Shown here: piece by piece, positions 1 through 64,000 of the stretch | How positions within the stretch are numbered: the stretch's first letter is position 1 | Layout: the number at the start of each line of letters is the position of its first letter | Source: Myxococcota bacterium | Lineage (GTDB): Bacteria; Myxococcota_A; SURF-8 | DNA length: 64,000 nucleotides | Direction: 5' to 3' | Assembly: GCA_963674735.2 (NCBI GenBank) | Contig: CAXXQS010000001.1 | Location: 96,001-160,000, forward strand | Program-made: the position numbers and the translations under genes | The notes under the pieces: generated by a model | Seen by the model: the letters and a program-made list of their open reading frames with translations, nothing else | What the model was told of the DNA's origin: nothing | Databases searched by the model: none

Positions 1-640
1 ACGCCGTGTTGACCGGGACGTGGGTGTAGTCTTCGTGGGAGCGCAGCCACGATTCGATGAGAATCCGTTCCTCCACGGTACGGCGCTCATCTTTCGAGGC
101 GGCGGCCAACACGATCGAAACCACCGGGTTGGGACCATCGATGCGCGGACCGATGACGATGGACGAACGACGGGGAGCCGCTTTCGGGACAGTGTCTTCG
201 AACAGCGCCTCTTCTTCTTCTTCGAAATCATCTTCGAAGTCGTCTTCTTCCTCATCCAGCGGCGCCTTTTCTTTTTCGGCGGGCTCTTCTTCCTCTTCGT
301 CTTCGAAGTCTTCTTCCTCATCCTCGAATTCGTCGTCGTCTTCGAAGGCTTCCTCGTCCTCGAATTCGTCGTCGTCCTCGAATTTGTCGTCATCAACCGG
401 TTCCGGTTTCGGTTCGGACTTCGGTTCGGGCGCTTTCTCCGGTTCGGCTTTCGCCGGTGGCTCGGCTGGTTCTCCGATCAGGTCGGAGTCATCCTCCATC
501 AGGAGGTCGTCGAGCGACTGAGCCTGAGCCTTCGCAATCCCGGCATACAACGCAAGGTCAAACCCGTAAACAGCGAGGAAAACGGCCAGCACCACGCTTG
601 TGAGCGGCTGAAACCAAGACACCCTCTGCCATTTCTTCAT
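1..640 (-). CDS. Exported protein with a very acidic N-terminal linker; runs off the left edge (partial)
   Basis: Not in the ORF track because there is no stop in the window. Manual translation from ATG at 640: MKKWQRVSWFQPLTSVVLAVFLAVYGFDLALYAGIAKAQAQSLDDLLMEDD..., then a Pro/Glu/Lys linker and a D/E/F-rich tract. The plus-strand Phe- and Ser-rich ORFs here are its shadows. Confidence 0.75.
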   Translation of the reverse strand, partial: MKKWQRVSWFQPLTSVVLAVFLAVYGFDLALYAGIAKAQAQSLDDLLMEDDSDLIGEPAEPPAKAEPEKAPEPKSEPKPEPVDDDKFEDDDEFEDEEAFEDDDEFEDEEEDFEDEEEEEPAEKEKAPLDEEEDDFEDDFEEEEEALFEDTVPKAAPRRSSIVIGPRIDGPNPVVSIVLAAASKDERRTVEERILIESWLRSHEDYTHVPVNTA

Positions 641-763
641 GGTACAAATCTCCCGCATCCTGAGTTAGGTGAGATATTTTCGTTTGCGATTCGTTAATCC
701 TTCTGCACCTTTTGTATACCTCAAAGGTCTTTATGGTGCAATCAAAAATCCGGTCGACGAAGT

Positions 764-1399
764 TTATCCTTCCGATTGGTCATCATCAAAGGCCGTCGGT
801 TCCGTATCAGAGGCGTCATCGGTGCCGGATTCCATGAACTTTTCAAGCGTGGACACCTTTTCGTCGAGCAGCGATACCTGGGCTCGCAGGACGTCCATTT
901 CCTTGGTGAACAAACTGAGATTGGACACGGGGCCCACCACGGCCCGAATGCGGTCGTCGATGCGCCGTTGCAGGTCTTCCAGGTTGTGCTGCGAGATCCG
1001 TAGCAGTTCGCGCACCAGTCGGGTGCCGTCGTCGCGGGTGAAAACGCTTTTTGCCAGCAGTTTTTCGAACACTTCAACCGTTTTTTCGGCTTCTTCGCGA
1101 ATTTGGTTGATGTTGACGCGTTTCTGGAAGAAATCGGTAATGACCTCGCCGCCGCTCTGGATGATGCCGTACAGCGTTTGCGACGAGAGGTTTTTCTGGG
1201 TTTTTTCTTTTTCGAAGATGATCTGCGCCAGGGTGACGGAGGTGATGTCTTTTTTGGTTTTGTAGTCGATGATTTTCACGTCCGTGCCGGACTTGACCAT
1301 CTGCGCGATTTCGTTGAGGGTGATGTAGCAGCTATCATTGGTGTTGTACAACTTACGGTTTGCATAGCGCTTGATGACGATCGGTTTGCCCTTATCCAT
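764..1399 (-). CDS. PhaR-type (PHB accumulation regulator) N-terminal DNA-binding domain protein
   Basis: N-terminal IKRYANRKLYNTNDSCYITL...DITSVTLAQII matches the PhaR DNA-binding domain; C-terminal coiled coil; likely start MDKGKP at 1399. Confidence 0.85.
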   Translation of the reverse strand: MDKGKPIVIKRYANRKLYNTNDSCYITLNEIAQMVKSGTDVKIIDYKTKKDITSVTLAQIIFEKEKTQKNLSSQTLYGIIQSGGEVITDFFQKRVNINQIREEAEKTVEVFEKLLAKSVFTRDDGTRLVRELLRISQHNLEDLQRRIDDRIRAVVGPVSNLSLFTKEMDVLRAQVSLLDEKVSTLEKFMESGTDDASDTEPTAFDDDQSEG

Positions 1400-1696
1400 C
1401 CGGTAAGCCCCTGTTTTCACGTGTCGTACGTCTTGATATTACATGCCGCGTTCTTCTCGCTGTAACACAGGAAACCGCGAATTGTCAATTCTTTCCGCGT
1501 ATTTATCGGAACAAGGAACGCGGATCCGCTCGTTTGCGCCGACCGAGGCCTTCCGCCGGGCAGGTTTCGCGACCAAACTTGAAGCGGATGTGTAGCAATC
1601 ATACACGAAAAGTGTTTGCATGATCGATTTATCCGTTGCAATCGAAAGCGGTGTTGGATAGCATAAAGTCAATGAAGAAAGAAGGAAGAGTGAAAA

Positions 1697-2647
1697 GTGA
1701 AAAATCTTAGCCTTCAAATCAGTGTGTATCAATTCAGTGACTACCGTGCATTCCTTGAGGCGGCCTATCACGACCTGCACAGCCGGAATGCGGATGTATC
1801 CTATCGCTGGCTTCAGAAGCGCGCCGGATACTCCGTTCATTCCAATCATCTGTGGCAGGTGATCGCCGGTCGCACGACACTGAGCCCCACCGCCGCCCGT
1901 CGCTACGGACAGGCGGTCGGCCTGCCGGGTCGCGAATTGAAATTTTTTGTGGCCCTGGCGGCCATGAATCAGGCCAAGTCGGACGAGGAGCGCACCGCCT
2001 GGCTTGAGGAAATGCGGCGCCACGACGGTTTCCGCAATGCACGGGGGCGGGGGCACATCCACTACGCCTTCTATGAAGACTGGTATCTACCCGCTTTGCG
2101 AGCCTTGGTTACCCTGGAGGATTTCCGCGAGGATGCAGCCTGGATGGCGGCGCGTTTGCGGCCGCGAATTCGTCCCAGACAGGCTACGTCGGGGATCAAA
2201 CGCTTGATCGAACTCGGTTTTTTGCGCCACGATGAATCCGGACGGCTGGTGCAAAGTGAACCGATGATCGGGGTTCCCGCCGATCGGGACGACTCGGAAC
2301 CGGTGGAGCGGCTGGCCGTTCGTAATTACCACCGGGAAATGATGCGGCTTGGCGATGAGGCCATCGAAGGACATCCACAGACCGTGCGCGCCATCCTGGG
2401 CAACACTATGGCGGTCTCGCGGCGTCAGGCGGCGGCGATCAAGGCGAAGCTTGCGGAAACGATTCACGAGATCGAGGCGATGATCGAAGAAGACGAGCCG
2501 ATCGAAGTGATATATCGGCTTAATATGCAGTATTTTCCGTTGGTTGAGGTGGATGAACTCCCTGCCGGGAACGCCGCCGAGACCCGTTCGAATCGACGGA
2601 AAACAGAAAAGATCCAGGACAAAAAGTCCGGGTCGGGGAGGTCATGA
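1697..2647 (+). CDS. TIGR02147 family protein (HTH plus DUF4423-like C-terminus)
   Basis: Family-typical segments: YQFSDYRAFL, SYRWLQKRAG, FYEDWYLPALRAL, VRNYHREMM, and the C-terminal YRLNMQYFPL. Confidence 0.85.
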   Translation: MKNLSLQISVYQFSDYRAFLEAAYHDLHSRNADVSYRWLQKRAGYSVHSNHLWQVIAGRTTLSPTAARRYGQAVGLPGRELKFFVALAAMNQAKSDEERTAWLEEMRRHDGFRNARGRGHIHYAFYEDWYLPALRALVTLEDFREDAAWMAARLRPRIRPRQATSGIKRLIELGFLRHDESGRLVQSEPMIGVPADRDDSEPVERLAVRNYHREMMRLGDEAIEGHPQTVRAILGNTMAVSRRQAAAIKAKLAETIHEIEAMIEEDEPIEVIYRLNMQYFPLVEVDELPAGNAAETRSNRRKTEKIQDKKSGSGRS

Positions 2648-5244
2648 TGATGCGACGAGCGATGCTGATTTTTCTGCTGATGACCGTGTGGGTGTTTGGG
2701 GGTTTGATCGGCTGCGACGAACCGGTGGAGATCGACATAGAGCCGGATGGCGATAACAATACGGATGGATACGAGGGTCGAACCTACATGCTGGGGAACG
2801 GCTCTACCGATGGAAATCCGGCGGCGGTTTACATCGCTTTCGATGTTCACAACAGCGTGCCCCAGACCACGCCCCTGATCGACTGGGAGCTGGCTTCCAT
2901 CAGTCTCGATGAGGTTTTCCTGGCGGATGCGGCGGAGTGTAACAATGAAGACGGCCTGAGCCTGCCGACGGATGCGAAGTACATTTCGATGCTGATGCTC
3001 GATAGCAAAGGCGGGCTGGAAGGTTACAACCGGCTCGGCTTCAATGCGCCCGGCGATACGGATTACTGTTCCATGGATTTGCGCTTGGCGGGCGATTGGG
3101 GCTTGGTGGGTTTCGATGCCCTGGGCCGTCTGCCGGATGGCGGGGAGATTCTCATCAATCTTAGAACTTACGGGCTGATGCCGTTTGTTCCGGCGCAAGG
3201 CGCTTTCAATTGGGCGGCCGGATCGCAGGTGCATTACGTCGCCAGCCTGGATATCGGAGCCTTGATCGATCAGGAGATCCTGGATGAGCTTGAGCCGAAT
3301 GCGGACGGCGCGGTGGTCGTGGCTACGGTGGATGACAGCAATGGCGAAAACAATACCGCCATGGCGGAGCAGGTGATGGAACGGTTGTTTGCCAACCTGC
3401 ATCTTTTCGTGGATCCCGACGGCAACGGCAGTCTCGATGAGACCGAGCGCGCCGAAAACCCGGTGGCCGAGGCCGATGAAGAACGGGCGCGTGAATACGG
3501 CGAAGAAGGTCCGAGCGACGGCGATACGGATGGCGACGGACAAACCGACATTGGCGATTGCCTCGTCGTTACGCCTTCGGAACTCGATTTCGGATTTGTA
3601 TACCTGGGAAGCATCGCCGACCGGTCGGTCCAGATAGCGAATGGCTGCAACTACGACAGCTTGTCGGTATCGGTTATCTCTCAGCAGGATGAAAGCGATG
3701 CGGATTTCATCCTGTCCGAACTTCCCGAACTGCCGCTGGTTTTGGACCCCGGCGAGTTGGCCACAGTGACAGTCCGCTTTGAACCGCAAGATCTTGGAGG
3801 GAAAAGCGCCACGCTGGAAATCATCAGCGACCGCGGAGAGGCCGACGTCTATATCCACGGCAACGACGGCCGCCGTTGTGATCAGTTGGTGGTCGATTGC
3901 CCGAGCGGCCACACACCGCCCGACTGCGACGGCTGCGCGGGCGCCTGCCACATCGGCTACGGCGACGACGATCACCCCCTGACGACCGTTTTCCGCTTGG
4001 AAAATCTCCAGTGCGACTCGAATGACTTGATTACCATCAGTCTGATCTCGCTGGAGGGCGCGGATCACCCCGCCTTCTCGCTCGACAATCTCGACGAGCT
4101 GTTTCCTGAAGGCACGGCGACGCCTTTCTATCTCGCCCCGAACCAGGTGTTCGAGCTAGAAGTCAGCTTCCAGCCGCTGTTTTCGGGCGTGCACACCGCC
4201 CGGTTGGAATTTGAGCACGACAGCCCGAGCGTCGAGCAACCGCTGGTCATCGACCTGGTGGCCATTGGTGGCTGGCCGGAATTCACGGTCGCGCCGACCG
4301 CGCTCGATTTCGGGCCGGTGCCGGTGGGCGATTCGTGGACGATGGAACTGACGGCTGAGACCACGAGCGAACTGCCGCTGAGCTTCGACCGCGTGTGGGT
4401 CGAGAACCGTTCACCCGAGTACAGCGTGGAAGCGACCGATAATCCGCAGATCTACAATGTGACTTTCGCTCCGACGGCGGCGACGACCGTCGAGGACATG
4501 ATCGGCCTCTATTACCACATGCAGGCGGACGCGGAGGCGAACGTCCCGGTCACCGGCTTCGGCGTCCCGGCCTGCGATGAAAATCTGGTCCTCACACCGG
4601 AAACCCTCGCTTTCGGATACGTCGAGGCGGGCACCAGCGTGCAAAGGGAAACGGATGTGAGGAATTTCGGTACGGAAAGCGTGTCCATCACCAACATTAC
4701 TGTTGGCGGCGATGCGGGATTTTCGCTCAATGCTGCCAGTGCAGCGGCTTTGCCGGTCACAATCCCACCGGGTGGGCAGTTTGCCCTGGCGGTGGATTTC
4801 ATGCCGTTTGAGCTTCCGGCGATTGGTTGGCTGCGCATCCAGATGGATGACGGCTGCGAGTTGGTTGTGCACATGGATAGTACTGAGTTGACCGTCGATT
4901 ACTGCCGTGCGCCCAGCATGGAGCCCACGGATCTCGACTTCGGCTGTGTCGACGTCGGTGAAACCGGCCAACTGAGCTTCATCTGGACCAGCCGCATCGT
5001 GTCGGACATGACGATCACCGATATTTCCTTTGATCCGGCCGATTCGCCCTTCGCTTCGGCCATGCCGGATCTGCCCGCGACGTTACCGGCCCTCGGAACG
5101 CTCACCATCGGTCCGCTGACCTTTACCCCGGATTCACTCGGCGATGCGGACGCCACCCTGGTCGTGACGACCGATTCGGATAGCTGCGGGACGTCCGGTT
5201 TCTTCCGTATCCCGATCGGCGGACAAGGCTGCGAATCCCTTTGA
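2644..5244 (+). CDS. Lipoprotein with several ASH/choice-of-anchor D Ig-like domains
   Basis: Signal peptide ending in lipobox LIGC; repeated P-x-x-L-D-F-G-x-V...N...F-x-P units (LDFGFV, LDFGPV, LAFGYV, LDFGCV); DGD motifs; ATGA overlap with the upstream gene. Confidence 0.8.
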   Translation: MMMRRAMLIFLLMTVWVFGGLIGCDEPVEIDIEPDGDNNTDGYEGRTYMLGNGSTDGNPAAVYIAFDVHNSVPQTTPLIDWELASISLDEVFLADAAECNNEDGLSLPTDAKYISMLMLDSKGGLEGYNRLGFNAPGDTDYCSMDLRLAGDWGLVGFDALGRLPDGGEILINLRTYGLMPFVPAQGAFNWAAGSQVHYVASLDIGALIDQEILDELEPNADGAVVVATVDDSNGENNTAMAEQVMERLFANLHLFVDPDGNGSLDETERAENPVAEADEERAREYGEEGPSDGDTDGDGQTDIGDCLVVTPSELDFGFVYLGSIADRSVQIANGCNYDSLSVSVISQQDESDADFILSELPELPLVLDPGELATVTVRFEPQDLGGKSATLEIISDRGEADVYIHGNDGRRCDQLVVDCPSGHTPPDCDGCAGACHIGYGDDDHPLTTVFRLENLQCDSNDLITISLISLEGADHPAFSLDNLDELFPEGTATPFYLAPNQVFELEVSFQPLFSGVHTARLEFEHDSPSVEQPLVIDLVAIGGWPEFTVAPTALDFGPVPVGDSWTMELTAETTSELPLSFDRVWVENRSPEYSVEATDNPQIYNVTFAPTAATTVEDMIGLYYHMQADAEANVPVTGFGVPACDENLVLTPETLAFGYVEAGTSVQRETDVRNFGTESVSITNITVGGDAGFSLNAASAAALPVTIPPGGQFALAVDFMPFELPAIGWLRIQMDDGCELVVHMDSTELTVDYCRAPSMEPTDLDFGCVDVGETGQLSFIWTSRIVSDMTITDISFDPADSPFASAMPDLPATLPALGTLTIGPLTFTPDSLGDADATLVVTTDSDSCGTSGFFRIPIGGQGCESL

Positions 5245-5335
5245 TCCGCGCCTCCTTTCCTCTTTTCCCCTTGTTGCGTGCGAGGTCGGGCTTTTGCCCG
5301 ACCTCGCATGTTTTTGAGGGCAGGGAGAACGGAGC

Positions 5336-5707
5336 TCAGGCTTCGTCGGCTTGCGGCGGCACCCAGCCTTCCGGCTTGGACGGCTTTTCAGTGGGCGATC
5401 CCGAAGGGGTTTTCTGCATGTTTTTTTCGTGAACGCGCCGGAAGTAGCCCGACAGATCTTCCCCCAGCACCACGCCGGTACCGAAGGTGACGTACAGCAG
5501 GTCGCACAGGGCGTCGATCATCTCGGTTTTATCGTTGGACGATGCCGCCGCCACAAACTCGGAGGCCTCTTCTACGATGAGGCGGGCGCGGAAAAGCAAC
5601 TGGGCCGGATCGGTCTCGACGGCCACCGGATGTCCCATGCGTTCATGGAAGGCCTTCACCATCTCCTGGAATTCACAGCTTTCGAAACGGGGGGACGACT
5701 GGGGCAT
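5336..5707 (-). CDS. MazG-like / PRA-PH family NTP pyrophosphohydrolase
   Basis: VKAFH...RARLIVEEASEF...EMIDALCDLLYV...VHEKNMQK...KPEGW pattern of all-alpha NTP pyrophosphatases. Confidence 0.85.
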   Translation of the reverse strand: MPQSSPRFESCEFQEMVKAFHERMGHPVAVETDPAQLLFRARLIVEEASEFVAAASSNDKTEMIDALCDLLYVTFGTGVVLGEDLSGYFRRVHEKNMQKTPSGSPTEKPSKPEGWVPPQADEA

Positions 5708-5826
5708 GTCGAAGGACTCCTGGGGGGTTGAGCATGATTGTAAAAATGCCGACGGGCGCTCATAAATGCGCGCCCGCCGGTAGCACCGATTTCCTCCGTC
5801 CCGGTTCTCGGGTGGAAGAACTCCCT

Positions 5827-6441
5827 CTATTGTGCCGGGGTGCAGGCGAATGCACCCATGACCGCGAAGTAGTTGCCGACGGTGGCGCTGTCTTGCAGGC
5901 GGCAGTCGAATTCGCCGCTGTTCTCGTCGAGCAGCGTCAGCGTGCAGGGCGTGATCGAACGATAATTGGCGAACACGCGTTCGCCGCCCTCATACGATTC
6001 TTCCACCGACCACAACATGCCGAGCGTGTTGCCCGGCAGGGCGTAGTCGCCGGGGGCGCTGTAGTCGTCGAGCGTGATGGTGAATTCGGACCAGGTGTCG
6101 TCGGTGGCGAATTGGGTGACGCTGAAGGTGCTGCCAGCGATCGCGCAACCGGACGGCAGCACGTCGTGGATCGCATAGACGTAGTCGCCTTCCAGGTCGC
6201 CGCTGTCCACGTTGAAGCACAGGCTGTCGGCGGTGGGTACGCAGCGTCCGGCCGGGGTGTCGCCGTCGGCGGGAGCATCGCCATCGGCTGGAGCATCGCC
6301 ATCGGCGGGCGTGTCGCCATCGACTTCGCCGTCCCCATCCACATCGCCGTCTTCACTGTCGTCGTCTCCGCCGCAACCGGCCACGACGACGGTCAGGGCT
6401 AGTACCAGAATCATCAGCATCCACCAGTTGGATCGGGTCAT
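5827..6441 (-). CDS. Hypothetical lipoprotein with a DGD-repeat linker
   Basis: Lipobox VAGC followed by EDGDVDGDGEVDGDTPADGDAPADGDAPADGDTP and a small beta-rich domain. Confidence 0.75.
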   Translation of the reverse strand: MTRSNWWMLMILVLALTVVVAGCGGDDDSEDGDVDGDGEVDGDTPADGDAPADGDAPADGDTPAGRCVPTADSLCFNVDSGDLEGDYVYAIHDVLPSGCAIAGSTFSVTQFATDDTWSEFTITLDDYSAPGDYALPGNTLGMLWSVEESYEGGERVFANYRSITPCTLTLLDENSGEFDCRLQDSATVGNYFAVMGAFACTPAQ

Positions 6442-6519
6442 TGGACTTCCTCGATTATTGAATGACGAACGGCGTTATTCTGCCCCGTTCGGCTTGGGTT
6501 GTCAACCTATCCGTTGCTC

Positions 6520-8487
6520 TTAATCCTCGTCGGCGACGGGCTTTTCGGCCCCTTGCATATCGGTATCCGAACCTTCTTTCGGGGGCTCGGGCGACAAACG
6601 CCGGATGGACGCCATCGGTTCTTTCTTGCGGCGCGCGAAGGCCTCTTCGAGCTGCGGTACCCAGTCGGAAATCAATTCGAAGCGCACCTGTTTGTCTTCG
6701 ATGACGATTTCCCCGATCGACCGTTTCTTGACGCCGCCGGTCTGGCAGACCAGCGAAATCACATCGGAGGGTTCCGCGAGTCCCTGTTCGCGTCCGATGG
6801 ACAAGGCCAGCCAGCTGCGCGGTTTGCGGCGTGAGGGACGCGGATGGGGTTTATCGTTATCGGATGCCTTTTTCGGGGGACGCTCGCCACGGCTGCTCTC
6901 GCTCCGACTACCTTCGTTGCGGCTGGACGGCCGCCGTCCCGCGCGATCGCCTCGGTCGTTGCGGCTGTTACGGCTGTTACGGTCGCCGCTGCGCCCGGAG
7001 CGGGAGCGACCCCCCATGCGTTCGGCTTTGCGCTCGGCCTGCTGCTTGAGATCGGTTTTACCCAAAAGCGCCGGTCGCACGAAGATGCGTTCCTTGTGTT
7101 CGGGGTTGTCGGCGTCGTAGCCGTGAGCGAAGTCCCAACCGAACTGGCGCAGCATCGTCAACAGACCGGCGGCGGCGGTGTAGGGGTCGAGGGCTTCGAG
7201 CAGTTCATCGGTGAAGAGCGCGATATCGTCCGGGTAGCCTTCCGATTCCATGGCCTTGAGACGGCCGATGAAGGTCTTGCGCACGCTGGCGTCCACGGCG
7301 GCTTTATCGGGAACCTCGACCTGGTCGAACGTGAGGTTCATGTGGCGCTGGATGGTGCCGATGGCCAGAATCTCATGCGGGGCGACCAGCGAAATCGCTT
7401 CTCCGCGATGTCCGGCGCGGCCTGTACGGCCCACGCGGTGCAGGTAGAGATCCTTGTTTTCGGGGATGTCGTAGTTGATGACGTGTGAAACACCGAAAAT
7501 GTCGATGCCGCGCGCCGCGACGTCGGTCGCGACCAGAACATCCAGGATGCCGTCTTTGAACAGATTGAGCGTTTTGCTGCGTACCGCCTGCGACAGATCG
7601 CCGCTCAAGAAGCCGACGGCGAAGCCTTCTTCATAGAGGTGCTCCGCCGTGTTCTCGGCGTCGGATTTCATGTTGGTGAAAATCAGCACCTTGGTACGCG
7701 GGATGGAGTGCAGGATGTTGACCAGGGTGACGAACTTGTGCAGTTTCGGGGTCCGGTAAACGCTGTGATGAATGTCGCGGTTGATCGAGCGTCCGGCCAT
7801 GCCGATGATGATTTGCTCGGGGTTGTTGAGATGATTGTCGGCCAGGCTGCGCACCTGTGAGGGGATGGTGGCCGAGAACAGCATGGTCTGTTTGGTGCTC
7901 GGGGTGTGGCCAAGCAGGCGCATGACGTCGGGCAGGAAACCGCGATCGAGCATTTCGTCCGCTTCATCCAACACCACCATTCCGGCGTTTTCGAGGCTCA
8001 GGGTGCCCCGGCGCAGGTGGTCGAGAATACGGCCCGGCGTGCCCACCACGATCTGTGCACCCGCCCTGAGTCGATCGATCTGGGCGTTCATGGATGCGCC
8101 GCCGTAAATCGGGACGACGGTCTGGTTGCCGAGTGCGCCGGCTCTGCTGATCTCTTCCGCTACCTGCACGGCCAGCTCGCGTGTGGGTGACAGCACCAGG
8201 GCTTGCACGAATTTCTTGTCGGGGTCGAGCTTCTCCAGAATCGGTAGCCCGAAAGCCAGCGTTTTACCCGAGCCGGTTTTGGCCTGGACGATCAGGTCCA
8301 CCCCGGCGTGTACGCGCTGAATGCTTTTCTGCTGCACTTCCGTGGGGGCGGCGAAGCCCATGCGCGCCACGGCGTCGCGGCTGGTTTCGGTCAGCTCGAT
8401 GGCGTCCCAACTCAATTCGAGCTTCGGTTCCTCCTCGGCGGGCGCACCAAAGTGGCCTCCGTTGGGGAGTTTCGTTTCGTCTGTCAT
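6520..8487 (-). CDS. DEAD-box RNA helicase (DeaD/CshA-like) with C-terminal DbpA-type RNA-binding domain
   Basis: Q motif, TGSGKT, PTRELA, TPGR, DEAD, SAT, ARGID and HRVGRTGRAG all present; Arg/Ser-rich linker before the C-terminal domain. Confidence 0.95.
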   Translation of the reverse strand: MTDETKLPNGGHFGAPAEEEPKLELSWDAIELTETSRDAVARMGFAAPTEVQQKSIQRVHAGVDLIVQAKTGSGKTLAFGLPILEKLDPDKKFVQALVLSPTRELAVQVAEEISRAGALGNQTVVPIYGGASMNAQIDRLRAGAQIVVGTPGRILDHLRRGTLSLENAGMVVLDEADEMLDRGFLPDVMRLLGHTPSTKQTMLFSATIPSQVRSLADNHLNNPEQIIIGMAGRSINRDIHHSVYRTPKLHKFVTLVNILHSIPRTKVLIFTNMKSDAENTAEHLYEEGFAVGFLSGDLSQAVRSKTLNLFKDGILDVLVATDVAARGIDIFGVSHVINYDIPENKDLYLHRVGRTGRAGHRGEAISLVAPHEILAIGTIQRHMNLTFDQVEVPDKAAVDASVRKTFIGRLKAMESEGYPDDIALFTDELLEALDPYTAAAGLLTMLRQFGWDFAHGYDADNPEHKERIFVRPALLGKTDLKQQAERKAERMGGRSRSGRSGDRNSRNSRNDRGDRAGRRPSSRNEGSRSESSRGERPPKKASDNDKPHPRPSRRKPRSWLALSIGREQGLAEPSDVISLVCQTGGVKKRSIGEIVIEDKQVRFELISDWVPQLEEAFARRKKEPMASIRRLSPEPPKEGSDTDMQGAEKPVADED

Positions 8488-8527
8488 TCTTTTCCTCGTC
8501 GTTGTTACTCGACGGGCAAGGGCGGGT

Positions 8528-9130
8528 TCAGGGTCGAAGCCGATCTTCGACCAAGGCGAGGAAATAACGGTGAATCCGCGTGTCGTCCGTCAACTCGGGG
8601 TGAAAACTCGTGGCCATGAGGTGCGCGTGTCTCACGAACACCGCCTGGCCGTCAACCTGGGCCAAAACCTGCACGTCATCGCCATCGGGAAGCATGAGCG
8701 GGGCTCGGATAAACACCGCCCGGTACGGCTCCTCGATGCCGGTGATCGTGATGTCAGCCTCGAAGCTCTCGCGTTGGCGGCCGAAGGCGTTGCGGTGGGC
8801 GGTCATGGACAGCAGCTTTAAAAGCGGCTGCTCGATGGCTCGTCCCCGTTCCACAACGCGCTGGGCTAATAGAATTGCGCCCGCACAAGTGCCCCATATC
8901 GGCAGCCCTTCCTCCCCAAGCTGCCGAACCGGTTCCAATAAATGCCATTCCACCAGCAGTTTGCCGATCGTCGTCGACTCGCCGCCGGGGATAATCAGCC
9001 CTGAAAGGCCGTCCAGTTGCGACGGCAGACGTACTTCCCGTGTTTCGACCCCAAGCGATTCAACCGCCCGGCGGTGTTCGCGAAAGGCGCCTTGCAGGGC
9101 CAGTACGCCGATGATGGGATCGCCCGCCAT
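8528..9130 (-). CDS. pdxT: Pyridoxal 5'-phosphate synthase glutaminase subunit
   Basis: GVLALQGAFREH, PGGESTT, GTCAG, RNAFGRQRESFE, FIRAP, FHPEL. Confidence 0.97.
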   Translation of the reverse strand: MAGDPIIGVLALQGAFREHRRAVESLGVETREVRLPSQLDGLSGLIIPGGESTTIGKLLVEWHLLEPVRQLGEEGLPIWGTCAGAILLAQRVVERGRAIEQPLLKLLSMTAHRNAFGRQRESFEADITITGIEEPYRAVFIRAPLMLPDGDDVQVLAQVDGQAVFVRHAHLMATSFHPELTDDTRIHRYFLALVEDRLRP

Positions 9131-9172
9131 GAGAGTCTCCTTACAGCCTGCGCGAAACGGGCTTGTCTTGTC

Positions 9173-10060
9173 TTACCAGCCGCGGCGAGCCAGCTGCTCT
9201 TCTTCGGGCAAGGTATCGATGTTGATCCCAACCATCGCCTCGCCGAGGTTCTTCGAAATTTCGGCCAGAATCTTCGGATCGTTGTAATGCGTGACCGCCT
9301 GCACGATGGCTTTGGCGCGCTTGGCCGGTTCACCCGATTTGAAGATACCCGAGCCGACGAACACGCCGTCGAGGCCGAGTTGCATCATCAAGGCCGCATC
9401 CGCCGGGGTCGCCACGCCACCCGCCGCGAAATTGACGACCGGTAGGGTTGCGTGTTCGTGTACCCAACGAACCAGTTCGTAAGGAGCGCCCATCACTTTG
9501 GCGGCGCTCATCAGCTCTTCTTCCGGCATGGCCGCAAGCTGCTTGATACCGCCCAGCACCGCCCGCGCATGACGCACGGCCTCGACCACGTCGCCGGTTC
9601 CGGCTTCGCCCTTGGTACGGATCATGGCGGCGCCTTCGGCGATGCGCCGCAGGGCTTCGCTGAGTTCACGGCAACCGCACACGAAAGGAACGGTAAACTT
9701 CCATTTATCGACGTGATGCGCCTCATCGGCGGGGGTGAGGACTTCCGACTCATCGACGAAATCCACTCCCAGCGCTTCGATGATCTGCGCTTCCACGAAA
9801 TGGCCGATGCGTACCTTCGCCATCACCGGAATCGAGACTGAGGCGATGATCTCTTCGATCACCGTCGGGTCGGACATGCGTGCGACTCCGCCCTGGGCGC
9901 GGATGTCCGCGGGAACCCGTTCCAGTGCCATAACGGCGACGGCCCCCGCCTCTTCAGCGATATGGGCCTGCTCGGCGTTCGTAACGTCCATAATCACGCC
10001 ACCCTTCAGCATTTCGGCGTGGCCGGTTTTGACTCGCAACGTGCCTTCGTATTTTTCCAT
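9173..10060 (-). CDS. pdxS: Pyridoxal 5'-phosphate synthase lyase subunit
   Basis: [49 protein letters not shown]-terminal RGW. Confidence 0.98.
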
Positions 10061-10214
10061 GAGTGCCTCCACAAATCAACGCAATCGGAGGTTCGGCCTC
10101 CTGAGGTAAAACCGCGTGATTATAGGGGGCATACCCGGTGATTGTCAACCACGAGTCGACGATTATTCGTGCTTTTTGTTTTCATGCTCCGGTGGGCTGT
10201 GTTACATAGAGAGA

Positions 10215-11582
10215 ATGCGGAAAGCCGATAGGAAATCAACTGCTTGGATGATCTGGATGCTGTGGCTGACTTTGGCTGCGGCCGGTTGTCGTTCGGATGC
10301 AAACGACACACAGCCCGGCGATGCCCTTATGTCGGGGATCCTGGCAAAGGCGGGTTGGTCCAAGGAAGCCGAGCGTTTGCCTGCGGAATTGCGTGTGGAT
10401 GCCTGGCTGGCGGCTCAAGCAACCAGCGGCAACTTGTCCGGGTGGCACAGGCAAACCGCTAGCGGGGAGGGTACGGTTTGGAGCCGGGATAGTGGCGGCA
10501 GTGACCGGTACCGCTTTGGGCGCTCCACACCGGATGGCTTGCTGGCTTATCTCGACGCCGATCCCATAGCCGCCGCGCGTTTCGGCGCTCTTCGTCTTTC
10601 TGCGGAACTGAATTTGCAGAGTTTGACGCGCCTGGCTGAGTTGGATCGTGCCGGTGGCGGTGCGGTGCTGTTGCGCTGGGAAGGCTGCCTGATCAATCGT
10701 GGCACAGAACCGTTGCAGGATCTTTTCCTGCGTGCCTCGCTGGTGGGACAATCCGGCAACCCCGCCTGGCCGGTCGTGGGTATCCGGGGACGCAGCAAGC
10801 ATTCGACATTCCGATCGGGAATTCCGGCGCGGATCGGGGTCGGCGAGACCTTTTGCGTCAGCCTGAATTCACGAAAATTGCCCAAGGACCAAGTCGACGC
10901 CGTTCAAGGGGATTTACGCGGGGTGCTCGATGCCGTCTGGACGGACTCTCGGGGGCGGCGACGTTTCGGCGTGGCGGCCCTGCTGCCGCTCGAATGGGAT
11001 AATGTCTGGCGTGAGGCGACTCCCAAACTGGCGGTGGTGATGGGGGGACGCATGCGCAGTCCGGATAAGGAATCGCCTTGGCTCGATTTGCCGAACCCCG
11101 AACTGCTACGCTTTCGTCACCGTGAAGGAAATCGTCTTCAGGCGGTGCGGTTCGATAAACGGCGGGTGCTGGTTCCGGTGAAAAATGTGGTGGCGATCTA
11201 CCCGGATCGCGATGAAGCATTACGCGATGATTTGCGTCAACCGCTCGATTCTCTGATCCGGGCGGTGTTGATGGGGGATAATCATCATGCCCGCTCACTG
11301 TTCATCGAGGGGGAAGGCTTTTTGTCGGGGGACGCGCTCGACCGCGATCTGGCCCGTCGCTTCCCCCCGCGCGAGGGGGGCGACTTCATGCAAGTCAAGA
11401 TCAGGCCGCTTGAACTGATCGAGCGAGACGATACGATCCAGCTGGCTTATTTTGTATGGGTGCCCGATTTCGCGGGTAAGATGTGGCAGGCTTTCGATGT
11501 GATCCAGGCTCGGCGCGGTGCCGGGGGCTGGCGTTTCATCGCCGAGGATCGGTTGCCTGAACGGGCCGTCTTTACGGAATAG
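10215..11582 (+). CDS. Hypothetical lipoprotein
   Basis: Long ORF divergent from pdxS; basic N-terminus, hydrophobic stretch and AAGC lipobox from the ATG at 10215; no family recognised. Confidence 0.6.
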   Translation: MRKADRKSTAWMIWMLWLTLAAAGCRSDANDTQPGDALMSGILAKAGWSKEAERLPAELRVDAWLAAQATSGNLSGWHRQTASGEGTVWSRDSGGSDRYRFGRSTPDGLLAYLDADPIAAARFGALRLSAELNLQSLTRLAELDRAGGGAVLLRWEGCLINRGTEPLQDLFLRASLVGQSGNPAWPVVGIRGRSKHSTFRSGIPARIGVGETFCVSLNSRKLPKDQVDAVQGDLRGVLDAVWTDSRGRRRFGVAALLPLEWDNVWREATPKLAVVMGGRMRSPDKESPWLDLPNPELLRFRHREGNRLQAVRFDKRRVLVPVKNVVAIYPDRDEALRDDLRQPLDSLIRAVLMGDNHHARSLFIEGEGFLSGDALDRDLARRFPPREGGDFMQVKIRPLELIERDDTIQLAYFVWVPDFAGKMWQAFDVIQARRGAGGWRFIAEDRLPERAVFTE

Positions 11583-12110
11583 ATTCCCCCGGGCATGCCC
11601 GGGGTCCTTACTGTTACAGCTTCATGCGAAGCTGATCTGAATCCTGGCGTCCTTGATGTTCAACGTAATTCTTTACGGTTTCCTCATCGACGCCTACGCT
11701 GCTGACAAAATAGCCCGACGACCATACTAGGTTTTCCTTCCAATAAACTTTCGATAACCACTTGAAGGATTTTCGCATGTGCGACGACGATTGGCTTTTC
11801 AATTGTCCCATTACATCCGAAATGCGATAGGTCGGGGGAATCACCATCACCATATGAAGGTGATCCTGGTCAAAGCCAATCGTCTCTAGCTCCACGCCGG
11901 GCATTTTCCTCAGCAACTTCGGCAATACTTTCCGTAAATACGTACAGACGCCAGGCTTCAGGATCCGGCGGCGGTACTTGCTTACCCACACTACATGGTA
12001 GTGCAGACTGTAAACGCTATGAGCTGACTTGATACATTCCATTCCAACATCATACCACCGCCGGGCTCATTCATCCACGGGCATGCCCGTGGTATTCTGT
12101 CTTCGACCAC
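11583..12110 (-). mobile_element. IS200/IS605-family element, TnpA-only (about 530 bp; ends approximate)
   Basis: tnpA flanked by two related perfect palindromes, CCCCGGGCATGCCCGGGG (11587-11604) and CCACGGGCATGCCCGTGG (12075-12092); TTTAT on the minus strand at 12115-12111 is a plausible target motif; sits between convergent genes. Confidence 0.8.
11614..12042 (-). CDS. tnpA: IS200-type HUH (Y1) transposase
   Basis: HSVYSLHYHVVWVSKYRR, HUH motif DHLH, LKSQSS, WSSGYFVSSVG and catalytic YxxxQ (YVEHQ). Confidence 0.95.
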   Translation of the reverse strand: MECIKSAHSVYSLHYHVVWVSKYRRRILKPGVCTYLRKVLPKLLRKMPGVELETIGFDQDHLHMVMVIPPTYRISDVMGQLKSQSSSHMRKSFKWLSKVYWKENLVWSSGYFVSSVGVDEETVKNYVEHQGRQDSDQLRMKL

Positions 12111-12128
12111 ATAAAGCCGTAAAAACGG

Positions 12129-13244
12129 TTAGTAACGCTCCAACTCGCTTAGAAGTTCGTCGAACTCTTTCAGCTCCTTTTCGCGTTCTTGCGGAGGCAT
12201 GGCGGCGATGGTCGTGCGTGGTTGCGCATTCGTTGCGGCATCGCGCGCGGCTGGGGTTTCGGAATTCGTCCGCGCGGCCGCAGCTTGCGGTTTCGGAGAG
12301 TTGTCTTCGAATTGCAGATCGTCATCGGTTAACAGGAAGGTGTCCTCCGCTTTGGCTGTGGAGGTTTTCGGTGTCGATGTCTTTTCCGTATCGGTTGCGT
12401 GTTCGACGAGACTGGACGGTTCGGGCTCCAGCGGTTCGAGATCGAGATCGATGGCGACTTCCTTGACGAGTTCCGGTTGAATGACGGTCTGTTTGGTGAA
12501 GACGCCTTCGAACAGGACGTTGTCGCAGATGGTGTTGGTCAGGCGCGGAATTCCATGGGAATAGCGGTATACTTCGTCGAGCGCTTTCGCACTGAAAATT
12601 TCGCGGGTCGCGCCGGAAAGCTTCAGCCGGTGGCGGACGTAGGCATGCGTACTTTCGAGATTGAGCGGGCGCAGCCAGGTGCGAATCGCCACCCGCTGGC
12701 GCAGAGGCTCGTCGATACGCAGGGATTGATCCAGCTCTTCCAGCCCGAAAAACACGAAGTTGATCAGTTTGCGCCCCGGTACTTCGAGGTTGAGTAAACC
12801 GCGAAATTCTTCCATGATGTCGCGCGATTTCAGCATTTGCGACTCATCGATCAGAACGACGGCCTTCTTTCCGGCTTCATAAATGTGAATCAAGCGTCGG
12901 TAAAGCTGCGACAAAAGCGCCAGCTTTTCATTGGCCGGATTGGGGACGCCCAGTTGCAGCGCGATGCGTTTGAGCAGCCAGGATGCGGTGATGCCGGAAT
13001 GGACGATGACGAGCAGGGCGGCTTCGAATTCGCGGTCGGGCAGGCTGTCGAGCAGGCGGCGGGCGAGGGTGGTTTTACCGGCCCCGATATCACCGACACA
13101 TATCGCCAGTCCTTTCATGTTATCGATGCCGTAACGCAGTTTTCGCAGGCATCGCTCATGTTCGGGACCGGCAAAGTAAAAGCGAGCCACCGGAGCGTTG
13201 GAAAACGGTTCGACCATCAATTCATAGAAATCCTTATAAGGCAT
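12129..13244 (-). CDS. ExeA/GspA-family AAA ATPase
   Basis: PFSNAP...YF, Walker A GDIGAGKT, Walker B LIDESQ, LRQRV, SHGIPRLTNTICD. Confidence 0.9.
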   Translation of the reverse strand: MPYKDFYELMVEPFSNAPVARFYFAGPEHERCLRKLRYGIDNMKGLAICVGDIGAGKTTLARRLLDSLPDREFEAALLVIVHSGITASWLLKRIALQLGVPNPANEKLALLSQLYRRLIHIYEAGKKAVVLIDESQMLKSRDIMEEFRGLLNLEVPGRKLINFVFFGLEELDQSLRIDEPLRQRVAIRTWLRPLNLESTHAYVRHRLKLSGATREIFSAKALDEVYRYSHGIPRLTNTICDNVLFEGVFTKQTVIQPELVKEVAIDLDLEPLEPEPSSLVEHATDTEKTSTPKTSTAKAEDTFLLTDDDLQFEDNSPKPQAAAARTNSETPAARDAATNAQPRTTIAAMPPQEREKELKEFDELLSELERY

Positions 13245-13277
13245 GGTGGCTTTCCGTCGCGGCGCAGTGAAACGGCG

Positions 13278-16200
13278 CTAAATGTAGGAGATGTTGGATT
13301 TGTTCTTTTCCGCCTGGTTCGTCAGGTCCGACGGGTCCGGTTCGCCGTGGGGCAGACCGTCGAGATCAAGACCGTCGAGCCACTGATCGAGCGTGTCGGG
13401 TTCGGAAAGCGCGACGCCGTCCGCTTCCAGTTCGGCGGCTAAATTCGTTGCATCACGAAAATCGGGATCGAGATCGCTGAGCGTGCTGAATTGGCGCAAA
13501 GCGGCTTCGCGATTTTGCATCTTTTTATAGAGCAGGCCGATGTCGTAACGTAAGGCTTTAACCAGATATTGGTTGATATCGGGTGAATGGAAGGCTTCTT
13601 TGAAAAAGCCGAGCGCTTTACGCTGCGAATTCTTCTCCAGATAGCACAAACCCAACAACAAGGCGGTTTCGGATGTAGCCGCATTTTCGTGGGCCACCAA
13701 GAACTCTCCGATAGCTTCGTTCAGCAGCCCCATTTCGCGATAGGCGATACCGAGATTGAGATGGGTTTCGTGATCGTCATCGGCGATGTCTTCCTGTAGG
13801 AGGACGCCGCTGCCGGTGGCGGATTCGTCGGTTTCGAGTGAGGAACGCAGTTCATCGGTCAAATTGACGGTGCTTGCATCGCGTGGTTTGGCGGAGGCGA
13901 AAGCTCCGGGAGCAAAGACGGTTTTATCCAGATCGGCGTCCACATCCCGATCATCGGATTCCTCGTCGCTCGCGGCCGCTGCTTTCTGGCAAGCGGCGAT
14001 GCGTTTGAGAAGCAAAGGATGACTGGGGTAGCGTTCGAGTAGTCGTTCGTAGATCTCCAGGCATTCGACGTAAACCGCCTGGGAGAAGAAGAACTCGGCT
14101 TCTTCGAAATCGTCCTCTTCGTCTTCATCCAGCAATCGGGTAAAGGCTTCTCGCGACTCACTCTCGTCCGGCTCGCTGAATTCGACCGTCACATCCTGGA
14201 AAGCGTCATCAACGGGTGTCGACTGAGCTTCCGAGATGGCTTCGCTCGCATCCGTTTCGAGTGAAGCGACCTCGTCATCATCCGGGACCAGTTCCAGATC
14301 GAGATCGTCGATTTCCTGAATGTCGGCGTCGAAGGGTTCCACTTCTTCGAGAATTTCAGCCGTTGCGGTCCCTTCAAGCATTTCCGCATCGGGTTCGCCG
14401 ATGTCGGCGACGGCTTCAGTGGCTGGAGCCTCTGGAAGCGAGCTGTCGAGTTCTTCGTCATCGTCATCGATTTCGATCAGATCCGCTTCTTCAATGAATT
14501 CATCCGCTTCGATCAACTCATCGGCTGGAAGAGTTAAGGTTTCCTCCGTAGCAGGTTCCGGCGTCGATTCCATCGCGATCTCGGTGGCTTGATCGACTTC
14601 TTCAGCTTTGGCCTCAGCTTCGATTTCGGCTTCACCCTCGGTTTCAACTTCAGTCTCTACCTCAGTTTCAACCTCGTCTTCAACTTCAACTTCAACTTCA
14701 ACTTCAACTTCGACCTCGTCTTCGACTTCGACTTCCATTTCGGAATCGATTTCGAGCGTTTCATCCGTTTCGACGGCGGTCTCGTCTTCGATGAATGCCT
14801 CGGCTTCCTCCATGTCATCGGATTCAGCGCTTGCGGCGGCTTCGCCATCCGCTTGATCGGCGGCTTGTGTTTCGATTGCGGCTTGTTCCGCTTCGAATTC
14901 GGCCTCTAAAATCTCGATTTTATCGATAATTTCAGTGTCTTCAGGGATTGGCGAGAATAGCTCGTCGGAATCGGAGGCAGGTTCTCCGGAAGAGGCGAGG
15001 GTCGTTTCTTCGGTTGTTTTGCCCGTTTCGGTGGCGGTTTGCCCTTCCTCATTTATCGCCAGGATTTCACCACTATCGAAGGCGGCCGGCATTTCGCTGA
15101 CAACCGTTTCCTCCGGAAGATCATCGTCATCATCGATTTCGACGGGAACGACCGGTTCCGTATCGAGTTCGACGTCGCGGCTCGGTTGTGAATCGGCATC
15201 GGAGCGTAACTCCAGGTTGTCTTCGAACAGGTCGGTGTCACTCGACTGCGTTCCCGTTCGTTCATCGTCTGTCGGTTCGGAAAGATCTTCAACAACCTCG
15301 ATTACTTCCAGCTCGATATCGCCGAGTTCCTCGCCGAGGTCGCCTTCCGCTGTGGCCTCCAGCGCGACTTCCGGTGCAGCATCGTCGATCACCGGTTCGG
15401 GATCGGCTTCGACAGCAAGGGCTTCGCGATCGCCCGCTTCGATTTCTTCTATCGCCAGCAGCTCATCCACCAAGGCTTCTTCGAATTCGTCGGCGACTTC
15501 GATGTCATCGACGGTCGGCAGATCGGGCGGCTGGGCGCTCGGCATGGCGGGCGGTTGAGACTCGTCTCTGGGGGCCGCCGGCCGCATGTGGGTTGGAAGT
15601 TCTGTTTCCTCAATAATATCGGGTTCTTCAGCTGAATCGAAGTCGAGCTCGATATCGTCGGCTTCCAAAGGCAGGACTTCGACATCCTGATCGAAGTCGA
15701 TTTCGATCTCGCGGGTGGTCAGACTGGCCGGTTGGCTATCCTGAGCGGATGCCGCGGCATCCTCATCCATTTGCAATTCGGATTCGGTTATGGGTTCGGG
15801 TAAGCCGGAATCGCCCAGCAGTTCTCGTAGCATATCGGCTGTTTCAGCGGCGGTACCTTCCTCGAATTGCGTCAAGATTCCCTGGACGTCGGAGGCAATG
15901 GAATCACTCCACTCTTTGGCCGTTTCCAGAGCTTCACGGGCTTCGTGATCTTGTCCCTGATCGAAGAGCAGAATGCAACATCTGAACAATGTGGTGCGGG
16001 CCGCCTCCATATCGTCGAGATGAGCATATACATCTTTAAGGCGCTTGAGGGCCTCAAGATGGTTGGGGTTCTGTTCGAGGATGGTTTGCAGACGCTCGCG
16101 CGCCTGATCGTGCAGGCCGTATTTCATGAAAACTTCGGCCTCGGTCATCAATTTGACGAGATTGGGTTTGGTGGCCGTCTCCATCACGGCGGGTTTTGCG

Positions 16201-17219
16201 GCCGGGGAGGGGGCAGCGCTGCTTGAAGGATCGGCGAGAATATCGATTTCCTCGATTTCCTCATTGGGATCGATTGCCGGGAAAGCCGATTGGCTTTGCG
16301 TGCCTGGAACACCCGTTTCATAAAGAAAAACCTCCAGGCCTTTCTTGGCTTCCGGGTTTTCCGGGTCTATCTCAAGCATGTTGCGATAAACCTGCTTGAG
16401 CTTGCTCTTGTTATCCTGGGTTTCGAGCAAACGCGCCATTTCGCGGTAAACGGTAAGGGTTTTGGCTAGTTGACGCATTCCGCGGAAAGTCTGGGCCAGG
16501 AGTTCCATCGTTTCGAGGTTCTCCGGGTCTTGTTTCAGTACGGTTTGCAGTCGCATCAACCCTTTTTTGGTGTCGCCGCGTTCCAGATAGAGTTGGGCGA
16601 GTTCGCGTCCACGCTCGATGCGTTCGGGGCTGTGGAAATAGATCCGGTCGAGTACGCGCAGGTATTCGTCGGGCCGCTTACTGTGGGCGAGGTCGGCCAG
16701 CGCATTTTCATACTCTTCCAGGCCTTCCTTGCGCATGTCTTCGTTGATGTATCCTTCGGCCAGACGGATACGGTTGGGCAGGTTTTCCGGTTCCAGCAAG
16801 CTGATGCGCTTGAGAATATCGAGGTTGTCGCGGCTTTTGCCTTTTTCCTCGTAATACTTCGATACCGTTTGGTATTGCTGGATGGTTTCGGACAACAAAC
16901 CGAGCTGCTGGTACATTTCGGCCAGCTTGATATGTAGCTCGATCTGGTCGGGGTCCAGTTGCAGGATCTGTTTGTAAACCGCAATCGCCTTGAGATAAAA
17001 GCCATGCCGGACGTAGAGGTTCGACACGCGCTGGTAGGCGTTTAACGCAGCCTGCTTCTGGCCCATGCGAGCGTAAAGATCGCCCACTTTTTGAAGGGTC
17101 CGTTCGTCGTTGGGATCGACCTCAAGAATTTTTTCGAATTCTTTGACGGCCTTGTCCAGCGCTCCGCGCTGGAGGTGTTTCATCGCAACGGCGGTGATTT
17201 TTTCTTTATTGATCGCCAC
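13278..17219 (-). CDS. Large TPR protein, SgmX-like type IV pilus polarity factor
   Basis: N-terminal TPR array (KAIAVYKQILQLDP), internal TPR (EAEVFMKYGL), long acidic linker, C-terminal ETHLNLGIAYREMGLLNEAIGEF...DPDFRD and terminal ISYI; lies between efp and exeA in a pil locus. Confidence 0.75.
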   Translation of the reverse strand: MAINKEKITAVAMKHLQRGALDKAVKEFEKILEVDPNDERTLQKVGDLYARMGQKQAALNAYQRVSNLYVRHGFYLKAIAVYKQILQLDPDQIELHIKLAEMYQQLGLLSETIQQYQTVSKYYEEKGKSRDNLDILKRISLLEPENLPNRIRLAEGYINEDMRKEGLEEYENALADLAHSKRPDEYLRVLDRIYFHSPERIERGRELAQLYLERGDTKKGLMRLQTVLKQDPENLETMELLAQTFRGMRQLAKTLTVYREMARLLETQDNKSKLKQVYRNMLEIDPENPEAKKGLEVFLYETGVPGTQSQSAFPAIDPNEEIEEIDILADPSSSAAPSPAAKPAVMETATKPNLVKLMTEAEVFMKYGLHDQARERLQTILEQNPNHLEALKRLKDVYAHLDDMEAARTTLFRCCILLFDQGQDHEAREALETAKEWSDSIASDVQGILTQFEEGTAAETADMLRELLGDSGLPEPITESELQMDEDAAASAQDSQPASLTTREIEIDFDQDVEVLPLEADDIELDFDSAEEPDIIEETELPTHMRPAAPRDESQPPAMPSAQPPDLPTVDDIEVADEFEEALVDELLAIEEIEAGDREALAVEADPEPVIDDAAPEVALEATAEGDLGEELGDIELEVIEVVEDLSEPTDDERTGTQSSDTDLFEDNLELRSDADSQPSRDVELDTEPVVPVEIDDDDDLPEETVVSEMPAAFDSGEILAINEEGQTATETGKTTEETTLASSGEPASDSDELFSPIPEDTEIIDKIEILEAEFEAEQAAIETQAADQADGEAAASAESDDMEEAEAFIEDETAVETDETLEIDSEMEVEVEDEVEVEVEVEVEVEDEVETEVETEVETEGEAEIEAEAKAEEVDQATEIAMESTPEPATEETLTLPADELIEADEFIEEADLIEIDDDDEELDSSLPEAPATEAVADIGEPDAEMLEGTATAEILEEVEPFDADIQEIDDLDLELVPDDDEVASLETDASEAISEAQSTPVDDAFQDVTVEFSEPDESESREAFTRLLDEDEEDDFEEAEFFFSQAVYVECLEIYERLLERYPSHPLLLKRIAACQKAAAASDEESDDRDVDADLDKTVFAPGAFASAKPRDASTVNLTDELRSSLETDESATGSGVLLQEDIADDDHETHLNLGIAYREMGLLNEAIGEFLVAHENAATSETALLLGLCYLEKNSQRKALGFFKEAFHSPDINQYLVKALRYDIGLLYKKMQNREAALRQFSTLSDLDPDFRDATNLAAELEADGVALSEPDTLDQWLDGLDLDGLPHGEPDPSDLTNQAEKNKSNISYI

Positions 17220-17277
17220 GTTCTCTTAAGCCTCTCCACGGTTGGATCACGCAACCCAATGACAGGCGAACGACGAC

Positions 17278-17838
17278 TTACTTCACCCGCTCGATATATT
17301 CACGTGTTCGAGTGTCGACTCGTATTTTTTCGCCCTGGTTCACGAACAGCGGGACATTCACCACCAGTCCCGTTTCCATCTTGGCCGATTTGGTTGCGCC
17401 GGTGGCCGTATCGCCTTTGATGCCGGGCTCGCATTCGGTTACGGTGAAAACCAAGTGGAAGGGGAAACTGACACCCATGGGACGGCCGTTGAAAAACAGG
17501 ACGTCGACCTCGGCGTTTTCGATGATGAAATCCTTATCGGCGCCGATCACTTCGGTCGGAATCGTCACTTGCTCGTAATCCTGGGTGTTCATAAATACAT
17601 AGCCGCTTTCGTCCTGATACAGATACTGCATCTGGTGCTCTTCGATATCGGGTTTTTTCACTTTTTCGCCCGACTTGAAGGTGCGTTCGAGTACGGCTCC
17701 GGTGAGCATGTTCTTCAGCTTCGTACGTGTGAAGGCCGAGCCTTTTCCGGGATTCACCGCTTGGAAATACACGATATCGTACGGATCGCCATCGATCTCG
17801 ATTTTGAGTCCATTGCGGAAGTCACTTGTCTGATACAT
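17278..17838 (-). CDS. efp: Translation elongation factor P
   Basis: DFRNGLKI, PGKG loop, QYLY, EPGIKGDTAT, VPLFV...VDTR. Confidence 0.98.
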   Translation of the reverse strand: MYQTSDFRNGLKIEIDGDPYDIVYFQAVNPGKGSAFTRTKLKNMLTGAVLERTFKSGEKVKKPDIEEHQMQYLYQDESGYVFMNTQDYEQVTIPTEVIGADKDFIIENAEVDVLFFNGRPMGVSFPFHLVFTVTECEPGIKGDTATGATKSAKMETGLVVNVPLFVNQGEKIRVDTRTREYIERVK

Positions 17839-17873
17839 CGTTTGTTGCTCCTACACAGAAAGTCGGATGGGCT

Positions 17874-18959
17874 TTAGCCCAATACGAAACGGTTCTTATC
17901 TGCCAGGGTGATGATTTCACAGCCATCGGCCGTCACCACCACCAAATCTTCAATGCGAACGCCGCCCCATTCGGGGATATAAATGCCCGGTTCGACGGAG
18001 AAGACCATGCCTTCTTCCAAAACACCGGAGCCTCGCGGCGAAATAACGGGCTGCTCGTGCACTTCCAAACCGATTCCATGTCCGGTGCCGTGCCCGAAGT
18101 ACTCAGCATACCCTTTTTTGTCGATATAGTCACGTGCGATAGCATCCAATTTTTGACAATCCGCACCGGGTTTGACGGCATCGATGCATTGGTCGTGCGC
18201 GTCTTTGACGATTTGATAGATTTCGCGCTGCCGATCGTCGGCTTTTCCGAGTACGAAGGTGTTGGTTTCATCGGAAGCGAAATGATCGAGCATCATGCCG
18301 CGATCGACGATAATGGTTTCACCCTCTTTGAAAACACGGTCGCTGGGTTTGCCGTGGACGATGGCCGCACGCGGTCCGGAAGCCACCAGGGTGTCGAAGG
18401 ACAAGCCGCTGGCGCCGCGCTCGCGGAATTGCTGTTCGAGGAACCAGGCGGCCTGCTTTTCGGTCCAACCGGGATGAATCTCGTCGACGAAGGCGCTGAA
18501 TGCCTCATTGGCCACGCGGTTGGACGCGCGCAGTTTATCCAGTTCTTCGGTTGTTTTGACGATACGCAAACCGGCGAGATTTTCATCGACCGCCGTCAGC
18601 GTGAGCTCGGGCAGTTGCTTTTGAAGCAGCCGGTAGTCACTGTAGCTGGCTGTTCCGGCTTCGAATCCCAAGGATTTCGCTTTGAGGCTTTTAACTTTGT
18701 CGCAGAGATCCTCCAAGGGCTTTTTGATTTCCACCACCTCATCCACCGTACATTCCTGCCCGGCTTGGGTGGTGTAGCGTCCATCGACGAAAATGATTTT
18801 ACGCCCCTCGCGTCCTACCAGCAGATTGGCGGTGGAGCCGGTGAAGCGGGCCAGGTATTTGATGGTGACCAGATCCTTGACCCACAAATAGTCGATGTCG
18901 TAGTGATCGAACAGATCGGTTAAGGAAAAATGGATCGGATTATCGAGTGGCAGGGTCAT
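17874..18959 (-). CDS. Xaa-Pro aminopeptidase/prolidase (M24 family)
   Basis: YLARFTGS, FVDGRY, HGTGHGIGLEVHEQP, EPGIY...GGVRIED. Confidence 0.93.
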   Translation of the reverse strand: MTLPLDNPIHFSLTDLFDHYDIDYLWVKDLVTIKYLARFTGSTANLLVGREGRKIIFVDGRYTTQAGQECTVDEVVEIKKPLEDLCDKVKSLKAKSLGFEAGTASYSDYRLLQKQLPELTLTAVDENLAGLRIVKTTEELDKLRASNRVANEAFSAFVDEIHPGWTEKQAAWFLEQQFRERGASGLSFDTLVASGPRAAIVHGKPSDRVFKEGETIIVDRGMMLDHFASDETNTFVLGKADDRQREIYQIVKDAHDQCIDAVKPGADCQKLDAIARDYIDKKGYAEYFGHGTGHGIGLEVHEQPVISPRGSGVLEEGMVFSVEPGIYIPEWGGVRIEDLVVVTADGCEIITLADKNRFVLG

Positions 18960-18963
18960 AGGG

Positions 18964-19419
18964 TTACTTCTCCTCTTTCAGATAGCGAATCGCATGCATC
19001 ACGGCCCAGTGGTAGCCATCCGGGCCGAACCCGTTGATGACCCCCAAGGCGATATCGGCGATCAAGGATTCGCGCCTGAAAGGTTCGCGCGCATGGATAT
19101 TGCTCAGATGCACTTCAATGAAGGGGATTTCCACCGCCAGCAGGGCATCGCGCAGAGCCAGGCTGCGGTGATAGCCGGAGGGGTTGATGACGATGAAATC
19201 CGCTTCATTGCGGGCCTGCTGGATTTTTTCGACCAACAGGCCTTCGTGGTTTGTTTGAAAGGTTTCGACGACGAATCCGGCGTGATCGACCAGCGATTCC
19301 AGGGAGTCATCCAGCTCGTTCAGTGTCAGAGACCCGTAGATTTCGGATTCCCGTTCGCCGAGCATGTTGATGTTCGGTCCGTGCAGAATGAGAATTTTCG
19401 GCTGACTCATCGGATTCAC
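18964..19419 (-). CDS. aroQ: Type II 3-dehydroquinate dehydratase
   Basis: HGPNINMLGERE..IYG, QTNHEG, INP, EVHLSNIHAREPFR. Confidence 0.95.
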   Translation of the reverse strand: MNPMSQPKILILHGPNINMLGERESEIYGSLTLNELDDSLESLVDHAGFVVETFQTNHEGLLVEKIQQARNEADFIVINPSGYHRSLALRDALLAVEIPFIEVHLSNIHAREPFRRESLIADIALGVINGFGPDGYHWAVMHAIRYLKEEK

Positions 19420-19781
19420 TCCAGTTCCTGTACCAGATCGGACTCCAGAAGGCTAAGGAGAAATCGGCCTTTTCCGATATGGGCTTCCGGGCGCATGACC
19501 AAAACGATAAAGTAGTCTTCGGTCAGCACCTGCAGGAGCACCTTGGTTTGAGTTGAGTTCAGCACCAGTTCACGGGCCTTGCCGAACTGACTGGTAAAAG
19601 AGGCTTGGCGCAGTTGGCTGACCATGACGCTGATTTCGGCCCCCATCAGTTCGAGGTCGAGATCGGAATCCGGGTGGAGGACCGAAACGACGTTGATGCC
19701 GTCGAACCCCATCAGCATGCAGGCCAGGCTGTTGTCAAGGCGGTCCATGAGTTCTTGGAAACGCTTCTCGAATATCACCAC
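19416..19781 (-). CDS. Roadblock/LC7 domain protein, MglC-like
   Basis: LMGFDGI and GKGRFLL motifs; position between pilQ and efp as for Myxococcus mglC. Confidence 0.8.
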   Translation of the reverse strand: MVIFEKRFQELMDRLDNSLACMLMGFDGINVVSVLHPDSDLDLELMGAEISVMVSQLRQASFTSQFGKARELVLNSTQTKVLLQVLTEDYFIVLVMRPEAHIGKGRFLLSLLESDLVQELE

Positions 19782-20185
19782 CGTCTCCTCTCTCGAACCT
19801 GTTCAAGTATTCGCGTCAAGCGGTCAATCGCCTTTGTCGCAACATGTTCTACCACGGCCGACCCCAAGTCGATGGCTTTGTCCCTCAAACTTTCAGGGCC
19901 GGCGGAACGTGCGGGAACTGACGAAAGGGCTCGCTCATTCGGCTCATCGACTGTATCTGCGAGCGAAGGCTCATCTGCTTCGGCAGGGGAGGGCAAAACG
20001 CCTGCCTTGTTGCCGGTCGAGAGCGATGCTTCCCGCTGTTGAGCTTCAGCCCGTTCGAGTAATTCTCGAATCTCACCGTCATCCGGGCGCTCGGCCTGAA
20101 GTTTATGCAAGATCTCCAATGCTCGGCCGGGATGCCCCTGCGTGAGGTAAAGCTCGGCGAGCGTGCGCGTCCCAATGGTGGTCAT
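19775..20185 (-). CDS. Short TPR-containing protein
   Basis: TRTLAELYLTQGHPGRALEILHKL single TPR, low-complexity linker and C-terminal helix; overlaps the roadblock gene. Confidence 0.7.
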   Translation of the reverse strand: MTTIGTRTLAELYLTQGHPGRALEILHKLQAERPDDGEIRELLERAEAQQREASLSTGNKAGVLPSPAEADEPSLADTVDEPNERALSSVPARSAGPESLRDKAIDLGSAVVEHVATKAIDRLTRILEQVRERRRW

Positions 20186-20280
20186 AATGTCCGCTTTTCG
20201 TGCCGCGAGCCGTGAAAATTACTCTTCTTTTTAACGAAAATTGCCGGTTAAGTCAAGGATATGCGCGTGAGCAACCTACG

Positions 20281-20311
20281 AAAAAGGGCAGGGGCTAAAA
20301 AACCCCTGCCC
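20281..20311 (-). terminator. Rho-independent terminator of the pilMNOPQ-lipoprotein unit
   Basis: Minus strand GGGCAGGGG-loop-CCCCTGCCC followed by TTTTT, just after the stop at 20337. Confidence 0.8.
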
Positions 20312-20336
20312 GTCAATCGATCTAGGAAAAAGAACC

Positions 20337-21539
20337 CTATTGTGATTCCTCTTGCTGTTTTGATTCCTTAATATATGCATTGTAAGGCGGACAGAACATA
20401 CCCCAGCAGCCGGGCAACCAGGCGCATTGCACCGGCCAATCCTGGTAGACAAGCTGGCATTTGTTTCCAACCGCCTCGAAACTCTCTTCATAGTCTTTCT
20501 GTTCCTTATCGAGATCAACCGGAGTGGAGTTGCACCAGTATTCGTTGAATCGGAGCAAGCAGGATCGACAGATATTCAGTCTGAAAGTAACCGAGTTGCT
20601 GGCGGTACCGGAACCATCCGAATTATCGCCTTTTGCGCGGATCTTGACGAGAATCATTTCTTCTTTGTTCGGGTTGACCGTCGTGTCAGCCGGAAAACAG
20701 GTGCCTCGAATGCACTCATATTCGAGCGCATTCTTGCTGGGATCTTCCGGATCGGGAATCGGGGTGCAATCATTGACTCCGGAGTTACAGGTCGGACGGC
20801 AAATTCCGTAGTCGCCGACTCCAACATCGCAGCGGAAAATTTGCTCTTCATCCAGGCGGTTACAGACCGCTTCAGTGCAAGCACGGGCACAACCGCTGGC
20901 CAGCGTGCAAGCATTGGAACAGATGCCTTGCTCGTTTTTGATGGTGGGGTCGCCGCTCGGCGTAATGCAGGGATAACCCAGGCAGACATCTTTGGCATTG
21001 CCATTGGTGCAGGCGATGGGATTTCCATCCGAATCATTGGGTTCCGGGCGCAGAGTTGCATATCCCCGGTTGCTTTTGTACGCGTTGTTGGCATAGTTTT
21101 CTTCGATCGCGTAGCGCACACTCTCAGGGACAATATTGACTTTAGCCGTGTATTTATCGCCGGGGCCCAAGAAATGACGAAGCGGAACCTTGATCTTTTC
21201 AATGGGATCCCAATCGACCGGTACTTCATACTCGATTTCGAAGTGTGTCAGCGTGATGTTGTTCCCTTCACTGGCGAGGAAATCACTGTTTTCAGTGGTT
21301 CCCCGACTATTCGTGACCGCGGGATGGATGATGTAGCCTTCCAGGGGGTTATAGCGGGCCACCTGAGTATCGTAGCTACCTTCTTCCTGAATAGCGGCCG
21401 GTGCACCGTCGGCAGTGGGGTAGGCCTCCTGATCGCATGCAAGCAACCCCGCCAATTCAAGCCCTTGCTGCTCCTCGATCGTACAGGCTGCCGTTGCTGC
21501 AAGCATCAAGATTAGGATTCCAAGTTTGAACAATTTCAT
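20337..21539 (-). CDS. Cys-rich lipoprotein downstream of pilQ
   Basis: MKLFKLGILILMLAATAAC lipobox; central Cys-rich block; likely co-transcribed with pilQ. Confidence 0.75.
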   Translation of the reverse strand: MKLFKLGILILMLAATAACTIEEQQGLELAGLLACDQEAYPTADGAPAAIQEEGSYDTQVARYNPLEGYIIHPAVTNSRGTTENSDFLASEGNNITLTHFEIEYEVPVDWDPIEKIKVPLRHFLGPGDKYTAKVNIVPESVRYAIEENYANNAYKSNRGYATLRPEPNDSDGNPIACTNGNAKDVCLGYPCITPSGDPTIKNEQGICSNACTLASGCARACTEAVCNRLDEEQIFRCDVGVGDYGICRPTCNSGVNDCTPIPDPEDPSKNALEYECIRGTCFPADTTVNPNKEEMILVKIRAKGDNSDGSGTASNSVTFRLNICRSCLLRFNEYWCNSTPVDLDKEQKDYEESFEAVGNKCQLVYQDWPVQCAWLPGCWGMFCPPYNAYIKESKQQEESQ

Positions 21540-21593
21540 CGGTTCCTCCAACCGTAACAGATGGGGTTTCAACCCTCGTGTTATCCGTCCGGA

Positions 21594-24371
21594 TTATTCC
21601 ATAGCCAACGAAGACTGGGACCGGTTGATAATGCGTGGGGTCACGAAGATCAGAAGTTCCGTTTTCTCTTCCGTGGTCGACCGGCCTTTGAAAAGCCATC
21701 CGAGAATCGGGATCTTGGAGAAGAGCGGAACGCCTTGTTCGTTGACAGAGCGCGATTTGGTGTAGATACCACCGATAACCGTCGTTTCACCAGTGCGAAC
21801 CAGCACTTCGGTCGTCGCTTCTTTCTGAATCACAGCAGGATCGCCGAGCGCGTTGGTCCGCGAGAAGTCGGGCTCCTGCTTGGTGATCTTGAGTTTCATG
21901 ATGATGCTGCCGTCAGCGGTGATGTGCGGTGTGACGTCTAAAGACAGGTTCGCTTCAACCATTTTCGAAACCGGGATACCGGTAGACGATACCGAGGTGA
22001 TCGGAATCTGCACACCCTGCTCGATTTTGGCCGAGGTATTATCGAGAGTTGAAATTCGCGGAGAAGAAATGATCTTGATCTTTCCGGAAGACTCCATGGC
22101 GGCCAGGCGCAGGGTGAGGTTGGCGGTGTTGTTGGCGCTGCCGAGAGTCAGACCGATACCACCGGCCGGGGCGCGCGTCGAGGGGACGTTCACAATCCAG
22201 TTGGGCGGTTGAGTCGTATTCGCGATACCGGGGCTGCTCGTGGCATCCTGAGCACCGGAAAGGCCGACGCTTGAAGGGAAGGCCAGGCCGGTGGCGTTGC
22301 CGGTAGCCTGGCTGGCCGTGTAATAGCCGCCCCACTGGATACCGGTTGCGAAGTCGTTGGAAATATTGGCTTCAACGATCTTGGCTTCGATCATGACCTG
22401 CGGAGTTTGCAGATCCAGTTTGGAAACCAGGGATTCCGCTTTGGACAGCACTTCGTCGATGTCTTTGACGATGATGACGTTGGTTCGTTCATCGAAACTC
22501 GATGTGCCGCGAGCCGAGAGCAGGTCGCGAATCTGAGTGACCATCGCGCTGGCATTGGCATAGCTGACGGGGATCAGACGGACCGAAAGCGGTTCCAGTT
22601 CACGTTGCGCTTTGAGCTGATTGATGCGAAGTTCACGCTCGCGCTGAAGAACCGACATCGGGGCGACGCGAATGATGTTGCCTTGGCGTTCTTTGCCGAG
22701 TCCTTTGGACCGTAGAATGATGTCGAGGGCCTGCTGCCAGGGAACGTTGAGCAGGCGCACCGTTACGCTACCTCTGACGTCGTCGGAAGCGATGATGTTC
22801 AGCTTGCTGACGTCGGCAATCAGGCGTAACACATCGAGAATATCGGTGTTTTTCAGTTCGAGAGAGATGCGCTGACCTTTGGCTTCTTTCGCGCTGGCCT
22901 GATAGAGCTCGGCTGCGCCGCTGGCCAGACCCGCGGTGTCGGTGGTTTCGTATTCGATAACCGTTCCGCCGTCGGGAGTCAGGCTGATGCGCCCGCTGCC
23001 GTTGTCGGCGCTCGCAACCGCGTTTTCACGATCGAAGCGCCACATCAGTGTGTTGCCTTCCATACGGACGGAGTTTTTGGCTGCGTTGCGAGTTTGCACG
23101 ACGACCTTGGTCAGGTTCGAATCTTCATCCGCGACATAAGAACTGATCAGCGTGACCGGGCTATCGAATTCGCTGGTATCCAGACTCTGTTCCAGGTTCG
23201 CGGGAAGGGTCGTGTTCGGAAGTTCGAGCACGAGCTGATCGTCGGCCCCTTCCGCGAGGCGGTAGGCGACGTCGCCGGTCAGCTTGATTTCGACCGTCGA
23301 GGAGTTAACTTGATGTTTGAAGTCCAAACCGAGAACATGATGGCTGCCAGCCTGGACCGGAGCGGCCTGTTCAATGACCGGAGCGACTTCGCTTTTGGCC
23401 TTCGCAGGCGTTTCGGCTTTGGCGATCGCGGTCGGAGCGACGGCCGTGGTGAGAAGGGCGAGAGAAAGCTTGCCATCAACCGAATCGACATCGACAGATT
23501 GCGCGGATTTGGCCATATCAAGCACCACCCGCAGTTTTTCGGCGTGACTGCCCAGGCGGATGGAGGAAACGTATTCACCATCACCGTTGATCGAGCGTTT
23601 TTTGGTGCTGTTGCGCAGTCCGTAAAAATCGACAACCAAGCGGTCCGGATCACAGAGACGGATCACTTCGACCGAGCCGTCGGAAAGCGGCTTCGTGGTG
23701 GAAGCGCTGAGGCGGATGCCGTTGTCGGCCGGGAGCAAGGAAAGGGAAGTCAAGGAACCCTTGGAGGCTTTGCCACCGTAAGGATGAATGACAACCGCTT
23801 CACCGTCGGGGCATTCGAAAGGCTCCACCGTTGCGATAGGTGCCGCTTCTTCGATAGGAGCGGTTTCCGGTTCAGTCGAGATGGCCGCTTGCTCGGCGAC
23901 GACCGCTTCCGGGGCCGCGTTGGAGAGAGCGAAGCCTTCGGGATGAGCGATTAAAAGCTTGAGGGTGGCGTCATCTTCACGCACGCTGAATTCCGCCTCG
24001 CGTTTAAAGCCGATCATGACGCGCGTCATGGACTTGTTGTCACGGGAAAATTCATTGGTGGTGATAACCGTGATCAGGCCGTCGTTTACTTCGCTGACAA
24101 CCGGAACGCCGGACGTTTTACAGTCGGCGATGTCAACGAGCAGGCGCTGCGGATCCGACATGCGGAAGACGTTGTAAACAAGCTTCCGTGACCCCGCCAA
24201 AGAGACGGTCGTTGTGCCGTCGACAGCATCGACACTTACGGACGTCAACTCATTGATAGCAGGCGTTTGCGCCTCCTGATCGGGTAGTACCGTTTGGTTG
24301 TTGGAGGCACAGGCAACCAGGAAGGCTGCAACCGCGATCAACAGTGGAAGAATTCTGTTGAGTGACATCAT
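21594..24371 (-). CDS. pilQ: Type IV pilus secretin with N-terminal AMIN domains
   Basis: AMIN motifs (DPQRLLVDI, DPDRLVVDF), ISLELKNTDILDVLRLIA, VPWQQALDIIL, QVMIEAKIVE, GVPLFSKIPILGWLFK, ELLIFVTPRII. Confidence 0.97.
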   Translation of the reverse strand: MMSLNRILPLLIAVAAFLVACASNNQTVLPDQEAQTPAINELTSVSVDAVDGTTTVSLAGSRKLVYNVFRMSDPQRLLVDIADCKTSGVPVVSEVNDGLITVITTNEFSRDNKSMTRVMIGFKREAEFSVREDDATLKLLIAHPEGFALSNAAPEAVVAEQAAISTEPETAPIEEAAPIATVEPFECPDGEAVVIHPYGGKASKGSLTSLSLLPADNGIRLSASTTKPLSDGSVEVIRLCDPDRLVVDFYGLRNSTKKRSINGDGEYVSSIRLGSHAEKLRVVLDMAKSAQSVDVDSVDGKLSLALLTTAVAPTAIAKAETPAKAKSEVAPVIEQAAPVQAGSHHVLGLDFKHQVNSSTVEIKLTGDVAYRLAEGADDQLVLELPNTTLPANLEQSLDTSEFDSPVTLISSYVADEDSNLTKVVVQTRNAAKNSVRMEGNTLMWRFDRENAVASADNGSGRISLTPDGGTVIEYETTDTAGLASGAAELYQASAKEAKGQRISLELKNTDILDVLRLIADVSKLNIIASDDVRGSVTVRLLNVPWQQALDIILRSKGLGKERQGNIIRVAPMSVLQRERELRINQLKAQRELEPLSVRLIPVSYANASAMVTQIRDLLSARGTSSFDERTNVIIVKDIDEVLSKAESLVSKLDLQTPQVMIEAKIVEANISNDFATGIQWGGYYTASQATGNATGLAFPSSVGLSGAQDATSSPGIANTTQPPNWIVNVPSTRAPAGGIGLTLGSANNTANLTLRLAAMESSGKIKIISSPRISTLDNTSAKIEQGVQIPITSVSSTGIPVSKMVEANLSLDVTPHITADGSIIMKLKITKQEPDFSRTNALGDPAVIQKEATTEVLVRTGETTVIGGIYTKSRSVNEQGVPLFSKIPILGWLFKGRSTTEEKTELLIFVTPRIINRSQSSLAME

Positions 24372-24436
24372 CTATCTCTCCTTAGCTTAGACGGCTCTCC
24401 AGCTAACGTTGCGAGCTATAAAATCATCGAAAAATA

Positions 24437-25015
24437 CTAATCAAGCGAAATGGCTCCCTCCGCCTCTTCACCTACCGGTGAAAGGGTGGTTGAGGCATCA
24501 TCCGGTCGAATCGTTTTAACTGGAAGTTTCATTTCGATCTGGTTGGTAACCTTCTGACCGTTAGGCAGACGGGATTGTTCCAACACCACGACCGAATCGC
24601 GCTTGATTTTAACCACTTTTCCCCAATTCCGGCCGATCAGCGTACCGGTTTTGATGGTGTAGCTCATGCCGTTTGGCGCAACAACGATGGCCGCCGGCGA
24701 TGAAATACCCCACAAAATAGCCGTAACCGAAAGGGAGTCGATCTCGAAGTTCTGCAGAGGGCTGAGAATCGATTCTTCGGAAGCCATCTCCATTTCTCCG
24801 CTGTTTTCATCGAAAATGGAGCGGAAGGGATCCCGTTTGCCGATCGACGTGTAAACGTAATCCGATTCGGGTACGGCCTTGTCCGATGGCTTGACGGTTT
24901 CCGGAGCGGCAGTTTGTTTGGCTGACTGTTTTTTCTTTGTGCTCTTGCTGATGGTGATTTCACCACCACAACTGGCAATAAAGAACACCAAGACAAGCAG
25001 CGTGAGGAACCGCAT
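24437..25015 (-). CDS. pilP: Type IV pilus lipoprotein PilP
   Basis: Lipobox IASC from the ATG at 25015 (RBS GGGAGG); KRDPFRS, SPLQNFEI, IGRNWGKV. Confidence 0.92.
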   Translation of the reverse strand: MRFLTLLVLVFFIASCGGEITISKSTKKKQSAKQTAAPETVKPSDKAVPESDYVYTSIGKRDPFRSIFDENSGEMEMASEESILSPLQNFEIDSLSVTAILWGISSPAAIVVAPNGMSYTIKTGTLIGRNWGKVVKIKRDSVVVLEQSRLPNGQKVTNQIEMKLPVKTIRPDDASTTLSPVGEEAEGAISLD

Positions 25016-25100
25016 GATGCCTCCCTTTTGCACGCCGTAACATTTCAAGTTCGTGGTTTCAAACGTGTTCACGATGGTTGCCTCTCGTTTCACGCTATTT

Positions 25101-25706
25101 TCATTTCTTCTTTTTGGCGGGCGGATCCGGTTGCGGAATAAACCGGAACGTTGTCGCCACGCAGTTGGTCATCAGCCGCTTCTTGCTGGATTCCATTTTA
25201 TTGGCGGATGAAGGCGCAAAATTGAAATTGTCGATATTGACGATACGTGAGAGCTTACCGACCGCATCGAAAAAGTTTGTGATCTCGTTGTAGGAACCAA
25301 TCAATCTCAATCCGACCGGCACTTTGGCGTAAAAGTCCTGCGGAACCTCGGGTTTGGGTTGGAACGTCAGGATTTCGAGCCCGGATTTCTGAGCCAGCGA
25401 GGAAATCTTTTGTAGCAGGGTCGGGATTTCACTCCGATTGGGAAGAAGCTTGATTGCTTTTTGCAAATCTTGGTTGAGCTGCTCAACCTCCCGTTTGTAC
25501 TGGGAAAGATCTCCAACCATCTTCTTCTTTTCTTCCAGGCTGGATTCAAGGTCGGCAATCCGATTCGCGAGCTTTTCCTGCTTCTCGATTTTGGGGTTAT
25601 AGCCCATCATATAATAGGCCACGACCAGGAGCAGGCAAATCAGGAGCATTCCGCCAATCTTTTGAATGGCAGGGATGCGTGAAAACTTGTCGAAAAAGGC
25701 GTCCAT
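25101..25706 (-). CDS. pilO: Type IV pilus assembly protein PilO
   Basis: TM helix, coiled coil, LLPNRSEIPTLL, FYAKVPV...GSYNEITNFF...LSRIVNI. Confidence 0.95.
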   Translation of the reverse strand: MDAFFDKFSRIPAIQKIGGMLLICLLLVVAYYMMGYNPKIEKQEKLANRIADLESSLEEKKKMVGDLSQYKREVEQLNQDLQKAIKLLPNRSEIPTLLQKISSLAQKSGLEILTFQPKPEVPQDFYAKVPVGLRLIGSYNEITNFFDAVGKLSRIVNIDNFNFAPSSANKMESSKKRLMTNCVATTFRFIPQPDPPAKKKK

Positions 25707-25727
25707 GGTTGACTCCCCTTAATCAGG

Positions 25728-26282
25728 CTAGGAGCGCGGAACCGAATATTTAAGATGCAAACGGAAGCTCATCACCGGCATGCTGACATCCTTGGTTTTG
25801 CCCTGAGTGATGTTGACCAGTTTGATATCACTAAAGAAAGGCGATGCTTCAAGGTTTTTCATGAAGATGGCGATTTCTTTATTATCGGTGGCCATTCCGT
25901 TCATGTTCAACGTGTTGCCGGACTGGTTCAGGCTTTCCAGCCAGACTTTCTTGGGAATCACCGTGCTTAGCTCGTCGAGAATACGCACGGGACCTGTTTT
26001 ACCTTTGCGGAGCAGTTCGATGACATCAAGCTTCTTCTTCAGGCTGGTTTTCTTTTCCTGAATGGTGTTGATATCGCCGATCAGCTCTTCGAGTCGTTTC
26101 ATCTCTTTAGAGATTTCGGCTTCTTTCTGCTGGAGAATCGCGACTTTCTCCTGCTCGCCGCTGTGAATCGAATAGAGGAGCAGACCCAGAGCGACCAAGA
26201 TGATGACAAACAGCAGCAGTTGCTGTTGACCGGCGCCCCGTTTCTTTCTTTGCTTAGTCGGTAGAAGGTTGATTCGAATCAT
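25728..26282 (-). CDS. pilN: Type IV pilus assembly protein PilN
   Basis: MIRINLLP N-terminus, TM helix, IPKKVWL, FMKNLEASPFF. Confidence 0.95.
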   Translation of the reverse strand: MIRINLLPTKQRKKRGAGQQQLLLFVIILVALGLLLYSIHSGEQEKVAILQQKEAEISKEMKRLEELIGDINTIQEKKTSLKKKLDVIELLRKGKTGPVRILDELSTVIPKKVWLESLNQSGNTLNMNGMATDNKEIAIFMKNLEASPFFSDIKLVNITQGKTKDVSMPVMSFRLHLKYSVPRS

Positions 26283-27337
26283 TACGCGTCAAACCTCCGC
26301 AGCCCGAGACCAACGGCCACCGAGGCCATCGGCGCGACGTTCCGAATGAAGTTCACATCAAAGATTTTCTCGTTGATGCGGATATTTCGGAACGGGTCCA
26401 TGAATTCAACCGGAATTCCGGTGCGACTTTCAAGTACCTTGTAAAGAGTCGATATTTTCGAGGTGCCGCCGCACAGGTAAATCTTGGAAATGTCGCTGTC
26501 CTGGTTGGTGGCCGAGAAGAATTCCAGCGAACGCCGGATCTCGGATGCCAGGTTTTCCGAAACCTCCTGGATCACGCGTTCGACCTCCTGGGGGATGACC
26601 GAATCGGCGTCTACGCCCGGCTCGCCGCCCAGCTTGAGATCTTCCGCTTCCTCATAGCTGAGATTCAACTGCTTTTGAATCTCTTCGGTAAACTGATTGC
26701 CGCCGATGGTGATGTCGCGGGTGAAGGTGGTGATACGATTGGCCACGATCACGATGTTGGTCACCGATGCGCCGATGTTGATCAGCGCAATGGTTTCTTC
26801 AGGCGGAAGCGAGTAGTTGATTTCAAAGGCGTTTTCAACCGCAAAGGCGTCGACATCGACCGTTACGGGAGTGAGACCGGCCTCACTGACGACCGCCACG
26901 TAGTCGTAGATCATATCCTTCTTACCCGCCACCAAAAGAACGTCCATTTGGCCCGGCTCGCTGCCGGTCGGGTTGAGGATCTGCACGTCGACGTTAACGT
27001 CGTTGATGTCAAAGGGAATGTACTGCTCGGCTTCCCATTGAAGCGAGTTTTCCAGTTCCGCCTTGGTCATCTGCGGGAGAGAGATCTTTTTAATGATGAC
27101 CGAGTGACCGGAAATGGACAGGGCACACTCCTTGGTCTTGATCATCTGGGATTGAATCAGCCTGCGAATCGCATCCACCACCGCACCCGAGTTCATCAGA
27201 GCCCGGTCGACGATGGTTTGCGGGGGAAGCGGAGCAATACCGAAGTTGACGAGTTCGTATCCCCTCTTACTCCGTTTCAGGCTGATGACCTTGACGGAGC
27301 TGGAACCGATATCCAATCCGATGAGTCCTTTGGCCAT
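26282..27337 (-). CDS. pilM: Type IV pilus assembly protein PilM
   Basis: IGLDIGSSSVK, EAEQYIPF, VDVDAFA, GGNQFTEEI, AVGLGLR. Confidence 0.97.
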   Translation of the reverse strand: MAKGLIGLDIGSSSVKVISLKRSKRGYELVNFGIAPLPPQTIVDRALMNSGAVVDAIRRLIQSQMIKTKECALSISGHSVIIKKISLPQMTKAELENSLQWEAEQYIPFDINDVNVDVQILNPTGSEPGQMDVLLVAGKKDMIYDYVAVVSEAGLTPVTVDVDAFAVENAFEINYSLPPEETIALINIGASVTNIVIVANRITTFTRDITIGGNQFTEEIQKQLNLSYEEAEDLKLGGEPGVDADSVIPQEVERVIQEVSENLASEIRRSLEFFSATNQDSDISKIYLCGGTSKISTLYKVLESRTGIPVEFMDPFRNIRINEKIFDVNFIRNVAPMASVAVGLGLRRFDA

Positions 27338-27373
27338 TGCCTACCCTTTCTTATAGGTTCCCTCGGGCTTCCG

Positions 27374-27604
27374 TTAGATGCCGGTCGAAGCGGTTTTTGC
27401 TTGCGAAACCGGAGCATCTCCAAATACCAAATCCCGGTCGTCGAGTGCGAGCCCAAGCCCCAGGATGATCTTCCTCATCGTATCCACGCGGCACGATTTG
27501 CCGCTTTCCACACGGTCGATTGTCAAAACCGATAACCCTGATCGGCGAGCAAGCTCCGCTTTACTCATCAACATCTTCTCGCGGATGGCTTGAACATTAT
27601 TCAT
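27374..27604 (-). CDS. Small XRE-type HTH protein upstream of pilM
   Basis: NNVQAIREKMLMSKAELARRSGLSVLTIDRVESG...CRVDTMRKII; this type of gene commonly precedes pilM in deltaproteobacteria. Confidence 0.88.
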   Translation of the reverse strand: MNNVQAIREKMLMSKAELARRSGLSVLTIDRVESGKSCRVDTMRKIILGLGLALDDRDLVFGDAPVSQAKTASTGI

Positions 27605-27651
27605 AGTCCAACATCTCCATGGTTAAGCAATACGCTTTGGGATCTGTTGGG

Positions 27652-27714
27652 TGTAATTTTAATATCATTAGGGCCAAATTGTCAAGAATTTTTTTTAGTT
27701 TAATATAAATTACA
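27652..27714 (-). promoter_or_regulatory. Sigma70-like promoter of HTH-pilMNOPQ with flanking inverted repeat
   Basis: Minus strand TTGACA (27685-27680)-N18-TAAAAT (27661-27656) in AT-rich DNA; TGTAATTT (27652-27659) and AAATTACA (27707-27714) form an inverted pair. Confidence 0.55.
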
Positions 27715-27886
27715 TATAAATTAGGTCTAACTAACTATATCCATCCTCCATTAATATTTGGTACTGCAAAATATGAAAAGAGTGTCTATTGTACGCCTAC
27801 ACGGCTGCAACCACAAGTTTTTTCTTTTCTTTTTCGATTTCGTGCGCGTTGTAGGGCCGCGGGGCTTACTTTTGTGTCACTCGCAT

Positions 27887-30800
27887 TCATTCCCACACCC
27901 AACCGACAACGTCTTCAAAAATATAACCATTGCTGCTCAATTGCGACAACTCAAGGTCGCTGGTCGTATAGATATGATCGGTTAGGTCGGGATTGACCAT
28001 CTGGTAGAGCGGGGTGGATTCGGGGTCGCCGGATGTGAGCGCCAGGTAGCCGAGGATCGGACCCTGAATATAACCTAGAGCGAGATAATCGGAGATGGTT
28101 TGCGCATTGGCGCTGTAAACCGTGTCGGTCGTGGTGGTGTTCGTGAGTTCGACGAAGGCCGCCAGTCCGGGCTGGGCTTCGGTGTACAGAACAAGGGGTG
28201 CGGCGGCGGTGTCGAGGGTGAAACCGCTCGGCGGGCTGGGATCGGCACTCAAACGATGATCCAAGTCGAAGCCGGGGATGACTTCGCGCTCGAAGCGATA
28301 AACGTTTGTCCGGCAGATTTCATCGGTTTGGCCGTCGCAGTCGTTGTCCTGGCCGTCGCAGGTTTCGTCGTTGCCGCTGTAGGTGGGATGTTCGGGCTCG
28401 TTCACCGAGCAGATGTGGCCTCCTTCGGCGGTACACAGCCAGATGCCTTCGGCTGTGGCGCAAGCGCCGGTTCCGTTGCAGATTTCCGGTGGATTGACGC
28501 CGTACCCTTCGTCCACCGCGCCATCGCAGTTGTTGTCGGTTCCGTCGCAAAGCTCATGGCTTCCGTCGTAGGCGCTGCCGCCGATGTCGGTGGAGCAGCG
28601 GTCGTCGCCCATGCCGTCGCATTCGTAGACGCCGACGCCGCAAGCCCCCACGCCGTCACAGGCGGCTCCGAGGGGGAAGTCTTCGTCGGTGGAGCCGTCG
28701 CAGTCGTTGTCCAGGTCGTCGCATTGTTCGGGCGATCCTTCGTATTCGCTGCCGCCCTCCTCGGTGGAACAGCGTGTGGAAAACTCGTTGGCGCATTCAA
28801 GCATGCCGGTGCCGCAGACACCTTCACCCACACACAGGCCGCCGATGCCGAAGTTCTCGTCGGTGAAACCGTCGCAATCGTTGTCCAGACCGTCGCACAG
28901 CTCCTGGCGGGCGACGTGGGTGCTGCCGCCGGGATCGCTGGAACAGAGCCGGGCGACCAGCGACGCGCATTCCCATAAACCCGAGCCGCACTCGCCGGTT
29001 CCGGTACACGGCTCGTCGATTTGGAAATCTTCATCGATAGCACTATCGCAGTCGTTGTCGCTACCGTCGCAGAGCTCGGGACGGGATTGACTGTTGCTGC
29101 CGCCGATATCGGTGGAGCAGCGGCGAGAATTCAGCGAGGCGCATTCCCACAAGCCGATGCCGCAGTCCCCGACGCCGTCGCAGGGCTGGCCGATCTGCCA
29201 GTCTTCGTCGACGGAGCCGTCGCAGTCGTTGTCGTTGCCGTCGCAAACTTCCGGAGCGCCGTCATATTCGCTGCCGTCGGGCAGGGTGGAGCAGCGCACC
29301 GTTGTTTCCGAGGCGCATTCCCACACGCCGTCTCGACAAACGCCCTCGCCCGAACAAGTCAGCCCGAGGCCGAATGTTTCGTCCGTCAGACCATCGCAGT
29401 CGTTATCCAGATTGTCGCAAAGCTCATCCTGACTTTGATCCTGGCTGCCGCCACGGTCGGTCGAGCAGCGGGCCGCGAAGGCGTTGCGGCATTCGTACAC
29501 GCCGCTGCCGCATTCCCCGACGCCGTTACAGCTTTCACCGACCGAAAAATCTTCGTCGGTGAGTCCGTCGCAGTCTTCATCGAGGTTGTTGCAGGCTTCG
29601 GCGTTGGCCACATACTCGCTGCCGCCCGGGTTCGTGGAGCAGAGCAGTTCGCCGGGATCGGTGGAGTTGCATTCGGTCACGCCCACCGGGCATTGGCCCT
29701 CACCTTGGCAGAATTCACCGAGTATGAAGCCTTCGTCTACGGCGCAGTTGCAATTGTCGTCGAGGCCGTTGCAGATCTCGTCGTCGTTGGGATGGCCCGA
29801 GCAGGGCGTCTCGCAGTCGTTGGGATTGTCGTCGCAATTGTAAAAGCCGCTTGGACAGGCCTGTGCCTCGCCGCGCAGGGTGAAAACAAAGGGGCTGCGA
29901 TCGAGATCGTTGCTTTCGATGCGCAGGGTTTCTTCGAAGTCGTCCGCGCTACTTGGAACGAACGACACGAGGATGTCGTAGTGGTCGCCCGAACTGTCGA
30001 AGGGACGCAGAAGCGCGGGTAACGGCGTTTCCGGCAAAACGGCCAGAAAAGCGCTTGCGAATCCGGGGTCGGGGCTGATCGACGACAGCAGCAGGGGGCC
30101 TTCGCCGCTGTTTTTCACCGTTAGCACCACCGGTCCGCGGCTGCCGCCGATGAACGTGCTCTCGAATTCATAAGGGGTGGCGGGCGAGATGTCGAGCACC
30201 GGGTCGATACCCGTTCCCGTGAGCGACACTTCCACATGCCGCCATTCGGGGCGCGTATCGTTGCTGTCGAGATAGAACAATCCGTCGATTGTACCGGTGG
30301 AATCGGGTGTAAAGACGATATCCAGATCGAGGGAGCTGTTCCAGGGTAGCGGATCGGCGACGGCGGTCGGATCGACGCTGAATGACGAGGAACCCTGCGT
30401 GATACCGAGTTCTTCGAGAGTCAGAGCCGCGCGGCCGGTGTTGGTGACGGTCAGGGTGATGGTCTTGCTCGATCCGAGTTGGACGTCGCCGAAGGTCAGG
30501 GCGTCGGTTTCGCTGATTTCCAGTGTGGCGGCCGTGCCACGACCCGACAACCCGAGCTCGACGCTGCCGGCCGAGTTGTCCGATTCGATGATCAGGCGAT
30601 CGATGATCGAGCCTTCCTCTTCCGGCTCGAAGGCGAGGGTGAACTGGCGCTCCCCGCCGCCCCCCGCCAGTGTAAACGGAAACAATCCGGCTTCGTCCAC
30701 GATCCGATAAGGGCTGTCGGCCATGGCGAAATCAGCCTCAAGCACGTCCACCGGCCAGCCCCCGGCATTGCGCAGGGTGACATTCAACTCGGGCGATTCG

Positions 30801-32263
30801 CCCACCCCCACGTCGCCGAACTGCAGGACGGTCGGGCTGACGGTCAGGTTGGAGATGGCGCCTTCCCCGCGAATGGCGATATCGCGGTCGGGGAAAAACA
30901 GGTCGTTGCTGTTGACACGCAGTTGGGTGCTTTCGATGCCGAGTTGGGCGGTGGGAGCGTAGCGGATCATCAGTTCGAGGTAGTCGCCGACCGCCAACGT
31001 CTGTCCTTCGGCGGGCAGTGCGGGGGGATTCAGCAACGAGAAGGGACCGTCGGTTTCGTCCAGCATGAAGCCCGATATCGTGACCGGCGATTCGCCGCAG
31101 GCCTCCAACTGCACCGGCCGTAGGCTTTCCGTGCCCACTTTGACGGTGCCGAATTGAACGGGATCGGGATTGATGCAGAGTGTGCGCGCGGCACCGTAGC
31201 CGCTGAGTGCCACCGAAAGAGTCTGATCGGCTTCGTCCTGGCTGTCGCTCTGGATGGTCAGGGTGTCGGCGGTTTCACCCCAGCGTTGGGGCGAAAAGAT
31301 CACCGCCACAATCCGGCTTTGATTGGGAGCGATTGAAAAAGGCGGTTGAGGCGACGAAGGGGTCAAGCTGAAATCGCCGCCGGATGTTCCGACGATGTCC
31401 AGATCGTAGACGGTCAACAGGCGGTTGTCATCGCTGGAGCCGGGCCGGTTACGAATGACGATCTGCAGGGGGGCCGATTCCGCTCCCACTTCGGTGGTGT
31501 CGAATTCAAGGGCCGCCGGATCGGTTTCGATGTTGGCCACACCTTTATAATCGCTGTCGAGCAGGACTTCGGCCACACGCAGGGTGGGGTCGTTGGAATA
31601 GACCAGCAGGCTGGCCTGGTCGTCGCCACCATCGCTGGGCGAGTAGGTGATACGCACATCCTGCGACTCGCCGGGGCGGATGCGCAAGGTGTCGCCGGGG
31701 GTGAGATCGATCAGAAATTCCTCGGCGTGATCGACCACGTGCAGATCGTATACTTCCAGGATCAGATTACCTGCGTTGCCGATGGTGAGGGATCGCTCGG
31801 AGCTCTGGCCAAGGACCACCGCACCGAAACTCACCCGTTCGGGCAACTGGATCTCGGCGTGCGGGACACCGTCGCCATCCACCTCGCGGTCGATGGGGAA
31901 TTCGCAATCCGTATCTTCTTCGCGCTGCAGCCAGCAGGTGCTGAATTCGTCGCAACGTCGCAACTCGGCGCATTCCAGCAGGGGTCGTGTGATACAGGTT
32001 TCAGGCAGGCTTTCGCAAACGCCGCGACAGTCGATGAGATCTTCCTCGGCGATACCGCCGCTTTCGTCGCATTCGTATAGGCGTTCACAAAAAGCGAAGC
32101 ACAAGAGGGTTAGTTCGTCCACGTCCGCATCGCCATCGGTGAGAGCGGGCTGATCGGCATCGCCGGAGTCCGTTTCGGATGAGCCGCCCCCGCAAGACGC
32201 AAGCAGGAGCACCGTCAACCCGAGCAGCCAGAAGAGAGTCCAACCGTTTCGAAGGCTGCGCAT
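27887..32263 (-). CDS. Large surface lipoprotein: ASH/choice-of-anchor D domains, nine MopE-like Cys/Asp repeats and a DUF5648-like C-terminus
   Basis: Lipobox LASC from the ATG at 32263; about six FG-x-V Ig-like units; nine E-x-C-D-G-x-D-N-D-C-D-G-x-x-D-E-type repeats; C-terminal VYRF...PLYQMVN...DHIYTT...GYIFE. Confidence 0.85.
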   Translation of the reverse strand: MRSLRNGWTLFWLLGLTVLLLASCGGGSSETDSGDADQPALTDGDADVDELTLLCFAFCERLYECDESGGIAEEDLIDCRGVCESLPETCITRPLLECAELRRCDEFSTCWLQREEDTDCEFPIDREVDGDGVPHAEIQLPERVSFGAVVLGQSSERSLTIGNAGNLILEVYDLHVVDHAEEFLIDLTPGDTLRIRPGESQDVRITYSPSDGGDDQASLLVYSNDPTLRVAEVLLDSDYKGVANIETDPAALEFDTTEVGAESAPLQIVIRNRPGSSDDNRLLTVYDLDIVGTSGGDFSLTPSSPQPPFSIAPNQSRIVAVIFSPQRWGETADTLTIQSDSQDEADQTLSVALSGYGAARTLCINPDPVQFGTVKVGTESLRPVQLEACGESPVTISGFMLDETDGPFSLLNPPALPAEGQTLAVGDYLELMIRYAPTAQLGIESTQLRVNSNDLFFPDRDIAIRGEGAISNLTVSPTVLQFGDVGVGESPELNVTLRNAGGWPVDVLEADFAMADSPYRIVDEAGLFPFTLAGGGGERQFTLAFEPEEEGSIIDRLIIESDNSAGSVELGLSGRGTAATLEISETDALTFGDVQLGSSKTITLTVTNTGRAALTLEELGITQGSSSFSVDPTAVADPLPWNSSLDLDIVFTPDSTGTIDGLFYLDSNDTRPEWRHVEVSLTGTGIDPVLDISPATPYEFESTFIGGSRGPVVLTVKNSGEGPLLLSSISPDPGFASAFLAVLPETPLPALLRPFDSSGDHYDILVSFVPSSADDFEETLRIESNDLDRSPFVFTLRGEAQACPSGFYNCDDNPNDCETPCSGHPNDDEICNGLDDNCNCAVDEGFILGEFCQGEGQCPVGVTECNSTDPGELLCSTNPGGSEYVANAEACNNLDEDCDGLTDEDFSVGESCNGVGECGSGVYECRNAFAARCSTDRGGSQDQSQDELCDNLDNDCDGLTDETFGLGLTCSGEGVCRDGVWECASETTVRCSTLPDGSEYDGAPEVCDGNDNDCDGSVDEDWQIGQPCDGVGDCGIGLWECASLNSRRCSTDIGGSNSQSRPELCDGSDNDCDSAIDEDFQIDEPCTGTGECGSGLWECASLVARLCSSDPGGSTHVARQELCDGLDNDCDGFTDENFGIGGLCVGEGVCGTGMLECANEFSTRCSTEEGGSEYEGSPEQCDDLDNDCDGSTDEDFPLGAACDGVGACGVGVYECDGMGDDRCSTDIGGSAYDGSHELCDGTDNNCDGAVDEGYGVNPPEICNGTGACATAEGIWLCTAEGGHICSVNEPEHPTYSGNDETCDGQDNDCDGQTDEICRTNVYRFEREVIPGFDLDHRLSADPSPPSGFTLDTAAAPLVLYTEAQPGLAAFVELTNTTTTDTVYSANAQTISDYLALGYIQGPILGYLALTSGDPESTPLYQMVNPDLTDHIYTTSDLELSQLSSNGYIFEDVVGWVWE

Positions 32264-32391
32264 GTCCGTTCCTTTCCGTAACCGCATGACGAGTGCGGGG
32301 AGGTTGACGCGAATCATGGAAATCCGTCGAGTCAATCAATAGAGCCTTTTCGCGAGCGGTCCCATCCGGAAAATCCGGGGCGTCCCACCAT

Positions 32392-32417
32392 AAAAAAAGG
32401 CCGGGACAGCCCGGCCC
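32392..32417 (-). terminator. Rho-independent terminator after the LPP20 gene
   Basis: Minus strand GGCCGGG-CTGT-CCCGGCC-TTTTTTT. Confidence 0.85.
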
Positions 32418-32441
32418 TAGCTGACAGTTCCTCTCGCTCGC

Positions 32442-33056
32442 TTACTGCTTCGCCGCCCGTTCTTTGGCGATTTCGGCGTCGAGTTCCTTGAACTTCGCGT
32501 CGGCGCGCTCGACCACCGCCTTGCGGACGCTTTCCGATAACTGGGTCATATTATCCACGATTTCCTTGAATTTTTCAACATCCAAGGCCATGAGCACATA
32601 ATAGGTGCCGCTGTCGGAAATCCAGGTGGCCGTGTTCTCGGTGCCGGAGAGCGACATGTCGGTAACCTGTTTGGCTACGTCCACCACGTGCTGTTCGTCC
32701 GAAGCCGCCTTGCCGAACTGTTCCCCGCCGGTGGTAGTGGCTTGGTAGTCCTCCAACATGCTTTTAATCTGGACCTGCAACGCACGGGCGATGGCGGTGC
32801 GGCCGCGTCCTTCGGCGGCGGATTTGGCCAGTCCGATGTTGCGGGTGGAACCCATCGAGCCGACGCCGCAGATCTTGACGTCGTCTTTATCTTTCCAGAA
32901 CGACGAGCAGTTCGTCACCCAGTCGGGTGCACCTTTGAGTTCGTTCTTGATGGCGTTTCCGGGCGGATCTTTCGGTTTGCCTGCACAGCCGCCGAGTATG
33001 AGCGCCAGCGTCGCCGCTAACACCACCAGCCACGAAATCTTTTGCGATTTCCGCAT
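32442..33056 (-). CDS. LPP20-family lipoprotein
   Basis: Lipobox LGGC; GAPDWV, CGVGS, AEGRGRTAIA, ADAKFKELD. Confidence 0.8.
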   Translation of the reverse strand: MRKSQKISWLVVLAATLALILGGCAGKPKDPPGNAIKNELKGAPDWVTNCSSFWKDKDDVKICGVGSMGSTRNIGLAKSAAEGRGRTAIARALQVQIKSMLEDYQATTTGGEQFGKAASDEQHVVDVAKQVTDMSLSGTENTATWISDSGTYYVLMALDVEKFKEIVDNMTQLSESVRKAVVERADAKFKELDAEIAKERAAKQ

Positions 33057-33449
33057 TGTTTCCTCTCCTTATAATCTGTTCCGTCATGAGGATGCCGATG
33101 TCGACCGGCACCGTATTCGTCATGTTGCGTCTTTTAATATTGGTAGCACTGTCGCCGCTAAATTGCAAGGCGTCCGATGACTCACCGCTCGGTTCTCCCT
33201 GCGGCTTCTATTTTAGGAAACACCGCAGCGGTTTGGAATTGTCACCGCTTTCCATACCGCCCGGGGTTTCCGGGTGTCTCCGGTGGTAGACTAGGATAAA
33301 GGTTCACTGATTTCAGACTGTTGTGCTCCTGTGCTTGATCCCGTTGTGTCGCCGCGCCTTTTGGGTTACATTGCAGACGATTCGATTTTTCTTATTCTTT
33401 GATGAAACCCGGTGTTCGAGTGGTCGGCGGACACGGAAGCGAGAGAGCC

Positions 33450-34928
33450 ATGTTGGACTGCTGGTTTTTGATCCCTCCCTGCGAGCCTTTTTACAGTATG
33501 GTCGAACTGAGTCTGCCCCAAATGACCGCCTATTTGCGCGGGGCTGGTCGGAAGGTGGCTCAACGCGACCTCAACCAGACCTTTTTACACGAGAAGGTCA
33601 ATGGCGCGGGTTACGACATGCGCCGCTTTGCGGGAGTCGACGCTTTCCCGGCTAATTACCAACTCGATGCCATGGCGCTGGCGGCGCAAAAGCCGCATGC
33701 CTTGTACGAGGATTTCTTCGAGCGCCATTTCCTCGGCGATTTTCGGGAGAATCCGGCGCGTGTACTGGGGTTATCGGTGATCGGCAGTGGGCAGGTGTTG
33801 CCCAGCCTGATTCTGGCGAGGTTGGTCAAAGCCGAATTTCCCGATACGCGCGTGGTTTTAGGCGGTCCCTGGGTGACCACCGGGCGCGACCTGCTGCCGG
33901 AGTTCCTGACGGCCATGCCCATGATCGATGGAGCGGTGGCTTTTCGCGGCGAAGAGGCGCTGGCGACTTTGTTTTCGGCGTTGGACGGCCAAGCAGACTG
34001 GGGCGACATTCCCAATCTGACCTGGCGTAACGGAAATGAGGTGCAGGTCAACGCCATCGAGTCGGGTATTCCGCTCACCGGCTTGCCGCTTCCCGATTTC
34101 AAGGGACTGGATCTCGATGTTTTCCAAACTCAGGCTTTGCCTGTGATGAGTTGTCTGGGCTGCTATTGGGGAAAATGTACGTTTTGCCACCACCATGTGC
34201 GCTGGCCCACGCTTTTTCAGCGGACGGGGGCGGATGTGGTGGATATGATGGAGCAGATGCTGCCGCGTTACGGACGCAAGCGCTTTATCATGGCCGAAAA
34301 CGCGACTCCCCCCGCGCTGATGTGCGAGATGGCCGACGAGATTATCAGGCGTGAGCTCGATGTCGAGTGGGTGACGATGACGCGCGCCGAAACGGCGTTT
34401 ACCGAGGAAGTCTGCCGCAAACTCTACGAGAGCGGCTGCCGCTACCTGTGGGTGGGGCTGGAATCGTCCAGCGAAGAACTGCTGGTGAAAACCCGCAAAG
34501 GTGTGACGTTGGGGATGATGGAAAGCATGATGCGCAACTGTACGGCGGCGGGCATCAAGCTGATTCTGTTCATCGTGGATTTGCCGGGTTTCCCGGCCGA
34601 GGTGTTCAGCGGCACCCTGAAATGGCTGCTCGACCGCGCGGATATCTTTTACCAGGTGTTGGCCCAGCGCTTTCAACTGGCACGCGACAGCCACGTTTTT
34701 CACGACCCGGAGCTATTGGGTTTGCGGATTGCACCGGAGGCTTACACCAGCCTGGACGTCTACAACCTGCCTTTCGAAGGGGTTTTCGCGCGCAGCGAGG
34801 ATCGGTTCTGGCAGGAAGTTCGTCAGTTCGAAATGGATCTCGGCGCGCGGCGTGGGTACCCGACCCCGCATATGTTATTCTGGCCGGAAGCGGAAAATGA
34901 AGGTCCCAAGGGCTGGATACGCATTTGA
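33450..34928 (+). CDS. Cobalamin-binding radical SAM protein
   Basis: B12-binding-type N-terminus (AYLR...DLN, LGLSV, VLGGP, GEEAL); CYWGKCTFC [4Fe-4S] motif; GCRYLWVGLES...KG. Confidence 0.85.
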   Translation: MLDCWFLIPPCEPFYSMVELSLPQMTAYLRGAGRKVAQRDLNQTFLHEKVNGAGYDMRRFAGVDAFPANYQLDAMALAAQKPHALYEDFFERHFLGDFRENPARVLGLSVIGSGQVLPSLILARLVKAEFPDTRVVLGGPWVTTGRDLLPEFLTAMPMIDGAVAFRGEEALATLFSALDGQADWGDIPNLTWRNGNEVQVNAIESGIPLTGLPLPDFKGLDLDVFQTQALPVMSCLGCYWGKCTFCHHHVRWPTLFQRTGADVVDMMEQMLPRYGRKRFIMAENATPPALMCEMADEIIRRELDVEWVTMTRAETAFTEEVCRKLYESGCRYLWVGLESSSEELLVKTRKGVTLGMMESMMRNCTAAGIKLILFIVDLPGFPAEVFSGTLKWLLDRADIFYQVLAQRFQLARDSHVFHDPELLGLRIAPEAYTSLDVYNLPFEGVFARSEDRFWQEVRQFEMDLGARRGYPTPHMLFWPEAENEGPKGWIRI

Positions 34929-35001
34929 TATTGATTGTGTGAGTGGTTCCCTCGGAATGCATATTCGGGGGGTGGATGTTGGGTTGAGAAAGGACGGACT
35001 T

Positions 35002-36021
35002 ATGAAGAAGTGGCAGTGGGTATGGATGCTGGGGTTGTGTGTGGCGCTTTGGGCGACGGGTTGCGGATCGGATGACGCGGATACCGATGGCGATGTGGAC
35101 GGCGATTCGGATGGCGAACAAGCCGTTGCGGGGCTTGAATTGATCGGACTGGACGGCTCGACCGACTCGCTCGACTGGGACGCCTTGCAGGAACTGGACG
35201 CCACGGAAGGTCATGGCGGCTGGTTGACCAGCGTCGGGACGATCGTGGGACCGAACGTCTGGAAGGGCGTGTCCGTTGCGGATCTGTGCGACCGCGTGGG
35301 CGGTCTGCCGCAGGGGGCCGGGGTGAAAATCACTGCCAGCGACGACTACGCCATGACGCTTTCGTCCGACCAACTGCTAAACGGTGCGCTGCCGACCTTC
35401 GATCCCGAGTCGGGTGACAGCCTCGACTACGCCGGGGAACTGACCGCCATCATTGCGTATGAACGTGAGGGTGGAGCGATCGGCGACGACGACGGCGGCC
35501 CGCTGCGACTGGCTTTCGTGAGTTCCGAGGCGGATCAGCTGACCGACGGGCACTGGTGGATCAAAATGGTGGCGAAAATCGAAATCCTCGAAATGGGGAG
35601 CGACTGGACGCTCGATCTGGAGGGCGCGCGTGACGAAACGATGGACCGCGCCACCTTCGAGTCGGGGGCGGCGATGGGCTGTCACGGCTACACCTGGACC
35701 GACAGCCACGCCAACGTGTGGAGCGGCATTCCCCTGTGGCTGCTGGTGGGGCGGGTGGACGACGACAACGTGCATGACGAGGAGGCCTACAACCGCGACC
35801 TGGCCGCGCAGGGTTACAGTGTGCGGGTGGTCGGCGACGGGGCGGAAGTCGCGTTCGAAAGCGGTCGGCTTACCGAGAACGACGACATCCTGCTGGCCTA
35901 TCTGATCAACGACGTTCCGCTGGAGGGCGACGAGGCCCCGTTGAAACTGGTGGGTGCCGATCTCGACGCCGACGAGATGCTCGGCGGCATTACGCGCGTC
36001 GTGTTGGAGCTGCCGGAGTAG
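35002..36021 (+). CDS. Lipoprotein with two molybdopterin-oxidoreductase-like domains
   Basis: Lipobox ATGC plus DGD run; WKGVSV, ITASDDY, IIAYE, GGPLRL, WIKMVAKIE, and a second similar unit (WSGIPL...LLAY...PLKLVG). Confidence 0.7.
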   Translation: MKKWQWVWMLGLCVALWATGCGSDDADTDGDVDGDSDGEQAVAGLELIGLDGSTDSLDWDALQELDATEGHGGWLTSVGTIVGPNVWKGVSVADLCDRVGGLPQGAGVKITASDDYAMTLSSDQLLNGALPTFDPESGDSLDYAGELTAIIAYEREGGAIGDDDGGPLRLAFVSSEADQLTDGHWWIKMVAKIEILEMGSDWTLDLEGARDETMDRATFESGAAMGCHGYTWTDSHANVWSGIPLWLLVGRVDDDNVHDEEAYNRDLAAQGYSVRVVGDGAEVAFESGRLTENDDILLAYLINDVPLEGDEAPLKLVGADLDADEMLGGITRVVLELPE

Positions 36022-36052
36022 GGCCGTATTTCGACGCATGATTTGGAGATGA

Positions 36053-36078
36053 AGCCGGGTTCGCGCCCGGCTTTTTTT
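36053..36078 (+). terminator. Rho-independent terminator
   Basis: AGCCGGG-TTCGCG-CCCGGCT followed by a T run. Confidence 0.85.
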
Positions 36079-36135
36079 GCGGGTTGGGGAAAGCCTTGCC
36101 CGGATCGGAATGCTTCGAAAGCAACAGACTTTTAA

Positions 36136-36165
36136 TTGACTAATTCGCCGGTCGTTTGATATGAT
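36136..36165 (+). promoter_or_regulatory. Sigma70-like promoter upstream of the cyclase-CHAT-STAND-TPR gene
   Basis: TTGACT-N18-TATGAT with an extended -10 TG. Confidence 0.55.
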
Positions 36166-36315
36166 ACACGCCTGGGTGTTCAACGCGATAAACGTCACGA
36201 GTAAATTCCGGGGAGAGAACGATTGGCCGACGCGCAGCTTGCGGTGTGTCCCCGATAAGTTGGGGATGGCTTTCGAGAAGGCGGCGCGGCGGTCGGCTTT
36301 GGATAGTGGGGTTGA

Positions 36316-39300
36316 ATGATGCAAGTGACTCATGTGCCTGTTCTGCTGGTTGACGTCGAGGGATTCACCACGCATAGCGTGCCCGAGCGACGCACGATCC
36401 TGCGGCGTTTGCAGGAAAAGCTCACCGACTGCGCGCGCTTTTTCATGCCGCTCGGAGATCCCTGGGATAAATGGACCCGCCACGGAACCGGCGACGGCTA
36501 TTACTTCATTTTCGATGGGCTCGGAAAAGACGCCGCGCTGGTGGCGATGGAATACGCACGTCGGCTGGAGGAGGCGTTTTTCCGCTACAACGCCGAGGAG
36601 GCCGAGGGCCTTCCGCTTCGCTTGCGTATGGGGATCGTGCTCGGCGACGTGGAAACGGTGGACGACCAGTTTAACAGTGAAGTGATGTGCGATGCCGCGC
36701 GCTTCGTGGACGATCCCGAGTTCAAAAACTACTTCGCTGGTTTGAGCACGGCCACCGGCCTGATCGTCTCGCAGCATTTCTACTCCGAATGGCGGGAGGC
36801 CGCTCGCAAGGATAAGCAGGAAATCTTTGCCGCGTCCCGCGATCTGAGCTTTTCGCCCGTGCGCATCGTAGACAAACATGGGCGGCCCTACGAGGGGCGG
36901 GTGCTGGGTTCGGGCTGGACGGCCGAACCGGCGCGCGAAGAGGTGAAGCCGCGCTTGAAAATTTTGATGTTGATCGGCTGTTCGGTCGAGGAACGCTTGC
37001 CCGAAGCGATTGAGATGGCTCGCGAAGCCGCCTCCGAGTGGATGGCGTCGGGCCTGCATGTGGACGTGCGTGTCGATCAGGCGTCGGTGGCGGCGATCCG
37101 GCGCGAGGCCAAACGCGAACCCGACTGGCTGTTTTTCTACGGCCACGGCAGCGAAGACGGCCGCCTGCAGTTCGCCGATGGACTCAAGTCGTATGAGGAA
37201 ATCGGCCAGCACGACACCTTCTGGAAGCGGCTCAAGCTGGCGGTGGTCTTCGCCTGTCACGGTCGCCAGTTTGCCGAAAATCTGCCGGGTCCCTGGCTGG
37301 CTTTCGACGGTCCCGTCTGGCGTGAGGCTCCCAAGGGCTTGATGCGCGTACTGGTTGAGCAGCTCGCGTCGAAACCGGTCGGCGAGGCGCTGAAACCGGC
37401 TCTCGCGGCCTGTCGCGAGGAAATGACCTCCGATTTCGTCGATCTGCTTCGCCGTTCGGACGAGCAGGAGCCTGCGATTCCCTTGCCCTCCGAGATTGTG
37501 CCGAAAGGCGAGCCGATCATCACGCGATTGAATGCCGGGATCGCCGGGCACGCCAACGTGGAGTTCAAAATCGGCTCGGTCACCTATCCCGCCCACGATC
37601 CGTTTGTGGGGCGCGTGGCCATGCTCAAAAAGATGCTGGAGCTGCCCGGAGGCGCGAAGGACGTCAGCGACCGCAACGTGCGCTGGCTGTGCGGCCGGGG
37701 CGGCTTGGGGAAGACGGCGCTCATGCAGGAGGCGGCGCTGTGCGCGCAAAATCTCGTTTTTCACGAGGACGGCGAGCCGCTGTACGTCTTCCTGATGAGC
37801 TGTCATGAAATCACCGAGCTGAAGCAGTTAAACGAAGAGCTGGGCCGTCGCCTGGCCGGGCATTACGGATTGGATCTCCCGGAGCCCAGTGTCGATGCCG
37901 TGCTCAAGGAGCTCGGCAAGCAGCCGAAGGCGCGCCACTTGTGGCTTTTGGACGACCTGACCTACATCACTCCGCGCCGCGATCAAAAGGACGACGCCAC
38001 CCGTTTTGTGGACGATCTGAAGTTTCGGGCTGGTAACGCCGCCTTGACGCTGGCCTTGCGTGTGAGTACGCGGCAGGACGCCCCCGCGCACCTCGGGCCA
38101 CTGCCTATCGCGCCGCTCGATCCCCTGGATGCGCGGGAGCTGGCCGAATGCGTGTATCGGCGCTCGGCACAAACGTCTCCCGATCGTCAGCCGGATTACG
38201 CGGGTGCGCTCAAGCTGTTTCATCTGGTGGGGCAATCGACCGCGCTCTACAAGCTGTCGCTGATTCTGGCGGCGGACAACCAACGCAGCTTCGGCGAGCA
38301 TGCCAAGCGCTTGTCCGAGCAGGGCTCGCTTGAAGGTATGGACATCGAAGAGCTGGCCGCGAAGATGATCCAAGTGGAAGTCGAGTCGCTGGGCGCGATG
38401 GAGCAGCGCCTGCAATTCGATTTTAAGGCCTTCATGCCGTGTTTGTACGACATCATCCTGCGTGCGGGCTCCATCAAAATTGTCGATGCCGACGAATGGG
38501 AAACCGACCTGGAAAACTGGTTCGGCGACCGCCTGAACCGCTCCGGCCAGGCCAATGGAACCCGCCGGGTATACCGCAATGGTTTGGAGTATCTAGTGCG
38601 CCTGGGCTTGTTGGCGCTGGAGGCGCGTCCGCATGCCGATCCCGCCTACACTCTGCCGCCTAATCAACGCCTGGCCATCAAGGCCTTGCGTCAATGCCGC
38701 GATGAAGCCGTTCAGAGCATGCCCTGGCGGGCTCTCAAATCACGTTCGCTTCTGCTTTTTGAGCAAGCGATGGCAAATCCAGAACTGGCTTTAGCCGAAG
38801 TTGAGCAAGAATACAACGAATATGAGCCGTATTTCGATGAGGATCCAACGACGGCGTTAGCTGTTATTGATCATTTCATAGATGTGGGGATATACGGCGA
38901 TTTTAAAGAAAAACCAGAGCTTGAATGCGATGTGTATGACACAGCAATAAATCATTTTGAAAGACGTGAAGAAGTCCCTGTTAAAAAAATGGTTATTAAG
39001 GCACTTAATCGAAAAGGGCGATGGCTCAATGAAAATAAACGCCCGGAGGAAGCCGTTCAAGTTCACGATGAGGTACTACGGAGAATTGATGAACTGGAGA
39101 AAGACGGTTTATTGGCGGATTCACAGGTAGAACCGCCAGAGAAAGGTCGTGATTCTGATGATGTGGATTCCTTGATCGCCCTGTTGGATGAGCCTTCATT
39201 GAGTACTTCCGAGATTGCTGAAGCAAAGCTGCATGAGATGGCAAGTTCTTCACTTCTTGGAAAAGGACTAGCCTACGATAAGCTGAAAGATTATGAAAAT

Positions 39301-40728
39301 GAAATTGCGATGTACGATGAATTGGTATGCCGCTTTGGTGGAAGTGAAGAGTGGAGTTTGCGCAATTATGTAGCGTGGGCAATGATAAATAAGGCGGTGA
39401 CATTACAAAATGAAAAGCAGTTAGAATTGGCTTTTTCTGAATATGATGCGGTTCTTGATCGGGTTGCTATTTGGATCGGAGATGGAAAGCTTGATCGTGT
39501 ATGGCAGTTGTTCAAGAGGTCAGGCTTGGATTTTGATATCGATAAATATCTGGAGCCTGACGGGGATTCTGAAGATTTGCCGGATCTGGATTTATTTTTT
39601 AATTCCGATAAGGATGAGATCTTCTCTTATGCTGTTGAAGCGCTGTCTGGCAAGGGAGATATTCTCGGGTTAACTGGGCAAAATCAACAGGCTATTGATA
39701 TTTACGATGAAGTAATCAGTTTGTTAGATGGCCGAGACGAGGACAATTTATTAAAGATATTTGCCTGGACCTTGGTGAACAAGGGAGTATCGCTGGGGCA
39801 ACTCAACCGCCCAGACGAGGAACTGGCGGTTTACGATGATGTGATCGCGCGTTTCGGCTCACGTGATGAAGTGGCGCTTTTGGAACAGGTGGCGAAGGCT
39901 TTGATTTATAAGGGGATTACGCTGGGTCAGCTTGGCCGCTCGGACGAGGCCTTGGCGGTTTACGAGGATGTAGTCGCGCGTTTCGGCTCTCGTGATGAAG
40001 CGGTTCTTCTGGATCCGGTGGCGTCGGCCCTGGTGAACAAGGGAGTTACGCTGGGTCAGCTTGGCCGCTCGGACGAGGCCTTGGCGGTTTACGAGGATGT
40101 AGTCGCGCGTTTCGGATCACGTGAGGAATTGGCGCTTCTGGAGCAAGTGGCGAAGGCCTTGGTGGGCAAGGGGGTTACGCTGGGTGAGATCGGCCACCCG
40201 GACGAGGCCTTGGCTGCTTACGAGGATGTGATTGCGCGTTTCGGCTCACGTGATGAAGTGGTCTTGCTTGAGCAAGTGGCGACGGCGTATAACGGGAAAG
40301 CATGGGGGGTGTATGAATCGCGCCAGGATGAAAAGCTTTCCGACGCCATTGTTTTTGGTCAACGTGCTCTTGAATTGCAACCGGAGGAAAACTGGTATCG
40401 GCACACGCTGGCGTCCGTGTTGGGCCTGGTGGGCCGCTGGCCGGAAGCCCTGGAGCAGGCGCGCCATTTTGTCGATGATGAAACGCTGGTTGAGCAAGCT
40501 CTTGACGATATCGTGGATTTCTTCATCTTGGCGGCGGCTTCGGGGCAGGCTGGGCTTGCGCTCGATGGGTTGCTTGGAACGAAAAGCGCGGCCGCCCGGC
40601 CTGCTTTACCCCTCGCGCTGGCCATGAGCCTCGGCCAACAACCCGATGCAACGCCGGAGCTTCTGGCCGCCGCCCGCGAGATCGTCACCCGAATCGAAAC
40701 CCGCAAGGCCGAGCTTGCGCAGATGTAA
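36316..40728 (+). CDS. Multidomain protein: class III nucleotide-cyclase-like domain, CHAT/caspase-like protease, STAND-type P-loop NTPase and TPR array
   Basis: LVDVEGFT...GTGDG...RLRMGIVLGDV...DAARF (cyclase-like); FFYGHG...VVFACHG (His-Cys dyad); PFVGR...GRGGLGKT...LWLLDD (STAND); 43-aa TPR repeats. Confidence 0.8.
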   Translation: MMQVTHVPVLLVDVEGFTTHSVPERRTILRRLQEKLTDCARFFMPLGDPWDKWTRHGTGDGYYFIFDGLGKDAALVAMEYARRLEEAFFRYNAEEAEGLPLRLRMGIVLGDVETVDDQFNSEVMCDAARFVDDPEFKNYFAGLSTATGLIVSQHFYSEWREAARKDKQEIFAASRDLSFSPVRIVDKHGRPYEGRVLGSGWTAEPAREEVKPRLKILMLIGCSVEERLPEAIEMAREAASEWMASGLHVDVRVDQASVAAIRREAKREPDWLFFYGHGSEDGRLQFADGLKSYEEIGQHDTFWKRLKLAVVFACHGRQFAENLPGPWLAFDGPVWREAPKGLMRVLVEQLASKPVGEALKPALAACREEMTSDFVDLLRRSDEQEPAIPLPSEIVPKGEPIITRLNAGIAGHANVEFKIGSVTYPAHDPFVGRVAMLKKMLELPGGAKDVSDRNVRWLCGRGGLGKTALMQEAALCAQNLVFHEDGEPLYVFLMSCHEITELKQLNEELGRRLAGHYGLDLPEPSVDAVLKELGKQPKARHLWLLDDLTYITPRRDQKDDATRFVDDLKFRAGNAALTLALRVSTRQDAPAHLGPLPIAPLDPLDARELAECVYRRSAQTSPDRQPDYAGALKLFHLVGQSTALYKLSLILAADNQRSFGEHAKRLSEQGSLEGMDIEELAAKMIQVEVESLGAMEQRLQFDFKAFMPCLYDIILRAGSIKIVDADEWETDLENWFGDRLNRSGQANGTRRVYRNGLEYLVRLGLLALEARPHADPAYTLPPNQRLAIKALRQCRDEAVQSMPWRALKSRSLLLFEQAMANPELALAEVEQEYNEYEPYFDEDPTTALAVIDHFIDVGIYGDFKEKPELECDVYDTAINHFERREEVPVKKMVIKALNRKGRWLNENKRPEEAVQVHDEVLRRIDELEKDGLLADSQVEPPEKGRDSDDVDSLIALLDEPSLSTSEIAEAKLHEMASSSLLGKGLAYDKLKDYENEIAMYDELVCRFGGSEEWSLRNYVAWAMINKAVTLQNEKQLELAFSEYDAVLDRVAIWIGDGKLDRVWQLFKRSGLDFDIDKYLEPDGDSEDLPDLDLFFNSDKDEIFSYAVEALSGKGDILGLTGQNQQAIDIYDEVISLLDGRDEDNLLKIFAWTLVNKGVSLGQLNRPDEELAVYDDVIARFGSRDEVALLEQVAKALIYKGITLGQLGRSDEALAVYEDVVARFGSRDEAVLLDPVASALVNKGVTLGQLGRSDEALAVYEDVVARFGSREELALLEQVAKALVGKGVTLGEIGHPDEALAAYEDVIARFGSRDEVVLLEQVATAYNGKAWGVYESRQDEKLSDAIVFGQRALELQPEENWYRHTLASVLGLVGRWPEALEQARHFVDDETLVEQALDDIVDFFILAAASGQAGLALDGLLGTKSAAARPALPLALAMSLGQQPDATPELLAAAREIVTRIETRKAELAQM
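39763..40281 (+). repeat. Four near-identical 129-bp (43-aa) TPR-encoding tandem repeats
   Basis: GCTGGGTCAGCTTGGCCGCTCGGACGAGGCCTTGGCGGTTTACGAGGATGTAGTCGCGCGTTTCGG recurs at 39921 and 40050; protein unit A.AL.NKG.TLGQLGR.DEALAVYEDV.ARFGSRDE..LLEQV. Confidence 0.9.
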
Positions 40729-40758
40729 GGGACGCGGGATTGCGAAACCGCACCGCCC

Positions 40759-42501
40759 TCAGGCTTTGTCCCAGCCGCCCGACTTGCGCAGGCTCTCGAC
40801 CTCTTCCTCGGCAAGCTGCTTGATTTCCACGTAGTCCGTTTTGGCCACGCGGTTGAGCGGCAGGCCCATGGGTTCGAGGATCACGTAATGACTGGGACGC
40901 ATGTAAGCCGCCAGCCCTTTGGCGTGCGCCTGCAATTCTTCGACCGTCAGCTCCACGTCGGCCTGCGGTTGAATGTAGGCCACGATTCCCTCTGAAAACA
41001 CCTCGTGCTCGACCCCCACCACGCCGCAGGCGGCCACTTTATCGGCCAGCTCGCAGAAGTGGTCCTCCACCTGCGCCGGAAACACCTGGTAGCCCTTGGG
41101 TTTGATGACGTGCCGGGCGCGCGCGGCGAAATGCAAGCCCTTGTCGTCCACATAACCCAAATCGCCGGTGTAGCAGGTGCCGTCTGTGGCGATGGTCTGG
41201 GCGGTGGCTGAAGGGGCGTTGACGTAGCCGAGGAAGGTTTGCGGACCCTTGAAGCAGATGTGTCCCACTTCCCCGCGCGGCTTTTCCTCGCCGGGCGAAC
41301 CGTCGGCGTTCATGCGGTGGCGGATGGTCAGCGGATACACCGGCATATCGTAGCCCACCCCCGCCAGGATGTCGTCCACCGTGCCGTCGAGCGGGCTATA
41401 GGTGCAGAATCCGGCGGTTTCGGTCAGGCCTAGTCCGGTGCCGAAGCCGGGAGCCATTTTCTTCAGCTTCTCCAAAAACTGCCGCGAAACCTGCTGCCCG
41501 CCGTAAAGCGCGAAATCGAGGCTGGAGAGATCGTACTGGTCGTAATTGGGCAGCCGCCACTCCAGGTTGAACAGCGCCGGGATCTGCCCGAAGCAGTTCA
41601 CCTTGTAATCCTGAATGGCCTGGAGGGTCTTTTCGGGGTCGAAGATGTGCAGGATGACGGCCGTCTGCCCGTAAAACATCACGGTCATGAGTTGTTCGGT
41701 CTGGCAGCCCACGTGCGAGGGCGGCAGATTGACCAGCATGCGCGCGTTTTCGCGGATATCGAAGGCCGCGCCCAGGCACATGGTCTGGCAGGTGATGTTG
41801 CGGTGCGATAACAGCGCGGGCTTGGGATAGCCGGTGGACCCGGTGGTGAAGATCACCAGCGCGCCGTCGTTTTCGTCGATGGCGGCGTTAAAGGCTCCGA
41901 AGCGCTTCAACAGATCCGATTTTTCGGGCTTGGCCAGCGCTTTTTTGGCCAGCTTCTTCGCTTCTTCGGCGAGGACGAAGGCCGAGGTCGCGCCCTTGAT
42001 GGTGTCGCCGGGGGCGGCGAATTGGATGAAATGCTTGACGCTCGGGCAGTTGGCCATCACGGCGCGGCCCAGTTCGCTGAAATCGGCCACCGGGGTTTTA
42101 CCCAAAAACGCATAGCCCTTGGCGGAGACGAGGTTGACGCTGCGCACCACTTCCGGACCCTTGAGCCGCAGGTCCAGCGGGACGGCGACGACGCCGATTT
42201 TGAAGCAGGCGAATTCGAGAAAGATGTGTTCCGTGAGCAGCGGCAGCGAGGTGGCCAGGTAGTCGCCTTTTTCGAACCCCAGCTCGACCAGCTTGAGCGC
42301 CAGCGCCGTGGTGGTCTGGTCGAAACGCTGCCAGGTGATTTCGTCTTTCGTATCGGCGTTGATGAAGGCGATGCCCTGCGGGCTTTCTTTGGCCCATTTC
42401 GCGACCAGACCGTGCAGCAGGTGGCGGTCGGCGTAGTCTTTGTCGAAGTGGTCGAGGGTCATCTGCGGTACGCCGTTGCGTGTTTCGTACGAAATGCTCA
42501 T
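40759..42501 (-). CDS. AMP-dependent acyl-CoA synthetase/ligase
   Basis: IFTTGSTGYPK, GLGLTET, YTGDLG, IKPKGYQVFP, RVAK. Confidence 0.92.
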   Translation of the reverse strand: MSISYETRNGVPQMTLDHFDKDYADRHLLHGLVAKWAKESPQGIAFINADTKDEITWQRFDQTTTALALKLVELGFEKGDYLATSLPLLTEHIFLEFACFKIGVVAVPLDLRLKGPEVVRSVNLVSAKGYAFLGKTPVADFSELGRAVMANCPSVKHFIQFAAPGDTIKGATSAFVLAEEAKKLAKKALAKPEKSDLLKRFGAFNAAIDENDGALVIFTTGSTGYPKPALLSHRNITCQTMCLGAAFDIRENARMLVNLPPSHVGCQTEQLMTVMFYGQTAVILHIFDPEKTLQAIQDYKVNCFGQIPALFNLEWRLPNYDQYDLSSLDFALYGGQQVSRQFLEKLKKMAPGFGTGLGLTETAGFCTYSPLDGTVDDILAGVGYDMPVYPLTIRHRMNADGSPGEEKPRGEVGHICFKGPQTFLGYVNAPSATAQTIATDGTCYTGDLGYVDDKGLHFAARARHVIKPKGYQVFPAQVEDHFCELADKVAACGVVGVEHEVFSEGIVAYIQPQADVELTVEELQAHAKGLAAYMRPSHYVILEPMGLPLNRVAKTDYVEIKQLAEEEVESLRKSGGWDKA

Positions 42502-42685
42502 GTGCTTATCCTCTCGAAGCAAGGTCGTCAGAAAGCCCGGCCGGGTTTACCGAAAAGGCGGCGTCCACCCCGATTGAACGGAGGTCTCGGACGCGGCAAT
42601 CGGCGCGCCACCAACTGGCGCGTGTTTCGCTGAGTGGATCTAAGATACCGGAGTCTTGCAGGCTGTCAACCGATTTTGAAAATTT

Positions 42686-43729
42686 TCATACATGAGCGCT
42701 TGTCTTCGCGCTGTCCTGCACCGTTTGCCAGAGGCGCAGGAAGTTACCCCCGAGAATCTTGGCGATGCGTTCGGGGGAGTAGCCGAGTTCGAGCATCCCC
42801 TCGGTGAGGCGCGGCAAGGTGGTGATGTCGCGCAGACCGTGGGCGGGCAGGATATAGCCGTCCAGATCGCTGCCGATGGCGGCATGGTCCTCGCCGACCG
42901 TGTTGACGATGTGGTCCACGTGCCGCAGCCAGTCGTCGCGGTTCGCGTTCAGCCCGTCGGTGAGGAAGTTGGCGGCGAACATCACGCCCGCCACCCCGCC
43001 GTTGTCGGCCAGGGCCTTCAACATTTCGTCGTCCAGGTTGCGCCACAGGGGCCGCACGCCGCCGATGCCGCAGTGGGAGACCAAACAGGGGGCCCGACTG
43101 AGCGTGACGGCGTCCATGAAACCCGGTTTGTTGACATGGGCGACATCGACGATCAGGCCGCGCCGGTTCATCTCCGCCACCAGATCGCGCCCGTATCCAC
43201 TGAGACCGGCGTTCGGCTTGGCGCCCAGGCCTTTGGCGCAGGACGCGGCCTTGTTGGTCGAGAAATGCGTAAGGGTGATGTAGCGCACGCCGTTGGCATA
43301 AGCCGTGTCGAGGTGGTCGAGGTCGTCTCCCAGGCAGTGTGCGCCTTCAAGTCCCGCAAATCCGCTATAGGCCCCGCGCGCACGCGCCGCCAGAGCGTCG
43401 GCGGGTGTTTGCGCCTGCACGAGCCGTCCTTCCGAGCGTTTGACGGCTTCGCGCTGCAAAGCAAGCTGACGCAAGGTGTTTTTCCAGGCATTGGCGGGGC
43501 GGGAAAGCGGATTGACCACCACCCCGAAGGCGCAGAAATCGACACCACCCTCCGCCATGCGCGGCAGATCCACATGGCTGCCGATGACCCCCCAGGGGGT
43601 CCAGGAACGATGGCGCTTGAGGAAGTCGTAGCCGAACTGGCGCGCCAGCAAAAAAGAATCCACATGCAGATCGGCCACGAAACAGGCGTCGTGCAGTTCC
43701 CGCGCTTCTTTCGATACGTAAACGGTCAT
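42686..43729 (-). CDS. Membrane dipeptidase family (M19) protein
   Basis: DLHVD, HVDLPRM..GG, LEGA, LTH, EMNRRG.IVDVAH, SH, RNLDD, GSDLDG, KILGGN. Confidence 0.92.
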   Translation of the reverse strand: MTVYVSKEARELHDACFVADLHVDSFLLARQFGYDFLKRHRSWTPWGVIGSHVDLPRMAEGGVDFCAFGVVVNPLSRPANAWKNTLRQLALQREAVKRSEGRLVQAQTPADALAARARGAYSGFAGLEGAHCLGDDLDHLDTAYANGVRYITLTHFSTNKAASCAKGLGAKPNAGLSGYGRDLVAEMNRRGLIVDVAHVNKPGFMDAVTLSRAPCLVSHCGIGGVRPLWRNLDDEMLKALADNGGVAGVMFAANFLTDGLNANRDDWLRHVDHIVNTVGEDHAAIGSDLDGYILPAHGLRDITTLPRLTEGMLELGYSPERIAKILGGNFLRLWQTVQDSAKTSAHV

Positions 43730-44811
43730 GAAGCATCCTCGAAGTAGCGGTGAAAAGCGCTCGGCAGGGCGTCGACCGGCACGCGTTCGGCCAGCGGTGA
43801 GAGATTCTGCTCGTTGTAGGTATTCCAGTACAGCACCGGTTCCGTCCCGTGGCGGCCGTCCCGAACCGCGTCGAGCAGGGCGGCGACGGTTTTGCCGGTA
43901 TAGGTGGTTTCGAGACGCAGCCCCGCTTTTTGCCCGAGTTCCACCGCCTCGGCGGATGCCGTGGTGACGTCGCCGTAGCCGTCACCGATGTAGCCGTCCA
44001 GAAGCGTCACCGCCGCGGCATCGAGCCGTTGCCAGTCAACGTCATGGCCGAAGGCCTGCATCAGGGCGGCGGTTTTGTTGGCCAGCTGCGCAATGGCGGT
44101 CGGATTGGCCAGAAACGACGGTACTACGCGCACGCCGATGACTTGGGTGGGCCAGTCCATCAGGCGGAAACCGACGATCAGTCCGGCCAGCGTTCCGCAG
44201 GTTCCGGCGGGCACGTAGATTGCTTTGGGGATGGGGCACAGGCCGTCGCGTACCTGCTCGGCCAGTTCGAACGCGGCATTGACGTATCCCAGCGCCCCCA
44301 GAGGCGAAGAACCGCCGCCGGGGATGACCGTCAGGCGTTGGCCCACCATGGGCAAGCGGGCCATGGCCTCGTAGCGGCCCATGCGCCACACCAGTTGCGG
44401 ATAACTGGGGGCCAGCTCCAATTCCGCCCCCGCGTAATGAAACAGCCGCAGGCTCATGCGCACGTGTTCGGTCACCGGCTGGTTAAACAGCACCAGGCGG
44501 CAGGCCAGCCCGAATTCACGCGCGAACAGAGCGGTGGCGAGTGCGTGGTTGCTGCCGATCGCGCCGGTGGTGACCACCCGTTTCGAGCCGCGCTTGAGGG
44601 CTCCCGCCAGTAGGAATTCGAGTTTACGCACTTTATTGCCGCCGTAAAGGTCGTGGCTCAATCCGTCGCGTTTGACCCACACCTCGGCTCCGCCACGGTC
44701 GCTGAGAAAGGCATTGCGTTGGACCGGCGTGGGCAGTGCGGCGAAGGGCCGATGGGGCAATTCGGCGAGAGAAGGGTAGGCGTCGAAAAGGGGACGATGA
44801 TCGGTGGACAT
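43726..44811 (-). CDS. PLP-dependent D-cysteine desulfhydrase / ACC deaminase family protein
   Basis: PTPV, VKRDG...GGNKVRKLEFL, SNHA, PGGGS...GALGY, GTCGT, LETTYTGK. Confidence 0.88.
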   Translation of the reverse strand: MSTDHRPLFDAYPSLAELPHRPFAALPTPVQRNAFLSDRGGAEVWVKRDGLSHDLYGGNKVRKLEFLLAGALKRGSKRVVTTGAIGSNHALATALFAREFGLACRLVLFNQPVTEHVRMSLRLFHYAGAELELAPSYPQLVWRMGRYEAMARLPMVGQRLTVIPGGGSSPLGALGYVNAAFELAEQVRDGLCPIPKAIYVPAGTCGTLAGLIVGFRLMDWPTQVIGVRVVPSFLANPTAIAQLANKTAALMQAFGHDVDWQRLDAAAVTLLDGYIGDGYGDVTTASAEAVELGQKAGLRLETTYTGKTVAALLDAVRDGRHGTEPVLYWNTYNEQNLSPLAERVPVDALPSAFHRYFEDAS

Positions 44812-44968
44812 CGGACCTCCGTCGTGATTGGAACAGGGGTTATGCAGTCGCCGCGATTATAGGCCCATGCCGGGCGGGATGGCAACTGATTCCGAGTCGA
44901 ATGCGGATTGACAGGACGCGGATTTCGGTACAGGATGCAGGCTGTACGACGCAAACGAGCCAACCCGT

Positions 44969-46513
44969 GTGCTTGACGATTTGAATGCTGAGGAGCAGAC
45001 CGCCATTCCCGCAAACGCGATGTCCATATCCAGGCCCGCCAGTCGTTGGATCGAAATCATCCTCTGCCTGTTGGAGTCCGTGTTGCTGCTGAGCCTGTTC
45101 TGGACGCTCGGCGAGGCTGCGAAATACGCCGTTCAGATTTTCATGGGAACCTTCATCCTGTGGTTCGGCGGGCTGTCCCTTATTCTGGCCGTGGGAGTCG
45201 GGGTTGTGCACTCGCGAGTGGTGCGGCGTCGTAGCCGATGGCATATCCCCCTTGTGCTGGCGTTTTTGGGTTTGTGGATCGTGTCGATCGGGTCGCAGGC
45301 CGAACGCATCGTGGATGCGCGCAGCTTTCTGCATGATCGAACGGATGATGCTGTGTGGGTTTATCGCGATACGGTCATTCATTCGAACCACATTTCGCCT
45401 TGGCACGTCAAAGTGGATGCTTGTGGTTTTCGCAACCAGGAAGAAACCGTTCTTTCCACGCCACGTCCGCGCGTTGTGACACTCGGCGACTCTTATATGT
45501 TCTGTCCCGGTGTCGAGGATGCCGAAGCCATTACGCCGGTTCTACAAGCCACGCTTGCCGAGAACGGATTTCCGGCGGTCGTGCGCAATGCGGCGGTGCA
45601 CGGAACCGCTTTGGTTTCTCATCCGCGCACGTTGCGCCATGCCATGGACTGCTACGATCCCGACCTGGTGCTGCTGTATCTCAATCCCGGCGATTCGGAA
45701 TTTCGCTTCGATACCATGACCCGTTTGGACAAACTGCGAGACGATGTGTGGCCGCGGGTCGTGGCCGCCCTGAATCTGGATGTTTTTCAGATTGTGGCCG
45801 AGCGGATTTGGATGAAAGTCCTGATGCCCGATCCAATGCATGAAACGAAAGTGGCTGAGGCGATGAACCGCGATCTGGATGCCATCCTGCGCTTGGTCGG
45901 GACCGCCGACCTGCTGATCGTCACAAATTTGCATTGGGAGGAATGGCAGCCGGTGGCCGAGTGGATCGGCCGCCATCCGGAGGTCAATTGGCTGGATGTA
46001 ACTCGCGACCCGGCTTGGCATGCGGTTGAGACCCTGGGGATCGATCCCCATTGGTCGCCGCGCGGCATCGAACAAATCGCCGAATTTCTGGCTCCGAGGG
46101 TCGCCGCCGTTTTGCAAAGCGACAAGCAGCCCGCCATTCGGCATGAACCGGATTGGGTTGCCTTGCGCCAAGCCCACGCGCCGCGTGCCCGGACGAACGC
46201 GGATACCGGCCAAGCAGCACCGAAGGCGGTTGAGTTGACCTCGCTTGAGGCTCAAGTCGAGGGTCTGCGCATCGAGGAAAAAGAGGGTGGGGGGATGATC
46301 ATCCTACCGGCTTTCGATGGCGAACCGCCGGTTGAGATCAGCGCTTATTGGTGTAACCAGGAAAGATACTACAAGCGGATCGGCGAGGTTTGTTTCGCTA
46401 TCCGTACCGTGCCGCTCAGTCCGAACCAGGAACGGCGCGTCACCGAGTTCTTCGAGGCGACACAAGGCTTTTTTGGTTCTCAACACTTGTCGTATCCCGA
46501 GAAAACCGATTAA
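44969..46513 (+). CDS. Membrane-anchored SGNH/GDSL hydrolase-like protein (start uncertain, possibly 45020)
   Basis: Three N-terminal TM segments; GFRN...RVVTLGDSY, NAAVHG, PDLVLL and DPHW catalytic block. Confidence 0.7.
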   Translation: MLDDLNAEEQTAIPANAMSISRPASRWIEIILCLLESVLLLSLFWTLGEAAKYAVQIFMGTFILWFGGLSLILAVGVGVVHSRVVRRRSRWHIPLVLAFLGLWIVSIGSQAERIVDARSFLHDRTDDAVWVYRDTVIHSNHISPWHVKVDACGFRNQEETVLSTPRPRVVTLGDSYMFCPGVEDAEAITPVLQATLAENGFPAVVRNAAVHGTALVSHPRTLRHAMDCYDPDLVLLYLNPGDSEFRFDTMTRLDKLRDDVWPRVVAALNLDVFQIVAERIWMKVLMPDPMHETKVAEAMNRDLDAILRLVGTADLLIVTNLHWEEWQPVAEWIGRHPEVNWLDVTRDPAWHAVETLGIDPHWSPRGIEQIAEFLAPRVAAVLQSDKQPAIRHEPDWVALRQAHAPRARTNADTGQAAPKAVELTSLEAQVEGLRIEEKEGGGMIILPAFDGEPPVEISAYWCNQERYYKRIGEVCFAIRTVPLSPNQERRVTEFFEATQGFFGSQHLSYPEKTD

Positions 46514-46847
46514 TTTAGATCGGAATTCTGCCCGAGTCGGCGAGGGGGCGGAAAGCCGGTTATCGGCAGCGGAATGTACCGCAAATCGACATTCCTCAGT
46601 TATAACTTAAAGTTGTAGGATCCTGTTTGGGATGTTTCCTTGAAGAGTGCGGGAATAATAGTTATTCCAGTGAGTTATCACCTTGTCTTTTCATAAATGA
46701 TGCTTGACGTGGATTCATAAACCTGCTATTGGGTTGGCTGCTTGGGAAAAGCGTTAGATCGTCGCACCTCATATTTAGGTGTGGAGAGCGTTCAGTTGTG
46801 AAAAGCGGGTTCTACGCTTTCAAACTTGTTGAATAAAGGAGAATACC

Positions 46848-48041
46848 ATGATTAAGCCGCACGGTTCCGAAACTCTGAATCCTTTGTATGTCGAGGATGC
46901 CGCCAAACGCGAGGCGCTGATTAAAGAGGCCGAGGGTCTGCCCTCCATCACGATCAGCTCCGCCGCCGCCGGCAACGCGGTTATGCTCGGTTCGGGTTAC
47001 TTCAATCCGCTGACCGGTTACATGAACAAAGCCGACTCCATCGCCGTCTGCAAAAACATGCACACCACCAGCGGCCTGTTCTGGCCGACCCCCGTTCTGA
47101 ACGTGGTCGAAGACGCCGCCGCCATCCAGGGCGCCAAGCGTATCGCCCTGCGCGACCCGAACGTGGACGGCAACCCGATTCTGGCCATCCAGGATGTGGA
47201 AGCCATCGAGACCTTCACCGACGCCGAAATGGCGGAAATGACCGAAGCCGTCTTCCGCACCACCGACGAAGCCCATCCGGGCGTCAAGGCTTTCAATACC
47301 GTCGGCAAAACCTGCATCAGCGGCCCCATCCAGGTGCTGAATTACAGCTACTTCGACAAAGAATTCCCCGAGACCTTCCGCACCGCCATGCAGATCCGCA
47401 ACGACATCGAAAAACGCGGCTGGAACACCGTCGTGGCCTTCCAGACTCGTAACCCGATGCATCGCGCCCATGAGGGCCTCACCAAAATGGCCATGGAAGC
47501 CGTGAACGCCGACGGCGCGGTCATCCATATGCTGCTTGGTAAACTGAAGCCCGGCGACATTCCCGCCGACGTGCGTGACGCCGCCATCCGCAAAATGGTC
47601 GAACTGTACTTCAAACCCAACACCGCGATGATCACCGGTTACGGCTTCGATATGCTGTATGCCGGTCCGCGTGAGGCCGTGTTGCACGCCGTGTTCCGTC
47701 AGAACATGGGCTGCACCCACCTGATCGTCGGTCGCGACCACGCCGGTGTGGGCGACTACTACGGCGCTTTCGACGCCCAGACCATCTTCGACGACATCAC
47801 CAAAGAAGATATGCAGATCGAGATCTTCCGCGGCGATCACACCGCTTACAGCAAGAAGCTGGGCAAAGTGATCATGATGGGTTCGGTTTCCGACCACACC
47901 AAAGAAGACTGGGTCTTCCTGTCGGGCACCAAGGTGCGCACCATGTTGGCCGCGGGCGAAGCCCTGCCGCCCGAGTTCGCGCGTCCCGAAGTGGCCAAGA
48001 TCCTGATGGGCTACTATCAGTCCGAAGCCGCCAAAAACTAA
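46848..48041 (+). CDS. sat: Sulfate adenylyltransferase (ATP sulfurylase)
   Basis: VAFQTRNPMHRAHE, LKPGDIPA, MLYAGPREAVLHA, IVGRDHAGVGDYY, LSGTKVR; strong RBS AAGGAG. Confidence 0.97.
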   Translation: MIKPHGSETLNPLYVEDAAKREALIKEAEGLPSITISSAAAGNAVMLGSGYFNPLTGYMNKADSIAVCKNMHTTSGLFWPTPVLNVVEDAAAIQGAKRIALRDPNVDGNPILAIQDVEAIETFTDAEMAEMTEAVFRTTDEAHPGVKAFNTVGKTCISGPIQVLNYSYFDKEFPETFRTAMQIRNDIEKRGWNTVVAFQTRNPMHRAHEGLTKMAMEAVNADGAVIHMLLGKLKPGDIPADVRDAAIRKMVELYFKPNTAMITGYGFDMLYAGPREAVLHAVFRQNMGCTHLIVGRDHAGVGDYYGAFDAQTIFDDITKEDMQIEIFRGDHTAYSKKLGKVIMMGSVSDHTKEDWVFLSGTKVRTMLAAGEALPPEFARPEVAKILMGYYQSEAAKN

Positions 48042-48060
48042 GCGGTCAAGCTCGTCTTTC

Positions 48061-48090
48061 AAAGTCCGCCCTTTCGGGGGCGGGCTTTTT
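48061..48090 (+). terminator. Rho-independent terminator after sat
   Basis: AAAGTCCGCCC-TTTCGG-GGGCGGGCTTT followed by TT. Confidence 0.8.
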
Positions 48091-48381
48091 GCGTTTAGGG
48101 GTAGGGGTGCCGGTTATGCTTCAATGGGGGACGATCGGTTCTTCCGTCGGAGCAGGGCTCCCGTCCTGCCCTGTTGGTTTGTCTTCAAACAAGGCTCCTG
48201 CCTTGTTTCCGGCGGGGTCGGTTTGGGTGAAAGGATCAAGTCAAACATGCGGAGCATGACAGAGCCATGCTCCTGCTTAAAAGGTCCGACTAGTCAAAGA
48301 AATTTCCTCGCTAATAGTGCTCTTTAGTGTTCGTTTCCCATGCTGGAGCGCGTCTCCGACGGGTTCCCGGCTTTGTGTTTT

Positions 48382-50505
48382 TTAACGGCTGTTTCCGTCG
48401 CAACTGCTTTGGCAGAAGCCGATTTCGCCGCTCAAACCGGTCAAACCCGGATTGCCGGAGCTTGCGCCGCCCGTGCCCCCTTCGTATCCGCTGCATGGGG
48501 AGTCGCTCACCTGGTTAAGATCCGGTGTTCCATCGGGTGAGAAGAAGTAGAAGCAGTAGCTCGGACCACCGCCGCCTCCGCCGCCGTAACCACCGCGGCC
48601 GCCCGCGCCACCCATGCCTCCGTCGCCGCCATGGCCGGGAACCTGTTCAAAGGTGGGGCAGCAGGTGGAAACAGGTCCGCCAGGGCCTTTGGCTCCGGCG
48701 GTTCCGGCCGCTCCGCCGTCTTGTCCCACTCCGCCGTCGCCGCCTTTGGCGACCGTAACGGTCGTGTGGCTGACCGGGCAGTCCGTTTCGACGAACAGAA
48801 TACCGAAAGACGCTCCGCCGCCCTGGCCGTTGGCGCCTTCCTGGCCACCGCAGCCGCCGGAACCGCCGCCGCCGCCATAGCTTCCCGTTACCGTGCACAT
48901 GTAAATCCCTTCGAGGTTACCCCCGTTGCCTCCACCTCCGCCACCGCCACCGCCGGTGCCGCTTGTGCCCGGCTCCGCATCGTAATCCAGGCCGCCGGGA
49001 GCACCTTGATACCAGCCATCCGCAAAAGTTCCCAGGTTGGGTCCGGCTGAAGCATTGCTGCCATTTTCGCCATTGACGCCGTTCGAGCCATCCTCGCCAT
49101 CCTGGCTTTGGTTATCGGAGCAGGCCCCACCCGCGCCTCCTTCATTCGGGGCGTTGTTGATCCCATAGCCTTTGGTTCCATTGCTGCAAACATCCGCATA
49201 CCTATCGCCAATGCCGCCATACCCGCCGTTTCCGGGCTGGTCGGGCGCATAGTGACAAATTGGGGCCGTGCCGCCCGGTGTTTCGCCCGGTATGATATGA
49301 TCCGAGTCACAGCGATAGTCGGTCTCCCATTCAAAAGCTTCCTCGCCTTCATCGCCTTGATCTCCCGCTTCACCGTCCGTGCCCTTTCCCGTGCCGTCCG
49401 CGCCGTTGCCACCCTCGCCAACGGTGATGGTCAGGTGCGACATGGAGAGCGCCGGGGCGTTTTGCACGTGAATGCCGTAGTTGCTGCCGCCCTGCGTACT
49501 GGTGTTGTCGGCGATGGTGAGGATGAAATTTTGCAATTTGGTGGTGCTCGTGATGTCGTGCGCGTATATTCCCACCTGGTTGTCGTTTGTATCGAGCGCA
49601 TCGACCGCAATCGTGACATTGTATTCGCTGTTGCGTTGCCAGCCCACTGGTTTGTGGTAATCGCCGAACAGGCTGACGCCGTCGGGGATCGTCAGCGGAC
49701 CGACATAATCGTAGGCGCTCACCAGCACGTAATGCTTGTCCGGGTTCCCGGCAGCGGTGTCCAGGGCGGCTTGAATGGTGCGCTTGGGCAGGTCCATGGT
49801 GCCCGGATTGTAGTCGTCGCCGCCGTGCTGCTCGGGGGCCACGAAGACCGCGGCGCAGATCACGCCGTCGATACCGTCGTTGTTTTCGTCCACGTAATTC
49901 GGGTCCGGCCAGTCGTCGGCCGGGTTGCACGAATCGGAGATGCACACATTGTCCTGGCAGCTCTGGCCGTCGCCGCAGCTACCGCAGTCGCAGCCCTGAT
50001 AACTGCCACAGTGGCCGTTGCAGACGCTGTTGCAGTCGGGGACGCCATCGGCATCGCCATCCGTATCACCATCCGTATCGCCATCCGTATCACCGTCGCT
50101 GTCCCCGTCGGCATCGACGCAGAGGCAGAATTCGATGGTGGCGTCTTCGGTCGTGACGTCTCCGCAACCCTCGGATACCTGTTCGAAGCCGGAGGCGCAG
50201 ACGTCATCGCAATCCTGCAAGGTCCAGTTGCCGTCGATGCAGAATTCGATATCGTCGCCGGAACAACGGGTGTCGCCGTGCAGGCAGGGGCCGTCATCTT
50301 CTGATAGGTCGCCATCGGGTGTCTCCCCGTCGGAACCATCTCCGTCAGAATCGTCGCCGTCGGAAGTATCTCCGTCGGAAGTATCTCCGTCCGGCTTGTC
50401 GCCATCGGTTTCCAAGCCTGCTACGTCTGTGCCGCTACAAGCCGAAAGCAGCAAAAGAAGCAACAATATGGGCACCGCAAAATGTGTGTAAGCGAGTATG
50501 CGCAA
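48382..50505 (-). CDS. Lipoprotein: DGD repeats, 8-Cys module, DUF1565-like/beta-helix region and Gly-rich (PGRS-like) tail
   Basis: Lipobox LSAC; DGD runs; DENNDGIDG...VFVA...GDDYNPGT..PKRTIQAA; GGGGGGGG / GGGGGSGGCGG / GGASFGI segments. Confidence 0.8.
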   Translation of the reverse strand: MRILAYTHFAVPILLLLLLLSACSGTDVAGLETDGDKPDGDTSDGDTSDGDDSDGDGSDGETPDGDLSEDDGPCLHGDTRCSGDDIEFCIDGNWTLQDCDDVCASGFEQVSEGCGDVTTEDATIEFCLCVDADGDSDGDTDGDTDGDTDGDADGVPDCNSVCNGHCGSYQGCDCGSCGDGQSCQDNVCISDSCNPADDWPDPNYVDENNDGIDGVICAAVFVAPEQHGGDDYNPGTMDLPKRTIQAALDTAAGNPDKHYVLVSAYDYVGPLTIPDGVSLFGDYHKPVGWQRNSEYNVTIAVDALDTNDNQVGIYAHDITSTTKLQNFILTIADNTSTQGGSNYGIHVQNAPALSMSHLTITVGEGGNGADGTGKGTDGEAGDQGDEGEEAFEWETDYRCDSDHIIPGETPGGTAPICHYAPDQPGNGGYGGIGDRYADVCSNGTKGYGINNAPNEGGAGGACSDNQSQDGEDGSNGVNGENGSNASAGPNLGTFADGWYQGAPGGLDYDAEPGTSGTGGGGGGGGGNGGNLEGIYMCTVTGSYGGGGGSGGCGGQEGANGQGGGASFGILFVETDCPVSHTTVTVAKGGDGGVGQDGGAAGTAGAKGPGGPVSTCCPTFEQVPGHGGDGGMGGAGGRGGYGGGGGGGPSYCFYFFSPDGTPDLNQVSDSPCSGYEGGTGGASSGNPGLTGLSGEIGFCQSSCDGNSR

Positions 50506-50954
50506 AAGTTACCTCCCCTTGGTAATTACTGCTGGTATTTTGGTTATTGGTATCTGTATGACAGTTGAAAAGTACCATATATGGGAAGGTGGGAATCGTC
50601 AAGCAAGTAGTGTCTCAAAAAGTAAAAATATTTAGAAGATAAGGTATGTTTAATTTTAAAGTAATTGTTAAAATGAAGCATTTGCAAATAAGCAAACCGC
50701 CAGCCGATGGATCGTTGCCGCTAACCGGTTTTCTTCAATGAAAAACCGGGACGATCCCGATGGACCGTCCCGGCTGCGCGCGAGTGAAATGTGGTGATCA
50801 GTTGTTGTTCGACAGCGTGACTTGGATGATATCCGCGACCGCCGGATAGTTGAAGCCATCAGCGTAGGCCGAAGCCATCCGTCACCACTTGAGCTTTTTG
50901 TTCGGTTTGAAATCGAGGCGCTGAAACTCGGTGCGTAAAAGGGCGCATGCGTGT

Positions 50955-50983
50955 TTGATCGACCGCGCAAACCCATGTATAAT
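50955..50983 (+). promoter_or_regulatory. Sigma70 promoter, probably giving a leaderless transcript
   Basis: TTGATC-N17-TATAAT ending 6 nt before the ATG at 50990; no Shine-Dalgarno sequence in between. Confidence 0.6.
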
Positions 50984-50989
50984 AGGCTC

Positions 50990-51616
50990 ATGAAAACGCT
51001 CATCCATCCCATGTACGAGGCCGACCGCGATTTGATCGCCGAGGCATTGCGCGAGAACGCAGTCAAAGTAGCCGTGTCGCGCCCCGACGGCGTGCAGGTG
51101 GTTTTGGGGCGTGCCTCTGATGCCACCCGTGAAGTGTTTGCGGAGGCGATCGAAAACGAACGCGTGCCGCTTGTGCGACGGCGCGGCGGAGGCTGTGCGG
51201 TGGTGCTCGATCCCGGAAACCTGGTGGTCTCGGCGGTGTTGCCGGGGCGGCGACCGCTCGACCTGGTGCGGGCGTTCGAGCGGCTTTCAGGCTGGTTGAT
51301 CGCGGGTTTGACGGCCTGCGGCGTGGCGAACCTGCACCAGCGCGGCATTTCCGATTTGGCCGTCGGAGATCGCAAAATATCGGGCTCGGCCATGCATCGC
51401 GCGAAGGACTATCTCTATTATTCGGCCACGCTGCTCGTGTGTCCCGAGCTTGATCGGATGACGCGCTATCTGCCCCATCCACCGCGTGAGCCGGACTATC
51501 GGCGCGGTCGCGAGCATGGGGAATTCGTCGGCACATTGGCTGCATTGTCAGGCATACACGACCCCGTCGCTTTTGCGGAAAAGCTGCGTCGTCGGCTCGG
51601 GACACCCGATGTTTGA
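50990..51616 (+). CDS. Lipoate-protein ligase family protein (BPL/LplA/LipB catalytic domain only)
   Basis: VVLGR, RRRGGGCAVVLDPGNL, ISDL...RKISGSA, YLPHPPREPDYRRGR. Confidence 0.85.
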   Translation: MKTLIHPMYEADRDLIAEALRENAVKVAVSRPDGVQVVLGRASDATREVFAEAIENERVPLVRRRGGGCAVVLDPGNLVVSAVLPGRRPLDLVRAFERLSGWLIAGLTACGVANLHQRGISDLAVGDRKISGSAMHRAKDYLYYSATLLVCPELDRMTRYLPHPPREPDYRRGREHGEFVGTLAALSGIHDPVAFAEKLRRRLGTPDV

Positions 51617-52424
51617 GCCGCCGCAGGGACTGCGCGGACAACGCCAAGGGGCGGCGCCTTATCGGGTGGTGGTGGTGCACGGCGGGCCGGGTGCGGCCGG
51701 GTCGTTGACACCGATGGCTGTGGAATTATCCAAAAAATGCGGGGTGTTGGAACCCTGGCAAACCGCCCGTAGCGTGGCGGGGCAAGTCGCGGAACTGGCG
51801 CGATGGATAAAAGATGAGACAGATACACCGGCGGTGTTGGTCGGGCATTCGTGGGGGGCGTGGCTGGCCGGATTGACCGCTGCCGAGTACCCGCAGGATG
51901 TTTCAAAAGTAATACTAGTGGGGAGCGGACCTTTTCGCGCGGAAGACGCGTGCGGCATTGCCGAAACGCGGTTGGCGCGGCTGAATTCCGCGCAACGCGA
52001 TGAATACGCGGCGTTGCTGACCGGTCTGCAGACGGCTGATCGGATGACGCCGCAGGCGGGGCGTCGGTTGCGCCAACTGATGGATATCACGGACCAATTC
52101 GACCTGCTGCCTGCGTTCGCACGCGAATTTACGTTGCCGGACAGCGAGATTTTTCAACAGGTGTGGCCCGAAGCCGACGCTCTGCGTCGTAGCGGCGCGC
52201 TGCTGGCGGCTTTTTCTCGCCTGAACTGCCAGGTGGTGGCGCTGCATGGCGCGTACGACCCCCATCCGGCCGCGGCCGTTTCGGACGCCCTTCGCGAAAA
52301 TATCGAGCAATTCCGAATGGATATCCTGCCTGATTGCGGGCACGAGCCCTGGGCCGAACGGCGGGCGCGCGCGCGCTTTTTCGAGATTTTGGACGCCGAA
52401 CTTGCCGATGCCGTTGGAGTTTGA
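51609..52424 (+). CDS. Alpha/beta hydrolase
   Basis: HGGPG, nucleophile motif GHSWG, HGAYDPH, CGHEPW; start ATG at 51609 overlaps the upstream stop. Confidence 0.9.
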   Translation: MFEPPQGLRGQRQGAAPYRVVVVHGGPGAAGSLTPMAVELSKKCGVLEPWQTARSVAGQVAELARWIKDETDTPAVLVGHSWGAWLAGLTAAEYPQDVSKVILVGSGPFRAEDACGIAETRLARLNSAQRDEYAALLTGLQTADRMTPQAGRRLRQLMDITDQFDLLPAFAREFTLPDSEIFQQVWPEADALRRSGALLAAFSRLNCQVVALHGAYDPHPAAAVSDALRENIEQFRMDILPDCGHEPWAERRARARFFEILDAELADAVGV

Positions 52425-52571
52425 GGACGGCGACAACGTTTTTAGCGCGTTCGAAAAAATACGCGACTTTCGATAAGATATTTACAAACGCCAAAACATG
52501 TGTTATTCTCAATAAATACGAAGTTGTAAACGGTCACATCATTCGCATATTCCCAAACGAGGAGGGTGAAA

Positions 52572-52805
52572 ATGGTCCGGGCATTCGTGTTGATGGAAGT
52601 CGAGCAAGGCAAGGTACAGAAGGTGTTGAACGCGCTCACCAAGAATGACGCGGTGCGTGAATTCGACGCCATTATGGGTAATTTTGACGTCATCGTGCAT
52701 ATCGAAGGCATCGATCAGAACGACCTCGGGCAGATCAGCTCCTCGCAGCTTGCCACGCTCGACGGCGTCCGGCGTACCATCACCTACAACGTCGTCGAGT
52801 TCTGA
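52572..52805 (+). CDS. Stand-alone Lrp/AsnC ligand-binding domain protein
   Basis: VRAFVLM...GNFDVIV...LDGVRRTIT; upstream TTTACA-N17-TATTCT at 52481. Confidence 0.85.
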   Translation: MVRAFVLMEVEQGKVQKVLNALTKNDAVREFDAIMGNFDVIVHIEGIDQNDLGQISSSQLATLDGVRRTITYNVVEF

Positions 52806-53441
52806 GTTTCGCGTCGCTATAGATAATAAATAGCGCAAACATGGCGCAATAAGCGATCAAGCATGGCGCCGAAATGTTGCAACGCCGCGTTTTTGCGAAA
52901 AGCCGGATTCCGGCCGCGTGCAACATGGACAACCTGCCGGAACAACAGAGGAAATCGTTTCCGCTTGCCCGGCTCAGGCGCGCTGCCACGCGGCAAACCG
53001 GGTGTGACGACCCTCGTTCCAACCTGCTGAAAATACAGACCTAACCCGCCAATCGACGTCCGATATCCGGGGCGACTTGCCGCCCGCCGACTGATATTCG
53101 AAAAACGTAGATAATTCAATGGCTTAAGGGCGGTACATCGAGGAGCTTAAATCATCTATTCATAGGACTATATTCACTATATTATTGTAAGACTGATAAG
53201 TCAGGCAAAACAACGTGAAGCGATACAAAGTACCGGTCGTCGGCAGAGTGTCCTCAAAGCGGCAACCCCCTGAATATAAGGCGGAAAAAGACTGCTGGAT
53301 GAGGTGGCAGATCGCGTGTCGTGGGTTGGAAAATGGATATCGACAGACGGCGGAGGCGTTTTAGTGTGACGTATTACGACCGTTCCGAATCCCCATCGGA
53401 ATACCGGGTAACGCCAACTCCAATCGAAACGGTGCATCAAG

Positions 53442-53478
53442 CGCAACGAACGCAACGAGCGCAACGAACGCAACGAGC
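53442..53478 (+). repeat. Tandem 9-bp repeat CGCAACGA(A/G) x4
   Basis: CGCAACGAA CGCAACGAG CGCAACGAA CGCAACGAG, with a fifth copy shortly after. Confidence 0.8.
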
Positions 53479-53676
53479 GAAAAACCGCAACGAGTGAAAA
53501 GCCGACCCCATGGCCATGCAGCAGGCGGGCACTCTAACAAAATTAATGAAGCCGTTCTTGTGCTATTTGCGAGGCTTTGATAGGATCAGGCCGCATCAGT
53601 CGAAAGTTCATAACGGATCAAATGTAAGTCGTAGCAGGCGGAAGCGAGTTCCGGGATCGACGGCGGGGAGTGAACG

Positions 53677-56600
53677 ATGGCGAAAACGAAAACCCAAGCG
53701 ACGAATCAAATAACAGCCACCCGATCGGGTAAGGACAAAGGCTTCGTCATCGAGAAGCCGGTCAAGCTCTTGAATAAGCAGATAGGCATTGATACGAAAA
53801 AATTCTTTGTGCATGTCGGCCAAGCGGCGGCAGCATTTATCGGTGGTGGCCCTTCAAGCTCAATACCGAAATTATTGGAAGCCGCCTCTGCTTTCAGCTT
53901 AAAGACAACACCGGAAGAACGCGCCTGGGTGTTGGTGCAACGTTCGATGGGACGCGCCCTGAAAGATCTCGTGGAAGAACAGGTCGGCGAACTTGATCTT
54001 GAACGTCTTGAACAAGCGGTGGAGATTGCCGATAAACTCGATTACGGGCTTGAAACTGAAACCGTCGAAATCGACACCCGGTTTTTCGACAATCCCGGCG
54101 CGTGCAGGTATGTCGAGATGATGCGGCCCGTTTTCGAAAGCTGGCTACTCGCCAGCGGCATGGATTCGGCTCGGGCGGAAAATACCGCACGGCGGCTGCC
54201 GTCCTTTTTTAACTCTGCGATCCATCACGAGTTGTATGAAAATGCGGGCAATTACGCCATGATCGTTGAGGCTTTCGACTCCCTCGCTTTCACGGCTGTT
54301 CAGCACGATGCAGATTGGCGGCGCTACCGGGCCAAACTGATGCGGCAAGTGGAAGAAAGCATGCTCGGCGAAGCCTTCGGCCTGAAGGATATCTTTATCG
54401 AGCTTCGGGCTTACTACAAGGAATCCGCGAAAACGAAAAACGAACCCCCATCCAAGCGACTTCTTGCACGCGATATGGACGATGAGAATGATAAGAAGGA
54501 AACGCGACATGTCGTCGATTTGCACGACCACGTTCGCTCCTGGATTGAACAAAGAAGCCAAAAGGATGCATTACGAGTCATCAGTGGTGGGCCCGGCAGC
54601 GGGAAATCTTCGTTTGCCAAAATGCTGGCGGCCGAGCTGGCGGCGGAAAATCGCCTTGTGCTATATATTCCCTTGCACAACATGAATCCTAAAAGCGACC
54701 TCGCCGATTCGGTCGGGGATTTCCTGCATGAGTATGACGACTTCAGGGAGAATCCACTCAGCGTTCCGCAAAGCGACCCGATCGTGCTGCTTTTCGATGG
54801 CTTGGATGAGCTGTCCGAGCGCGGCCGCGCCGGGTATGAGGCCGCCAAGCAATTTATCGAAAAACTGCTGGTGAAGCTGCACCAGAAAAATGATCAAAAA
54901 TGCCAGTGTCAAGCCTTGGTGCTGGGGCGGGATCTCTCGATACAGGCGCAAGATTATTTCTTGAAGAAGGAAAAGACCCTCCATTTATTACCTCTTTGGA
55001 TGACGGAGAAGGAACGTGAGACATTTGTCGATAGGAGAAAGAGACTTGAACACGACTTTCGGCTGGATTGGTGGGCGGCCTATTGCCGCTTGATGCAACA
55101 CGTTGATCCCGAAATGCCGGAATTCTTGAGGCGGGAAGAGCTGGAGGAAATCACGGCGGAACCTTTGCTCATTTACTTGGCGGCACAAACCTTTTTTGAT
55201 GAAAGAATCGATTTCACCCAAACCGTTAGTGTTAACCAGATTTACGGAGCCATGCTGGAATATGTTTGGGAGCGTGGATATGAAGGCCGTCAAGAAGGTC
55301 GGCGGCACAGAGTGATCGATGAATTTGAATTGAAACAAGAGGAATTCACGGCGATCATGCAGGAGGTGGGTGTGGCCGCCTGGCAGGGCCAGGGCCGAAA
55401 AGCCACAACCGAGGCGATCCATCAGCGTTGTGCCCCCAGCCTACAAAAAAAGTTCGAGCGCTTCGCCGATGACGCGCAGAGCGGCGTTTTGCGATTGCTC
55501 ACCGCTTTTTATCTGCGGCGCACGGCCGAGGACCGCGGCGACAACGTGATCGAATTCACGCACAAGAGCTTCGGTGAATATTTGACGGCAAGAAGGATCG
55601 TGCGGCAGTTGTACACCATGGTTGAACAATTGAAAATGCGTGAGCAAGATCAATATGGAAACAATGGTTGGGATGCGGCGGAGGCTTTGTGTAAATGGAT
55701 CGAGTTGACGGGGCCGACCGCCATGGATCGCGATCTTTACCGTTTTGTCGATCGTGAAATCGAATTGGATTATAAGCGCGATCCGGAAATGATCGAGAAT
55801 TGCCAGGAACAGATCGTCAAGTTGATGAACGTTCATCTTCGATACGGCATGCCGATGCAGGATTTGAAACCACGCCTTCCAAAATATCAGGAGGAAACGC
55901 GGCAGGCCAGAAACGCCGATGAAGCCCTGCTGGCCCTTCATTGTGCATGTGCGAAAAGAACGGGAACGTTAAGCCAAATCAAGTGGCCGGAGAAAACGAG
56001 CGCCGGTGCGTGGCTGAGTCGCTTGCAACCTCAGCGATTGGACCTAACAACCACATTAGCTTATGACTGTTTCTCGGATTTGGATTTTTCGCAGCAATGT
56101 TTTGATTTTGCCAATTTCTATAGGGCAAACATACAAAGAAGTAAATTTACTCTATGTTTTATGCTTTTTGCTTCGCTTGTAGATTGTCACGCTTTAAAGG
56201 CACATTTGGAGGTCGCAAATTTATTTGAAGCAAAAATGAAACGCGCGAATTTAAAAGGCGCGTATTTGGATGGTGCGAATATGATTCGCGCGAATTTAAG
56301 TGATGCAAAATTGAATGGTGCGAATTTAAGGGATACAAAATTGAATAGTGCGAATTTGAGAGGCGCGAATTTAAGGGATGCAAAATTGAATGGTGCGAAT
56401 TTAAGGGATGCAAAAATGGGTTACGCGGATTTGGGTTACGCGGATTTGGAAGGCGCGGATTTGGAAGGTGCGCAATTGGAAATCGCGATTTTGGAAGATG
56501 CGAATTTGAGCGATGCGAATTTGTGGGGTGCAAATTTGAGGGATGCGAATTTGAGGGACGCGAATTTGGAAGGCGCGAATTTGGTAAACGCGAATTTGGA

Positions 56601-56739
56601 ACGTGCGAATTTGGGACGCGCGGATTTGAGCGGCGCGGATTTGAGAGGCGCGAATTTGGAAGGCGCGAATTTCGAGGGTGCGAATTTGACCGGCACCATT
56701 CTGGATAAGAAGCGCAAGCCCCGAAAAAGCACCGACTAG
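53677..56739 (+). CDS. NACHT NTPase with C-terminal pentapeptide repeats
   Basis: Walker A GGPGSGKS, Walker B LLFDGLDEL, EPLL, FTHKSFGEYL; long A(N/D)LxG/D pentapeptide tail. Confidence 0.92.
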   Translation: MAKTKTQATNQITATRSGKDKGFVIEKPVKLLNKQIGIDTKKFFVHVGQAAAAFIGGGPSSSIPKLLEAASAFSLKTTPEERAWVLVQRSMGRALKDLVEEQVGELDLERLEQAVEIADKLDYGLETETVEIDTRFFDNPGACRYVEMMRPVFESWLLASGMDSARAENTARRLPSFFNSAIHHELYENAGNYAMIVEAFDSLAFTAVQHDADWRRYRAKLMRQVEESMLGEAFGLKDIFIELRAYYKESAKTKNEPPSKRLLARDMDDENDKKETRHVVDLHDHVRSWIEQRSQKDALRVISGGPGSGKSSFAKMLAAELAAENRLVLYIPLHNMNPKSDLADSVGDFLHEYDDFRENPLSVPQSDPIVLLFDGLDELSERGRAGYEAAKQFIEKLLVKLHQKNDQKCQCQALVLGRDLSIQAQDYFLKKEKTLHLLPLWMTEKERETFVDRRKRLEHDFRLDWWAAYCRLMQHVDPEMPEFLRREELEEITAEPLLIYLAAQTFFDERIDFTQTVSVNQIYGAMLEYVWERGYEGRQEGRRHRVIDEFELKQEEFTAIMQEVGVAAWQGQGRKATTEAIHQRCAPSLQKKFERFADDAQSGVLRLLTAFYLRRTAEDRGDNVIEFTHKSFGEYLTARRIVRQLYTMVEQLKMREQDQYGNNGWDAAEALCKWIELTGPTAMDRDLYRFVDREIELDYKRDPEMIENCQEQIVKLMNVHLRYGMPMQDLKPRLPKYQEETRQARNADEALLALHCACAKRTGTLSQIKWPEKTSAGAWLSRLQPQRLDLTTTLAYDCFSDLDFSQQCFDFANFYRANIQRSKFTLCFMLFASLVDCHALKAHLEVANLFEAKMKRANLKGAYLDGANMIRANLSDAKLNGANLRDTKLNSANLRGANLRDAKLNGANLRDAKMGYADLGYADLEGADLEGAQLEIAILEDANLSDANLWGANLRDANLRDANLEGANLVNANLERANLGRADLSGADLRGANLEGANFEGANLTGTILDKKRKPRKSTD
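56210..56700 (+). repeat. 15-bp periodic pentapeptide-coding repeat
   Basis: GCGAATTT(A/G) or GCGGATTTG recurring every 15 nt. Confidence 0.9.
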
Positions 56740-56757
56740 CCCCCCCTGTGTTATTTT

Positions 56758-56786
56758 TTGACGCCTTCCCGCCGGCTGGCTATAAT
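56758..56786 (+). promoter_or_regulatory. Near-consensus sigma70 promoter of cysK
   Basis: TTGACG-N17-TATAAT. Confidence 0.75.
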
Positions 56787-56860
56787 GCGCGCGCAGTCTC
56801 GGCGGCATTTCATATCGGAAAATATCCCGGCCACCGGGCGAGTCCATTCACAGGAGGCGC

Positions 56861-57775
56861 ATGATGAGCGGCAGCACGATTCTCGATCTGATCGGCAACA
56901 CTCCCTTGATCCGGGTGCCCAGCCTGATTTCCCAGCCCATTTACGGCAAGGCCGAATTCCTCAACCCCGGCGGGTCGGTGAAAGATCGCGTGGCCAAGCA
57001 TCTGATCGAATGCGCCGAAAAAGAGGGCCTGCTCAAGCCCGGCTCCATCATCGTCGAGGCCACCAGCGGCAACACCGGCATCGGTCTGGCGCTGGCGGGC
57101 GTGCAGAAGGGTTACAAGGTCGTCATCGTCATGCCCGAATCCATGAGCGAAGAACGCAAGAAAATCATCCGCGCGCTGGGGGCGGAGCTGGTGCCGACTC
57201 CGGCCGCCAAAAGCATCGGCGGTGCGGTGGCCAAGGCCGCCGAGATCCTGGCGCGCAACCCCAACGCCTGGCACGTCAACCAGTTCGGCAACCTGCACAA
57301 CCCGGAAATTCACTACCAGACCACCGGCCCGGAGATCTGGGAGCAGATGGACGGCCGCGTGGACGCGCTGGTGGCGGGCGTCGGATCGGGCGGCACGCTG
57401 CAGGGCGTGGGCAGCTTCCTCAAAGAACAAAATCCCGCCGTCAAGCTGATCGCCGTCGAGCCCGAAGGGGCCTCCGCGCTGCTGGGCGAAGAACCCGGCC
57501 TGCACAAAATCCACCAGATCCAGGGCATCGGCGATGGCTTCATCCCGGACGTGCTCGACACCTCGCTGTTTGACGACGTGCTGTGCGTCTCGGACGACGA
57601 CGCCATCTACACCACGCGCATGCTGGCGCGCCGCTGCGGTCTGCTGGTGGGCACCAGCTCCGGCGCGAACGTCTTCGCCGCCCGCAAGGTGGCCGAGGAC
57701 ATGGGCCCGGAAGCGCGCGTCGTCACCATCCTGGCCGACCGCGCCGAGCGCTATTTCTCCACCGCGCTGATCTGA
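56861..57775 (+). CDS. cysK: Cysteine synthase (O-acetylserine sulfhydrylase)
   Basis: IGNTPL, NPGGSVKDR, EATSGNTGIGLA, MPESMSEER, TTGPEI, GVGSGGT, IQGIG, SSGAN, ERYFST. Confidence 0.93.
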   Translation: MMSGSTILDLIGNTPLIRVPSLISQPIYGKAEFLNPGGSVKDRVAKHLIECAEKEGLLKPGSIIVEATSGNTGIGLALAGVQKGYKVVIVMPESMSEERKKIIRALGAELVPTPAAKSIGGAVAKAAEILARNPNAWHVNQFGNLHNPEIHYQTTGPEIWEQMDGRVDALVAGVGSGGTLQGVGSFLKEQNPAVKLIAVEPEGASALLGEEPGLHKIHQIQGIGDGFIPDVLDTSLFDDVLCVSDDDAIYTTRMLARRCGLLVGTSSGANVFAARKVAEDMGPEARVVTILADRAERYFSTALI

Positions 57776-57808
57776 GGCGGAGCGCAGCCCCACCGACCTG
57801 ACGGGGGG

Positions 57809-57935
57809 TGTCAAGTCGGCTTGACAGGCGACCGACAATCTTGTCGTTTACGGCAATGTTAACAAATAATCATCTCAATAAAATCAATGGCTTGCGGACT
57901 TCCCTAAAGCGTGTAAGATTGGCTTGTCTTTTGCA
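57809..57935 (+). promoter_or_regulatory. Sigma54 promoter with IHF site and two palindromic upstream activator sites
   Basis: TGTCAAG-TCGG-CTTGACA (57809-57826); CGACAA-TC-TTGTCG (57833-57846); AATCAATGGCTTG matching the IHF consensus WATCAANNNNTTR (57882-57894); TGGC-TTGTCTT-TTGCA with GG-N10-GC spacing (57920-57935). Confidence 0.75.
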
Positions 57936-57998
57936 ATCCATGTCAGACGCCAGAACTCGTGACAGAAACGGCGGGTTACTCCCGCTTCAAAGTGAGAC

Positions 57999-59135
57999 GT
58001 GATGAAGGTTATTTTACACCTCACGAAAAACTGCAATCTGCGTTGCCGCTACTGCTACGCGCCGGAAAAAGTAGACGAGCCGATGTCGCTGGAGGTGGCG
58101 CAAAAGGCCATCGATTTGGCCATCGAAACCGGCAAAACCAGCGCCTGCGTGTCGTTTTTCGGCGGCGAGCCACTGCTGCTTTTCGATCGCATGCAGGAGT
58201 TGACCGCCTATGCCGAGGCGCGCGGCGAAGAGAGCGGCACGGCCATGTACTTCCGGCTGTCCACCAACGGCACGCTGTTCACCGAAGAGAGCCTGGCTTT
58301 CTGTCGCGACCACAAAATTCTATTCGCCCTCTCGCTCGACGGCGACCGCGAGGCGCATAACGCCCAACGCGTCTTTCCCGACGGCACGGGCAGCTTCGAT
58401 GTCCTCGACGCCAAGCTGCCCATGATCCTGCATTACAACCCCTACACCGTCGTAACCAGCGTCATCACGCCGCCGACGGTGGGGCGCCTTTACGAATCGA
58501 TGGAGTATCTCTGGTCGCGCGGCCTGCGCTACGTCGTGCACCAACTCGACTATACCCATCCCGACTGGACCCCCGCGCATTTCGAGACGCTGGCGGAAAG
58601 CTACCGCAAGCTGGGTGCGTTTTACCTCGACCGCATGCGGGCGGGCGAGCGCTTTCATATGGGGCTGTTCGACGACAAGCTGAAGTCGCACACCCGCGAG
58701 CCGATCCGCTACGGGGCGATCTGCGATTTCGGGGCGAGGAAGGTCTCGGTGGCCCCCGACGGCACGATTTTCCCCTGCGTGCAGTTCGTCTCCGACCGCG
58801 ACGACGCCAAGCGTTACGCTATCGGACACGTGGAAAGCGGCTTTACGCCCCGGCGTCAGGAATTGATCACGCTCAACAAACGTCCGCGCCGTCCCTGCGA
58901 CAGTTGCGCCTTTCTGGGACGCTGCGCCAATTACTGCGGTTGCATGAGCTGGCAGTTGACCGGCCACGTGCTGGAAGTGCCGCCGATTCTATGCAGTCAT
59001 GAACGCATGCTCATCCCCATCGCCGACGAGCTGGGAACCCGCTTGTGGGAGGAGCGTAATCCGACGTTTCTAAATAAGCATTACAAGCATTTGCATCAGA
59101 TGATCGATCCGCAATCCCGGTATGCATTCGATTAA
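57999..59135 (+). CDS. Radical SAM/SPASM domain enzyme (peptide/protein maturase type)
   Basis: LHLTKNCNLRCRYCY, FFGGEPLL, STNGT, SLDG; SPASM cysteines CDFG...DGTIFPC...CDSC..GRC..YCGC...LC. Confidence 0.93.
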   Translation: MMKVILHLTKNCNLRCRYCYAPEKVDEPMSLEVAQKAIDLAIETGKTSACVSFFGGEPLLLFDRMQELTAYAEARGEESGTAMYFRLSTNGTLFTEESLAFCRDHKILFALSLDGDREAHNAQRVFPDGTGSFDVLDAKLPMILHYNPYTVVTSVITPPTVGRLYESMEYLWSRGLRYVVHQLDYTHPDWTPAHFETLAESYRKLGAFYLDRMRAGERFHMGLFDDKLKSHTREPIRYGAICDFGARKVSVAPDGTIFPCVQFVSDRDDAKRYAIGHVESGFTPRRQELITLNKRPRRPCDSCAFLGRCANYCGCMSWQLTGHVLEVPPILCSHERMLIPIADELGTRLWEERNPTFLNKHYKHLHQMIDPQSRYAFD

Positions 59136-59145
59136 GGGGGCTGCC

Positions 59146-60678
59146 ATGTCGCACACACCATTCAAAGTCAAACCCGTCAAACGCTATGGCGGGGCGCGTT
59201 ATCACTCGGAAGTCGGCACGGAGTTGACCGCGCGCGCCTGCTGGCTCTCGGCCATTGCCCCGGCCAAACTCGTGCGGGGAGCCGTGACCTTGCTTCTGGC
59301 CGCCAGTCTGGCACTGGGCGTGATGGCCTGCGGTGACGACACCACCATCCACATCAAACCCGGTGGCGGGGAGAACGTCGACGGCGATACCGACAGCGGC
59401 GAGTCGGGCGGAACGCCGCCTCCGCTGTTCTGCCTGGAAGAGGGCCTGATTTTCTGTGCCGATGAGGATAACGTGTGGTCCTGTGAAAACGGACTACCGG
59501 TGAAACGGGATTGCGACGAGGTCTGCCGGGAGGAACGCGGTTCCGAATATTACTCGATCCGGTGTGATGATGACGATCCGGAGGATCTGTGCCGCTGCAC
59601 CTACGACATTATGGAGGGCGAACCGGCGGAATGTGTGCCGGGAGACCTGCGCTGTCGCGACATATTCACTGCCGAAACGTGTTCGGACGGTTATTACGAG
59701 GCCATCAACTGCGATGTCTATTGCCAGGAGAACTACGGCTGGGAATACTATTCGATTGGCTGCGACAATGACAACCTCGACAATGCCTGTCAGTGCCAAT
59801 ATGGGATGACCGACGGCGAGGGGGTGCAATGCGAACCGGGAGACGTTCAATGTCGCAATGATAACACGGCTAAATTGTGCCCCAATTACTCTTATGTGGA
59901 GGTCGATTGCGATCTTTACTGCCAGCAAACTTACGGTTCGGATTACTACTCCATGGGCTGTGATGCCAATACTCCCGAGAACGTCTGCCTGTGCGAATAC
60001 GGTGTGACCGACGGCGAGCCGGCGGAATGTCAGCCGGGGGAGGCGTATTGTATCGATAACGACGAGATCGCCGTTTGCTCGGCGGACGACTACAGCTTCC
60101 ACCTCGAATTCTGTTCCGATTACTGCCGGACATATTACGGCAACGATTATTACTCCACCGGTTGCTATGAAAGCAACTACGACAATCCCTGCGGTTGCGA
60201 ATACGACATCGTCGACGGCGATATCGCGGAATGCTATGTCGGTGAAGAGGCCTGTGCGGCGGAGGGTGGCTTGTTGATGTGCATTCCCTATGGCGGGGAT
60301 GTGCCCGAAGGCCACGAGGGCGAAGCGGGTATGTGGGAATCCATCAGTTGCGACAGCTATTGCGTGGAGACCTACGGTGACGACTATTATTCGCCGATAG
60401 GTTGCCAGGCCGACGATCCGGACGACAACGGCGAGTTGTGCAGCTGTGAATACGGCGCGTTGGACGGTGTCGCGCCCAACGAATGCCTGCCCGACGAGGC
60501 TTATTGCGACCCCGACGACAACCTTGTGGCCTGCGACGGCGGAGAAGGCTGGGGCTATTGGGTCACCCAAAACTGCACGGACGCCTGCGCGGCGCTCGAT
60601 CCGCCGATGGTCTCCACCGGTTGCGACGCGGAAAATGCGGATAATCCCTGTTTGTGCGCCGAAGACGAGGATCGATGA
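59146..60678 (+). CDS. Cys-rich repeat lipoprotein with extended conserved leader (six 8-Cys modules); candidate radical SAM substrate
   Basis: Start ATG at 59146 (RBS AAGGGGG); leader MSHTPFKVKPVKRYGGARY...; lipobox VMAC with Cys62; six modules of roughly 65 aa or more. Confidence 0.85.
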   Translation: MSHTPFKVKPVKRYGGARYHSEVGTELTARACWLSAIAPAKLVRGAVTLLLAASLALGVMACGDDTTIHIKPGGGENVDGDTDSGESGGTPPPLFCLEEGLIFCADEDNVWSCENGLPVKRDCDEVCREERGSEYYSIRCDDDDPEDLCRCTYDIMEGEPAECVPGDLRCRDIFTAETCSDGYYEAINCDVYCQENYGWEYYSIGCDNDNLDNACQCQYGMTDGEGVQCEPGDVQCRNDNTAKLCPNYSYVEVDCDLYCQQTYGSDYYSMGCDANTPENVCLCEYGVTDGEPAECQPGEAYCIDNDEIAVCSADDYSFHLEFCSDYCRTYYGNDYYSTGCYESNYDNPCGCEYDIVDGDIAECYVGEEACAAEGGLLMCIPYGGDVPEGHEGEAGMWESISCDSYCVETYGDDYYSPIGCQADDPDDNGELCSCEYGALDGVAPNECLPDEAYCDPDDNLVACDGGEGWGYWVTQNCTDACAALDPPMVSTGCDAENADNPCLCAEDEDR

Positions 60679-60755
60679 CGGGTTCAGCCGGGACGCTCAG
60701 TGTGGATGGGTGAGCGGAGCTTGTAGACGGAGCGAAAAAGTAAAGGAACGCTGAT

Positions 60756-61745
60756 TTGTCACGCGATACATTCAAGCTGAAGCCCGTCAAACGCTATCAC
60801 GGGGCGCGTTATTATTCGGAAATGGGTCTCACGCTCCAGGCGCGCGCCTGCTGGCTGTCGACGATCGTCCCGGCCAGGCTTGCGCGGGGGGCCGTGACCT
60901 TGCTGCTGGCCGCCGGTCTGGCCTTCGGCGGTATGGGCTGTGAGGGGAAGTTAATCGAAGAAGTCGAACCGGACGGGGATCTGCCGCCCGTCAACAACGG
61001 AGTTTGCGAAGAAGGCGAAGTCCGATGCAACGATGAAACAACGGTCGGAGTCTGCCGCGATGGCCGTTTTCGGTTTCTGACCTGCAATAAATACTGCAGC
61101 AAATTCGTCAGTGATGAATATACCAGCCAAACGAATCGCTGTAGTGAAAGTGATCCGGAAAATCTGTGCAGTTGCGGTTTCGATTTCACTATCGGCGATG
61201 GAGAACCGGTTATGTGTAGGACCGGGGATATTATTTGCCACGAGGAGCAGACCATCGGAATTTGTGACAACCGCAATTTTTATCAATATACGGATTGCGG
61301 CCAATACTGCGAAGACAACTTCGGCAAAGGCTTTTGCCCCACCGTTTGCAAGGCCGACCAACCGGACAATCTCTGCGGTTGCCGCTACAACATCACCGAT
61401 GGCACGGCGCAAGAATGTGCGCCGGGATCGATCCGCTGCATGGACGATCACTATGGAAATAAAGATTGGGTGGGAATTTGCGTCGAGGGCCACTATCAGT
61501 ATCAGAAGTGCAAAAGCTATTGCATTGAAACGTTTGACCCCGGTTGGTATCCGCGCGATTGCGATGCCGACAAACCCGACGATTTTTGCGGCTGCCATCA
61601 AAAGACCGCGCCCGACGGGGATGAAGATACGGGAACGAATTTAGACGGTGACGCCGATACCGAATTGGAAGATGAGACGGATTTGGACGCGGAAGCGGGA
61701 TCCGAAGAGGATAGGGATACCCAAAGCGAAGCCGGGGAGTTATAA
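60756..61745 (+). CDS. Paralogous Cys-rich lipoprotein with the same leader (three 8-Cys modules)
   Basis: TTG start with RBS AAGGA; MSRDTFKLKPVKRYHGARY...; lipobox GMGC with Cys62; acidic DGD-containing tail. Confidence 0.85.
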   Translation: MSRDTFKLKPVKRYHGARYYSEMGLTLQARACWLSTIVPARLARGAVTLLLAAGLAFGGMGCEGKLIEEVEPDGDLPPVNNGVCEEGEVRCNDETTVGVCRDGRFRFLTCNKYCSKFVSDEYTSQTNRCSESDPENLCSCGFDFTIGDGEPVMCRTGDIICHEEQTIGICDNRNFYQYTDCGQYCEDNFGKGFCPTVCKADQPDNLCGCRYNITDGTAQECAPGSIRCMDDHYGNKDWVGICVEGHYQYQKCKSYCIETFDPGWYPRDCDADKPDDFCGCHQKTAPDGDEDTGTNLDGDADTELEDETDLDAEAGSEEDRDTQSEAGEL

Positions 61746-61787
61746 TACGCGATAAGTCGAAGCCGTGAAACCTACGCCGGGAGGTGC

Positions 61788-63680
61788 GTGATGAAACGGA
61801 TGATGATGTCGGGATTGTTGCTGCTGCTGTTGCTTGTTGTATTGGCGGCTTGCCTGGGTACCGAAGAGACGGTCAGCGGTAGCGACGGTGACGACCCCGA
61901 TGGCGATGACCCGGACGGCGACGACCCGGATGGCGACGACCCGGACGGCGACGAGCCGGATGGCCCCTGCGAAAAGAATTTCGACTGCATCCCCTCTCAA
62001 TATTGCGATTTCTGCGCGGCGTCCTCCTGTGCCAATTGCGACGACTGCCTGGCCCTGTGCGTGGATCATGGCTGCGGTACCGAGACGGAGAATACCTGCG
62101 GTCGGCCGCGCTCGGACTGTGTGGCGGGGCAGGTGTCGGTGATTCGCGACGGCTGCTGGGTCTGCGTCGACCGTGAAAGCTGCGCCTTTGTGCGTGATGC
62201 CCGCTGCGACGACGGCCTGCCGCTGCAGTGCAACAGTCCCACCCCCGAATGCGCCGCCGATGAAATCCTGGCGCATCAGCAAGGCTGCTATGTCTGCGTC
62301 AATCCCGATAACTGCGATCCGTGGAAAGAAACGGAGTGCGAAAGCGACCGCGATTGCTCGGCCGCCTACTACTGCGAAGAATGCTCCATGTCTTCCTGTC
62401 CGGACTGCGAGGACTGCATCGCCGGTTGCTGGCCGCATCTGTGTGAAACGGAATACGAGTTGCTGTGCGATATGGAGCGCCCCGCCTGCGGCGACGAAGG
62501 CGCGTCGGTGATTCGCGACGGTTGTTGGATCTGTGTGAATCGCGACAGCTGCGAACCGATCAACGGTGAGCACGATCCGAGTTGCGACGATGGCAGCGAG
62601 CCGTTATGCGACATGGTGGAACCGGTTTGCGACGGGCACGAAATCTTGGCCTACCGGAATAGCTGCTACCTCTGTGTCAATCCGGCTACCTGCGAGCCCT
62701 GGGGCGTGCCCAACTGCGCCGGCGATACGGATTGCCCGGTCGACCAATGGTGCAATGGCTGCGGATCGTCCTCCTGCCCGATCTGCGCCGATTGCGTGGC
62801 GGCCTGTGTGCCCCACGGTTGCGAAACGCAACCCGAAGCAACCTGCGATATGGCGCGCCCCGACTGCGGTGCAAGCGGTGTGGCGGTGATTCGCGACGGC
62901 TGCTGGATCTGTGTGAACCGCAGTACCTGTCAACCCACCGGCGGACACGATCCGAGCTGCGATGACGGCGCGCCGGTGACCTGCAACAGTCCGGCCCCCG
63001 AGTGCGGAACGTATGAAATTCTGGCTTATCAGGATGGCTGTCACGTCTGCGTGAATCCGGCCACCTGCAAACCCTGGGGTCAGGCGGGATGCGAGCACCA
63101 GGCCGATTGTCCGGTGGAGGATTACTGCGATCCTTGCGGCACCGCACCGTGTCCCGACTGCGATGCCTGTCTGCCCGCCTGCATGCCCCATGGTTGTCAG
63201 ACCGAGGCCGTGGCCACATGCAAAATGATGCGTCCCGATTGCGGGTTGGGAAAGGCGGCGGTGGTCAAGGACGGCTGCTGGGTTTGTGTGACCCTGGGCT
63301 CCTGTTCACCCACCCGCGACGAGCATTGCGACGACGGTACCGATCCTATTTGCAACATGGTCGAGCCCACCTGCGGCGAACATGAGATTCTGGCTTACCA
63401 GGATAACTGCTATGTCTGCGTCAATCCGCTCACCTGTAAACCCTGGGGGGAAAGCGGCTGCACGCACGACTATGATTGCGACGCGGCGCTTGCCTGTGAC
63501 GGCTGCGCGACCTCCTCCTGTCCTCTATGCGGCGATTGCGTGGCCGCTTGCGTGCCGCACGGTTGTCCCACCGAACCGGTTCCCGCCTGCTACATGATGC
63601 GTCCCGATTGCGATGCGGGCCAGGTGGCGGTGGTGCAGGATTTGTGCTGGGTCTGCGTGGACGACCAAACCTGCCAGTAA
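61788..63680 (+). CDS. Very Cys-rich repeat lipoprotein (about 4.5 units of 123-126 aa)
   Basis: Ordinary signal peptide with lipobox LAAC, (DGDDP)x4, then units of 20 Cys containing VIRDGCW.CV and EILAY...CY.CVNP.TC.PW. Confidence 0.88.
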   Translation: MMKRMMMSGLLLLLLLVVLAACLGTEETVSGSDGDDPDGDDPDGDDPDGDDPDGDEPDGPCEKNFDCIPSQYCDFCAASSCANCDDCLALCVDHGCGTETENTCGRPRSDCVAGQVSVIRDGCWVCVDRESCAFVRDARCDDGLPLQCNSPTPECAADEILAHQQGCYVCVNPDNCDPWKETECESDRDCSAAYYCEECSMSSCPDCEDCIAGCWPHLCETEYELLCDMERPACGDEGASVIRDGCWICVNRDSCEPINGEHDPSCDDGSEPLCDMVEPVCDGHEILAYRNSCYLCVNPATCEPWGVPNCAGDTDCPVDQWCNGCGSSSCPICADCVAACVPHGCETQPEATCDMARPDCGASGVAVIRDGCWICVNRSTCQPTGGHDPSCDDGAPVTCNSPAPECGTYEILAYQDGCHVCVNPATCKPWGQAGCEHQADCPVEDYCDPCGTAPCPDCDACLPACMPHGCQTEAVATCKMMRPDCGLGKAAVVKDGCWVCVTLGSCSPTRDEHCDDGTDPICNMVEPTCGEHEILAYQDNCYVCVNPLTCKPWGESGCTHDYDCDAALACDGCATSSCPLCGDCVAACVPHGCPTEPVPACYMMRPDCDAGQVAVVQDLCWVCVDDQTCQ

Positions 63681-63832
63681 CGAGCGAGGCGCATCCGCGT
63701 TTCGTTCTCATTTCCCTTTCGGCGACTCGTCGGGCTGTGCTATGATCGGCCCCGCCCGGCGGTCCGGTTTTTTTGTCGCAGTGAAGCCGCCGCGTCGTCT
63801 GTCATTTTGCGACTGCCCGAGAGGAGCCCAAT

Positions 63833-64000
63833 ATGCAAATCAAAGCCGATATCGTCGGACGTCCCCTGGCCGCGCAAAACCGCGTGCTCAACTGGCGCGA
63901 CACGATGAACTTCGCCGCCTCAGTCGAGGATGTCAATCCCTGGTACCTCAACGATACGCGCCCCGAGGGCATTCTGGTCCCGCCGCTGTATGCCTTTGCG
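63833..64000 (+). CDS. MaoC-like dehydratase N-terminus (partial, runs off the right edge)
   Basis: RBS GAGGAG then MQIKADIVGRPLAAQNRVLNWRDTMNFAASVEDVNPWYLNDTRPEGILVPPLYAFA, resembling the (F/Y)A..VGD.NP.Y.D...PP.F pattern. Confidence 0.65.
   Translation, partial: MQIKADIVGRPLAAQNRVLNWRDTMNFAASVEDVNPWYLNDTRPEGILVPPLYAFA

Follow-up and report, generated by a model that had tools for sequence, protein, structure and literature searches.

Among the known systems closest to the protein described here are the bNACHT proteins (Kibby et al., 10.1101/2022.07.19.500537); like them, it carries N-terminal effectors, a NACHT-type STAND module in the centre and repeats at the C-terminus. cNMP cyclases and caspase peptidases are among the effector classes given in that preprint, and published surveys report that bacterial NACHT/STAND proteins use both as effectors (10.1101/2022.07.19.500537, PMC7159879, PMC8195603). 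Avs/AVAST receptors (PMC13581612) share the single-chain effector–STAND–TPR layout, in which ligand-driven oligomerisation assembles the N-terminal effector. The conflict systems described by Kaur, Burroughs, Iyer and Aravind (PMC7159879, PMC8195603) share a vocabulary of cNMP cyclase, caspase, TIR, EADs, TCAD, FGS/FGE-sulfatase and STAND domains; in these systems cyclase and caspase displace each other, and one polypeptide joins a nucleotide cyclase, FGS, TRADD-N and a caspase. Type IV Thoeris (10.1101/2024.10.24.620036) and SAVED-CHAT (8tl0) are multi-gene systems that combine a caspase/CHAT protease effector with a nucleotide-signal generator and carry the nucleotide sensor on the protease. 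Pycsar/Pucsar (10.64898/2026.08.12.744502) uses for immunity a cyclase that has the class III-type fold and whose specificity residues depart from the canonical ones.

The gene at 36316..40728 on the + strand of the window (the whole 64,000-nucleotide stretch of DNA analysed) encodes a 1470-aa protein that departs from all of these. Unlike bNACHT proteins, it has no PADLOC match and carries two enzymatic domains in tandem, neither of which is seen by Pfam; this exact cyclase-like and caspase-like tandem was not found in the available text of the bNACHT preprint, figures and supplements aside. Compared with Avs, there is no sequence membership and no defence-island context, and the effectors are cyclase-like and caspase-like, not nuclease, SIR2 or similar. 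Whereas the systems of Kaur et al. use EAD, vWA-MoxR or TRADD-N components and partner genes, none of these is present here, and a NACHT-TPR core carries the two domains as a direct fusion. In contrast to type IV Thoeris and SAVED-CHAT, no nucleotide sensor is seen on the protease, and activation would presumably come from STAND oligomerisation. In contrast to Pycsar/Pucsar, the cyclase-like domain here belongs to the same chain as a STAND sensor rather than standing alone, with no PycC match and no adjacent effector gene for a cyclic nucleotide.

Gene and transcription unit

The coding sequence (1470 aa plus stop codon, ATG start) is a real, intact gene. It is collinear with the homologue P0002 (E 1.1e-116 over the N-terminus; 34% identity over 1286 alignment columns), and because such collinear homologues exist, the architecture is more than a chance assembly. 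A stand-alone gene with its own promoter had been proposed in the first-pass annotation, and the flanks agree with this. Upstream, a hairpin and U-run at 36040..36085 (+) closes a molybdopterin-oxidoreductase-like gene and sets the 5' limit of the unit; RNA folding gave dG -23.3 kcal/mol and z -3.87, with 0/200 shuffles equally good, while a scan for consensus terminators did not flag it. Next, at 36136..36165 (+), comes a sigma-70-like candidate promoter, TTGACT-18-TATGAT, extended by a TG; it is a consensus match only (10/12 matches; 1 site seen where shuffles gave 0.2 on average). The gene on the 3' side is convergent.

Its neighbours in the window are metabolic genes (radical SAM, molybdopterin oxidoreductase, acyl-AMP ligase, M19 dipeptidase and PALP enzyme), and the gene lies outside any defence island. 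They include neither a cyclic-nucleotide receptor nor an effector gene that carries a cyclic-nucleotide-binding domain.

Domain architecture

From N- to C-terminus, computation assigns a class III cyclase-like domain, a CHAT/caspase-like peptidase, a STAND NTPase and TPR-like repeats, and this four-domain protein is almost certainly real. Pfam and NCBIfam matches were to NACHT and TPR only, with no Guanylate_cyc (PF00211), CHAT or Peptidase_C14 match in the Pfam search at E<=1. The cyclase, CHAT and STAND folds come from AF2, Foldseek and profile searches, and the TPR region from Pfam. Both the cyclase and the caspase fold were predicted confidently by AlphaFold, and the motif positions in the first-pass annotation, which had proposed the same four domains, are all exact on the translation. 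PADLOC assigned 0 families to the gene; the comparison with Avs made in that annotation holds for the logic of the protein and fails for family membership. Domain searches found no regulatory output domain in the protein, DNA-binding or otherwise.

Cyclase-like domain

Domain 1, a divergent class III nucleotidyl-cyclase-like domain, spans residues 1-200 (36316..36915, +). A Foldseek search of the PDB with the N-terminal AF2 model (residues 1-435, pLDDT 81.4) returned class III cyclase 3et6 at E 1.1e-9, and the highest TM-scores among the hits (0.72-0.77 with normalisation to the target) fell on entries of Ma1120, a small stand-alone class III adenylyl cyclase from Mycobacterium avium (4wp8 and others) that shares the fold with this part of a much longer protein. 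Family profiles run against PDB cyclase sequences matched 3mr7 at E 1.2e-4, then 6.1e-9, and Ma1120 at E 8.5e-5.

The metal-binding residues Asp13 (in DVEGF) and Asp60 (in GTGDG), the phosphate-binding Arg129 (in DAARF) and Lys187 are retained. Conservation was counted among 154 fetched relatives, in which each of these is kept in more than 94% (Asp13 and Asp60 both 104/107, Arg129 96/102, Lys187 77/80). HMM alignment to Ma1120 and 3mr7, with the residue numbers of PMC4215837, places Cys125, four residues N-terminal of Arg129, at the transition-state Asn position, His56 at the adenine-specifying Lys and Gln118 at the second specificity position, where Ma1120 has Lys101 and Asp157. The features first noted from the sequence (two Asp and the Arg kept, Cys for Asn, no adenine-specifying Lys) are thereby confirmed, and since the specificity pair is His/Gln, the substrate is unpredictable. 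Asn occupies its usual position in only 9/101 aligned relatives. Its absence had been taken as a hint of a pseudo-cyclase; the absence stands, although it carries less weight than was given to it, because Ma1120 has Ala at that position and is active, and A164N abolishes its activity (PMC4215837). Several cNMP cyclase domains of conflict systems are catalytically inactive according to Kaur et al. 2020 (PMC7159879/PMC8195603). The domain has about an even chance of being catalytically active.

CHAT/caspase-like domain

Domain 2 has a CHAT/caspase-like clan CD peptidase fold over residues about 213-380 (36952..37455, +), as judged from Foldseek, AF2 and conservation; its best structural match in the PDB was SAVED-CHAT 8tl0 (E 4.8e-9), and weak Peptidase_C25 matches occur in 6/29 relatives. 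The protease dyad is intact. His277 (nt 37144-37146, +) lies in YGHG (residues 275-278, nt 37138-37149) behind a strand at 271-276, and Cys314 (nt 37255-37257, +) lies in FACHG (residues 312-316, nt 37249-37263) behind a strand at 308-312 in the AF2 model. His277 is kept in 56/60 relatives and Cys314 in 57/60, and this domain is quite likely an active protease. By these counts, catalytic residues are conserved and under selection in the cyclase-like and the CHAT-like domain alike. The type IV Thoeris caspase-like protease ThsE cleaves cellular proteins indiscriminately (10.1101/2024.10.24.620036) and needs no dedicated substrate gene, so the lack of an adjacent gasdermin poses no problem. No SAVED, Macro or other nucleotide-sensor domain was found between the CHAT core and the NTPase, where residues 381-425 are partly a low-confidence linker in AF2.

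STAND NTPase and TPR-like region

The STAND module, with NBD, helical and winged-helix parts, covers residues about 426-800 (37591..38715, +). Its AF2 model (pLDDT 86.5, pTM 0.85) matched Apaf-1, NRC2, the STAND-TPR protein 6mfv, NLRC4, MalT (8bob) and CED-4 in Foldseek. The Walker A motif GRGGLGKT (residues 460-467, nt 37693-37716, +) and the Walker B motif LLDD (residues 544-547, nt 37945-37956, +) are where they had been placed. Pfam NACHT is marginal on the protein (22.6-24.9 bits against a cut-off of 26.7), above the cut-off in a six-frame genome search (27.7 bits) and found in 28/29 family members.

The remainder, 38716..40725 (+), is an alpha-helical TPR-like repeat region with a cap, supported by Pfam TPR families and by collinearity with P0002 to the C-terminus, and is presumed to be the sensor. 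Pfam TPR matches are strong at residues 1190-1310, and the repeat type is common to 45 other TPR/STAND proteins at 23-36% identity. Tandem Repeats Finder located a TPR-like unit of 129 nt (43 aa), present in four tandem copies, at 39770..40286 (+; period 129, 4.0 copies, 81% matches, score 640). Residues 841-1120 (38836..39675, +) form a compositionally foreign segment, with GC3 of 0.30-0.43 against 0.70-0.87 in residues 1-770 and 0.72-0.82 in neighbouring genes; a dip in GC is also visible there.

Relatives and distribution

Among relatives of at least 800 aa, 21 have both N-terminal domains, 16 only the CHAT-like and 14 only the cyclase-like domain; therefore, each domain functions without the other. 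The two are shuffled independently. TIR takes the cyclase slot in P0052, P0071 and P0111 (TIR-CHAT-NACHT-TPR), and the cyclase-like domain stands alone at the N-terminus of the NACHT-FGE proteins P0009 and P0010. Elsewhere it occurs with TCAD9-kinase-FGE (P0118), double STAND-FGE (P0133), a ParA-like NTPase (P0084), or TPR and EAD2 (P0145, P0152). EAD2, TCAD9 and FGE-sulfatase sensors are characteristic of published conflict systems.

A search for the gene in 60 related genomes, 5 of them of the same family, found it in none, and 25 loci of relatives are spread over Thermodesulfobacteriota, Chloroflexi, Planctomycetota, Magnetococcales, Acidobacteriota, Cloacimonadota and Verrucomicrobia. Most of the 77 nearest neighbour ORFs at 23 family loci are housekeeping genes, the others including FGE-sulfatase (6), NACHT (3), reverse transcriptase (2-3), TIR_2 (2), bpMoxR (2) and BrxC/D (1); no neighbour is conserved across loci. 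The lack of a match in 60 related genomes, the scattered phyla and the foreign sensor segment are the behaviour of an accessory, fast-evolving gene.

Functional interpretation

The protein is probably an immune or conflict receptor, and with somewhat more reserve we favour the reading that it is an NLR-like STAND receptor of the NACHT clade, built as a single chain with two proximity-activated effectors and belonging to the bacterial conflict-system type. The defence or cell-death role first suggested for it draws support from the TIR swap, the EAD2, TCAD9-kinase-FGE and NACHT-FGE contexts and the patchy distribution. Points against are the lack of a PADLOC model, the metabolic neighbourhood, the mostly housekeeping and unconserved genes beside relatives, the lack of a Pfam cyclase or CHAT match, the missing transition-state Asn, the non-canonical specificity pair, the inactive cNMP cyclases noted by Kaur et al. 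2020 and the lack of a cyclic-nucleotide receptor close by.

Domain 1 might instead be a pseudo-cyclase that binds nucleotide or dimerises in a regulatory, autoinhibitory or scaffolding role, leaving the protease as sole effector. The Cys at the Asn position and the rarity of Asn among relatives, the replaced Lys/Asp pair, the missing PF00211 match and the CHAT-NACHT-TPR relatives that work without domain 1 all fit this, as do the nucleotide-binding or dominant-negative roles suggested for inactive cNMP cyclases by Kaur et al. 2020. It is nevertheless unlikely: retention of the Asp pair, Arg129 and Lys187 is the pattern of an enzyme and not of a binding module, Ma1120 works as a cyclase despite lacking the Asn, domain 1 is the only candidate output in P0009 and P0010 and recurs without CHAT in long relatives, and its swap partner, TIR, is an enzymatic domain.

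A STAND/TPR switch that couples an endogenous metabolite or developmental cue to cAMP/cGMP synthesis and regulated proteolysis is improbable. The metabolic setting, the PADLOC result and MalT among the structural matches would suit such a regulator, and fusions of class III cyclases with ATPase and TPR modules are known from actinobacteria and, like MalT-type proteins, offer a precedent. However, the protein lacks a regulatory output domain, its relatives carry TIR, EAD2, TCAD9 and FGE-sulfatase parts typical of conflict systems, and its distribution and foreign sensor segment are those of an accessory gene; no characterised non-defence regulator with the cyclase-CHAT-STAND-TPR architecture turned up in the literature searched. 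More improbable still is a cascade like that of type IV Thoeris or SAVED-CHAT within a single chain, in which the oligomerised cyclase-like domain, or TIR in the swapped relatives, would make a nucleotide that activates CHAT allosterically, in cis or in neighbouring molecules. Both generators sit directly N-terminal of the same CHAT-like domain, whose best match is a protease controlled by cyclic oligonucleotides, and in type IV Thoeris a TIR-made nucleotide activates the caspase-like protease (10.1101/2024.10.24.620036); yet the stretch from the CHAT core to the NTPase shows no nucleotide sensor, and long relatives have CHAT without a generator or a generator without CHAT.

In the receptor that we favour, the TPR-like region would bind a ligand derived from an invader or from stress, lifting autoinhibition and allowing NTP-dependent oligomerisation of the STAND module, which would crowd the N-terminal domains together. 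Class III cyclases all require a head-to-tail dimer to form the active site; crowded cyclase-like domains could pair in this way and turn over NTP, giving either a cyclic nucleotide signal or a drain on NTP. The caspase-like domains, active by proximity, would cut cellular proteins or the receptor itself, and the infected cell would end in growth arrest or death. The protein is a bacterial relative of the animal and plant NLR immune receptors with two output domains on one chain, and an uncharacterised variant within a protein class already catalogued by comparative genomics.

Domain anatomy of the putative receptor

The gene is an uninterrupted ORF at 36316..40728 (+) encoding 1470 amino acids, with its ATG as the first start codon past an in-frame stop. 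The motifs reported in the first-pass annotation were all recovered in place: DVEGF (Asp13), GTGDG (Asp60), and DAARF (Arg129, with Cys125 four residues before) in domain 1, YGHG (residues 275–278, from nt 37138) and FACHG (residues 312–316, from nt 37249) in domain 2, and Walker A GRGGLGKT (460–467) and LLDD (544–547) in the STAND module. For the whole protein, Pfam returned TPR families and a sub-threshold NACHT match, and nothing else; Guanylate_cyc (PF00211), CHAT (PF12770), and Peptidase_C14 (PF00656) had no Pfam match at E ≤ 1. Only TPR-type partial matches were given by NCBIfam, and 0 families at E ≤ 1 by PADLOC-DB 2.0.0 (2023 library). The Pfam models for cyclases and CHAT thus fail to recognise either effector domain, and because all three libraries miss domains 1 and 2, independent confirmation of these domains was needed.

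A search with residues 1–450 found nine other protein clusters, seven of which span both N-terminal domains at 36–44% identity; the other two match the first 200 residues only and then carry NACHT and FGE-sulfatase. The N-termini of these relatives were used to build an alignment (A1), from which an AlphaFold2 model of residues 1–435 was obtained (mean pLDDT 81.4); it has two compact α/β domains, with residues 203–209 forming a disordered connection between them. Comparison of this model with the PDB by Foldseek bore out both proposed folds. Domain 1 matched catalytic domains of class III cyclases, among them 3et6 (E 1.1e-9), CyaC 1wc1 (E 2.6e-8), and soluble guanylate cyclase, with entries for the cyclase Ma1120 at TM 0.72–0.77 normalised to target, and the caspase-like domain 2 matched the SAVED-CHAT protease 8tl0 (E 4.8e-9). 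By sequence alone, the A1 profile reached the cyclase 3mr7 in the PDB at E 1.2e-4; a profile of a broader 17-sequence alignment of domain 1 (A4) reached it at E 6.1e-9 over positions 10–130, including both metal-Asp motifs, and Ma1120 at E 8.5e-5. Only such family profiles reach PDB cyclases by sequence. In the ESM Atlas, the nearest clusters to domain 1 are nameless hypothetical proteins (0.96–0.97) and DUF2652 (0.94), which serve as leads only.

For the STAND module, a model of residues 426–925 was built from 29 sequences (pLDDT 86.5, pTM 0.85). Its Foldseek matches were Apaf-1, NRC2, the STAND-TPR protein 6mfv, NLRC4, MalT, and CED-4, in agreement with the earlier assignment as a STAND NTPase and with the NBD–helical–winged-helix fold of the NACHT clade, and Gly, Lys, Asp-Asp, and Arg are invariant across the 29 sequences. 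Pfam NACHT (PF05729) scored 22.6 and 24.9 bits on this protein against a cut-off of 26.7 bits, and 27.7 bits, slightly above it, in a six-frame genome search. Of the 29 family members, 28 were matched by the same model at E ≤ 0.1, the strongest at 1.2e-10. A single-sequence PDB search with residues 426–925 gave a chance-level match only (E 0.97). The C-terminus is TPR-like, as had been claimed, and contains four tandem 129-nt repeats at 39770–40286.

Catalytic residues of the cyclase-like domain

Domain 1 was compared with Ma1120 by HMM alignment, using the numbering in the available text of PMC4215837. Cys125 falls at A164, the usual transition-state Asn position, and Arg129 at the conserved R168. 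The two proteins share the cyclase fold and the absence of Asn, and differ at the specificity residues, where Ma1120 has K101 and D157 and this protein His56 and Gln118. The first-pass reading of Cys for Asn, with no Lys at the specificity position, is thereby upheld. Asp13 and Asp60 (metal-binding) and Arg129 (phosphate-binding) align with 3mr7 as well as with Ma1120.

Conservation was counted by running the A1 profile over 154 stored relatives. Asp13 and Asp60 are each kept in 104 of 107, Arg129 in 96 of 102, and Lys187 in 77 of 80; by its place in a predicted β-hairpin rather than by alignment, Lys187 would correspond to the Lys with which the canonical KGK motif binds phosphate. The Asn position is occupied among 101 relatives by Ile (28), Thr (21), Ala (16), Ser (13), or Asn (9), the Lys position among 108 by His (66), Gln (18), or Glu (10), and the Asp position among 104 by Gln (70), Gly (10), Arg (8), or His (7). 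Neither the canonical Lys/Asp (ATP) nor a Glu/Cys-type (GTP) specificity pair is present in domain 1, and the transition-state Asn is likewise absent. The most distant family members, P0150–P0154, retain the canonical Asn-x-A-x-R motif and bridge the clade to ordinary cyclases.

The missing Asn had been read as a hint of a pseudo-cyclase. Its absence is real, but the available text of PMC4215837 describes Ma1120 as an active cyclase with Ala at that position, in which the A164N mutation abolishes activity, so the absent Asn is no argument that domain 1 is dead. That its metal ligands are almost invariant argues for a catalytically live domain instead. A complex prediction for two copies of residues 1–200 with A1 gave a median of 0.28 against a mark of 0.42, and was counted neither way on dimerisation.

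The protease domain

The His/Cys dyad was described as intact and is conserved, with His277 kept in 56 of 60 relatives and Cys314 in 57 of 60. In the AlphaFold2 model, His277 follows strand 271–276 and Cys314 follows strand 308–312, each behind a core β-strand, as in caspases. Domain 2 is thus predicted to have a caspase-hemoglobinase fold of the clan CD type, yet lies outside the Pfam CHAT and Peptidase_C14 models; Pfam gave only weak matches to Peptidase_C25, the best at E 5.3e-4, among 6 of 29 relatives. A search of the gene's own genome with Pfam Gasdermin (PF04598) gave no match, but the control was positive in 0 of 14 genomes, so this search was without power. No dedicated substrate is needed, because the caspase-like protease of type IV Thoeris degrades cellular proteins indiscriminately, according to the portion of the report available (10.1101/2024.10.24.620036).

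Gene boundaries and surroundings

The gene was proposed to stand alone, and an upstream hairpin with a U-run, its own sigma-70-like site, and a convergent downstream neighbour agree with this. The upstream gene is molybdopterin-oxidoreductase-like and extends to 36021; after it comes the strong hairpin at 36040–36085 (ΔG −23.3 kcal/mol, z −3.87), which was found by direct RNA folding and was unflagged by a consensus terminator scan. The candidate promoter, TTGACT-18-TATGAT, is at 36136–36165, and the next gene downstream, in convergent orientation, encodes an acyl-AMP ligase. The neighbours of the gene in the window are metabolic genes.

Several other ORFs in this region were noted. An antisense ORF of 809 aa at 35377–37806 (−) overlaps the gene over its 5′ third; the coding strand being GC-rich, this ORF is most likely its shadow frame. 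As listed, a radical-SAM/B12-binding ORF at 33399–34928 (+) overlaps the molybdopterin-oxidoreductase-like ORF at 34729–36021 (+) by 200 nt; the listed TTG start of the latter is probably too far upstream. A 1482-aa ORF at 27887–32335 (−) carries several Ig-like domains of the HYDIN/ASH/Cep192 type, four metal-binding motifs of the MopE type, and DUF5648 at its C-terminus, and has the look of a large protein that is secreted or displayed on the surface. A second NLR-like gene lies 13 kb downstream at 53677–56739 (+) and encodes 1020 aa, in which an NNH3 helical N-terminus precedes NACHT (37.7 bits) and then pentapeptide repeats. With GC at 0.50 and GC3 at 0.57 it falls below its surroundings, so it too was probably acquired horizontally.

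Mosaic composition within the sensor

Composition along the gene under study is uneven. GC3 is 0.70–0.87 over residues 1–770, 0.30–0.43 over residues 841–1120, and 0.60–0.73 after residue 1190, with neighbouring genes at 0.72–0.82. From this drop, part of the sensor looks recently imported, and the low-GC3 segment (38626–39885, core 38836–39675) suggests recombination from a low-GC source. A search for its donor with residues 790–1195 returned 45 other proteins, none above 36% identity and the best-scoring, P0155, only 30% identical; no close donor emerged.

Distribution and genomic context

Its own genome carries one copy of the gene, which was not found in 60 related genomes, where 5 share the family, 4 the order, and 51 the phylum. 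With one genome taken per GTDB species, relatives were located at 25 loci, nearly all in MAGs, from Thermodesulfobacteriota, Chloroflexi, Planctomycetota, Magnetococcales, Acidobacteriota, Cloacimonadota, Verrucomicrobia, and other groups. All-against-all BLASTP of 246 ORFs from 26 loci and the window revealed no conserved neighbour gene. An operon partner was rejected, as nothing but the STAND family and a single cluster of 3 members recurs in at least three loci.

The 77 nearest non-family ORFs, at most two per side, were then scanned with Pfam and PADLOC at 23 loci, leaving out loci L011 and L012 and ORFs running off a locus end. Among the families listed, which are the 25 commonest per library (others seen were housekeeping types), were FGE-sulfatase (6), NACHT (3), reverse transcriptases (2–3), Cas1-like (3), TIR_2 (2), bpMoxR (2), and BrxC/D (1). 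The reverse transcriptase and FGE-sulfatase neighbours are reminiscent of DGR-diversified sensors. At six loci, mainly from Magnetococcales MAGs (L013, L015, L016, L017, L023, and L026), cyclase-like–NACHT genes adjoin further large STAND paralogues.

Shuffling of N-terminal modules

Searched by profile, 1.84 billion representatives yielded 499 proteins at E ≤ 1e-3; the number fell to 139 at 1e-10 and to 83 at 1e-30. Of the fetched proteins of at least 800 aa, 21 contained both domains, 16 the CHAT-like domain only, and 14 the cyclase-like domain only, with 4 partial; most of the 102 shorter matches are probably contig fragments. When selected members were scanned with Pfam, a TIR–CHAT-like–NACHT–TPR architecture was seen in P0052, P0071, and P0111. 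The cyclase-like domain was also found with TCAD9, protein kinase, and FGE-sulfatase (P0118), between two STAND modules with FGE-sulfatase at the end (P0133), after a ParA-like NTPase (P0084), and flanked by TPRs and EAD2 (P0145 and P0152). TIR, TCAD9, EAD2, and FGE-sulfatase belong to the vocabulary of NTP-dependent conflict systems in the accessible text of Kaur et al. (PMC7159879, PMC8195603), and cNMP cyclases and caspases are among the NACHT effector classes in that of the bNACHT study (10.1101/2022.07.19.500537).

The 43-aa TPR-like sensor repeat occurs with other N-terminal Pfam domains in P0170, P0180, P0183, P0195, and P0188, namely PF13289, PF12706/PF00753, and PF13676 (TIR_2). We take the first of these to be SIR2-like and the second to be metallo-β-lactamase. 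This sensor type thus spans several effector classes.

Proposed mechanism and relation to known systems

Computation establishes that the protein has four domains, that both of its catalytic centres are under selection, and that the two N-terminal modules shuffle independently. Beyond this, a mechanism is inferred from what is known of STAND/NLR proteins, class III cyclases, and caspases. Class III cyclases are obligate dimers with active sites at the interface, and caspases are proximity-activated. Binding of a ligand to the TPR-like sensor would lead to NTP-dependent oligomerisation of the receptor, which would gather the N-terminal domains and thereby switch on cyclase-like domain and protease alike.

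The two enzymes could alternatively be wired in series within one chain, with STAND oligomerisation activating a generator (the cyclase-like domain, or TIR in sister proteins) whose nucleotide, made here by a cyclase of the His/Gln-specificity clade, then activates CHAT proteases beyond the first ligand-sensing receptor. Such an arrangement would make the protein an NLR-like receptor with built-in signal amplification, fusing Thoeris IV or Pycsar logic with Avs logic in a single gene, and the presence of TIR ahead of CHAT would fit it in so far as either module could act as generator. The same swap in the domain-1 slot, together with cyclase-only and CHAT-only relatives, points rather to independent effectors, and we regard the serial arrangement as very improbable.

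Two independent effectors on one oligomerising core would follow the working logic of Avs/bNACHT receptors, although by sequence this protein belongs to no PADLOC family. It has no match to an Avs/AVAST family model (PADLOC-DB 2.0.0, 2023), and its context in the window is metabolic, not a defence island. Unlike in Pycsar, there is no PADLOC PycC-type match, and the 25 related loci and the window offer no conserved neighbour as a candidate cyclic-nucleotide-binding effector. The nearest published statement, in the available text from the PMC8195603/PMC7159879 group, concerns a conflict-system protein in which TRADD-N is joined to nucleotide cyclase, FGS, and caspase domains. The cyclase–caspase–NACHT–TPR chain is not described in the portions of the literature searched, though figures or supplementary tables of the surveys may list it, and no cyclase-like or caspase-like effector fused to a STAND core is characterised there.

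If the gene is merely another conflict-system variant, the gain would be incremental. The cyclase-like clade is nevertheless distinct, with a conserved His/Gln specificity pair, and escapes both Pfam and PADLOC; the domain 1 and domain 2 families could enter defence-annotation libraries. The family also provides a natural swap experiment, with cyclase, TIR, or nothing ahead of the same CHAT domain. Single-effector bacterial NLR-like proteins are now well studied, and this protein would offer a one-gene test of whether an NLR-like oligomer can activate two different proximity-dependent enzymes together.

Follow-up and report, generated by a model that had tools for sequence, protein, structure and literature searches.

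The closest precedents for the locus described here are QhpD/QhpC, CrpC/CrpA and the DAG-RiPPs modified by MNIO enzymes. In the first of these, the target of a radical SAM/SPASM enzyme is a protein subunit with a leader, which is cross-linked in the cytoplasm and finally resides in the periplasm; a dedicated protease takes off the QhpC leader, and export runs through an ABC transporter. Full-size exported proteins are also modified before export by anSME, and the model names of TIGR04133 and TIGR04134 (rSAM_w_lipo and lipo_with_rSAM) point to an analogous gene pair, a lipoprotein with a radical SAM enzyme, that is to our knowledge uncharacterised. QhpD uses an RRE (PMC13692751, in excerpt). 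According to the same excerpt, CrpC of Methanococcus voltae is a SPASM radical SAM enzyme acting on a large Cys-rich repeat protein, and its adjacent clients CrpA and CrpB have 47 N-terminal residues in common and diverge beyond them (PMC13692751). DAG-RiPPs and bufferin-type precursors are modified in the cytoplasm by MNIO enzymes and then exported through the Sec or lipoprotein pathway, where signal peptidase II cuts away their N-terminal part; clients above 30 kDa are among them (PMC13056109, in excerpt). For the PapB and CteB maturases of ranthipeptides and SCIFF peptides, recognition is guided by the leader and varied cores are tolerated (PMC9413430, in excerpt).

Here we describe a locus, in a 64-kb stretch of DNA (the window), that points to a little-known candidate route in which proteins are modified, guided by an N-terminal tag, before they leave the cell. 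The order of events would resemble that of DAG-RiPPs, modification first and lipoprotein-pathway export second; however, the modifier of DAG-RiPPs is an MNIO enzyme with a partner protein rather than a radical SAM enzyme (the terms 'radical SAM', 'rSAM' and 'SPASM' have 0 occurrences in the main text of PMC13056109), and the available part of that source describes no separate extension of ~40 residues before the signal peptide. Two clients, A and B, have a common N-terminus, as do CrpA and CrpB, but the Crp clients are archaeal, the available part of PMC13692751 describes no signal peptide or lipobox for them, and the tag seen here also occurs on Cys-free clients. In contrast to PapB and CteB, there is no short Cys/Asp-rich precursor.

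Locus organization and upstream elements

The locus comprises the following features.
57809..57826, + strand: perfect inverted repeat TGTCAA-N6-TTGACA, ~95 bp upstream of the sigma54-type motif
57920..57935, + strand: sigma54-type -24/-12 motif TGGCTTGTCTTTTGCA (TGGC-N7-TTGCA)
57999..59135, + strand: radical SAM/SPASM enzyme, 378 aa, without RRE; likely start ATG 58002
59146..60678, + strand: client A, 510 aa, 50 Cys (9.8%)
59158..59214, + strand: docking motif of client A, residues 5-23; codon of the invariant Tyr19 at 59200-59202
59329..59331, + strand: Cys62 of client A, in a lipobox-like pattern; putative lipidation and signal peptidase II site
60756..61745, + strand: client B, 329 aa, 27 Cys (8.2%), TTG start; paralogue of A
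60768-60824, + strand: tag of client B, residues 5-23, the same as in client A
60939-60941, + strand: Cys62 of client B, at the same position as in client A
61788..63680, + strand: lipoprotein C, 630 aa, 95 Cys (15.1%); adjacent gene on the same strand

The enzyme gene, whose orthologues begin at the second codon (58002), ends with the TAA at 59133-59135, leaving a gap of 10 bp before the ATG at 59146. An earlier note on this DNA had described the enzyme, a 10-bp gap, Cys-rich A, its paralogue B and Cys-rich C on one strand, and the ORF coordinates agree. It had also reported the absence of a sulfatase, protease or ABC exporter; a Pfam scan of the 10 flanking ORFs likewise found no sulfatase, peptidase or ABC exporter, which, together with the signal peptide and lipobox of the clients, distinguishes the locus from QhpD/QhpC. 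The description of A and B as paralogues with a common leader holds as well: they are 39% identical (E 2e-60), and 61% identical over residues 1-75.

Client A consists of the N-terminal tag, a hydrophobic core, a lipobox-like G-V-M-A-C ending in Cys62, an acidic linker and six 8-Cys repeats, and finds no family match in Pfam or NCBIfam. Client B carries the same tag, G-G-M-G-C at the corresponding site and three 8-Cys repeats. The Cys of this column is invariant in the 12 Cys-rich clients. Judging by these lipobox-like endings, signal peptidase II would act as the leader peptidase of A and B. Lipoprotein C is unrelated to client A (best E 0.084) and has an ordinary short lipoprotein signal with no N-terminal extension or tag; its signal peptide and acidic linker are common to 47 other places in the genome. 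Neither C (in the 8 orthologous loci) nor CysK shows synteny.

The sigma54-type promoter motif claimed earlier is present. Its single match on both strands of the window is at chance level (shuffle mean 1.29); what speaks for it is where it lies and that it is conserved, a similar motif occurring in 7 of 9 orthologous loci, at -58 to -82 from the enzyme gene in six and at -278 in the seventh. Expression of the cassette is probably sigma54-dependent. The inverted repeat, also with a single match in the window (shuffle mean 0.03), may be an enhancer-binding-protein site. Repeats of this kind precede the enzyme gene by 170-199 bp in the window itself and at loci L020, L021 and, in imperfect form, L023.

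Family affinity of the enzyme

The CxxxCxxC motif of the enzyme lies at residues 12-19 and an N-terminal domain is absent, in keeping with the proposal that no RRE or PqqD domain is fused; QhpD and CrpC, by contrast, have an RRE, and a PapB-like Paenibacillus homologue (L076) has one of ~100 residues at its N-terminus. The SPASM cysteines are C242...G-x4-C260, C300-x2-C303-x5-C309-x3-C313 and C332. Pfam Radical_SAM matches with 58.2 bits (cut-off 29.5). The top NCBIfam match is the PapB family, over the full length (204.4 bits; cut-off 340), and the top PDB match is CteB (5wgg, E 1.4e-33); the QhpD model aligns with residues 3-362 (136.3 bits; cut-off 453), and TIGR04463 (CrpC) gives 53 bits against a cut-off of 525. 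Cyclophane-forming families match the N-terminal half only (HxsB 94.5, YhhB 74.4, FxsB 58 and AmcB 54.6 bits). Because the enzyme lies under the curated cut-off of every NCBIfam model among the best 25 matches listed, its chemistry is not transferable by homology. We place it in a thioether-synthase-like branch, nearest to PapB, CteB and QhpD, and assign this placement, jointly with the mechanism proposed below, a probability of about 0.6. An extra Cys after the CX2CX5CX3C pattern, invariant in the enzyme's clade (C313-x-C315), is absent from CteB and from the Paenibacillus homologue; C315 could fill the auxiliary-cluster site, which we take to be where CteB binds the substrate Cys.

With anSME the enzyme has in common its size and architecture, the lack of an RRE and a cluster motif at the N-terminus. 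However, the score with the anSME model is 79.8 bits (cut-off 349), none of the 10 flanking ORFs scanned is a sulfatase, and the motif C/S-x-P/A-x-R is absent from clients A and B. Identity with TIGR04133 was likewise rejected (30.1 bits against 425), and TIGR04134 matches none of the three lipoproteins A, B and C, its sole genome match lying elsewhere (E 0.99). These scores bear out the earlier separation of the enzyme from both families. Several radical SAM paralogues are present in the same genome.

Conservation and spread of the tag

The tag, a motif of ~20 residues that includes an invariant Tyr, sits at the N-terminus, ahead of the hydrophobic core of the signal peptide. In all 8 orthologous loci from the same order (enzymes 40-68% identical), a tag-bearing gene lies directly downstream of the enzyme gene, and no other flanking gene is conserved. 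Within a sample of 401 genomes of the phylum, enzyme and tag (called at E<=1e-5) occur together in 8, which are the 8 with the closest enzyme homologues; 10 of the 14 tag genes in the sample adjoin the enzyme gene. Each of the five genomes from other phyla (5/5) has a single tag gene, which immediately follows the gene of the sole close enzyme homologue. When 108 enzyme-homologue loci (11,675 six-frame ORFs) were scanned with the tag profile, all 23 matches (E<0.05), including 7 from outside the profile-building set, fell on the enzyme strand and at most 2.9 kb away. The distance from enzyme to client is 10-70 bp, the range of translational coupling, in most loci.

In 27 further genomes of the phylum, with enzyme homologues 31-42% identical, the tag is absent at E<=1e-5. 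Among 20 loci fetched from tag-negative genomes, profiles give a tag-like ORF in two (L125 and L129) and weakly in one (L127), and two more appear tag-like by eye, L134 and L123 (Phe replacing Tyr); the remaining 15 have no tag-like ORF by profile or eye. At the level of sequence, comparative genomics shows the conserved pairing of enzyme and leader protein that the earlier note had proposed, and the conserved unit consists only of the enzyme and its tag-bearing proteins. The locus is a conserved two-gene cassette of enzyme and client, with the client duplicated here. Ordinary Cys-rich lipoproteins could in principle lie by chance beside an unrelated radical SAM gene, as the 47 other genome matches to a similar signal peptide and acidic linker and the several radical SAM paralogues might suggest; yet co-occurrence and adjacency of enzyme and tag hold across phyla, and in its own genome the tag is found in clients A and B alone. 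This explanation is already contradicted and we consider it extremely improbable.

A global search of 1.84 billion proteins with the tag profile (E<=1e-3) yielded 120 representative clusters, with the match beginning within the first 10 residues in 117. Tyr19 is kept in 18 of 18 clients and in 119 of the 120 representatives, which also have Pro20 (101), Ser21 (96), Asp/Glu at column 24 (90) and an aromatic residue at column 36 (108). Only 14 clusters are Cys-rich, 33 have one Cys and 21 have none. In the order of the window, 12 of 14 tag-bearing genes encode 8-10% Cys, 4 of them unlinked to the enzyme gene, and two are not Cys-rich. Mature domains are unrelated between lineages, so the clients have no common modification site outside the tag. 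The earlier overall reading thus stands in part: the enzyme/leader pair and the docking of the leader (below) are upheld, but the Cys-rich mature domain finds no support as the defining substrate, as only the tag is family-wide, and lipoprotein C, untagged and not syntenic, is a doubtful member. The 8-Cys repeats in A and B are cargo specific to the lineage and do not define the system.

Model of the enzyme–client complex

Docking of the tag is predicted by structure modelling. The enzyme–client complex reached an ipSAE of 0.85 (runs 0.02, 0.85 and 0.87), against 0.00 for the best of 3 controls. In the calibration, 58 of 80 solved complexes attained the ipSAE mark, compared with 2 of 110 mismatched pairs; it holds only roughly here because of custom alignments and riding ligands. 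As the value of 0.02 indicates, one of the three runs diverged, and the partner's own fold is uncertain (contact agreement at least 2%, partner pLDDT at least 26). In the model, client residues 5-23 contact enzyme residues 190-195, 231-235, 299-305, 327-336, 340-351 and 362-365, in the SPASM/C-terminal region; the QhpD alignment also takes in the region of the C-terminal helix, where the tag is modelled to dock. The interface residues W190, D343, L349, F357 and Y362 are also conserved in enzyme homologues without a detected tag partner. In silico, the model supports the proposal that the shared N-terminus of the clients acts as a recognition leader independently of an RRE.

The active site in the model holds no client residue, and a substrate role is therefore not demonstrated by it. 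Both this and the lack of a common acceptor site in the mature domains would suit a tag that is bound while the client stays unmodified, serving as a membrane tether or in regulation of the enzyme or of client export, or with the true substrate elsewhere. Against such a role, the catalytic motifs are all intact and invariant in 8 orthologues, the tight 1:1 adjacency is the enzyme-substrate pattern of the superfamily, and the neighbourhood conserves no further candidate substrate gene; we regard binding without modification as unlikely.

Proposed mechanism and site of modification

In the explanation that we favour, at the probability of about 0.6 given above, the enzyme, an RRE-less, cytoplasmic member of the thioether-synthase-like branch of radical SAM/SPASM proteins, would recognise a ~20-residue basic, strand-like motif ending in the invariant Tyr at the extreme N-terminus of preproteins. 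Its SPASM domain and C-terminal helix would hold the tag while the client is modified before export, and in A and B the tag would be removed at the lipobox-like site at Cys62 via the lipoprotein pathway; catalysis on the client and cleavage of the tag are steps that we infer. Given a modification, two options appear roughly equal: (a) ranthionines, thioethers joining Cys to Asp/Glu, within the mature part with its many Cys and acidic residues, or (b) a cross-link inside the tag or immediately behind it, around the conserved Tyr19-x-Ser21-x2-Asp/Glu. Modifying a tag that is later cleaved would make little obvious biological sense, which counts against the explanation.

One sub-case of the favoured explanation, which we put forward tentatively, is that many Cys-based cross-links, thioethers made in the manner of PapB, QhpD or CrpC, are placed in the mature repeats of A, B and perhaps C, yielding an exported, multiply modified lipoprotein. 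Thioether synthases (PapB, QhpD and CteB) head the family and structure matches, and most tag-bearing genes of the order are Cys-rich even where unlinked to the enzyme. PapB requires just a leader and a nearby Cys with Asp/Glu 0-6 residues on (PMC9413430, in excerpt), and CrpC installs ranthionines on its Cys-rich client (PMC13692751, in excerpt). However, tag-bearing clients that belong to close paralogues and orthologues, those of loci L025 (enzyme 55% identical) and L027 (40%), have 1-2 Cys, and 21 of the 120 tag clusters are Cys-free. Nor is C-x3-[D/E] enriched in the mature parts (15 against 11.5 expected in A, 3 against 5.8 in B), and the 8-Cys repeats model as compact units (pLDDT 82-91 for client B in AlphaFold2), as expected of disulfide-rich periplasmic modules. 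The tag is absent from lipoprotein C, and the extra invariant Cys could occupy the auxiliary-cluster site. Heavily cross-linked chains are moreover poor Sec substrates.

Similarly doubtful, though possible, is that the N-terminal extension is itself the substrate, with a cross-link that involves the invariant Tyr or its immediate neighbourhood, such as a cyclophane of the three-residue Tyr-x-Ser type or a link from Tyr to Asp/Glu; the signal-peptide region so modified might serve as a checkpoint for export, stay permanently as a cytoplasmic tail where a client lacks a lipobox, or be released as a peptide. The extension is the sole part conserved in all lineages, and in most of the family its conservation spans ~40 residues, more than the 19 that dock in the model. 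The lipobox-column Cys is present in only 54 of the 120 representatives, so many clients may keep the extension, and SPASM enzymes that cross-link Tyr exist (PqqE, RrrB and the triceptide synthases). Yet Tyr19 is modelled against the C-terminal helix (residues 343-350), away from the SAM cluster; the cyclophane-forming families score lower and over the N-terminal half only; and in both A and B cleavage at Cys62 should remove the extension. Beyond residue 23 the sequence also varies by lineage, being predicted helical in client B and Pro-rich in most other tag-bearing proteins.

Gene cassette and tagged clients

Four open reading frames (ORFs) lie head to tail on the forward strand, in the order described in an earlier note on this DNA, and client A starts 10 bp past the stop codon of the enzyme gene, also as described.

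57999-59135, + strand: radical SAM/SPASM gene (the enzyme), ORF of 378 aa
59146-60678, + strand: client A, ORF of 510 aa, 9.8% Cys
60756-61745, + strand: client B, ORF of 329 aa, 8.2% Cys
61788-63680, + strand: protein C, a third Cys-rich lipoprotein, ORF of 630 aa, 15.1% Cys

Clients A and B are paralogues, again in line with that description (39% identity, E 2e-60), and share 61% identity over their first 75 residues. Both begin with a basic, alternating, strand-like motif, F-K-V-K-P-V-K-R-Y-x-x-A-R-Y, which ends in Tyr19 and which we call the tag. It is followed, in order, by a predicted helical segment, a hydrophobic core and a lipobox-like G-V-M-A-C (client A) or G-G-M-G-C (client B) ending in Cys62. 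The bacterial lipobox, [LVI][ASTVI][GAS]C at the end of the signal peptide, is normally found within the first ~35 residues; the candidates V-M-A-C and G-M-G-C fit a looser PROSITE-like pattern, with the Cys at residue 62. This Cys is invariant among 12 Cys-rich clients. With 8-9 Lys and Arg against 2 Asp and Glu in the first 45 residues, the N-terminal region would be cytoplasmic by the positive-inside rule. Tat export was rejected, as no RR-x-hydrophobic-hydrophobic motif occurs within the first 60 residues of either client. Past the lipobox, an acidic linker leads into repeats of ~66 residues with 8 Cys each, modelled by AlphaFold2 in client B at pLDDT 82-91. A Foldseek search of the repeat fold against the PDB returned 0 matches at E<=1e-3, the ESM Atlas matches were all unnamed Myxococcota clusters, whose scores of 0.80-0.83 fall short of a countable match, and no Pfam or NCBIfam model matched A, B, C or any of 10 other clients.

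The enzyme belongs to a thioether-synthase-like branch

The enzyme carries the cluster motif CxxxCxxC at residues 12-19 (Cys12/16/19) and a complete set of SPASM cysteines (C242...G-x4-C260; C300/303/309/313; C332), all of them invariant in 8 orthologues. By the motif criterion for this class (CxxxCxxC plus the seven-Cys pattern C-x9-17-G-x4-C ... C-x2-C-x5-C-x3-C ... C), it is a predicted member of the radical SAM superfamily with a SPASM domain. Pfam reported Radical_SAM above cut-off together with Fer4_12, and the Pfam SPASM model gave no report on the enzyme at E<=0.01. Only 11 residues precede the cluster motif; because no domain lies N-terminal of it, no RRE is fused to the enzyme, as had been proposed.

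NCBIfam matched the enzyme to 74 families, the top one being the PapB ranthipeptide maturase family NF047865 at 204.4 bits over residues 4-324, below its cut-off of 340. A PapB-type organisation was also rejected, as the enzyme is devoid of an N-terminal RRE and the next genes encode proteins of 510 and 329 aa, not a short Cys/Asp-rich precursor. Scores likewise fell short for QhpD (TIGR03906; 136.3 bits, aligned to residue 362, cut-off 453) and for the SCIFF maturase model (130.4 bits, cut-off 425). The closest solved structures are those of CteB (E 1.4e-33) and anSME (E 6e-16). Given that the PapB, QhpD and SCIFF scores are below cut-off and that CteB is the nearest structure, sequence comparison places the enzyme in a thioether-synthase-like SPASM branch, outside every curated family. 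Two of the models singled out by the earlier note, anSME (TIGR03942) and rSAM_w_lipo (TIGR04133), scored 79.8 bits against a cut-off of 349.45 and, at the enzyme gene, 30.1 bits against 425; moreover, neither A nor B contains a C/S-x-P/A-x-R motif, and there is no sulfatase among the 10 flanking ORFs scanned. The CrpC family (TIGR04463) was rejected at 53 bits against 525, and lipo_with_rSAM (TIGR04134, cut-off 39.8 bits) found no match among the proteins of the window.

Two residues past the last Cys of the CX2CX5CX3C element, the enzyme has an extra Cys (C313-x-C315) that is invariant in its clade and may fill out the ligand set of an auxiliary cluster. This residue is present in 20/20 tag-associated homologues with a recognisable motif, versus 37/56 other homologues, and is absent from CteB and from a PapB-like homologue of Paenibacillus (locus L076). 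The latter has ~100 N-terminal residues that the enzyme lacks and a short Cys/Asp-rich ORF upstream, from which we infer a PapA/PapB locus. Elsewhere in the window's own genome (G000:C1:2646999-2649263), a tandem pair of radical SAM/SPASM-like genes resembles the enzyme in its N-terminal part, at 37% and 30% identity.

Enzyme and tag genes are paired across phyla

Genome comparisons show a conserved enzyme-tag gene pair. Of 41 related genomes, G001, G003, G004 (two copies), G006, G008 and G009 hold enzyme homologues at 56-68% identity, and G007 holds one at 41%. The expectation that homologues adjoin leader-bearing genes held for these relatives: the next downstream gene carries the tag in 8/8 enzyme loci, and nothing else is syntenic. 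A and B are the only tag-bearing proteins of the window's own genome, where the remaining matches are weak and limited to the hydrophobic core. At E<=1e-5 the tag was found in 8 of 401 genomes sampled from the phylum, which are those with the closest enzyme homologues; of the 14 tag genes in this sample, 10 lie beside an enzyme gene and 4 elsewhere, all 4 at 8.8-9.8% Cys. Homologues at 34-44% identity from Saprospiraceae, Krumholzibacteriia, Planctomycetota and 'Deltaproteobacteria' metagenome-assembled genomes (MAGs) also have tagged neighbours, and 5/5 whole genomes from other phyla hold exactly one tag gene, directly downstream of the sole close enzyme homologue. All named close relatives from the related-locus search are MAGs. 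The same expectation was not borne out in 27 further genomes of the phylum, where homologues at 31-42% identity are accompanied by no tag at E<=1e-5; in most of the 20 loci examined from these genomes none was found, with several contigs short and ORF calling noisy at this G+C.

When a tag profile of 18 sequences was run against 11,675 six-frame ORFs from 108 enzyme-homologue loci, 23 matches were obtained at E<0.05, all on the strand of the enzyme and between -2878 and +1597 bp from its end; 7 of the 23 were absent from the training set. A second profile gave weak extra candidates upstream of the enzyme gene in loci L034 (E 0.023) and L127 (E 0.13). In L030, L034, L127 and L129 the tag genes precede the enzyme gene by 1.7-2.9 kb, on its strand, with two tandem copies of the tag-bearing gene in L030. 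At locus L026 (G009:C33:17300-18429), a frameshift or assembly error splits the enzyme orthologue into two overlapping ORFs (residues 2-241 and 238-378); a tag-bearing client follows, and two more tag genes are found elsewhere in that genome.

More distant homologues are followed by other types of protein. In a Myxococcales MAG, a homologue at 33% identity precedes a 260-aa lipoprotein (L039:9201-9983) with 37 Cys, an ordinary short signal peptide, no tag and no real similarity to protein C. Homologues at 26-33% identity precede Cys-free proteins of ~125-165 aa in L047, L060 and L064, those of L060 and L064 having a Pro-Gly-Gly-type motif in their visible part, and Lys-rich proteins of ~100 aa in Fibrobacter loci within L046-L065 (also 26-33% identity). 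Both sets probably represent separate RiPP-like systems.

The tag is common to clients with diverse cargo

A tag profile search of 1.84 billion proteins recovered 120 representative clusters (50% identity) at E<=1e-3, 41 of them at E<=1e-10, and in 117/120 the match begins within the first 10 residues. Tyr19 is present in 119/120 representatives aligned to the profile; other common positions are Val8 (100 of 120), Pro10 (101), Pro20 (101) and Ser21 (96), and in most members a Pro-rich stretch continues to a second aromatic position (108/120). Neither Pfam nor NCBIfam models the tag. Together, tag and enzyme make up a sequence-defined family that is distinct and rare and extends over several phyla, the 120 clusters being counted by the tag alone.

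The portions beyond the tag are far less uniform. A Cys in the lipobox column is found in only 54/120 representatives, and a Cys-rich mature part, put forward earlier as a substrate feature, did not prove general: only 14/120 clusters are Cys-rich, all of the window type, 33/120 have exactly one Cys and 21/120 none. Outside the phylum, clients without a Cys-rich mature part have a different mature domain in common, one without Pfam or NCBIfam match, and within the window's own order two clients are acidic, Tyr-rich and almost Cys-free. Since Cys content and mature domains differ among lineages, the tag is the sole element common to all clients. A conserved mature domain with an Asp-Gly-Tyr-type motif is seen in the clients of L031, L032, L033, L035, L036, L037, L040, L123 and L125, which are not Cys-rich and come from several phyla, and Saprospiraceae-type clients also have a conserved C-terminus in common.

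Modelled docking of the tag on the enzyme

The enzyme and residues 1-75 of client A (alignments of 8 and 18, respectively) were folded as a complex that included SAM and three 4Fe-4S clusters, with ipSAE values of 0.02, 0.85 and 0.87 (median 0.85), compared with 0.00 for the best of 3 controls. This ipSAE mark is reached by 58/80 solved complexes and 2/110 mismatched pairs in a rough calibration (own alignments, riding ligands). Across the runs, contacts agreed in at least 2% and partner pLDDT was at least 26. Client residues 5-23 contact enzyme residues 190-195, 231-235, 299-305, 327-336, 340-351 and 362-365, with residues 8-11 against the SPASM CxxC strand and Tyr19 against the C-terminal helix (343-350). 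The model thus supports leader-type, RRE-independent recognition of the tag through the SPASM/C-terminal region, and in silico the proposal of leader recognition without an RRE fared well. The interface residues were rejected as specific to tag-associated enzymes, because most are also conserved in homologues without a detected tag. The model puts none of the client residues at the SAM cluster and has no bearing on where the chemistry would happen.

Proposed sites of modification

In the proposed mechanism, the cytoplasmic enzyme would modify the client preprotein before export, and in A and B the lipoprotein pathway would then remove the tag. We make no firm choice between two sites for this chemistry. 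Thioethers in the Cys-rich, acidic cargo would fit the nearest relatives of the enzyme, as well as the reported requirements of PapB, no more than a leader and, close by, a Cys followed by Asp/Glu (PMC9413430), and the CrpC/CrpA precedent (PMC13692751). The PapB C-x3-D/E motif, looked for in A, B and C, is not enriched, and the acidic DGD linkers past the lipobox are generic in the genome, so that an acidic residue after the lipobox Cys was rejected as a specific Cys-Xn-Asp site. A cross-link within the tag or next to it would accord with the tag being the only conserved part, with the many clients without Cys and with the absence of a lipobox Cys from about half of all clients. A bolder form of this second proposal, which we consider rather unlikely, is that the enzyme leaves the mature lipoprotein undecorated and covalently modifies the extended signal-peptide region at or beside Tyr19-x-Ser21...Asp/Glu. 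If the tag were so modified, the clients would form a family whose signal peptides or signal anchors are modified after translation, and the modification could gate export by the Sec or lipoprotein pathway; in clients without a lipobox, a modified cytoplasmic tail could stay, or a signal-peptide-derived RiPP could be released.

Comparison with known systems

The radical SAM/SPASM enzymes known so far mostly modify short peptides, which they engage by way of an RRE domain; to our knowledge, a protein-sized client has been proven in few cases, namely sulfatases, QhpC and CrpA (2026). QhpD and CrpC are leader-guided SPASM enzymes with protein-sized clients, like the system proposed here, whereas anSME has a protein-sized client but no leader. 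DAG-RiPPs also undergo cytoplasmic modification and then enter the lipoprotein pathway, but their enzyme is an MNIO (DUF692; PMC13056109); the main text of that paper makes no mention of radical SAM. Classification as a DAG-RiPP was rejected: the enzyme adjoining the clients is of the radical SAM type, and the scanned flanking ORFs contained no MNIO. A literature search found no description of this enzyme-tag pair, which the supplementary data sets of PMC13692751 and PMC13056109 may list. What appears new is the enzyme clade, the tag, its modelled recognition without an RRE and its place ahead of the signal peptide; leader-guided SPASM chemistry on proteins is known. The cassette would thereby add recognition seemingly by the SPASM/C-terminal region instead of an RRE, through a tag ahead of a Sec or lipoprotein signal. 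If modification does occur, it would link radical chemistry to general export pathways, offer a compact, portable tag for engineering and establish modified envelope proteins, or else modified signal peptides, as a new class.

Promoter region and neighbouring genes

Two features precede the operon.

57809-57826: perfect palindrome TGTCAA-N6-TTGACA (shuffle mean 0.03)
57920-57935: predicted sigma54-type -24/-12 motif TGGCTTGTCTTTTGCA, upstream of the operon

The sigma54 promoter predicted in the earlier note bears up as a sequence motif: in TGGCTTGTCTTTTGCA, 5' of the operon, the spacing of the GG and GC elements follows TGGCAC-N5-TTGCW, and in 6/9 loci such a motif stands 58-82 bp before the enzyme gene. 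The palindrome would not be expected by chance. A like palindrome stands at similar distance in three other loci, in one of them imperfect; the palindrome is a candidate site for an enhancer-binding protein.

Protein C, counted earlier as part of the system, drops out of it: this protein is unrelated to A, has an ordinary short lipoprotein signal and no tag, and is not syntenic. The upstream CysK was set aside as well, as it is not syntenic in orthologous loci. The N-terminus of protein C contains two features.

61788-61970: signal peptide and Asp-Gly-Asp-rich linker of protein C, a module common to 47 other ORFs in the window's own genome
61884-61964: 15-bp tandem repeat within this signal/linker module

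Residues ~2-126 (signal peptide, linker and a short stretch beyond) have these 47 other matches, none covering more, and by sequence similarity the signal and linker form an N-terminal module of lipoproteins across the genome. Within this genome, no paralogue of the Cys-rich repeats of C exists at E<=1e-5. Farther upstream, a 1020-aa protein (53677-56739, + strand) has an NNH3 helical domain and a NACHT NTPase and, at its C-terminus, a long region of pentapeptide repeats, which coincides with a G+C dip to 0.41 at 56000-56499; the protein looks like a STAND/NLR-type one.

Follow-up and report, generated by a model that had tools for sequence, protein, structure and literature searches.

A conserved tag ahead of lipoprotein signal peptides as the probable recruiter of a radical SAM/SPASM enzyme in uncultured Myxococcota

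A stretch of 64,000 nucleotides from a Myxococcota bacterium (contig CAXXQS010000001.1, positions 96,001 to 160,000; hereafter the window) encodes a radical SAM/SPASM enzyme (rSAM) together with lipoprotein precursors that carry a conserved stretch ahead of their signal peptides. This stretch most likely recruits the neighbouring rSAM. Overall, we give a probability of about 60% to a two-gene cassette in which protein substrates are docked by a leader tag onto an rSAM/SPASM enzyme devoid of an RRE and are modified before export.

The rSAM gene and three genes for Cys-rich lipoproteins form one same-strand row (Table 1). The start of precursor 1 follows the rSAM stop codon after a gap of 10 nt, and thus the precursor adjoins the modifying enzyme as in RiPP loci. 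We infer an operon from strand and short gaps only, since terminator-like sites are at the level of shuffled sequence (7 found, 7.5 expected) and the promoter-like site at 57841-57870 is weak. Both precursors show a basic n-region and an h-region, and their putative lipoboxes, VMAC and GMGC (G at -3), fit the lipobox pattern [LVI][ASTVI][GAS]C loosely. The lipobox Cys is kept in 13/13 class members and is absent from three of the 22 leaders of the wider set. By eye, no twin-arginine (Tat) motif was seen in the window proteins. The expectation that the other lipoproteins of the window have short signal peptides holds for the third gene of the row, the one it was checked on (~22 residues). This gene had no clustered relative in the other 11 loci compared, and lies outside the conserved cassette. 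Neither the precursors (Pfam at E <= 0.01) nor the third lipoprotein matched a Pfam or NCBIfam family.

Table 1 Features of the rSAM locus (positions within the window)
Feature	Position	Strand	Basis or remark
Radical SAM/SPASM maturase, 378 aa, without N-terminal RRE	57999..59135	+	NCBIfam, Pfam, PDB comparison
rSAM C-terminal tail, residues 334-378, HERMLIPIADELG..LW...NP.FL.KHY...	58998..59132	+	Predicted leader-docking surface (complex model)
SD-like AAGGGGG, 5 nt 5' of the ATG at 59146, overlapping the rSAM stop (59133-59135)	59134..59140	+	Sequence
Precursor lipoprotein 1, 510 aa: leader, signal peptide, six ~65-aa repeats with 8 Cys each	59146..60678	+	
Putative docking tag of precursor 1, residues 1-23, MSHTPFKVKPVKRYGGARYHSEV	59146..59214	+	Complex model, leader conservation
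Clade-specific middle helix of precursor 1, residues 24-43, GTELTARACWLSAIAPAKLV	59215..59274	+	
Signal-peptide h-region and lipobox-like VMAC of precursor 1, residues 44-62	59275..59331	+	
Precursor lipoprotein 2, 329 aa, TTG start: leader, signal peptide, three Cys-rich repeats, acidic tail	60756..61745	+	
Putative docking tag of precursor 2, residues 1-23; AAAGGAA 5' of it	60756..60824	+	Alignment to precursor 1
Middle helix and signal peptide of precursor 2, ending GMGC, residues 24-62	60825..60941	+	
Third Cys-rich lipoprotein, 630 aa, short signal peptide, untagged, different repeat	61788..63680	+	Context only

The leaders of precursors 1 and 2 (59146-59331 and 60756-60941) align without gaps over 62 residues each. 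By literal translation 43 of the 62 residues are identical, and 44 (71%) once the TTG start of precursor 2 is read as Met, which agrees with the count of the original prediction; the two DNA segments agree at 139 of 186 bases. Searched by BLASTP against six-frame ORFs of 11 loci and the last 14 kb of the window, leader 1 retrieved leader 2 with E = 1.5e-27, far beyond chance, and a word-indexed protein search with leader residues 1-62 returned the query alone. Between the mature parts, identity is 34% across 195 aligned residues; for the first BLASTP HSP of the two precursors, leader included, it is 39% across 294 columns. The earlier claim that little besides Cys spacing is common to the mature parts was thus too strong, as they are homologous repeats, but the leaders are clearly more alike. 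In 65 of the 78 pairs formed by 13 family members, the leaders are more alike than the best local match of the mature parts (median identities 51% vs 35%); the closest orthologue pairs lack this excess (leader vs mature part, 52% vs 52% for W1/L021 and 44% vs 45% for W1/L027).

The first ~23 residues follow the consensus F-K-x-x-P-V-K-R-Y-x-x-A-R-Y-x-S-E. In 22 leaders, F6, Y19 and, in the ARACWLSW helix, W33 are invariant and Y14 is nearly so. The Cys position of ARACW is occupied by C, T, L, A, M or V in these 22 leaders, and this Cys, once thought invariant and a possible modification site, was rejected as a candidate: it is unlikely to be a required site because the residue varies. The middle segment (residues 24-43) is swapped for unrelated sequence in L027, L044 and L078, and the ARACWLSW helix is, from the leaders compared, specific to this rSAM clade. 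In 13/13 family genes, the equivalent position holds a start codon with a purine-rich stretch 5' of it. Over the extension, the medians are 0.73 for pS and 0.40 for pN, with pN below pS in 77 of 78 pairs; the h-region block (residues 44-62) has the lowest non-synonymous divergence (median pN 0.26). Judged from these comparisons, the extension is translated, and purifying selection acts on its protein sequence while its synonymous sites are saturated. Selection on the leader had been predicted, and the pN/pS check bears it out. A true start near the hydrophobic region, which would leave the extension untranslated, disagrees with the starts and SD-like stretches conserved at the N-terminus of the extension.

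The leader tracks the enzyme. A leader profile matches 7 of the 10 genomes of this uncultured Myxococcota class, and the same 7 genomes hold an rSAM orthologue of at least 56% identity. Among 401 genomes of the phylum searched, no true leader was found in the 391 outside the class; the sole outside match covers the hydrophobic region alone. Consequently, the motif is not common in genomes lacking this rSAM family, a distribution that would have spoken against docking. A profile search of 1.84 billion representative proteins gave 19 matches at E <= 0.001, 17 of them at residues 1-63. A related-locus search with a 9-row leader subset returned 5 loci, none of them new to the set and all in Myxococcota MAGs, and a protein atlas returned weak, nameless Myxococcota clusters only (score <= 0.83). 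Eight of the 13 leader genes of the class lie directly 3' of an rSAM orthologue (55-68% identity), precursor 2 is in the same row as the rSAM, and the remaining four lie elsewhere in rSAM-holding genomes. A search for extra substrates in trans and for co-occurrence with the rSAM had been suggested, and the co-occurrence proves strict. Across the 12 loci compared, only the rSAM and the leader gene are common to all.

The rSAM carries the cluster motif CX3CX2C at residues 12-19 (C12/C16/C19). In SPASM enzymes, this motif is accompanied by a C-terminal CX9-15GX4C ... CX2CX5CX3C ... C. The window enzyme conforms (C242-x12-G255-x4-C260, C300-x2-C303-x5-C309-x3-C313, C332), with these positions invariant in the 8 homologues aligned; its SPASM cysteines are C242, C260, C300, C303, C309, C313, C315 and C332. 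Its Pfam matches are Radical_SAM and Fer4_12, and the SPASM model itself is absent among them. In databases, close relatives of the enzyme are called, where a name is given, only 'radical SAM protein' or 'uncharacterized protein'. The best NCBIfam match is the PapB ranthipeptide maturase (NF047865, 204.4 bits, under the cut-off of 340), and the best PDB relatives are CteB (5wgg, E = 1e-53, aligned from its chain residue 99 on, past the RRE) and then anSME (4k37, E = 1e-27). No RRE was found in the rSAM: the alignments with RRE-bearing models and CteB begin only at residue 79-99 of these, and no third gene is conserved across the 12 loci compared, hence no partner RRE gene there. Leaders are normally read by an RRE, so its lack counts against docking to some extent, and any docking here must proceed differently from that in canonical RiPP systems. 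The C-terminal tail lies mostly past the homology to PapB (which ends at 324) and CteB (336). A long tail with F-x-x-K-[HF]-Y is present in 9/9 listed rSAM homologues having a tagged neighbour, and the 6/6 listed untagged ones have short tails.

A model of the leader-rSAM complex reached ipSAE values of 0.75, 0.78 and 0.72 in three runs, against 0.02 for the best of three controls. In the calibration of the tool, which is only roughly valid with our own alignments, 58 of 80 solved complexes and 2 of 110 mismatched pairs came up to the mark. The three runs share at least 68% of contacts, with a partner pLDDT of 55-57. Leader residues 4-23 are predicted to sit on the SPASM domain and the clade-specific C-terminal tail, contacting enzyme residues 190-195, 231-235, 299-305, 327-351 and 362-365; the score is the model's own confidence. 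The leader-enzyme model, a check that had been suggested, passes its controls. The proposal that the ~44-residue extension is a docking sequence can be kept in part. Co-occurrence, purifying selection, conserved starts, modular fusion and the complex model argue for docking by residues 1 to ~23, where modelled contact and recurrence coincide. The proposal needs correction in that the predicted contacts are confined to these residues, outside the clade-specific ARACWLSW helix, that the ARACW Cys varies and that the enzyme has no RRE.

A wider pattern was found among more distant homologues. Of 20 metagenomic rSAM homologues with an identity of 34% or more, 11 adjoin a K-x-Y-x4-Y-P tag followed by a signal peptide, and the strict tag pattern occurs beside none of the 60 below 34%. 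Outside downstream neighbours, the strict pattern was met in 1 of 2254 ORFs, itself the upstream neighbour of an rSAM. Four metagenomic rSAM homologues with full flanks have no tag. In other Myxococcota, a tag-like neighbour is present at 5 of 21 rSAM homologues (33-42% identity) and two more are doubtful, a count that covers 1.5 kb flanks, with neighbours inspected by eye in 8 of the 21. The tag precedes lipoprotein, SPase-I-like and Tat-like signals, and its variants include a Tyr spacing one residue shorter (G007) and Ile for the first Tyr (L137). The tails of distant enzymes carry K-[HF]-Y-x4-[YF]-P, a look-alike of the tag, and from this resemblance the enzyme tail may be a built-in leader placeholder. 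Tentatively, and with somewhat more doubt than trust, a core P-[VIL]-K-x-Y-x4-Y-P tag before Sec, lipoprotein or Tat signals, read by the tail of an RRE-less SPASM enzyme and removed by signal peptidase, might represent a general 'pre-export radical maturation' of unrelated secreted folds. Full-text searches of the literature brought up no account of the tag or cassette; the supplement of PMC13692751 (Figures S4, S26, S27, CrpA-homologue set), which lies outside those searches, could hold related bacterial proteins.

The mature parts of both precursors are homologous arrays of a ~65-residue repeat with 8 Cys. An AF2 model of precursor 2 contains helices at 24-37 and 40-56, with repeats at pLDDT ~85-93; Foldseek comparison of this model with the PDB gave 0 matches at E <= 0.001, and the repeat fold is nameless. 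Among 13 database proteins with the leader, 9 have Cys-rich repeats, 2 (P0008, P0016) have Cys-free acidic D/G/Y repeats and 2 (P0015, P0018) other sequence. P0016 is identical to the L026 protein, whose gene adjoins an rSAM orthologue (55% identity), and a Cys-free substrate candidate also lies beside the L043 rSAM homologue (41% identity). Tagged proteins further include unrelated alpha/beta-type domains. With leaders more alike than mature parts and fused in modular fashion to unrelated ones, the family follows the conserved-leader, variable-core logic of RiPPs, as had been proposed.

For the Cys/Asp/Glu-rich repeats of the window, by analogy, small-ring Cys-to-Asp/Glu thioether cross-links are a guess with about one chance in three. 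It is made because of the homology to PapB, CteB and QhpD and because a C-x-P-G-[DE] motif opens most repeats, and it is held no higher since cysteine is entirely missing from some family members. The Cys-free putative substrates beside rSAM homologues argue against thioether formation as the general reaction. The positional C-x-P-G-[DE] motif, defined post hoc, stands out in the repeats; a general CX3[DE] enrichment was rejected, as it is not above composition. A Y-x-hydrophobic-x-[DE]-G linker motif is common to Cys-rich and Cys-free members (post hoc, a lead only).

The precursor N-terminus comprises three parts, namely the ~23-residue tag, the ARACWLSW helix and a putative Sec-type lipoprotein signal peptide with its conserved Cys. 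Sequence and comparison show this architecture, as they do the co-occurrence, leader selection and the modular joining to different mature parts; the binding, which is modelled, the order of events, the leader removal and the chemistry are inferred. In the proposed course of events, the tag would dock in the cytoplasm onto the outer SPASM face and the enzyme's own C-terminal tail. Docking would keep the precursor at the enzyme, and perhaps off the export machinery, until radical modification. After export, lipoprotein signal peptidase would cut off tag and signal peptide together, and a dedicated leader protease or transporter would be unnecessary.

The tag could instead be the substrate itself, modified for example at Tyr14, Tyr19 or Lys12, and either kept as an uncleaved signal anchor or released as a modified peptide with the signal peptide. 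The N-terminal motif is indeed the only element common to all partners, the mature parts being unrelated and too diverse for a visible common target residue, so that a promiscuous enzyme fits less comfortably than a target inside the tag. The constancy of Y19 and F6, and nearly of Y14, would suit such a target, aromatic cross-linking is common for SPASM enzymes (PqqE, StrB and cyclophane formers, some of them among the NCBIfam matches), and enterococcal sex pheromones are excised from lipoprotein signal peptides. However, the modelled tag lies at the SPASM periphery and tail, with no contact before residue 190 and none at the cluster motif (12-19). Furthermore, tandem precursors and unlinked copies with different mature parts would be redundant, the repeats stay intact and long, and both the shorter Tyr spacing of G007 and the Ile of L137 fit poorly with a fixed target. 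A modified tag is thus rather unlikely.

The position of the extension directly before the signal peptide also invites a role in export control or targeting for the secretion machinery, with the rSAM modifying the mature part leaderless, as does its RRE-less relative anSME. Conserved signal-peptide extensions exist elsewhere, for instance the ESPR of autotransporters, the h-region is unusual in being the most conserved block, and the modelled helix-turn-helix (24-37/40-56) could mask the signal. Yet it is the rSAM clade that the tag tracks, and neither a mature family nor a type of signal; the tag was not found in the 391 phylum genomes outside the class, and has a predicted complex with the enzyme that passes controls. 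Neither precursor matches the Pfam ESPR model (PF13018, E <= 0.01). We consider this role unlikely. As to a mere functionless trace of recent tandem duplication or gene conversion, the genes are in tandem and leader dS of the two window paralogues is 0.59 while mature-part synonymous sites are saturated (pS 0.845). On account of this difference, part of the 71% leader identity may stem from a more recent common origin or 5'-end gene conversion, beyond selection alone. As a full explanation, such a trace is very improbable and already contradicted by the cross-genome comparisons: 6 other genomes from 3 families retain the leader (37-60% identity, with the excess of pS over pN given above), and it is attached to unrelated mature parts. 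Recruitment of the rSAM by the tag therefore remains our preferred reading.

PapB (freyrasin) and CteB (SCIFF), ranthipeptide/thioether maturases and the best sequence relatives, share the radical SAM core and the full SPASM Cys set with the window enzyme. PapB substrates have CX3D sites, which resemble the C-x-P-G-[DE] of the window repeats. In contrast to both systems, the window rSAM lacks the ~98-residue RRE of CteB, has an extra C-terminal tail and scores under the PapB cut-off, and its putative substrates are not short peptides with dedicated transporters but proteins 329-510 residues long that bear export signals. QhpD forms Cys-Asp/Glu thioethers in a leader-bearing protein subunit, QhpC, that ends in the periplasm with the help of a dedicated protease and transporter. 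The window rSAM reaches 136 bits against the QhpD model TIGR03906 (cut-off 453) and, unlike in the QhpC system, no protease or transporter genes are conserved in the loci compared with the window cassette. Like anSME/AtsB, the window rSAM is an RRE-less SPASM enzyme, and whole exported proteins would be modified before export; it scores 80 bits with TIGR03942 (anSME, cut-off 349). anSME reads a motif within the mature sulfatase, using no N-terminal tag, and by eye no sulfatase motif was seen in the window proteins. In Bacteroides, an rSAM/SPASM enzyme is also paired with a lipoprotein (TIGR04133 rSAM_w_lipo/TIGR04134 lipo_with_rSAM). The window rSAM gives 30.1 bits with TIGR04133 (cut-off 425), the precursors do not match TIGR04134, and the sole TIGR04134 match in the genome (E = 0.99) lies elsewhere.

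A docking leader ahead of a Sec/lipoprotein signal peptide would be a new form of leader-guided rSAM protein maturation, for which CrpC/CrpA is the closest published case. In the available part of that report, a SPASM rSAM of Methanococcus voltae, CrpC, is encoded beside large Cys-rich repeat proteins and installs thioether (ranthionine) cross-links on a protein, not a short peptide (PMC13692751). CrpA and CrpB share a near-identical 47-residue N-terminus that aids enzyme engagement, and diverge thereafter (PMC13692751). The window cassette thus resembles Crp, as far as that part shows, in its SPASM rSAM beside Cys-rich repeat proteins and in two substrates that share an N-terminus and then diverge. 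Unlike the window rSAM, CrpC is described there with an RRE, and no signal peptide, of the kind that follows the window leader, appears in the same part of the account (PMC13692751). In addition, the window rSAM scores 53 bits with the CrpC family model TIGR04463 (cut-off 525), and, compared with what that part describes, its repeat family is unrelated, its hosts are bacterial (Myxococcota MAGs) and some members are Cys-free. Bufferins, according to the available part of their report, are modified by an MNIO in the cytoplasm despite Sec signal peptides, some precursors being long proteins and ~16% of Buf2 having lipoprotein signals (PMC12452194). Their authors call Sec-signal precursors highly unusual and leave open how premature export is avoided (PMC12452194). 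As described there, the bufferin enzyme is an MNIO with a DUF2063 partner and the signal peptide stands in the leader's place, whereas the window has a radical SAM enzyme and a separate conserved tag before the signal peptide.

To our knowledge, nearly all known cases of leader-guided radical SAM chemistry concern short peptides. For whole proteins, such modification is only beginning to be shown, with CrpC/CrpA in 2026 (PMC13692751). The cassette described here is a minimal two-gene system with a separate tag before the lipoprotein signal and with no RRE, dedicated protease or transporter, and its family lies outside Pfam and NCBIfam coverage. If the proposed docking is true, a short portable tag would steer a radical enzyme to arbitrary secreted proteins, and the SPASM domain with the C-terminal tail would form a new leader-recognition surface. 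With the tag as a handle, modified surface proteins could then be sought in uncultured Myxococcota and in further phyla.

The N-terminal extension common to precursors 1 and 2 is best read as a docking leader for the radical SAM (rSAM) enzyme encoded upstream, lying in front of an export signal. The two 62-residue N-termini match without gaps, as had been noticed from the sequence, with 43 residues identical literally, or 44 once the TTG start is counted as Met, and 139 identical bases out of 186 in the DNA. Both mature parts are built of repeats about 65 residues long, each holding 8 Cys, present in six copies in precursor 1 and three in precursor 2. They had been thought to share little beyond Cys spacing. 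This has to be corrected: their 34% identity over 195 aligned residues marks them as homologous rather than merely alike in cysteine arrangement. For the leader pair, dS is 0.59, dN 0.22 and omega 0.38, and synonymous sites of the mature parts have reached saturation (pS 0.845); hence, the 5' ends of the two genes may have a more recent shared origin, and part of the 71% leader identity may reflect history instead of selection.

Genes of the cassette and its upstream neighbors in the window
Feature	Coordinates	Strand	Remark
NACHT-NTPase, NNH3 N-terminal domain, long pentapeptide-repeat C-terminus	53677-56739	+	upstream of cassette
PLP-dependent (PALP) enzyme	56861-57775	+	directly upstream of cassette, after NACHT/pentapeptide gene
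Radical SAM gene, 378 aa	57999-59135	+	first of four genes in row
Precursor 1, 510 aa	59146-60678	+	10 nt behind radical SAM gene
Precursor 2, 329 aa, TTG start	60756-61745	+	77 nt behind precursor 1
Third Cys-rich lipoprotein, 630 aa	61788-63680	+	42 nt behind precursor 2

Across the 12 loci compared, only the genes for the rSAM and for the leader protein recur, and no protease, transporter or RRE protein was found to be conserved. Neither the NACHT/pentapeptide gene nor the PLP-dependent gene is conserved beside the cassette in other genomes, and the third lipoprotein is likewise not kept there in the other loci compared. In the latter, a short signal peptide and a (DGDDP)n linker accompany a long repeat of another kind, C-x-x-C-x-x-S-S-C-x-x-C-x-D-C; it matched neither a Pfam nor an NCBIfam family.

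Leader and enzyme occur together. The window genome holds these two leader copies only. A 22-row leader profile matches 7 of the 10 genomes of the class, and among 401 genomes of the phylum it recovers the same seven plus one marginal match confined to the hydrophobic region. Exactly these seven genomes also encode an rSAM orthologue at 56% identity or more; thus, the motif did not turn out to be common in genomes lacking this rSAM, a possibility raised in the original prediction. The other three genomes of the class contain a 41% homologue (G007) or only 29-31% relatives (G002 and G005, 86% and 79% complete, respectively); downstream of the G007 homologue lies the gene of an acidic lipoprotein that is free of Cys and bears a degenerate tag, KLVKVVSYNAAYP. 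Eight of the 13 family genes lie directly downstream of an rSAM orthologue, one is the second gene of the window row, and the remaining four are located elsewhere in genomes possessing the enzyme. In one related locus (L017, G009:C33), a frameshift or assembly error divides the rSAM orthologue at 6783-7933 into overlapping ORFs of 250 and 171 aa; the downstream leader gene is intact, and two more leader genes are present elsewhere in that genome. When a two-row leader profile was searched against 1.84 billion representative proteins, 19 matched at E ≤ 0.001, 17 of them at residues 1-63; the two others, very long proteins with an internal match, are taken to be spurious. All related loci with a stated source come from Myxococcota MAGs.

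The extension is maintained as protein. In 13 of 13 family genes, the equivalent position (M-x4-F) holds a start codon with a purine-rich stretch ahead of it. Over 78 pairs, the extension has a saturated median pS of 0.73 and a median pN of 0.40, with pN below pS in 77, the signature of purifying selection at the protein level that a docking sequence under selection, as originally proposed, would leave. Together, these observations exclude both an untranslated extension and conservation at the DNA or RNA level. Among 22 leaders, F6, Y19, W33 and L50 are invariant, and Y14, A17, S21, L34, P39, L49 and L51 nearly so. The ARACW motif, initially regarded as invariant, is not: its Cys position is occupied by C, T, L, A, M or V. 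An AF2 model of precursor 2 (mean pLDDT 73) gives mostly low confidence for residues 1-19, predicts helices for residues 24-37 and 40-56, and folds the repeats compactly (pLDDT about 85-93); a Foldseek search with the whole model found no PDB fold at E ≤ 0.001.

The signal-peptide part is even more constrained than the extension (pN 0.26). Its hydrophobic core, AVTLLLAAGLALG (59275-59331, 60885-60941 and orthologues), is the most conserved block of the precursors by median pN (0.26). Such conservation is odd for a signal peptide, and the docking model gives no explanation of it, since the confident interface ends at residue 23.

The enzyme begins directly with CX3CX2C (C12, C16, C19) and therefore has no counterpart of the N-terminal RRE of CteB (5wgg), which was the best PDB match for a profile of 8 homologues, from chain residue 99 on; anSME ranked second. 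Among NCBIfam models, the PapB ranthipeptide maturase family scores best (204 bits, cut-off 340), ahead of many other peptide-modifying SPASM families, none of them above its own cut-off. The full SPASM cysteine set (C242, C260, C300, C303, C309, C313 and C332) is invariant in the 8 homologues. Past residue ~336, the protein extends beyond PapB/CteB homology into a conserved tail, HERMLIPIADE.G..LW...NP.FL.KHY.

Folding the enzyme (8-row alignment) with leader residues 1-45 (22-row alignment) yielded a predicted complex consistent with the expected leader-enzyme binding, with ipSAE values of 0.75, 0.78 and 0.72 versus 0.02 for the best of 3 controls, at a mark reached by 58 of 80 solved complexes and 2 of 110 mismatched pairs, a calibration only roughly valid with custom alignments. 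The partner pLDDT is 55-57, and the runs share at least 68% of contacts. In the confident predicted interface, leader residues 4-23 face enzyme residues 190-195, 231-235, 299-305, 327-351 and 362-365. These enzyme residues belong to the SPASM region near C300, C303 and C332 and to the clade-specific tail. No contact is listed before residue 190 and hence none at the SAM-cluster motif.

The tag at the start of the leader extends to more distant systems. Scanning metagenome contigs with the rSAM alignment, we kept 80 loci of 499 relatives. Among 20 homologues of at least 34% identity, 11 have a neighbor with an N-terminal [VIL]-K-x-Y-x4-Y-P ahead of a signal peptide; it lies downstream of the rSAM in L044, L045, L046, L047, L049, L051, L056, L078 and L121, and upstream in L048 and L082. 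Four of the nine others have full flanks (L050, L052, L055, L110) and five are cut close to the gene. The strict pattern was absent beside the 60 homologues below 34% identity, and beyond downstream neighbors it occurs in 1 of 2254 ORFs, the upstream neighbor in L082. In the distant partners, the mature parts show no relationship to the Cys-rich repeats and match no NCBIfam or Pfam family (all matches at E ≥ 0.03, far under cut-offs). Tails are long and contain F-x-x-K-[HF]-Y in the nine listed enzymes that are tag-associated; in the six listed without a tag they are short. Other Myxococcota genomes supplied 21 loci (33-42% identity, flanks of 1.5 kb). Regexes were run over all of these and neighbors inspected by eye in 8 only; tag-like neighbors were recognized in five (L134, L136, L137, L138, L139) and doubtful ones in L131 and L143.

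Because the tag is the sole element common to all partners, the rival explanation that the tag itself is what the enzyme modifies is a serious, if unlikely, candidate; a docking role for the tag remains the better-supported reading.

Two further features of these distant systems were observed. The rSAM C-termini of L046, L047, L048, L049, L050, L051 and L082 carry K-[HF]-Y-x4-[YF]-P (e.g. KHYNPLYP), which is similar to the substrate tag K-x-Y-x4-Y-P; of the tail pattern, only K-H-Y is kept in the window enzyme (59067-59132). The tail could be a built-in leader mimic, or the likeness could be due to chance. In addition, in L138, L139 and L143 (33-37% rSAM homologues), the N-terminus of the upstream neighbor is Y-x4-Y-P-like and occurs together with a lipobox and a twin-arginine signal of Tat-like type (RRAVLAGLG, RRDFLRLLG), an arrangement suggesting that proteins of these systems are folded or modified before their export.

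Homology of the enzyme points to thioethers as a candidate chemistry. Most repeats open with a C-x-P-G-[DE] motif; CX3[DE] as such is not enriched. Against a general thioether chemistry, Cys-free members exist: among 13 fetched database proteins bearing the leader, nine have Cys-rich repeats behind it, two (P0008, P0016) Cys-free D/G/Y repeats, and two (P0015, P0018) other sequence without the lipobox Cys. P0016 is identical to the L026 protein, whose gene adjoins an rSAM orthologue. A Y-x-hydrophobic-x-[DE]-G linker (YDITDG, YGVTDG, YNITDG, YQVTDG) recurs at repeat ends of Cys-rich and Cys-free members alike, in the window mature regions (59332-60678, 60942-61745), in P0008 and in L043 (1227-1919, minus strand); its counts are far above shuffle expectation for a motif defined post hoc, after being seen.

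The closest published case is CrpC/CrpA. CrpC is reported to be a SPASM enzyme that introduces ranthionine links into the Cys-rich repeat protein CrpA, and the first 47 residues are common to CrpA and CrpB (PMC13692751). The systems are alike in pairing a SPASM enzyme with Cys-rich repeat proteins and in having neighboring partner proteins alike at the N-terminus. However, CrpC has an RRE and belongs to TIGR04463, for which the window enzyme reaches 53 bits versus 525. The Bacteroides rSAM/lipoprotein families TIGR04133 and TIGR04134 gave no match. A report on bufferins (PMC12452194) describes modification in the cytoplasm of precursors bearing a Sec signal, which it considers highly unusual. 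In bufferins, the signal takes the place of the leader, whereas in the window precursors the leader stands ahead of the signal. Here, an RRE-less enzyme would read the leader through its SPASM surface and C-terminal tail, and signal peptidase would then take off the leader along with the signal peptide.
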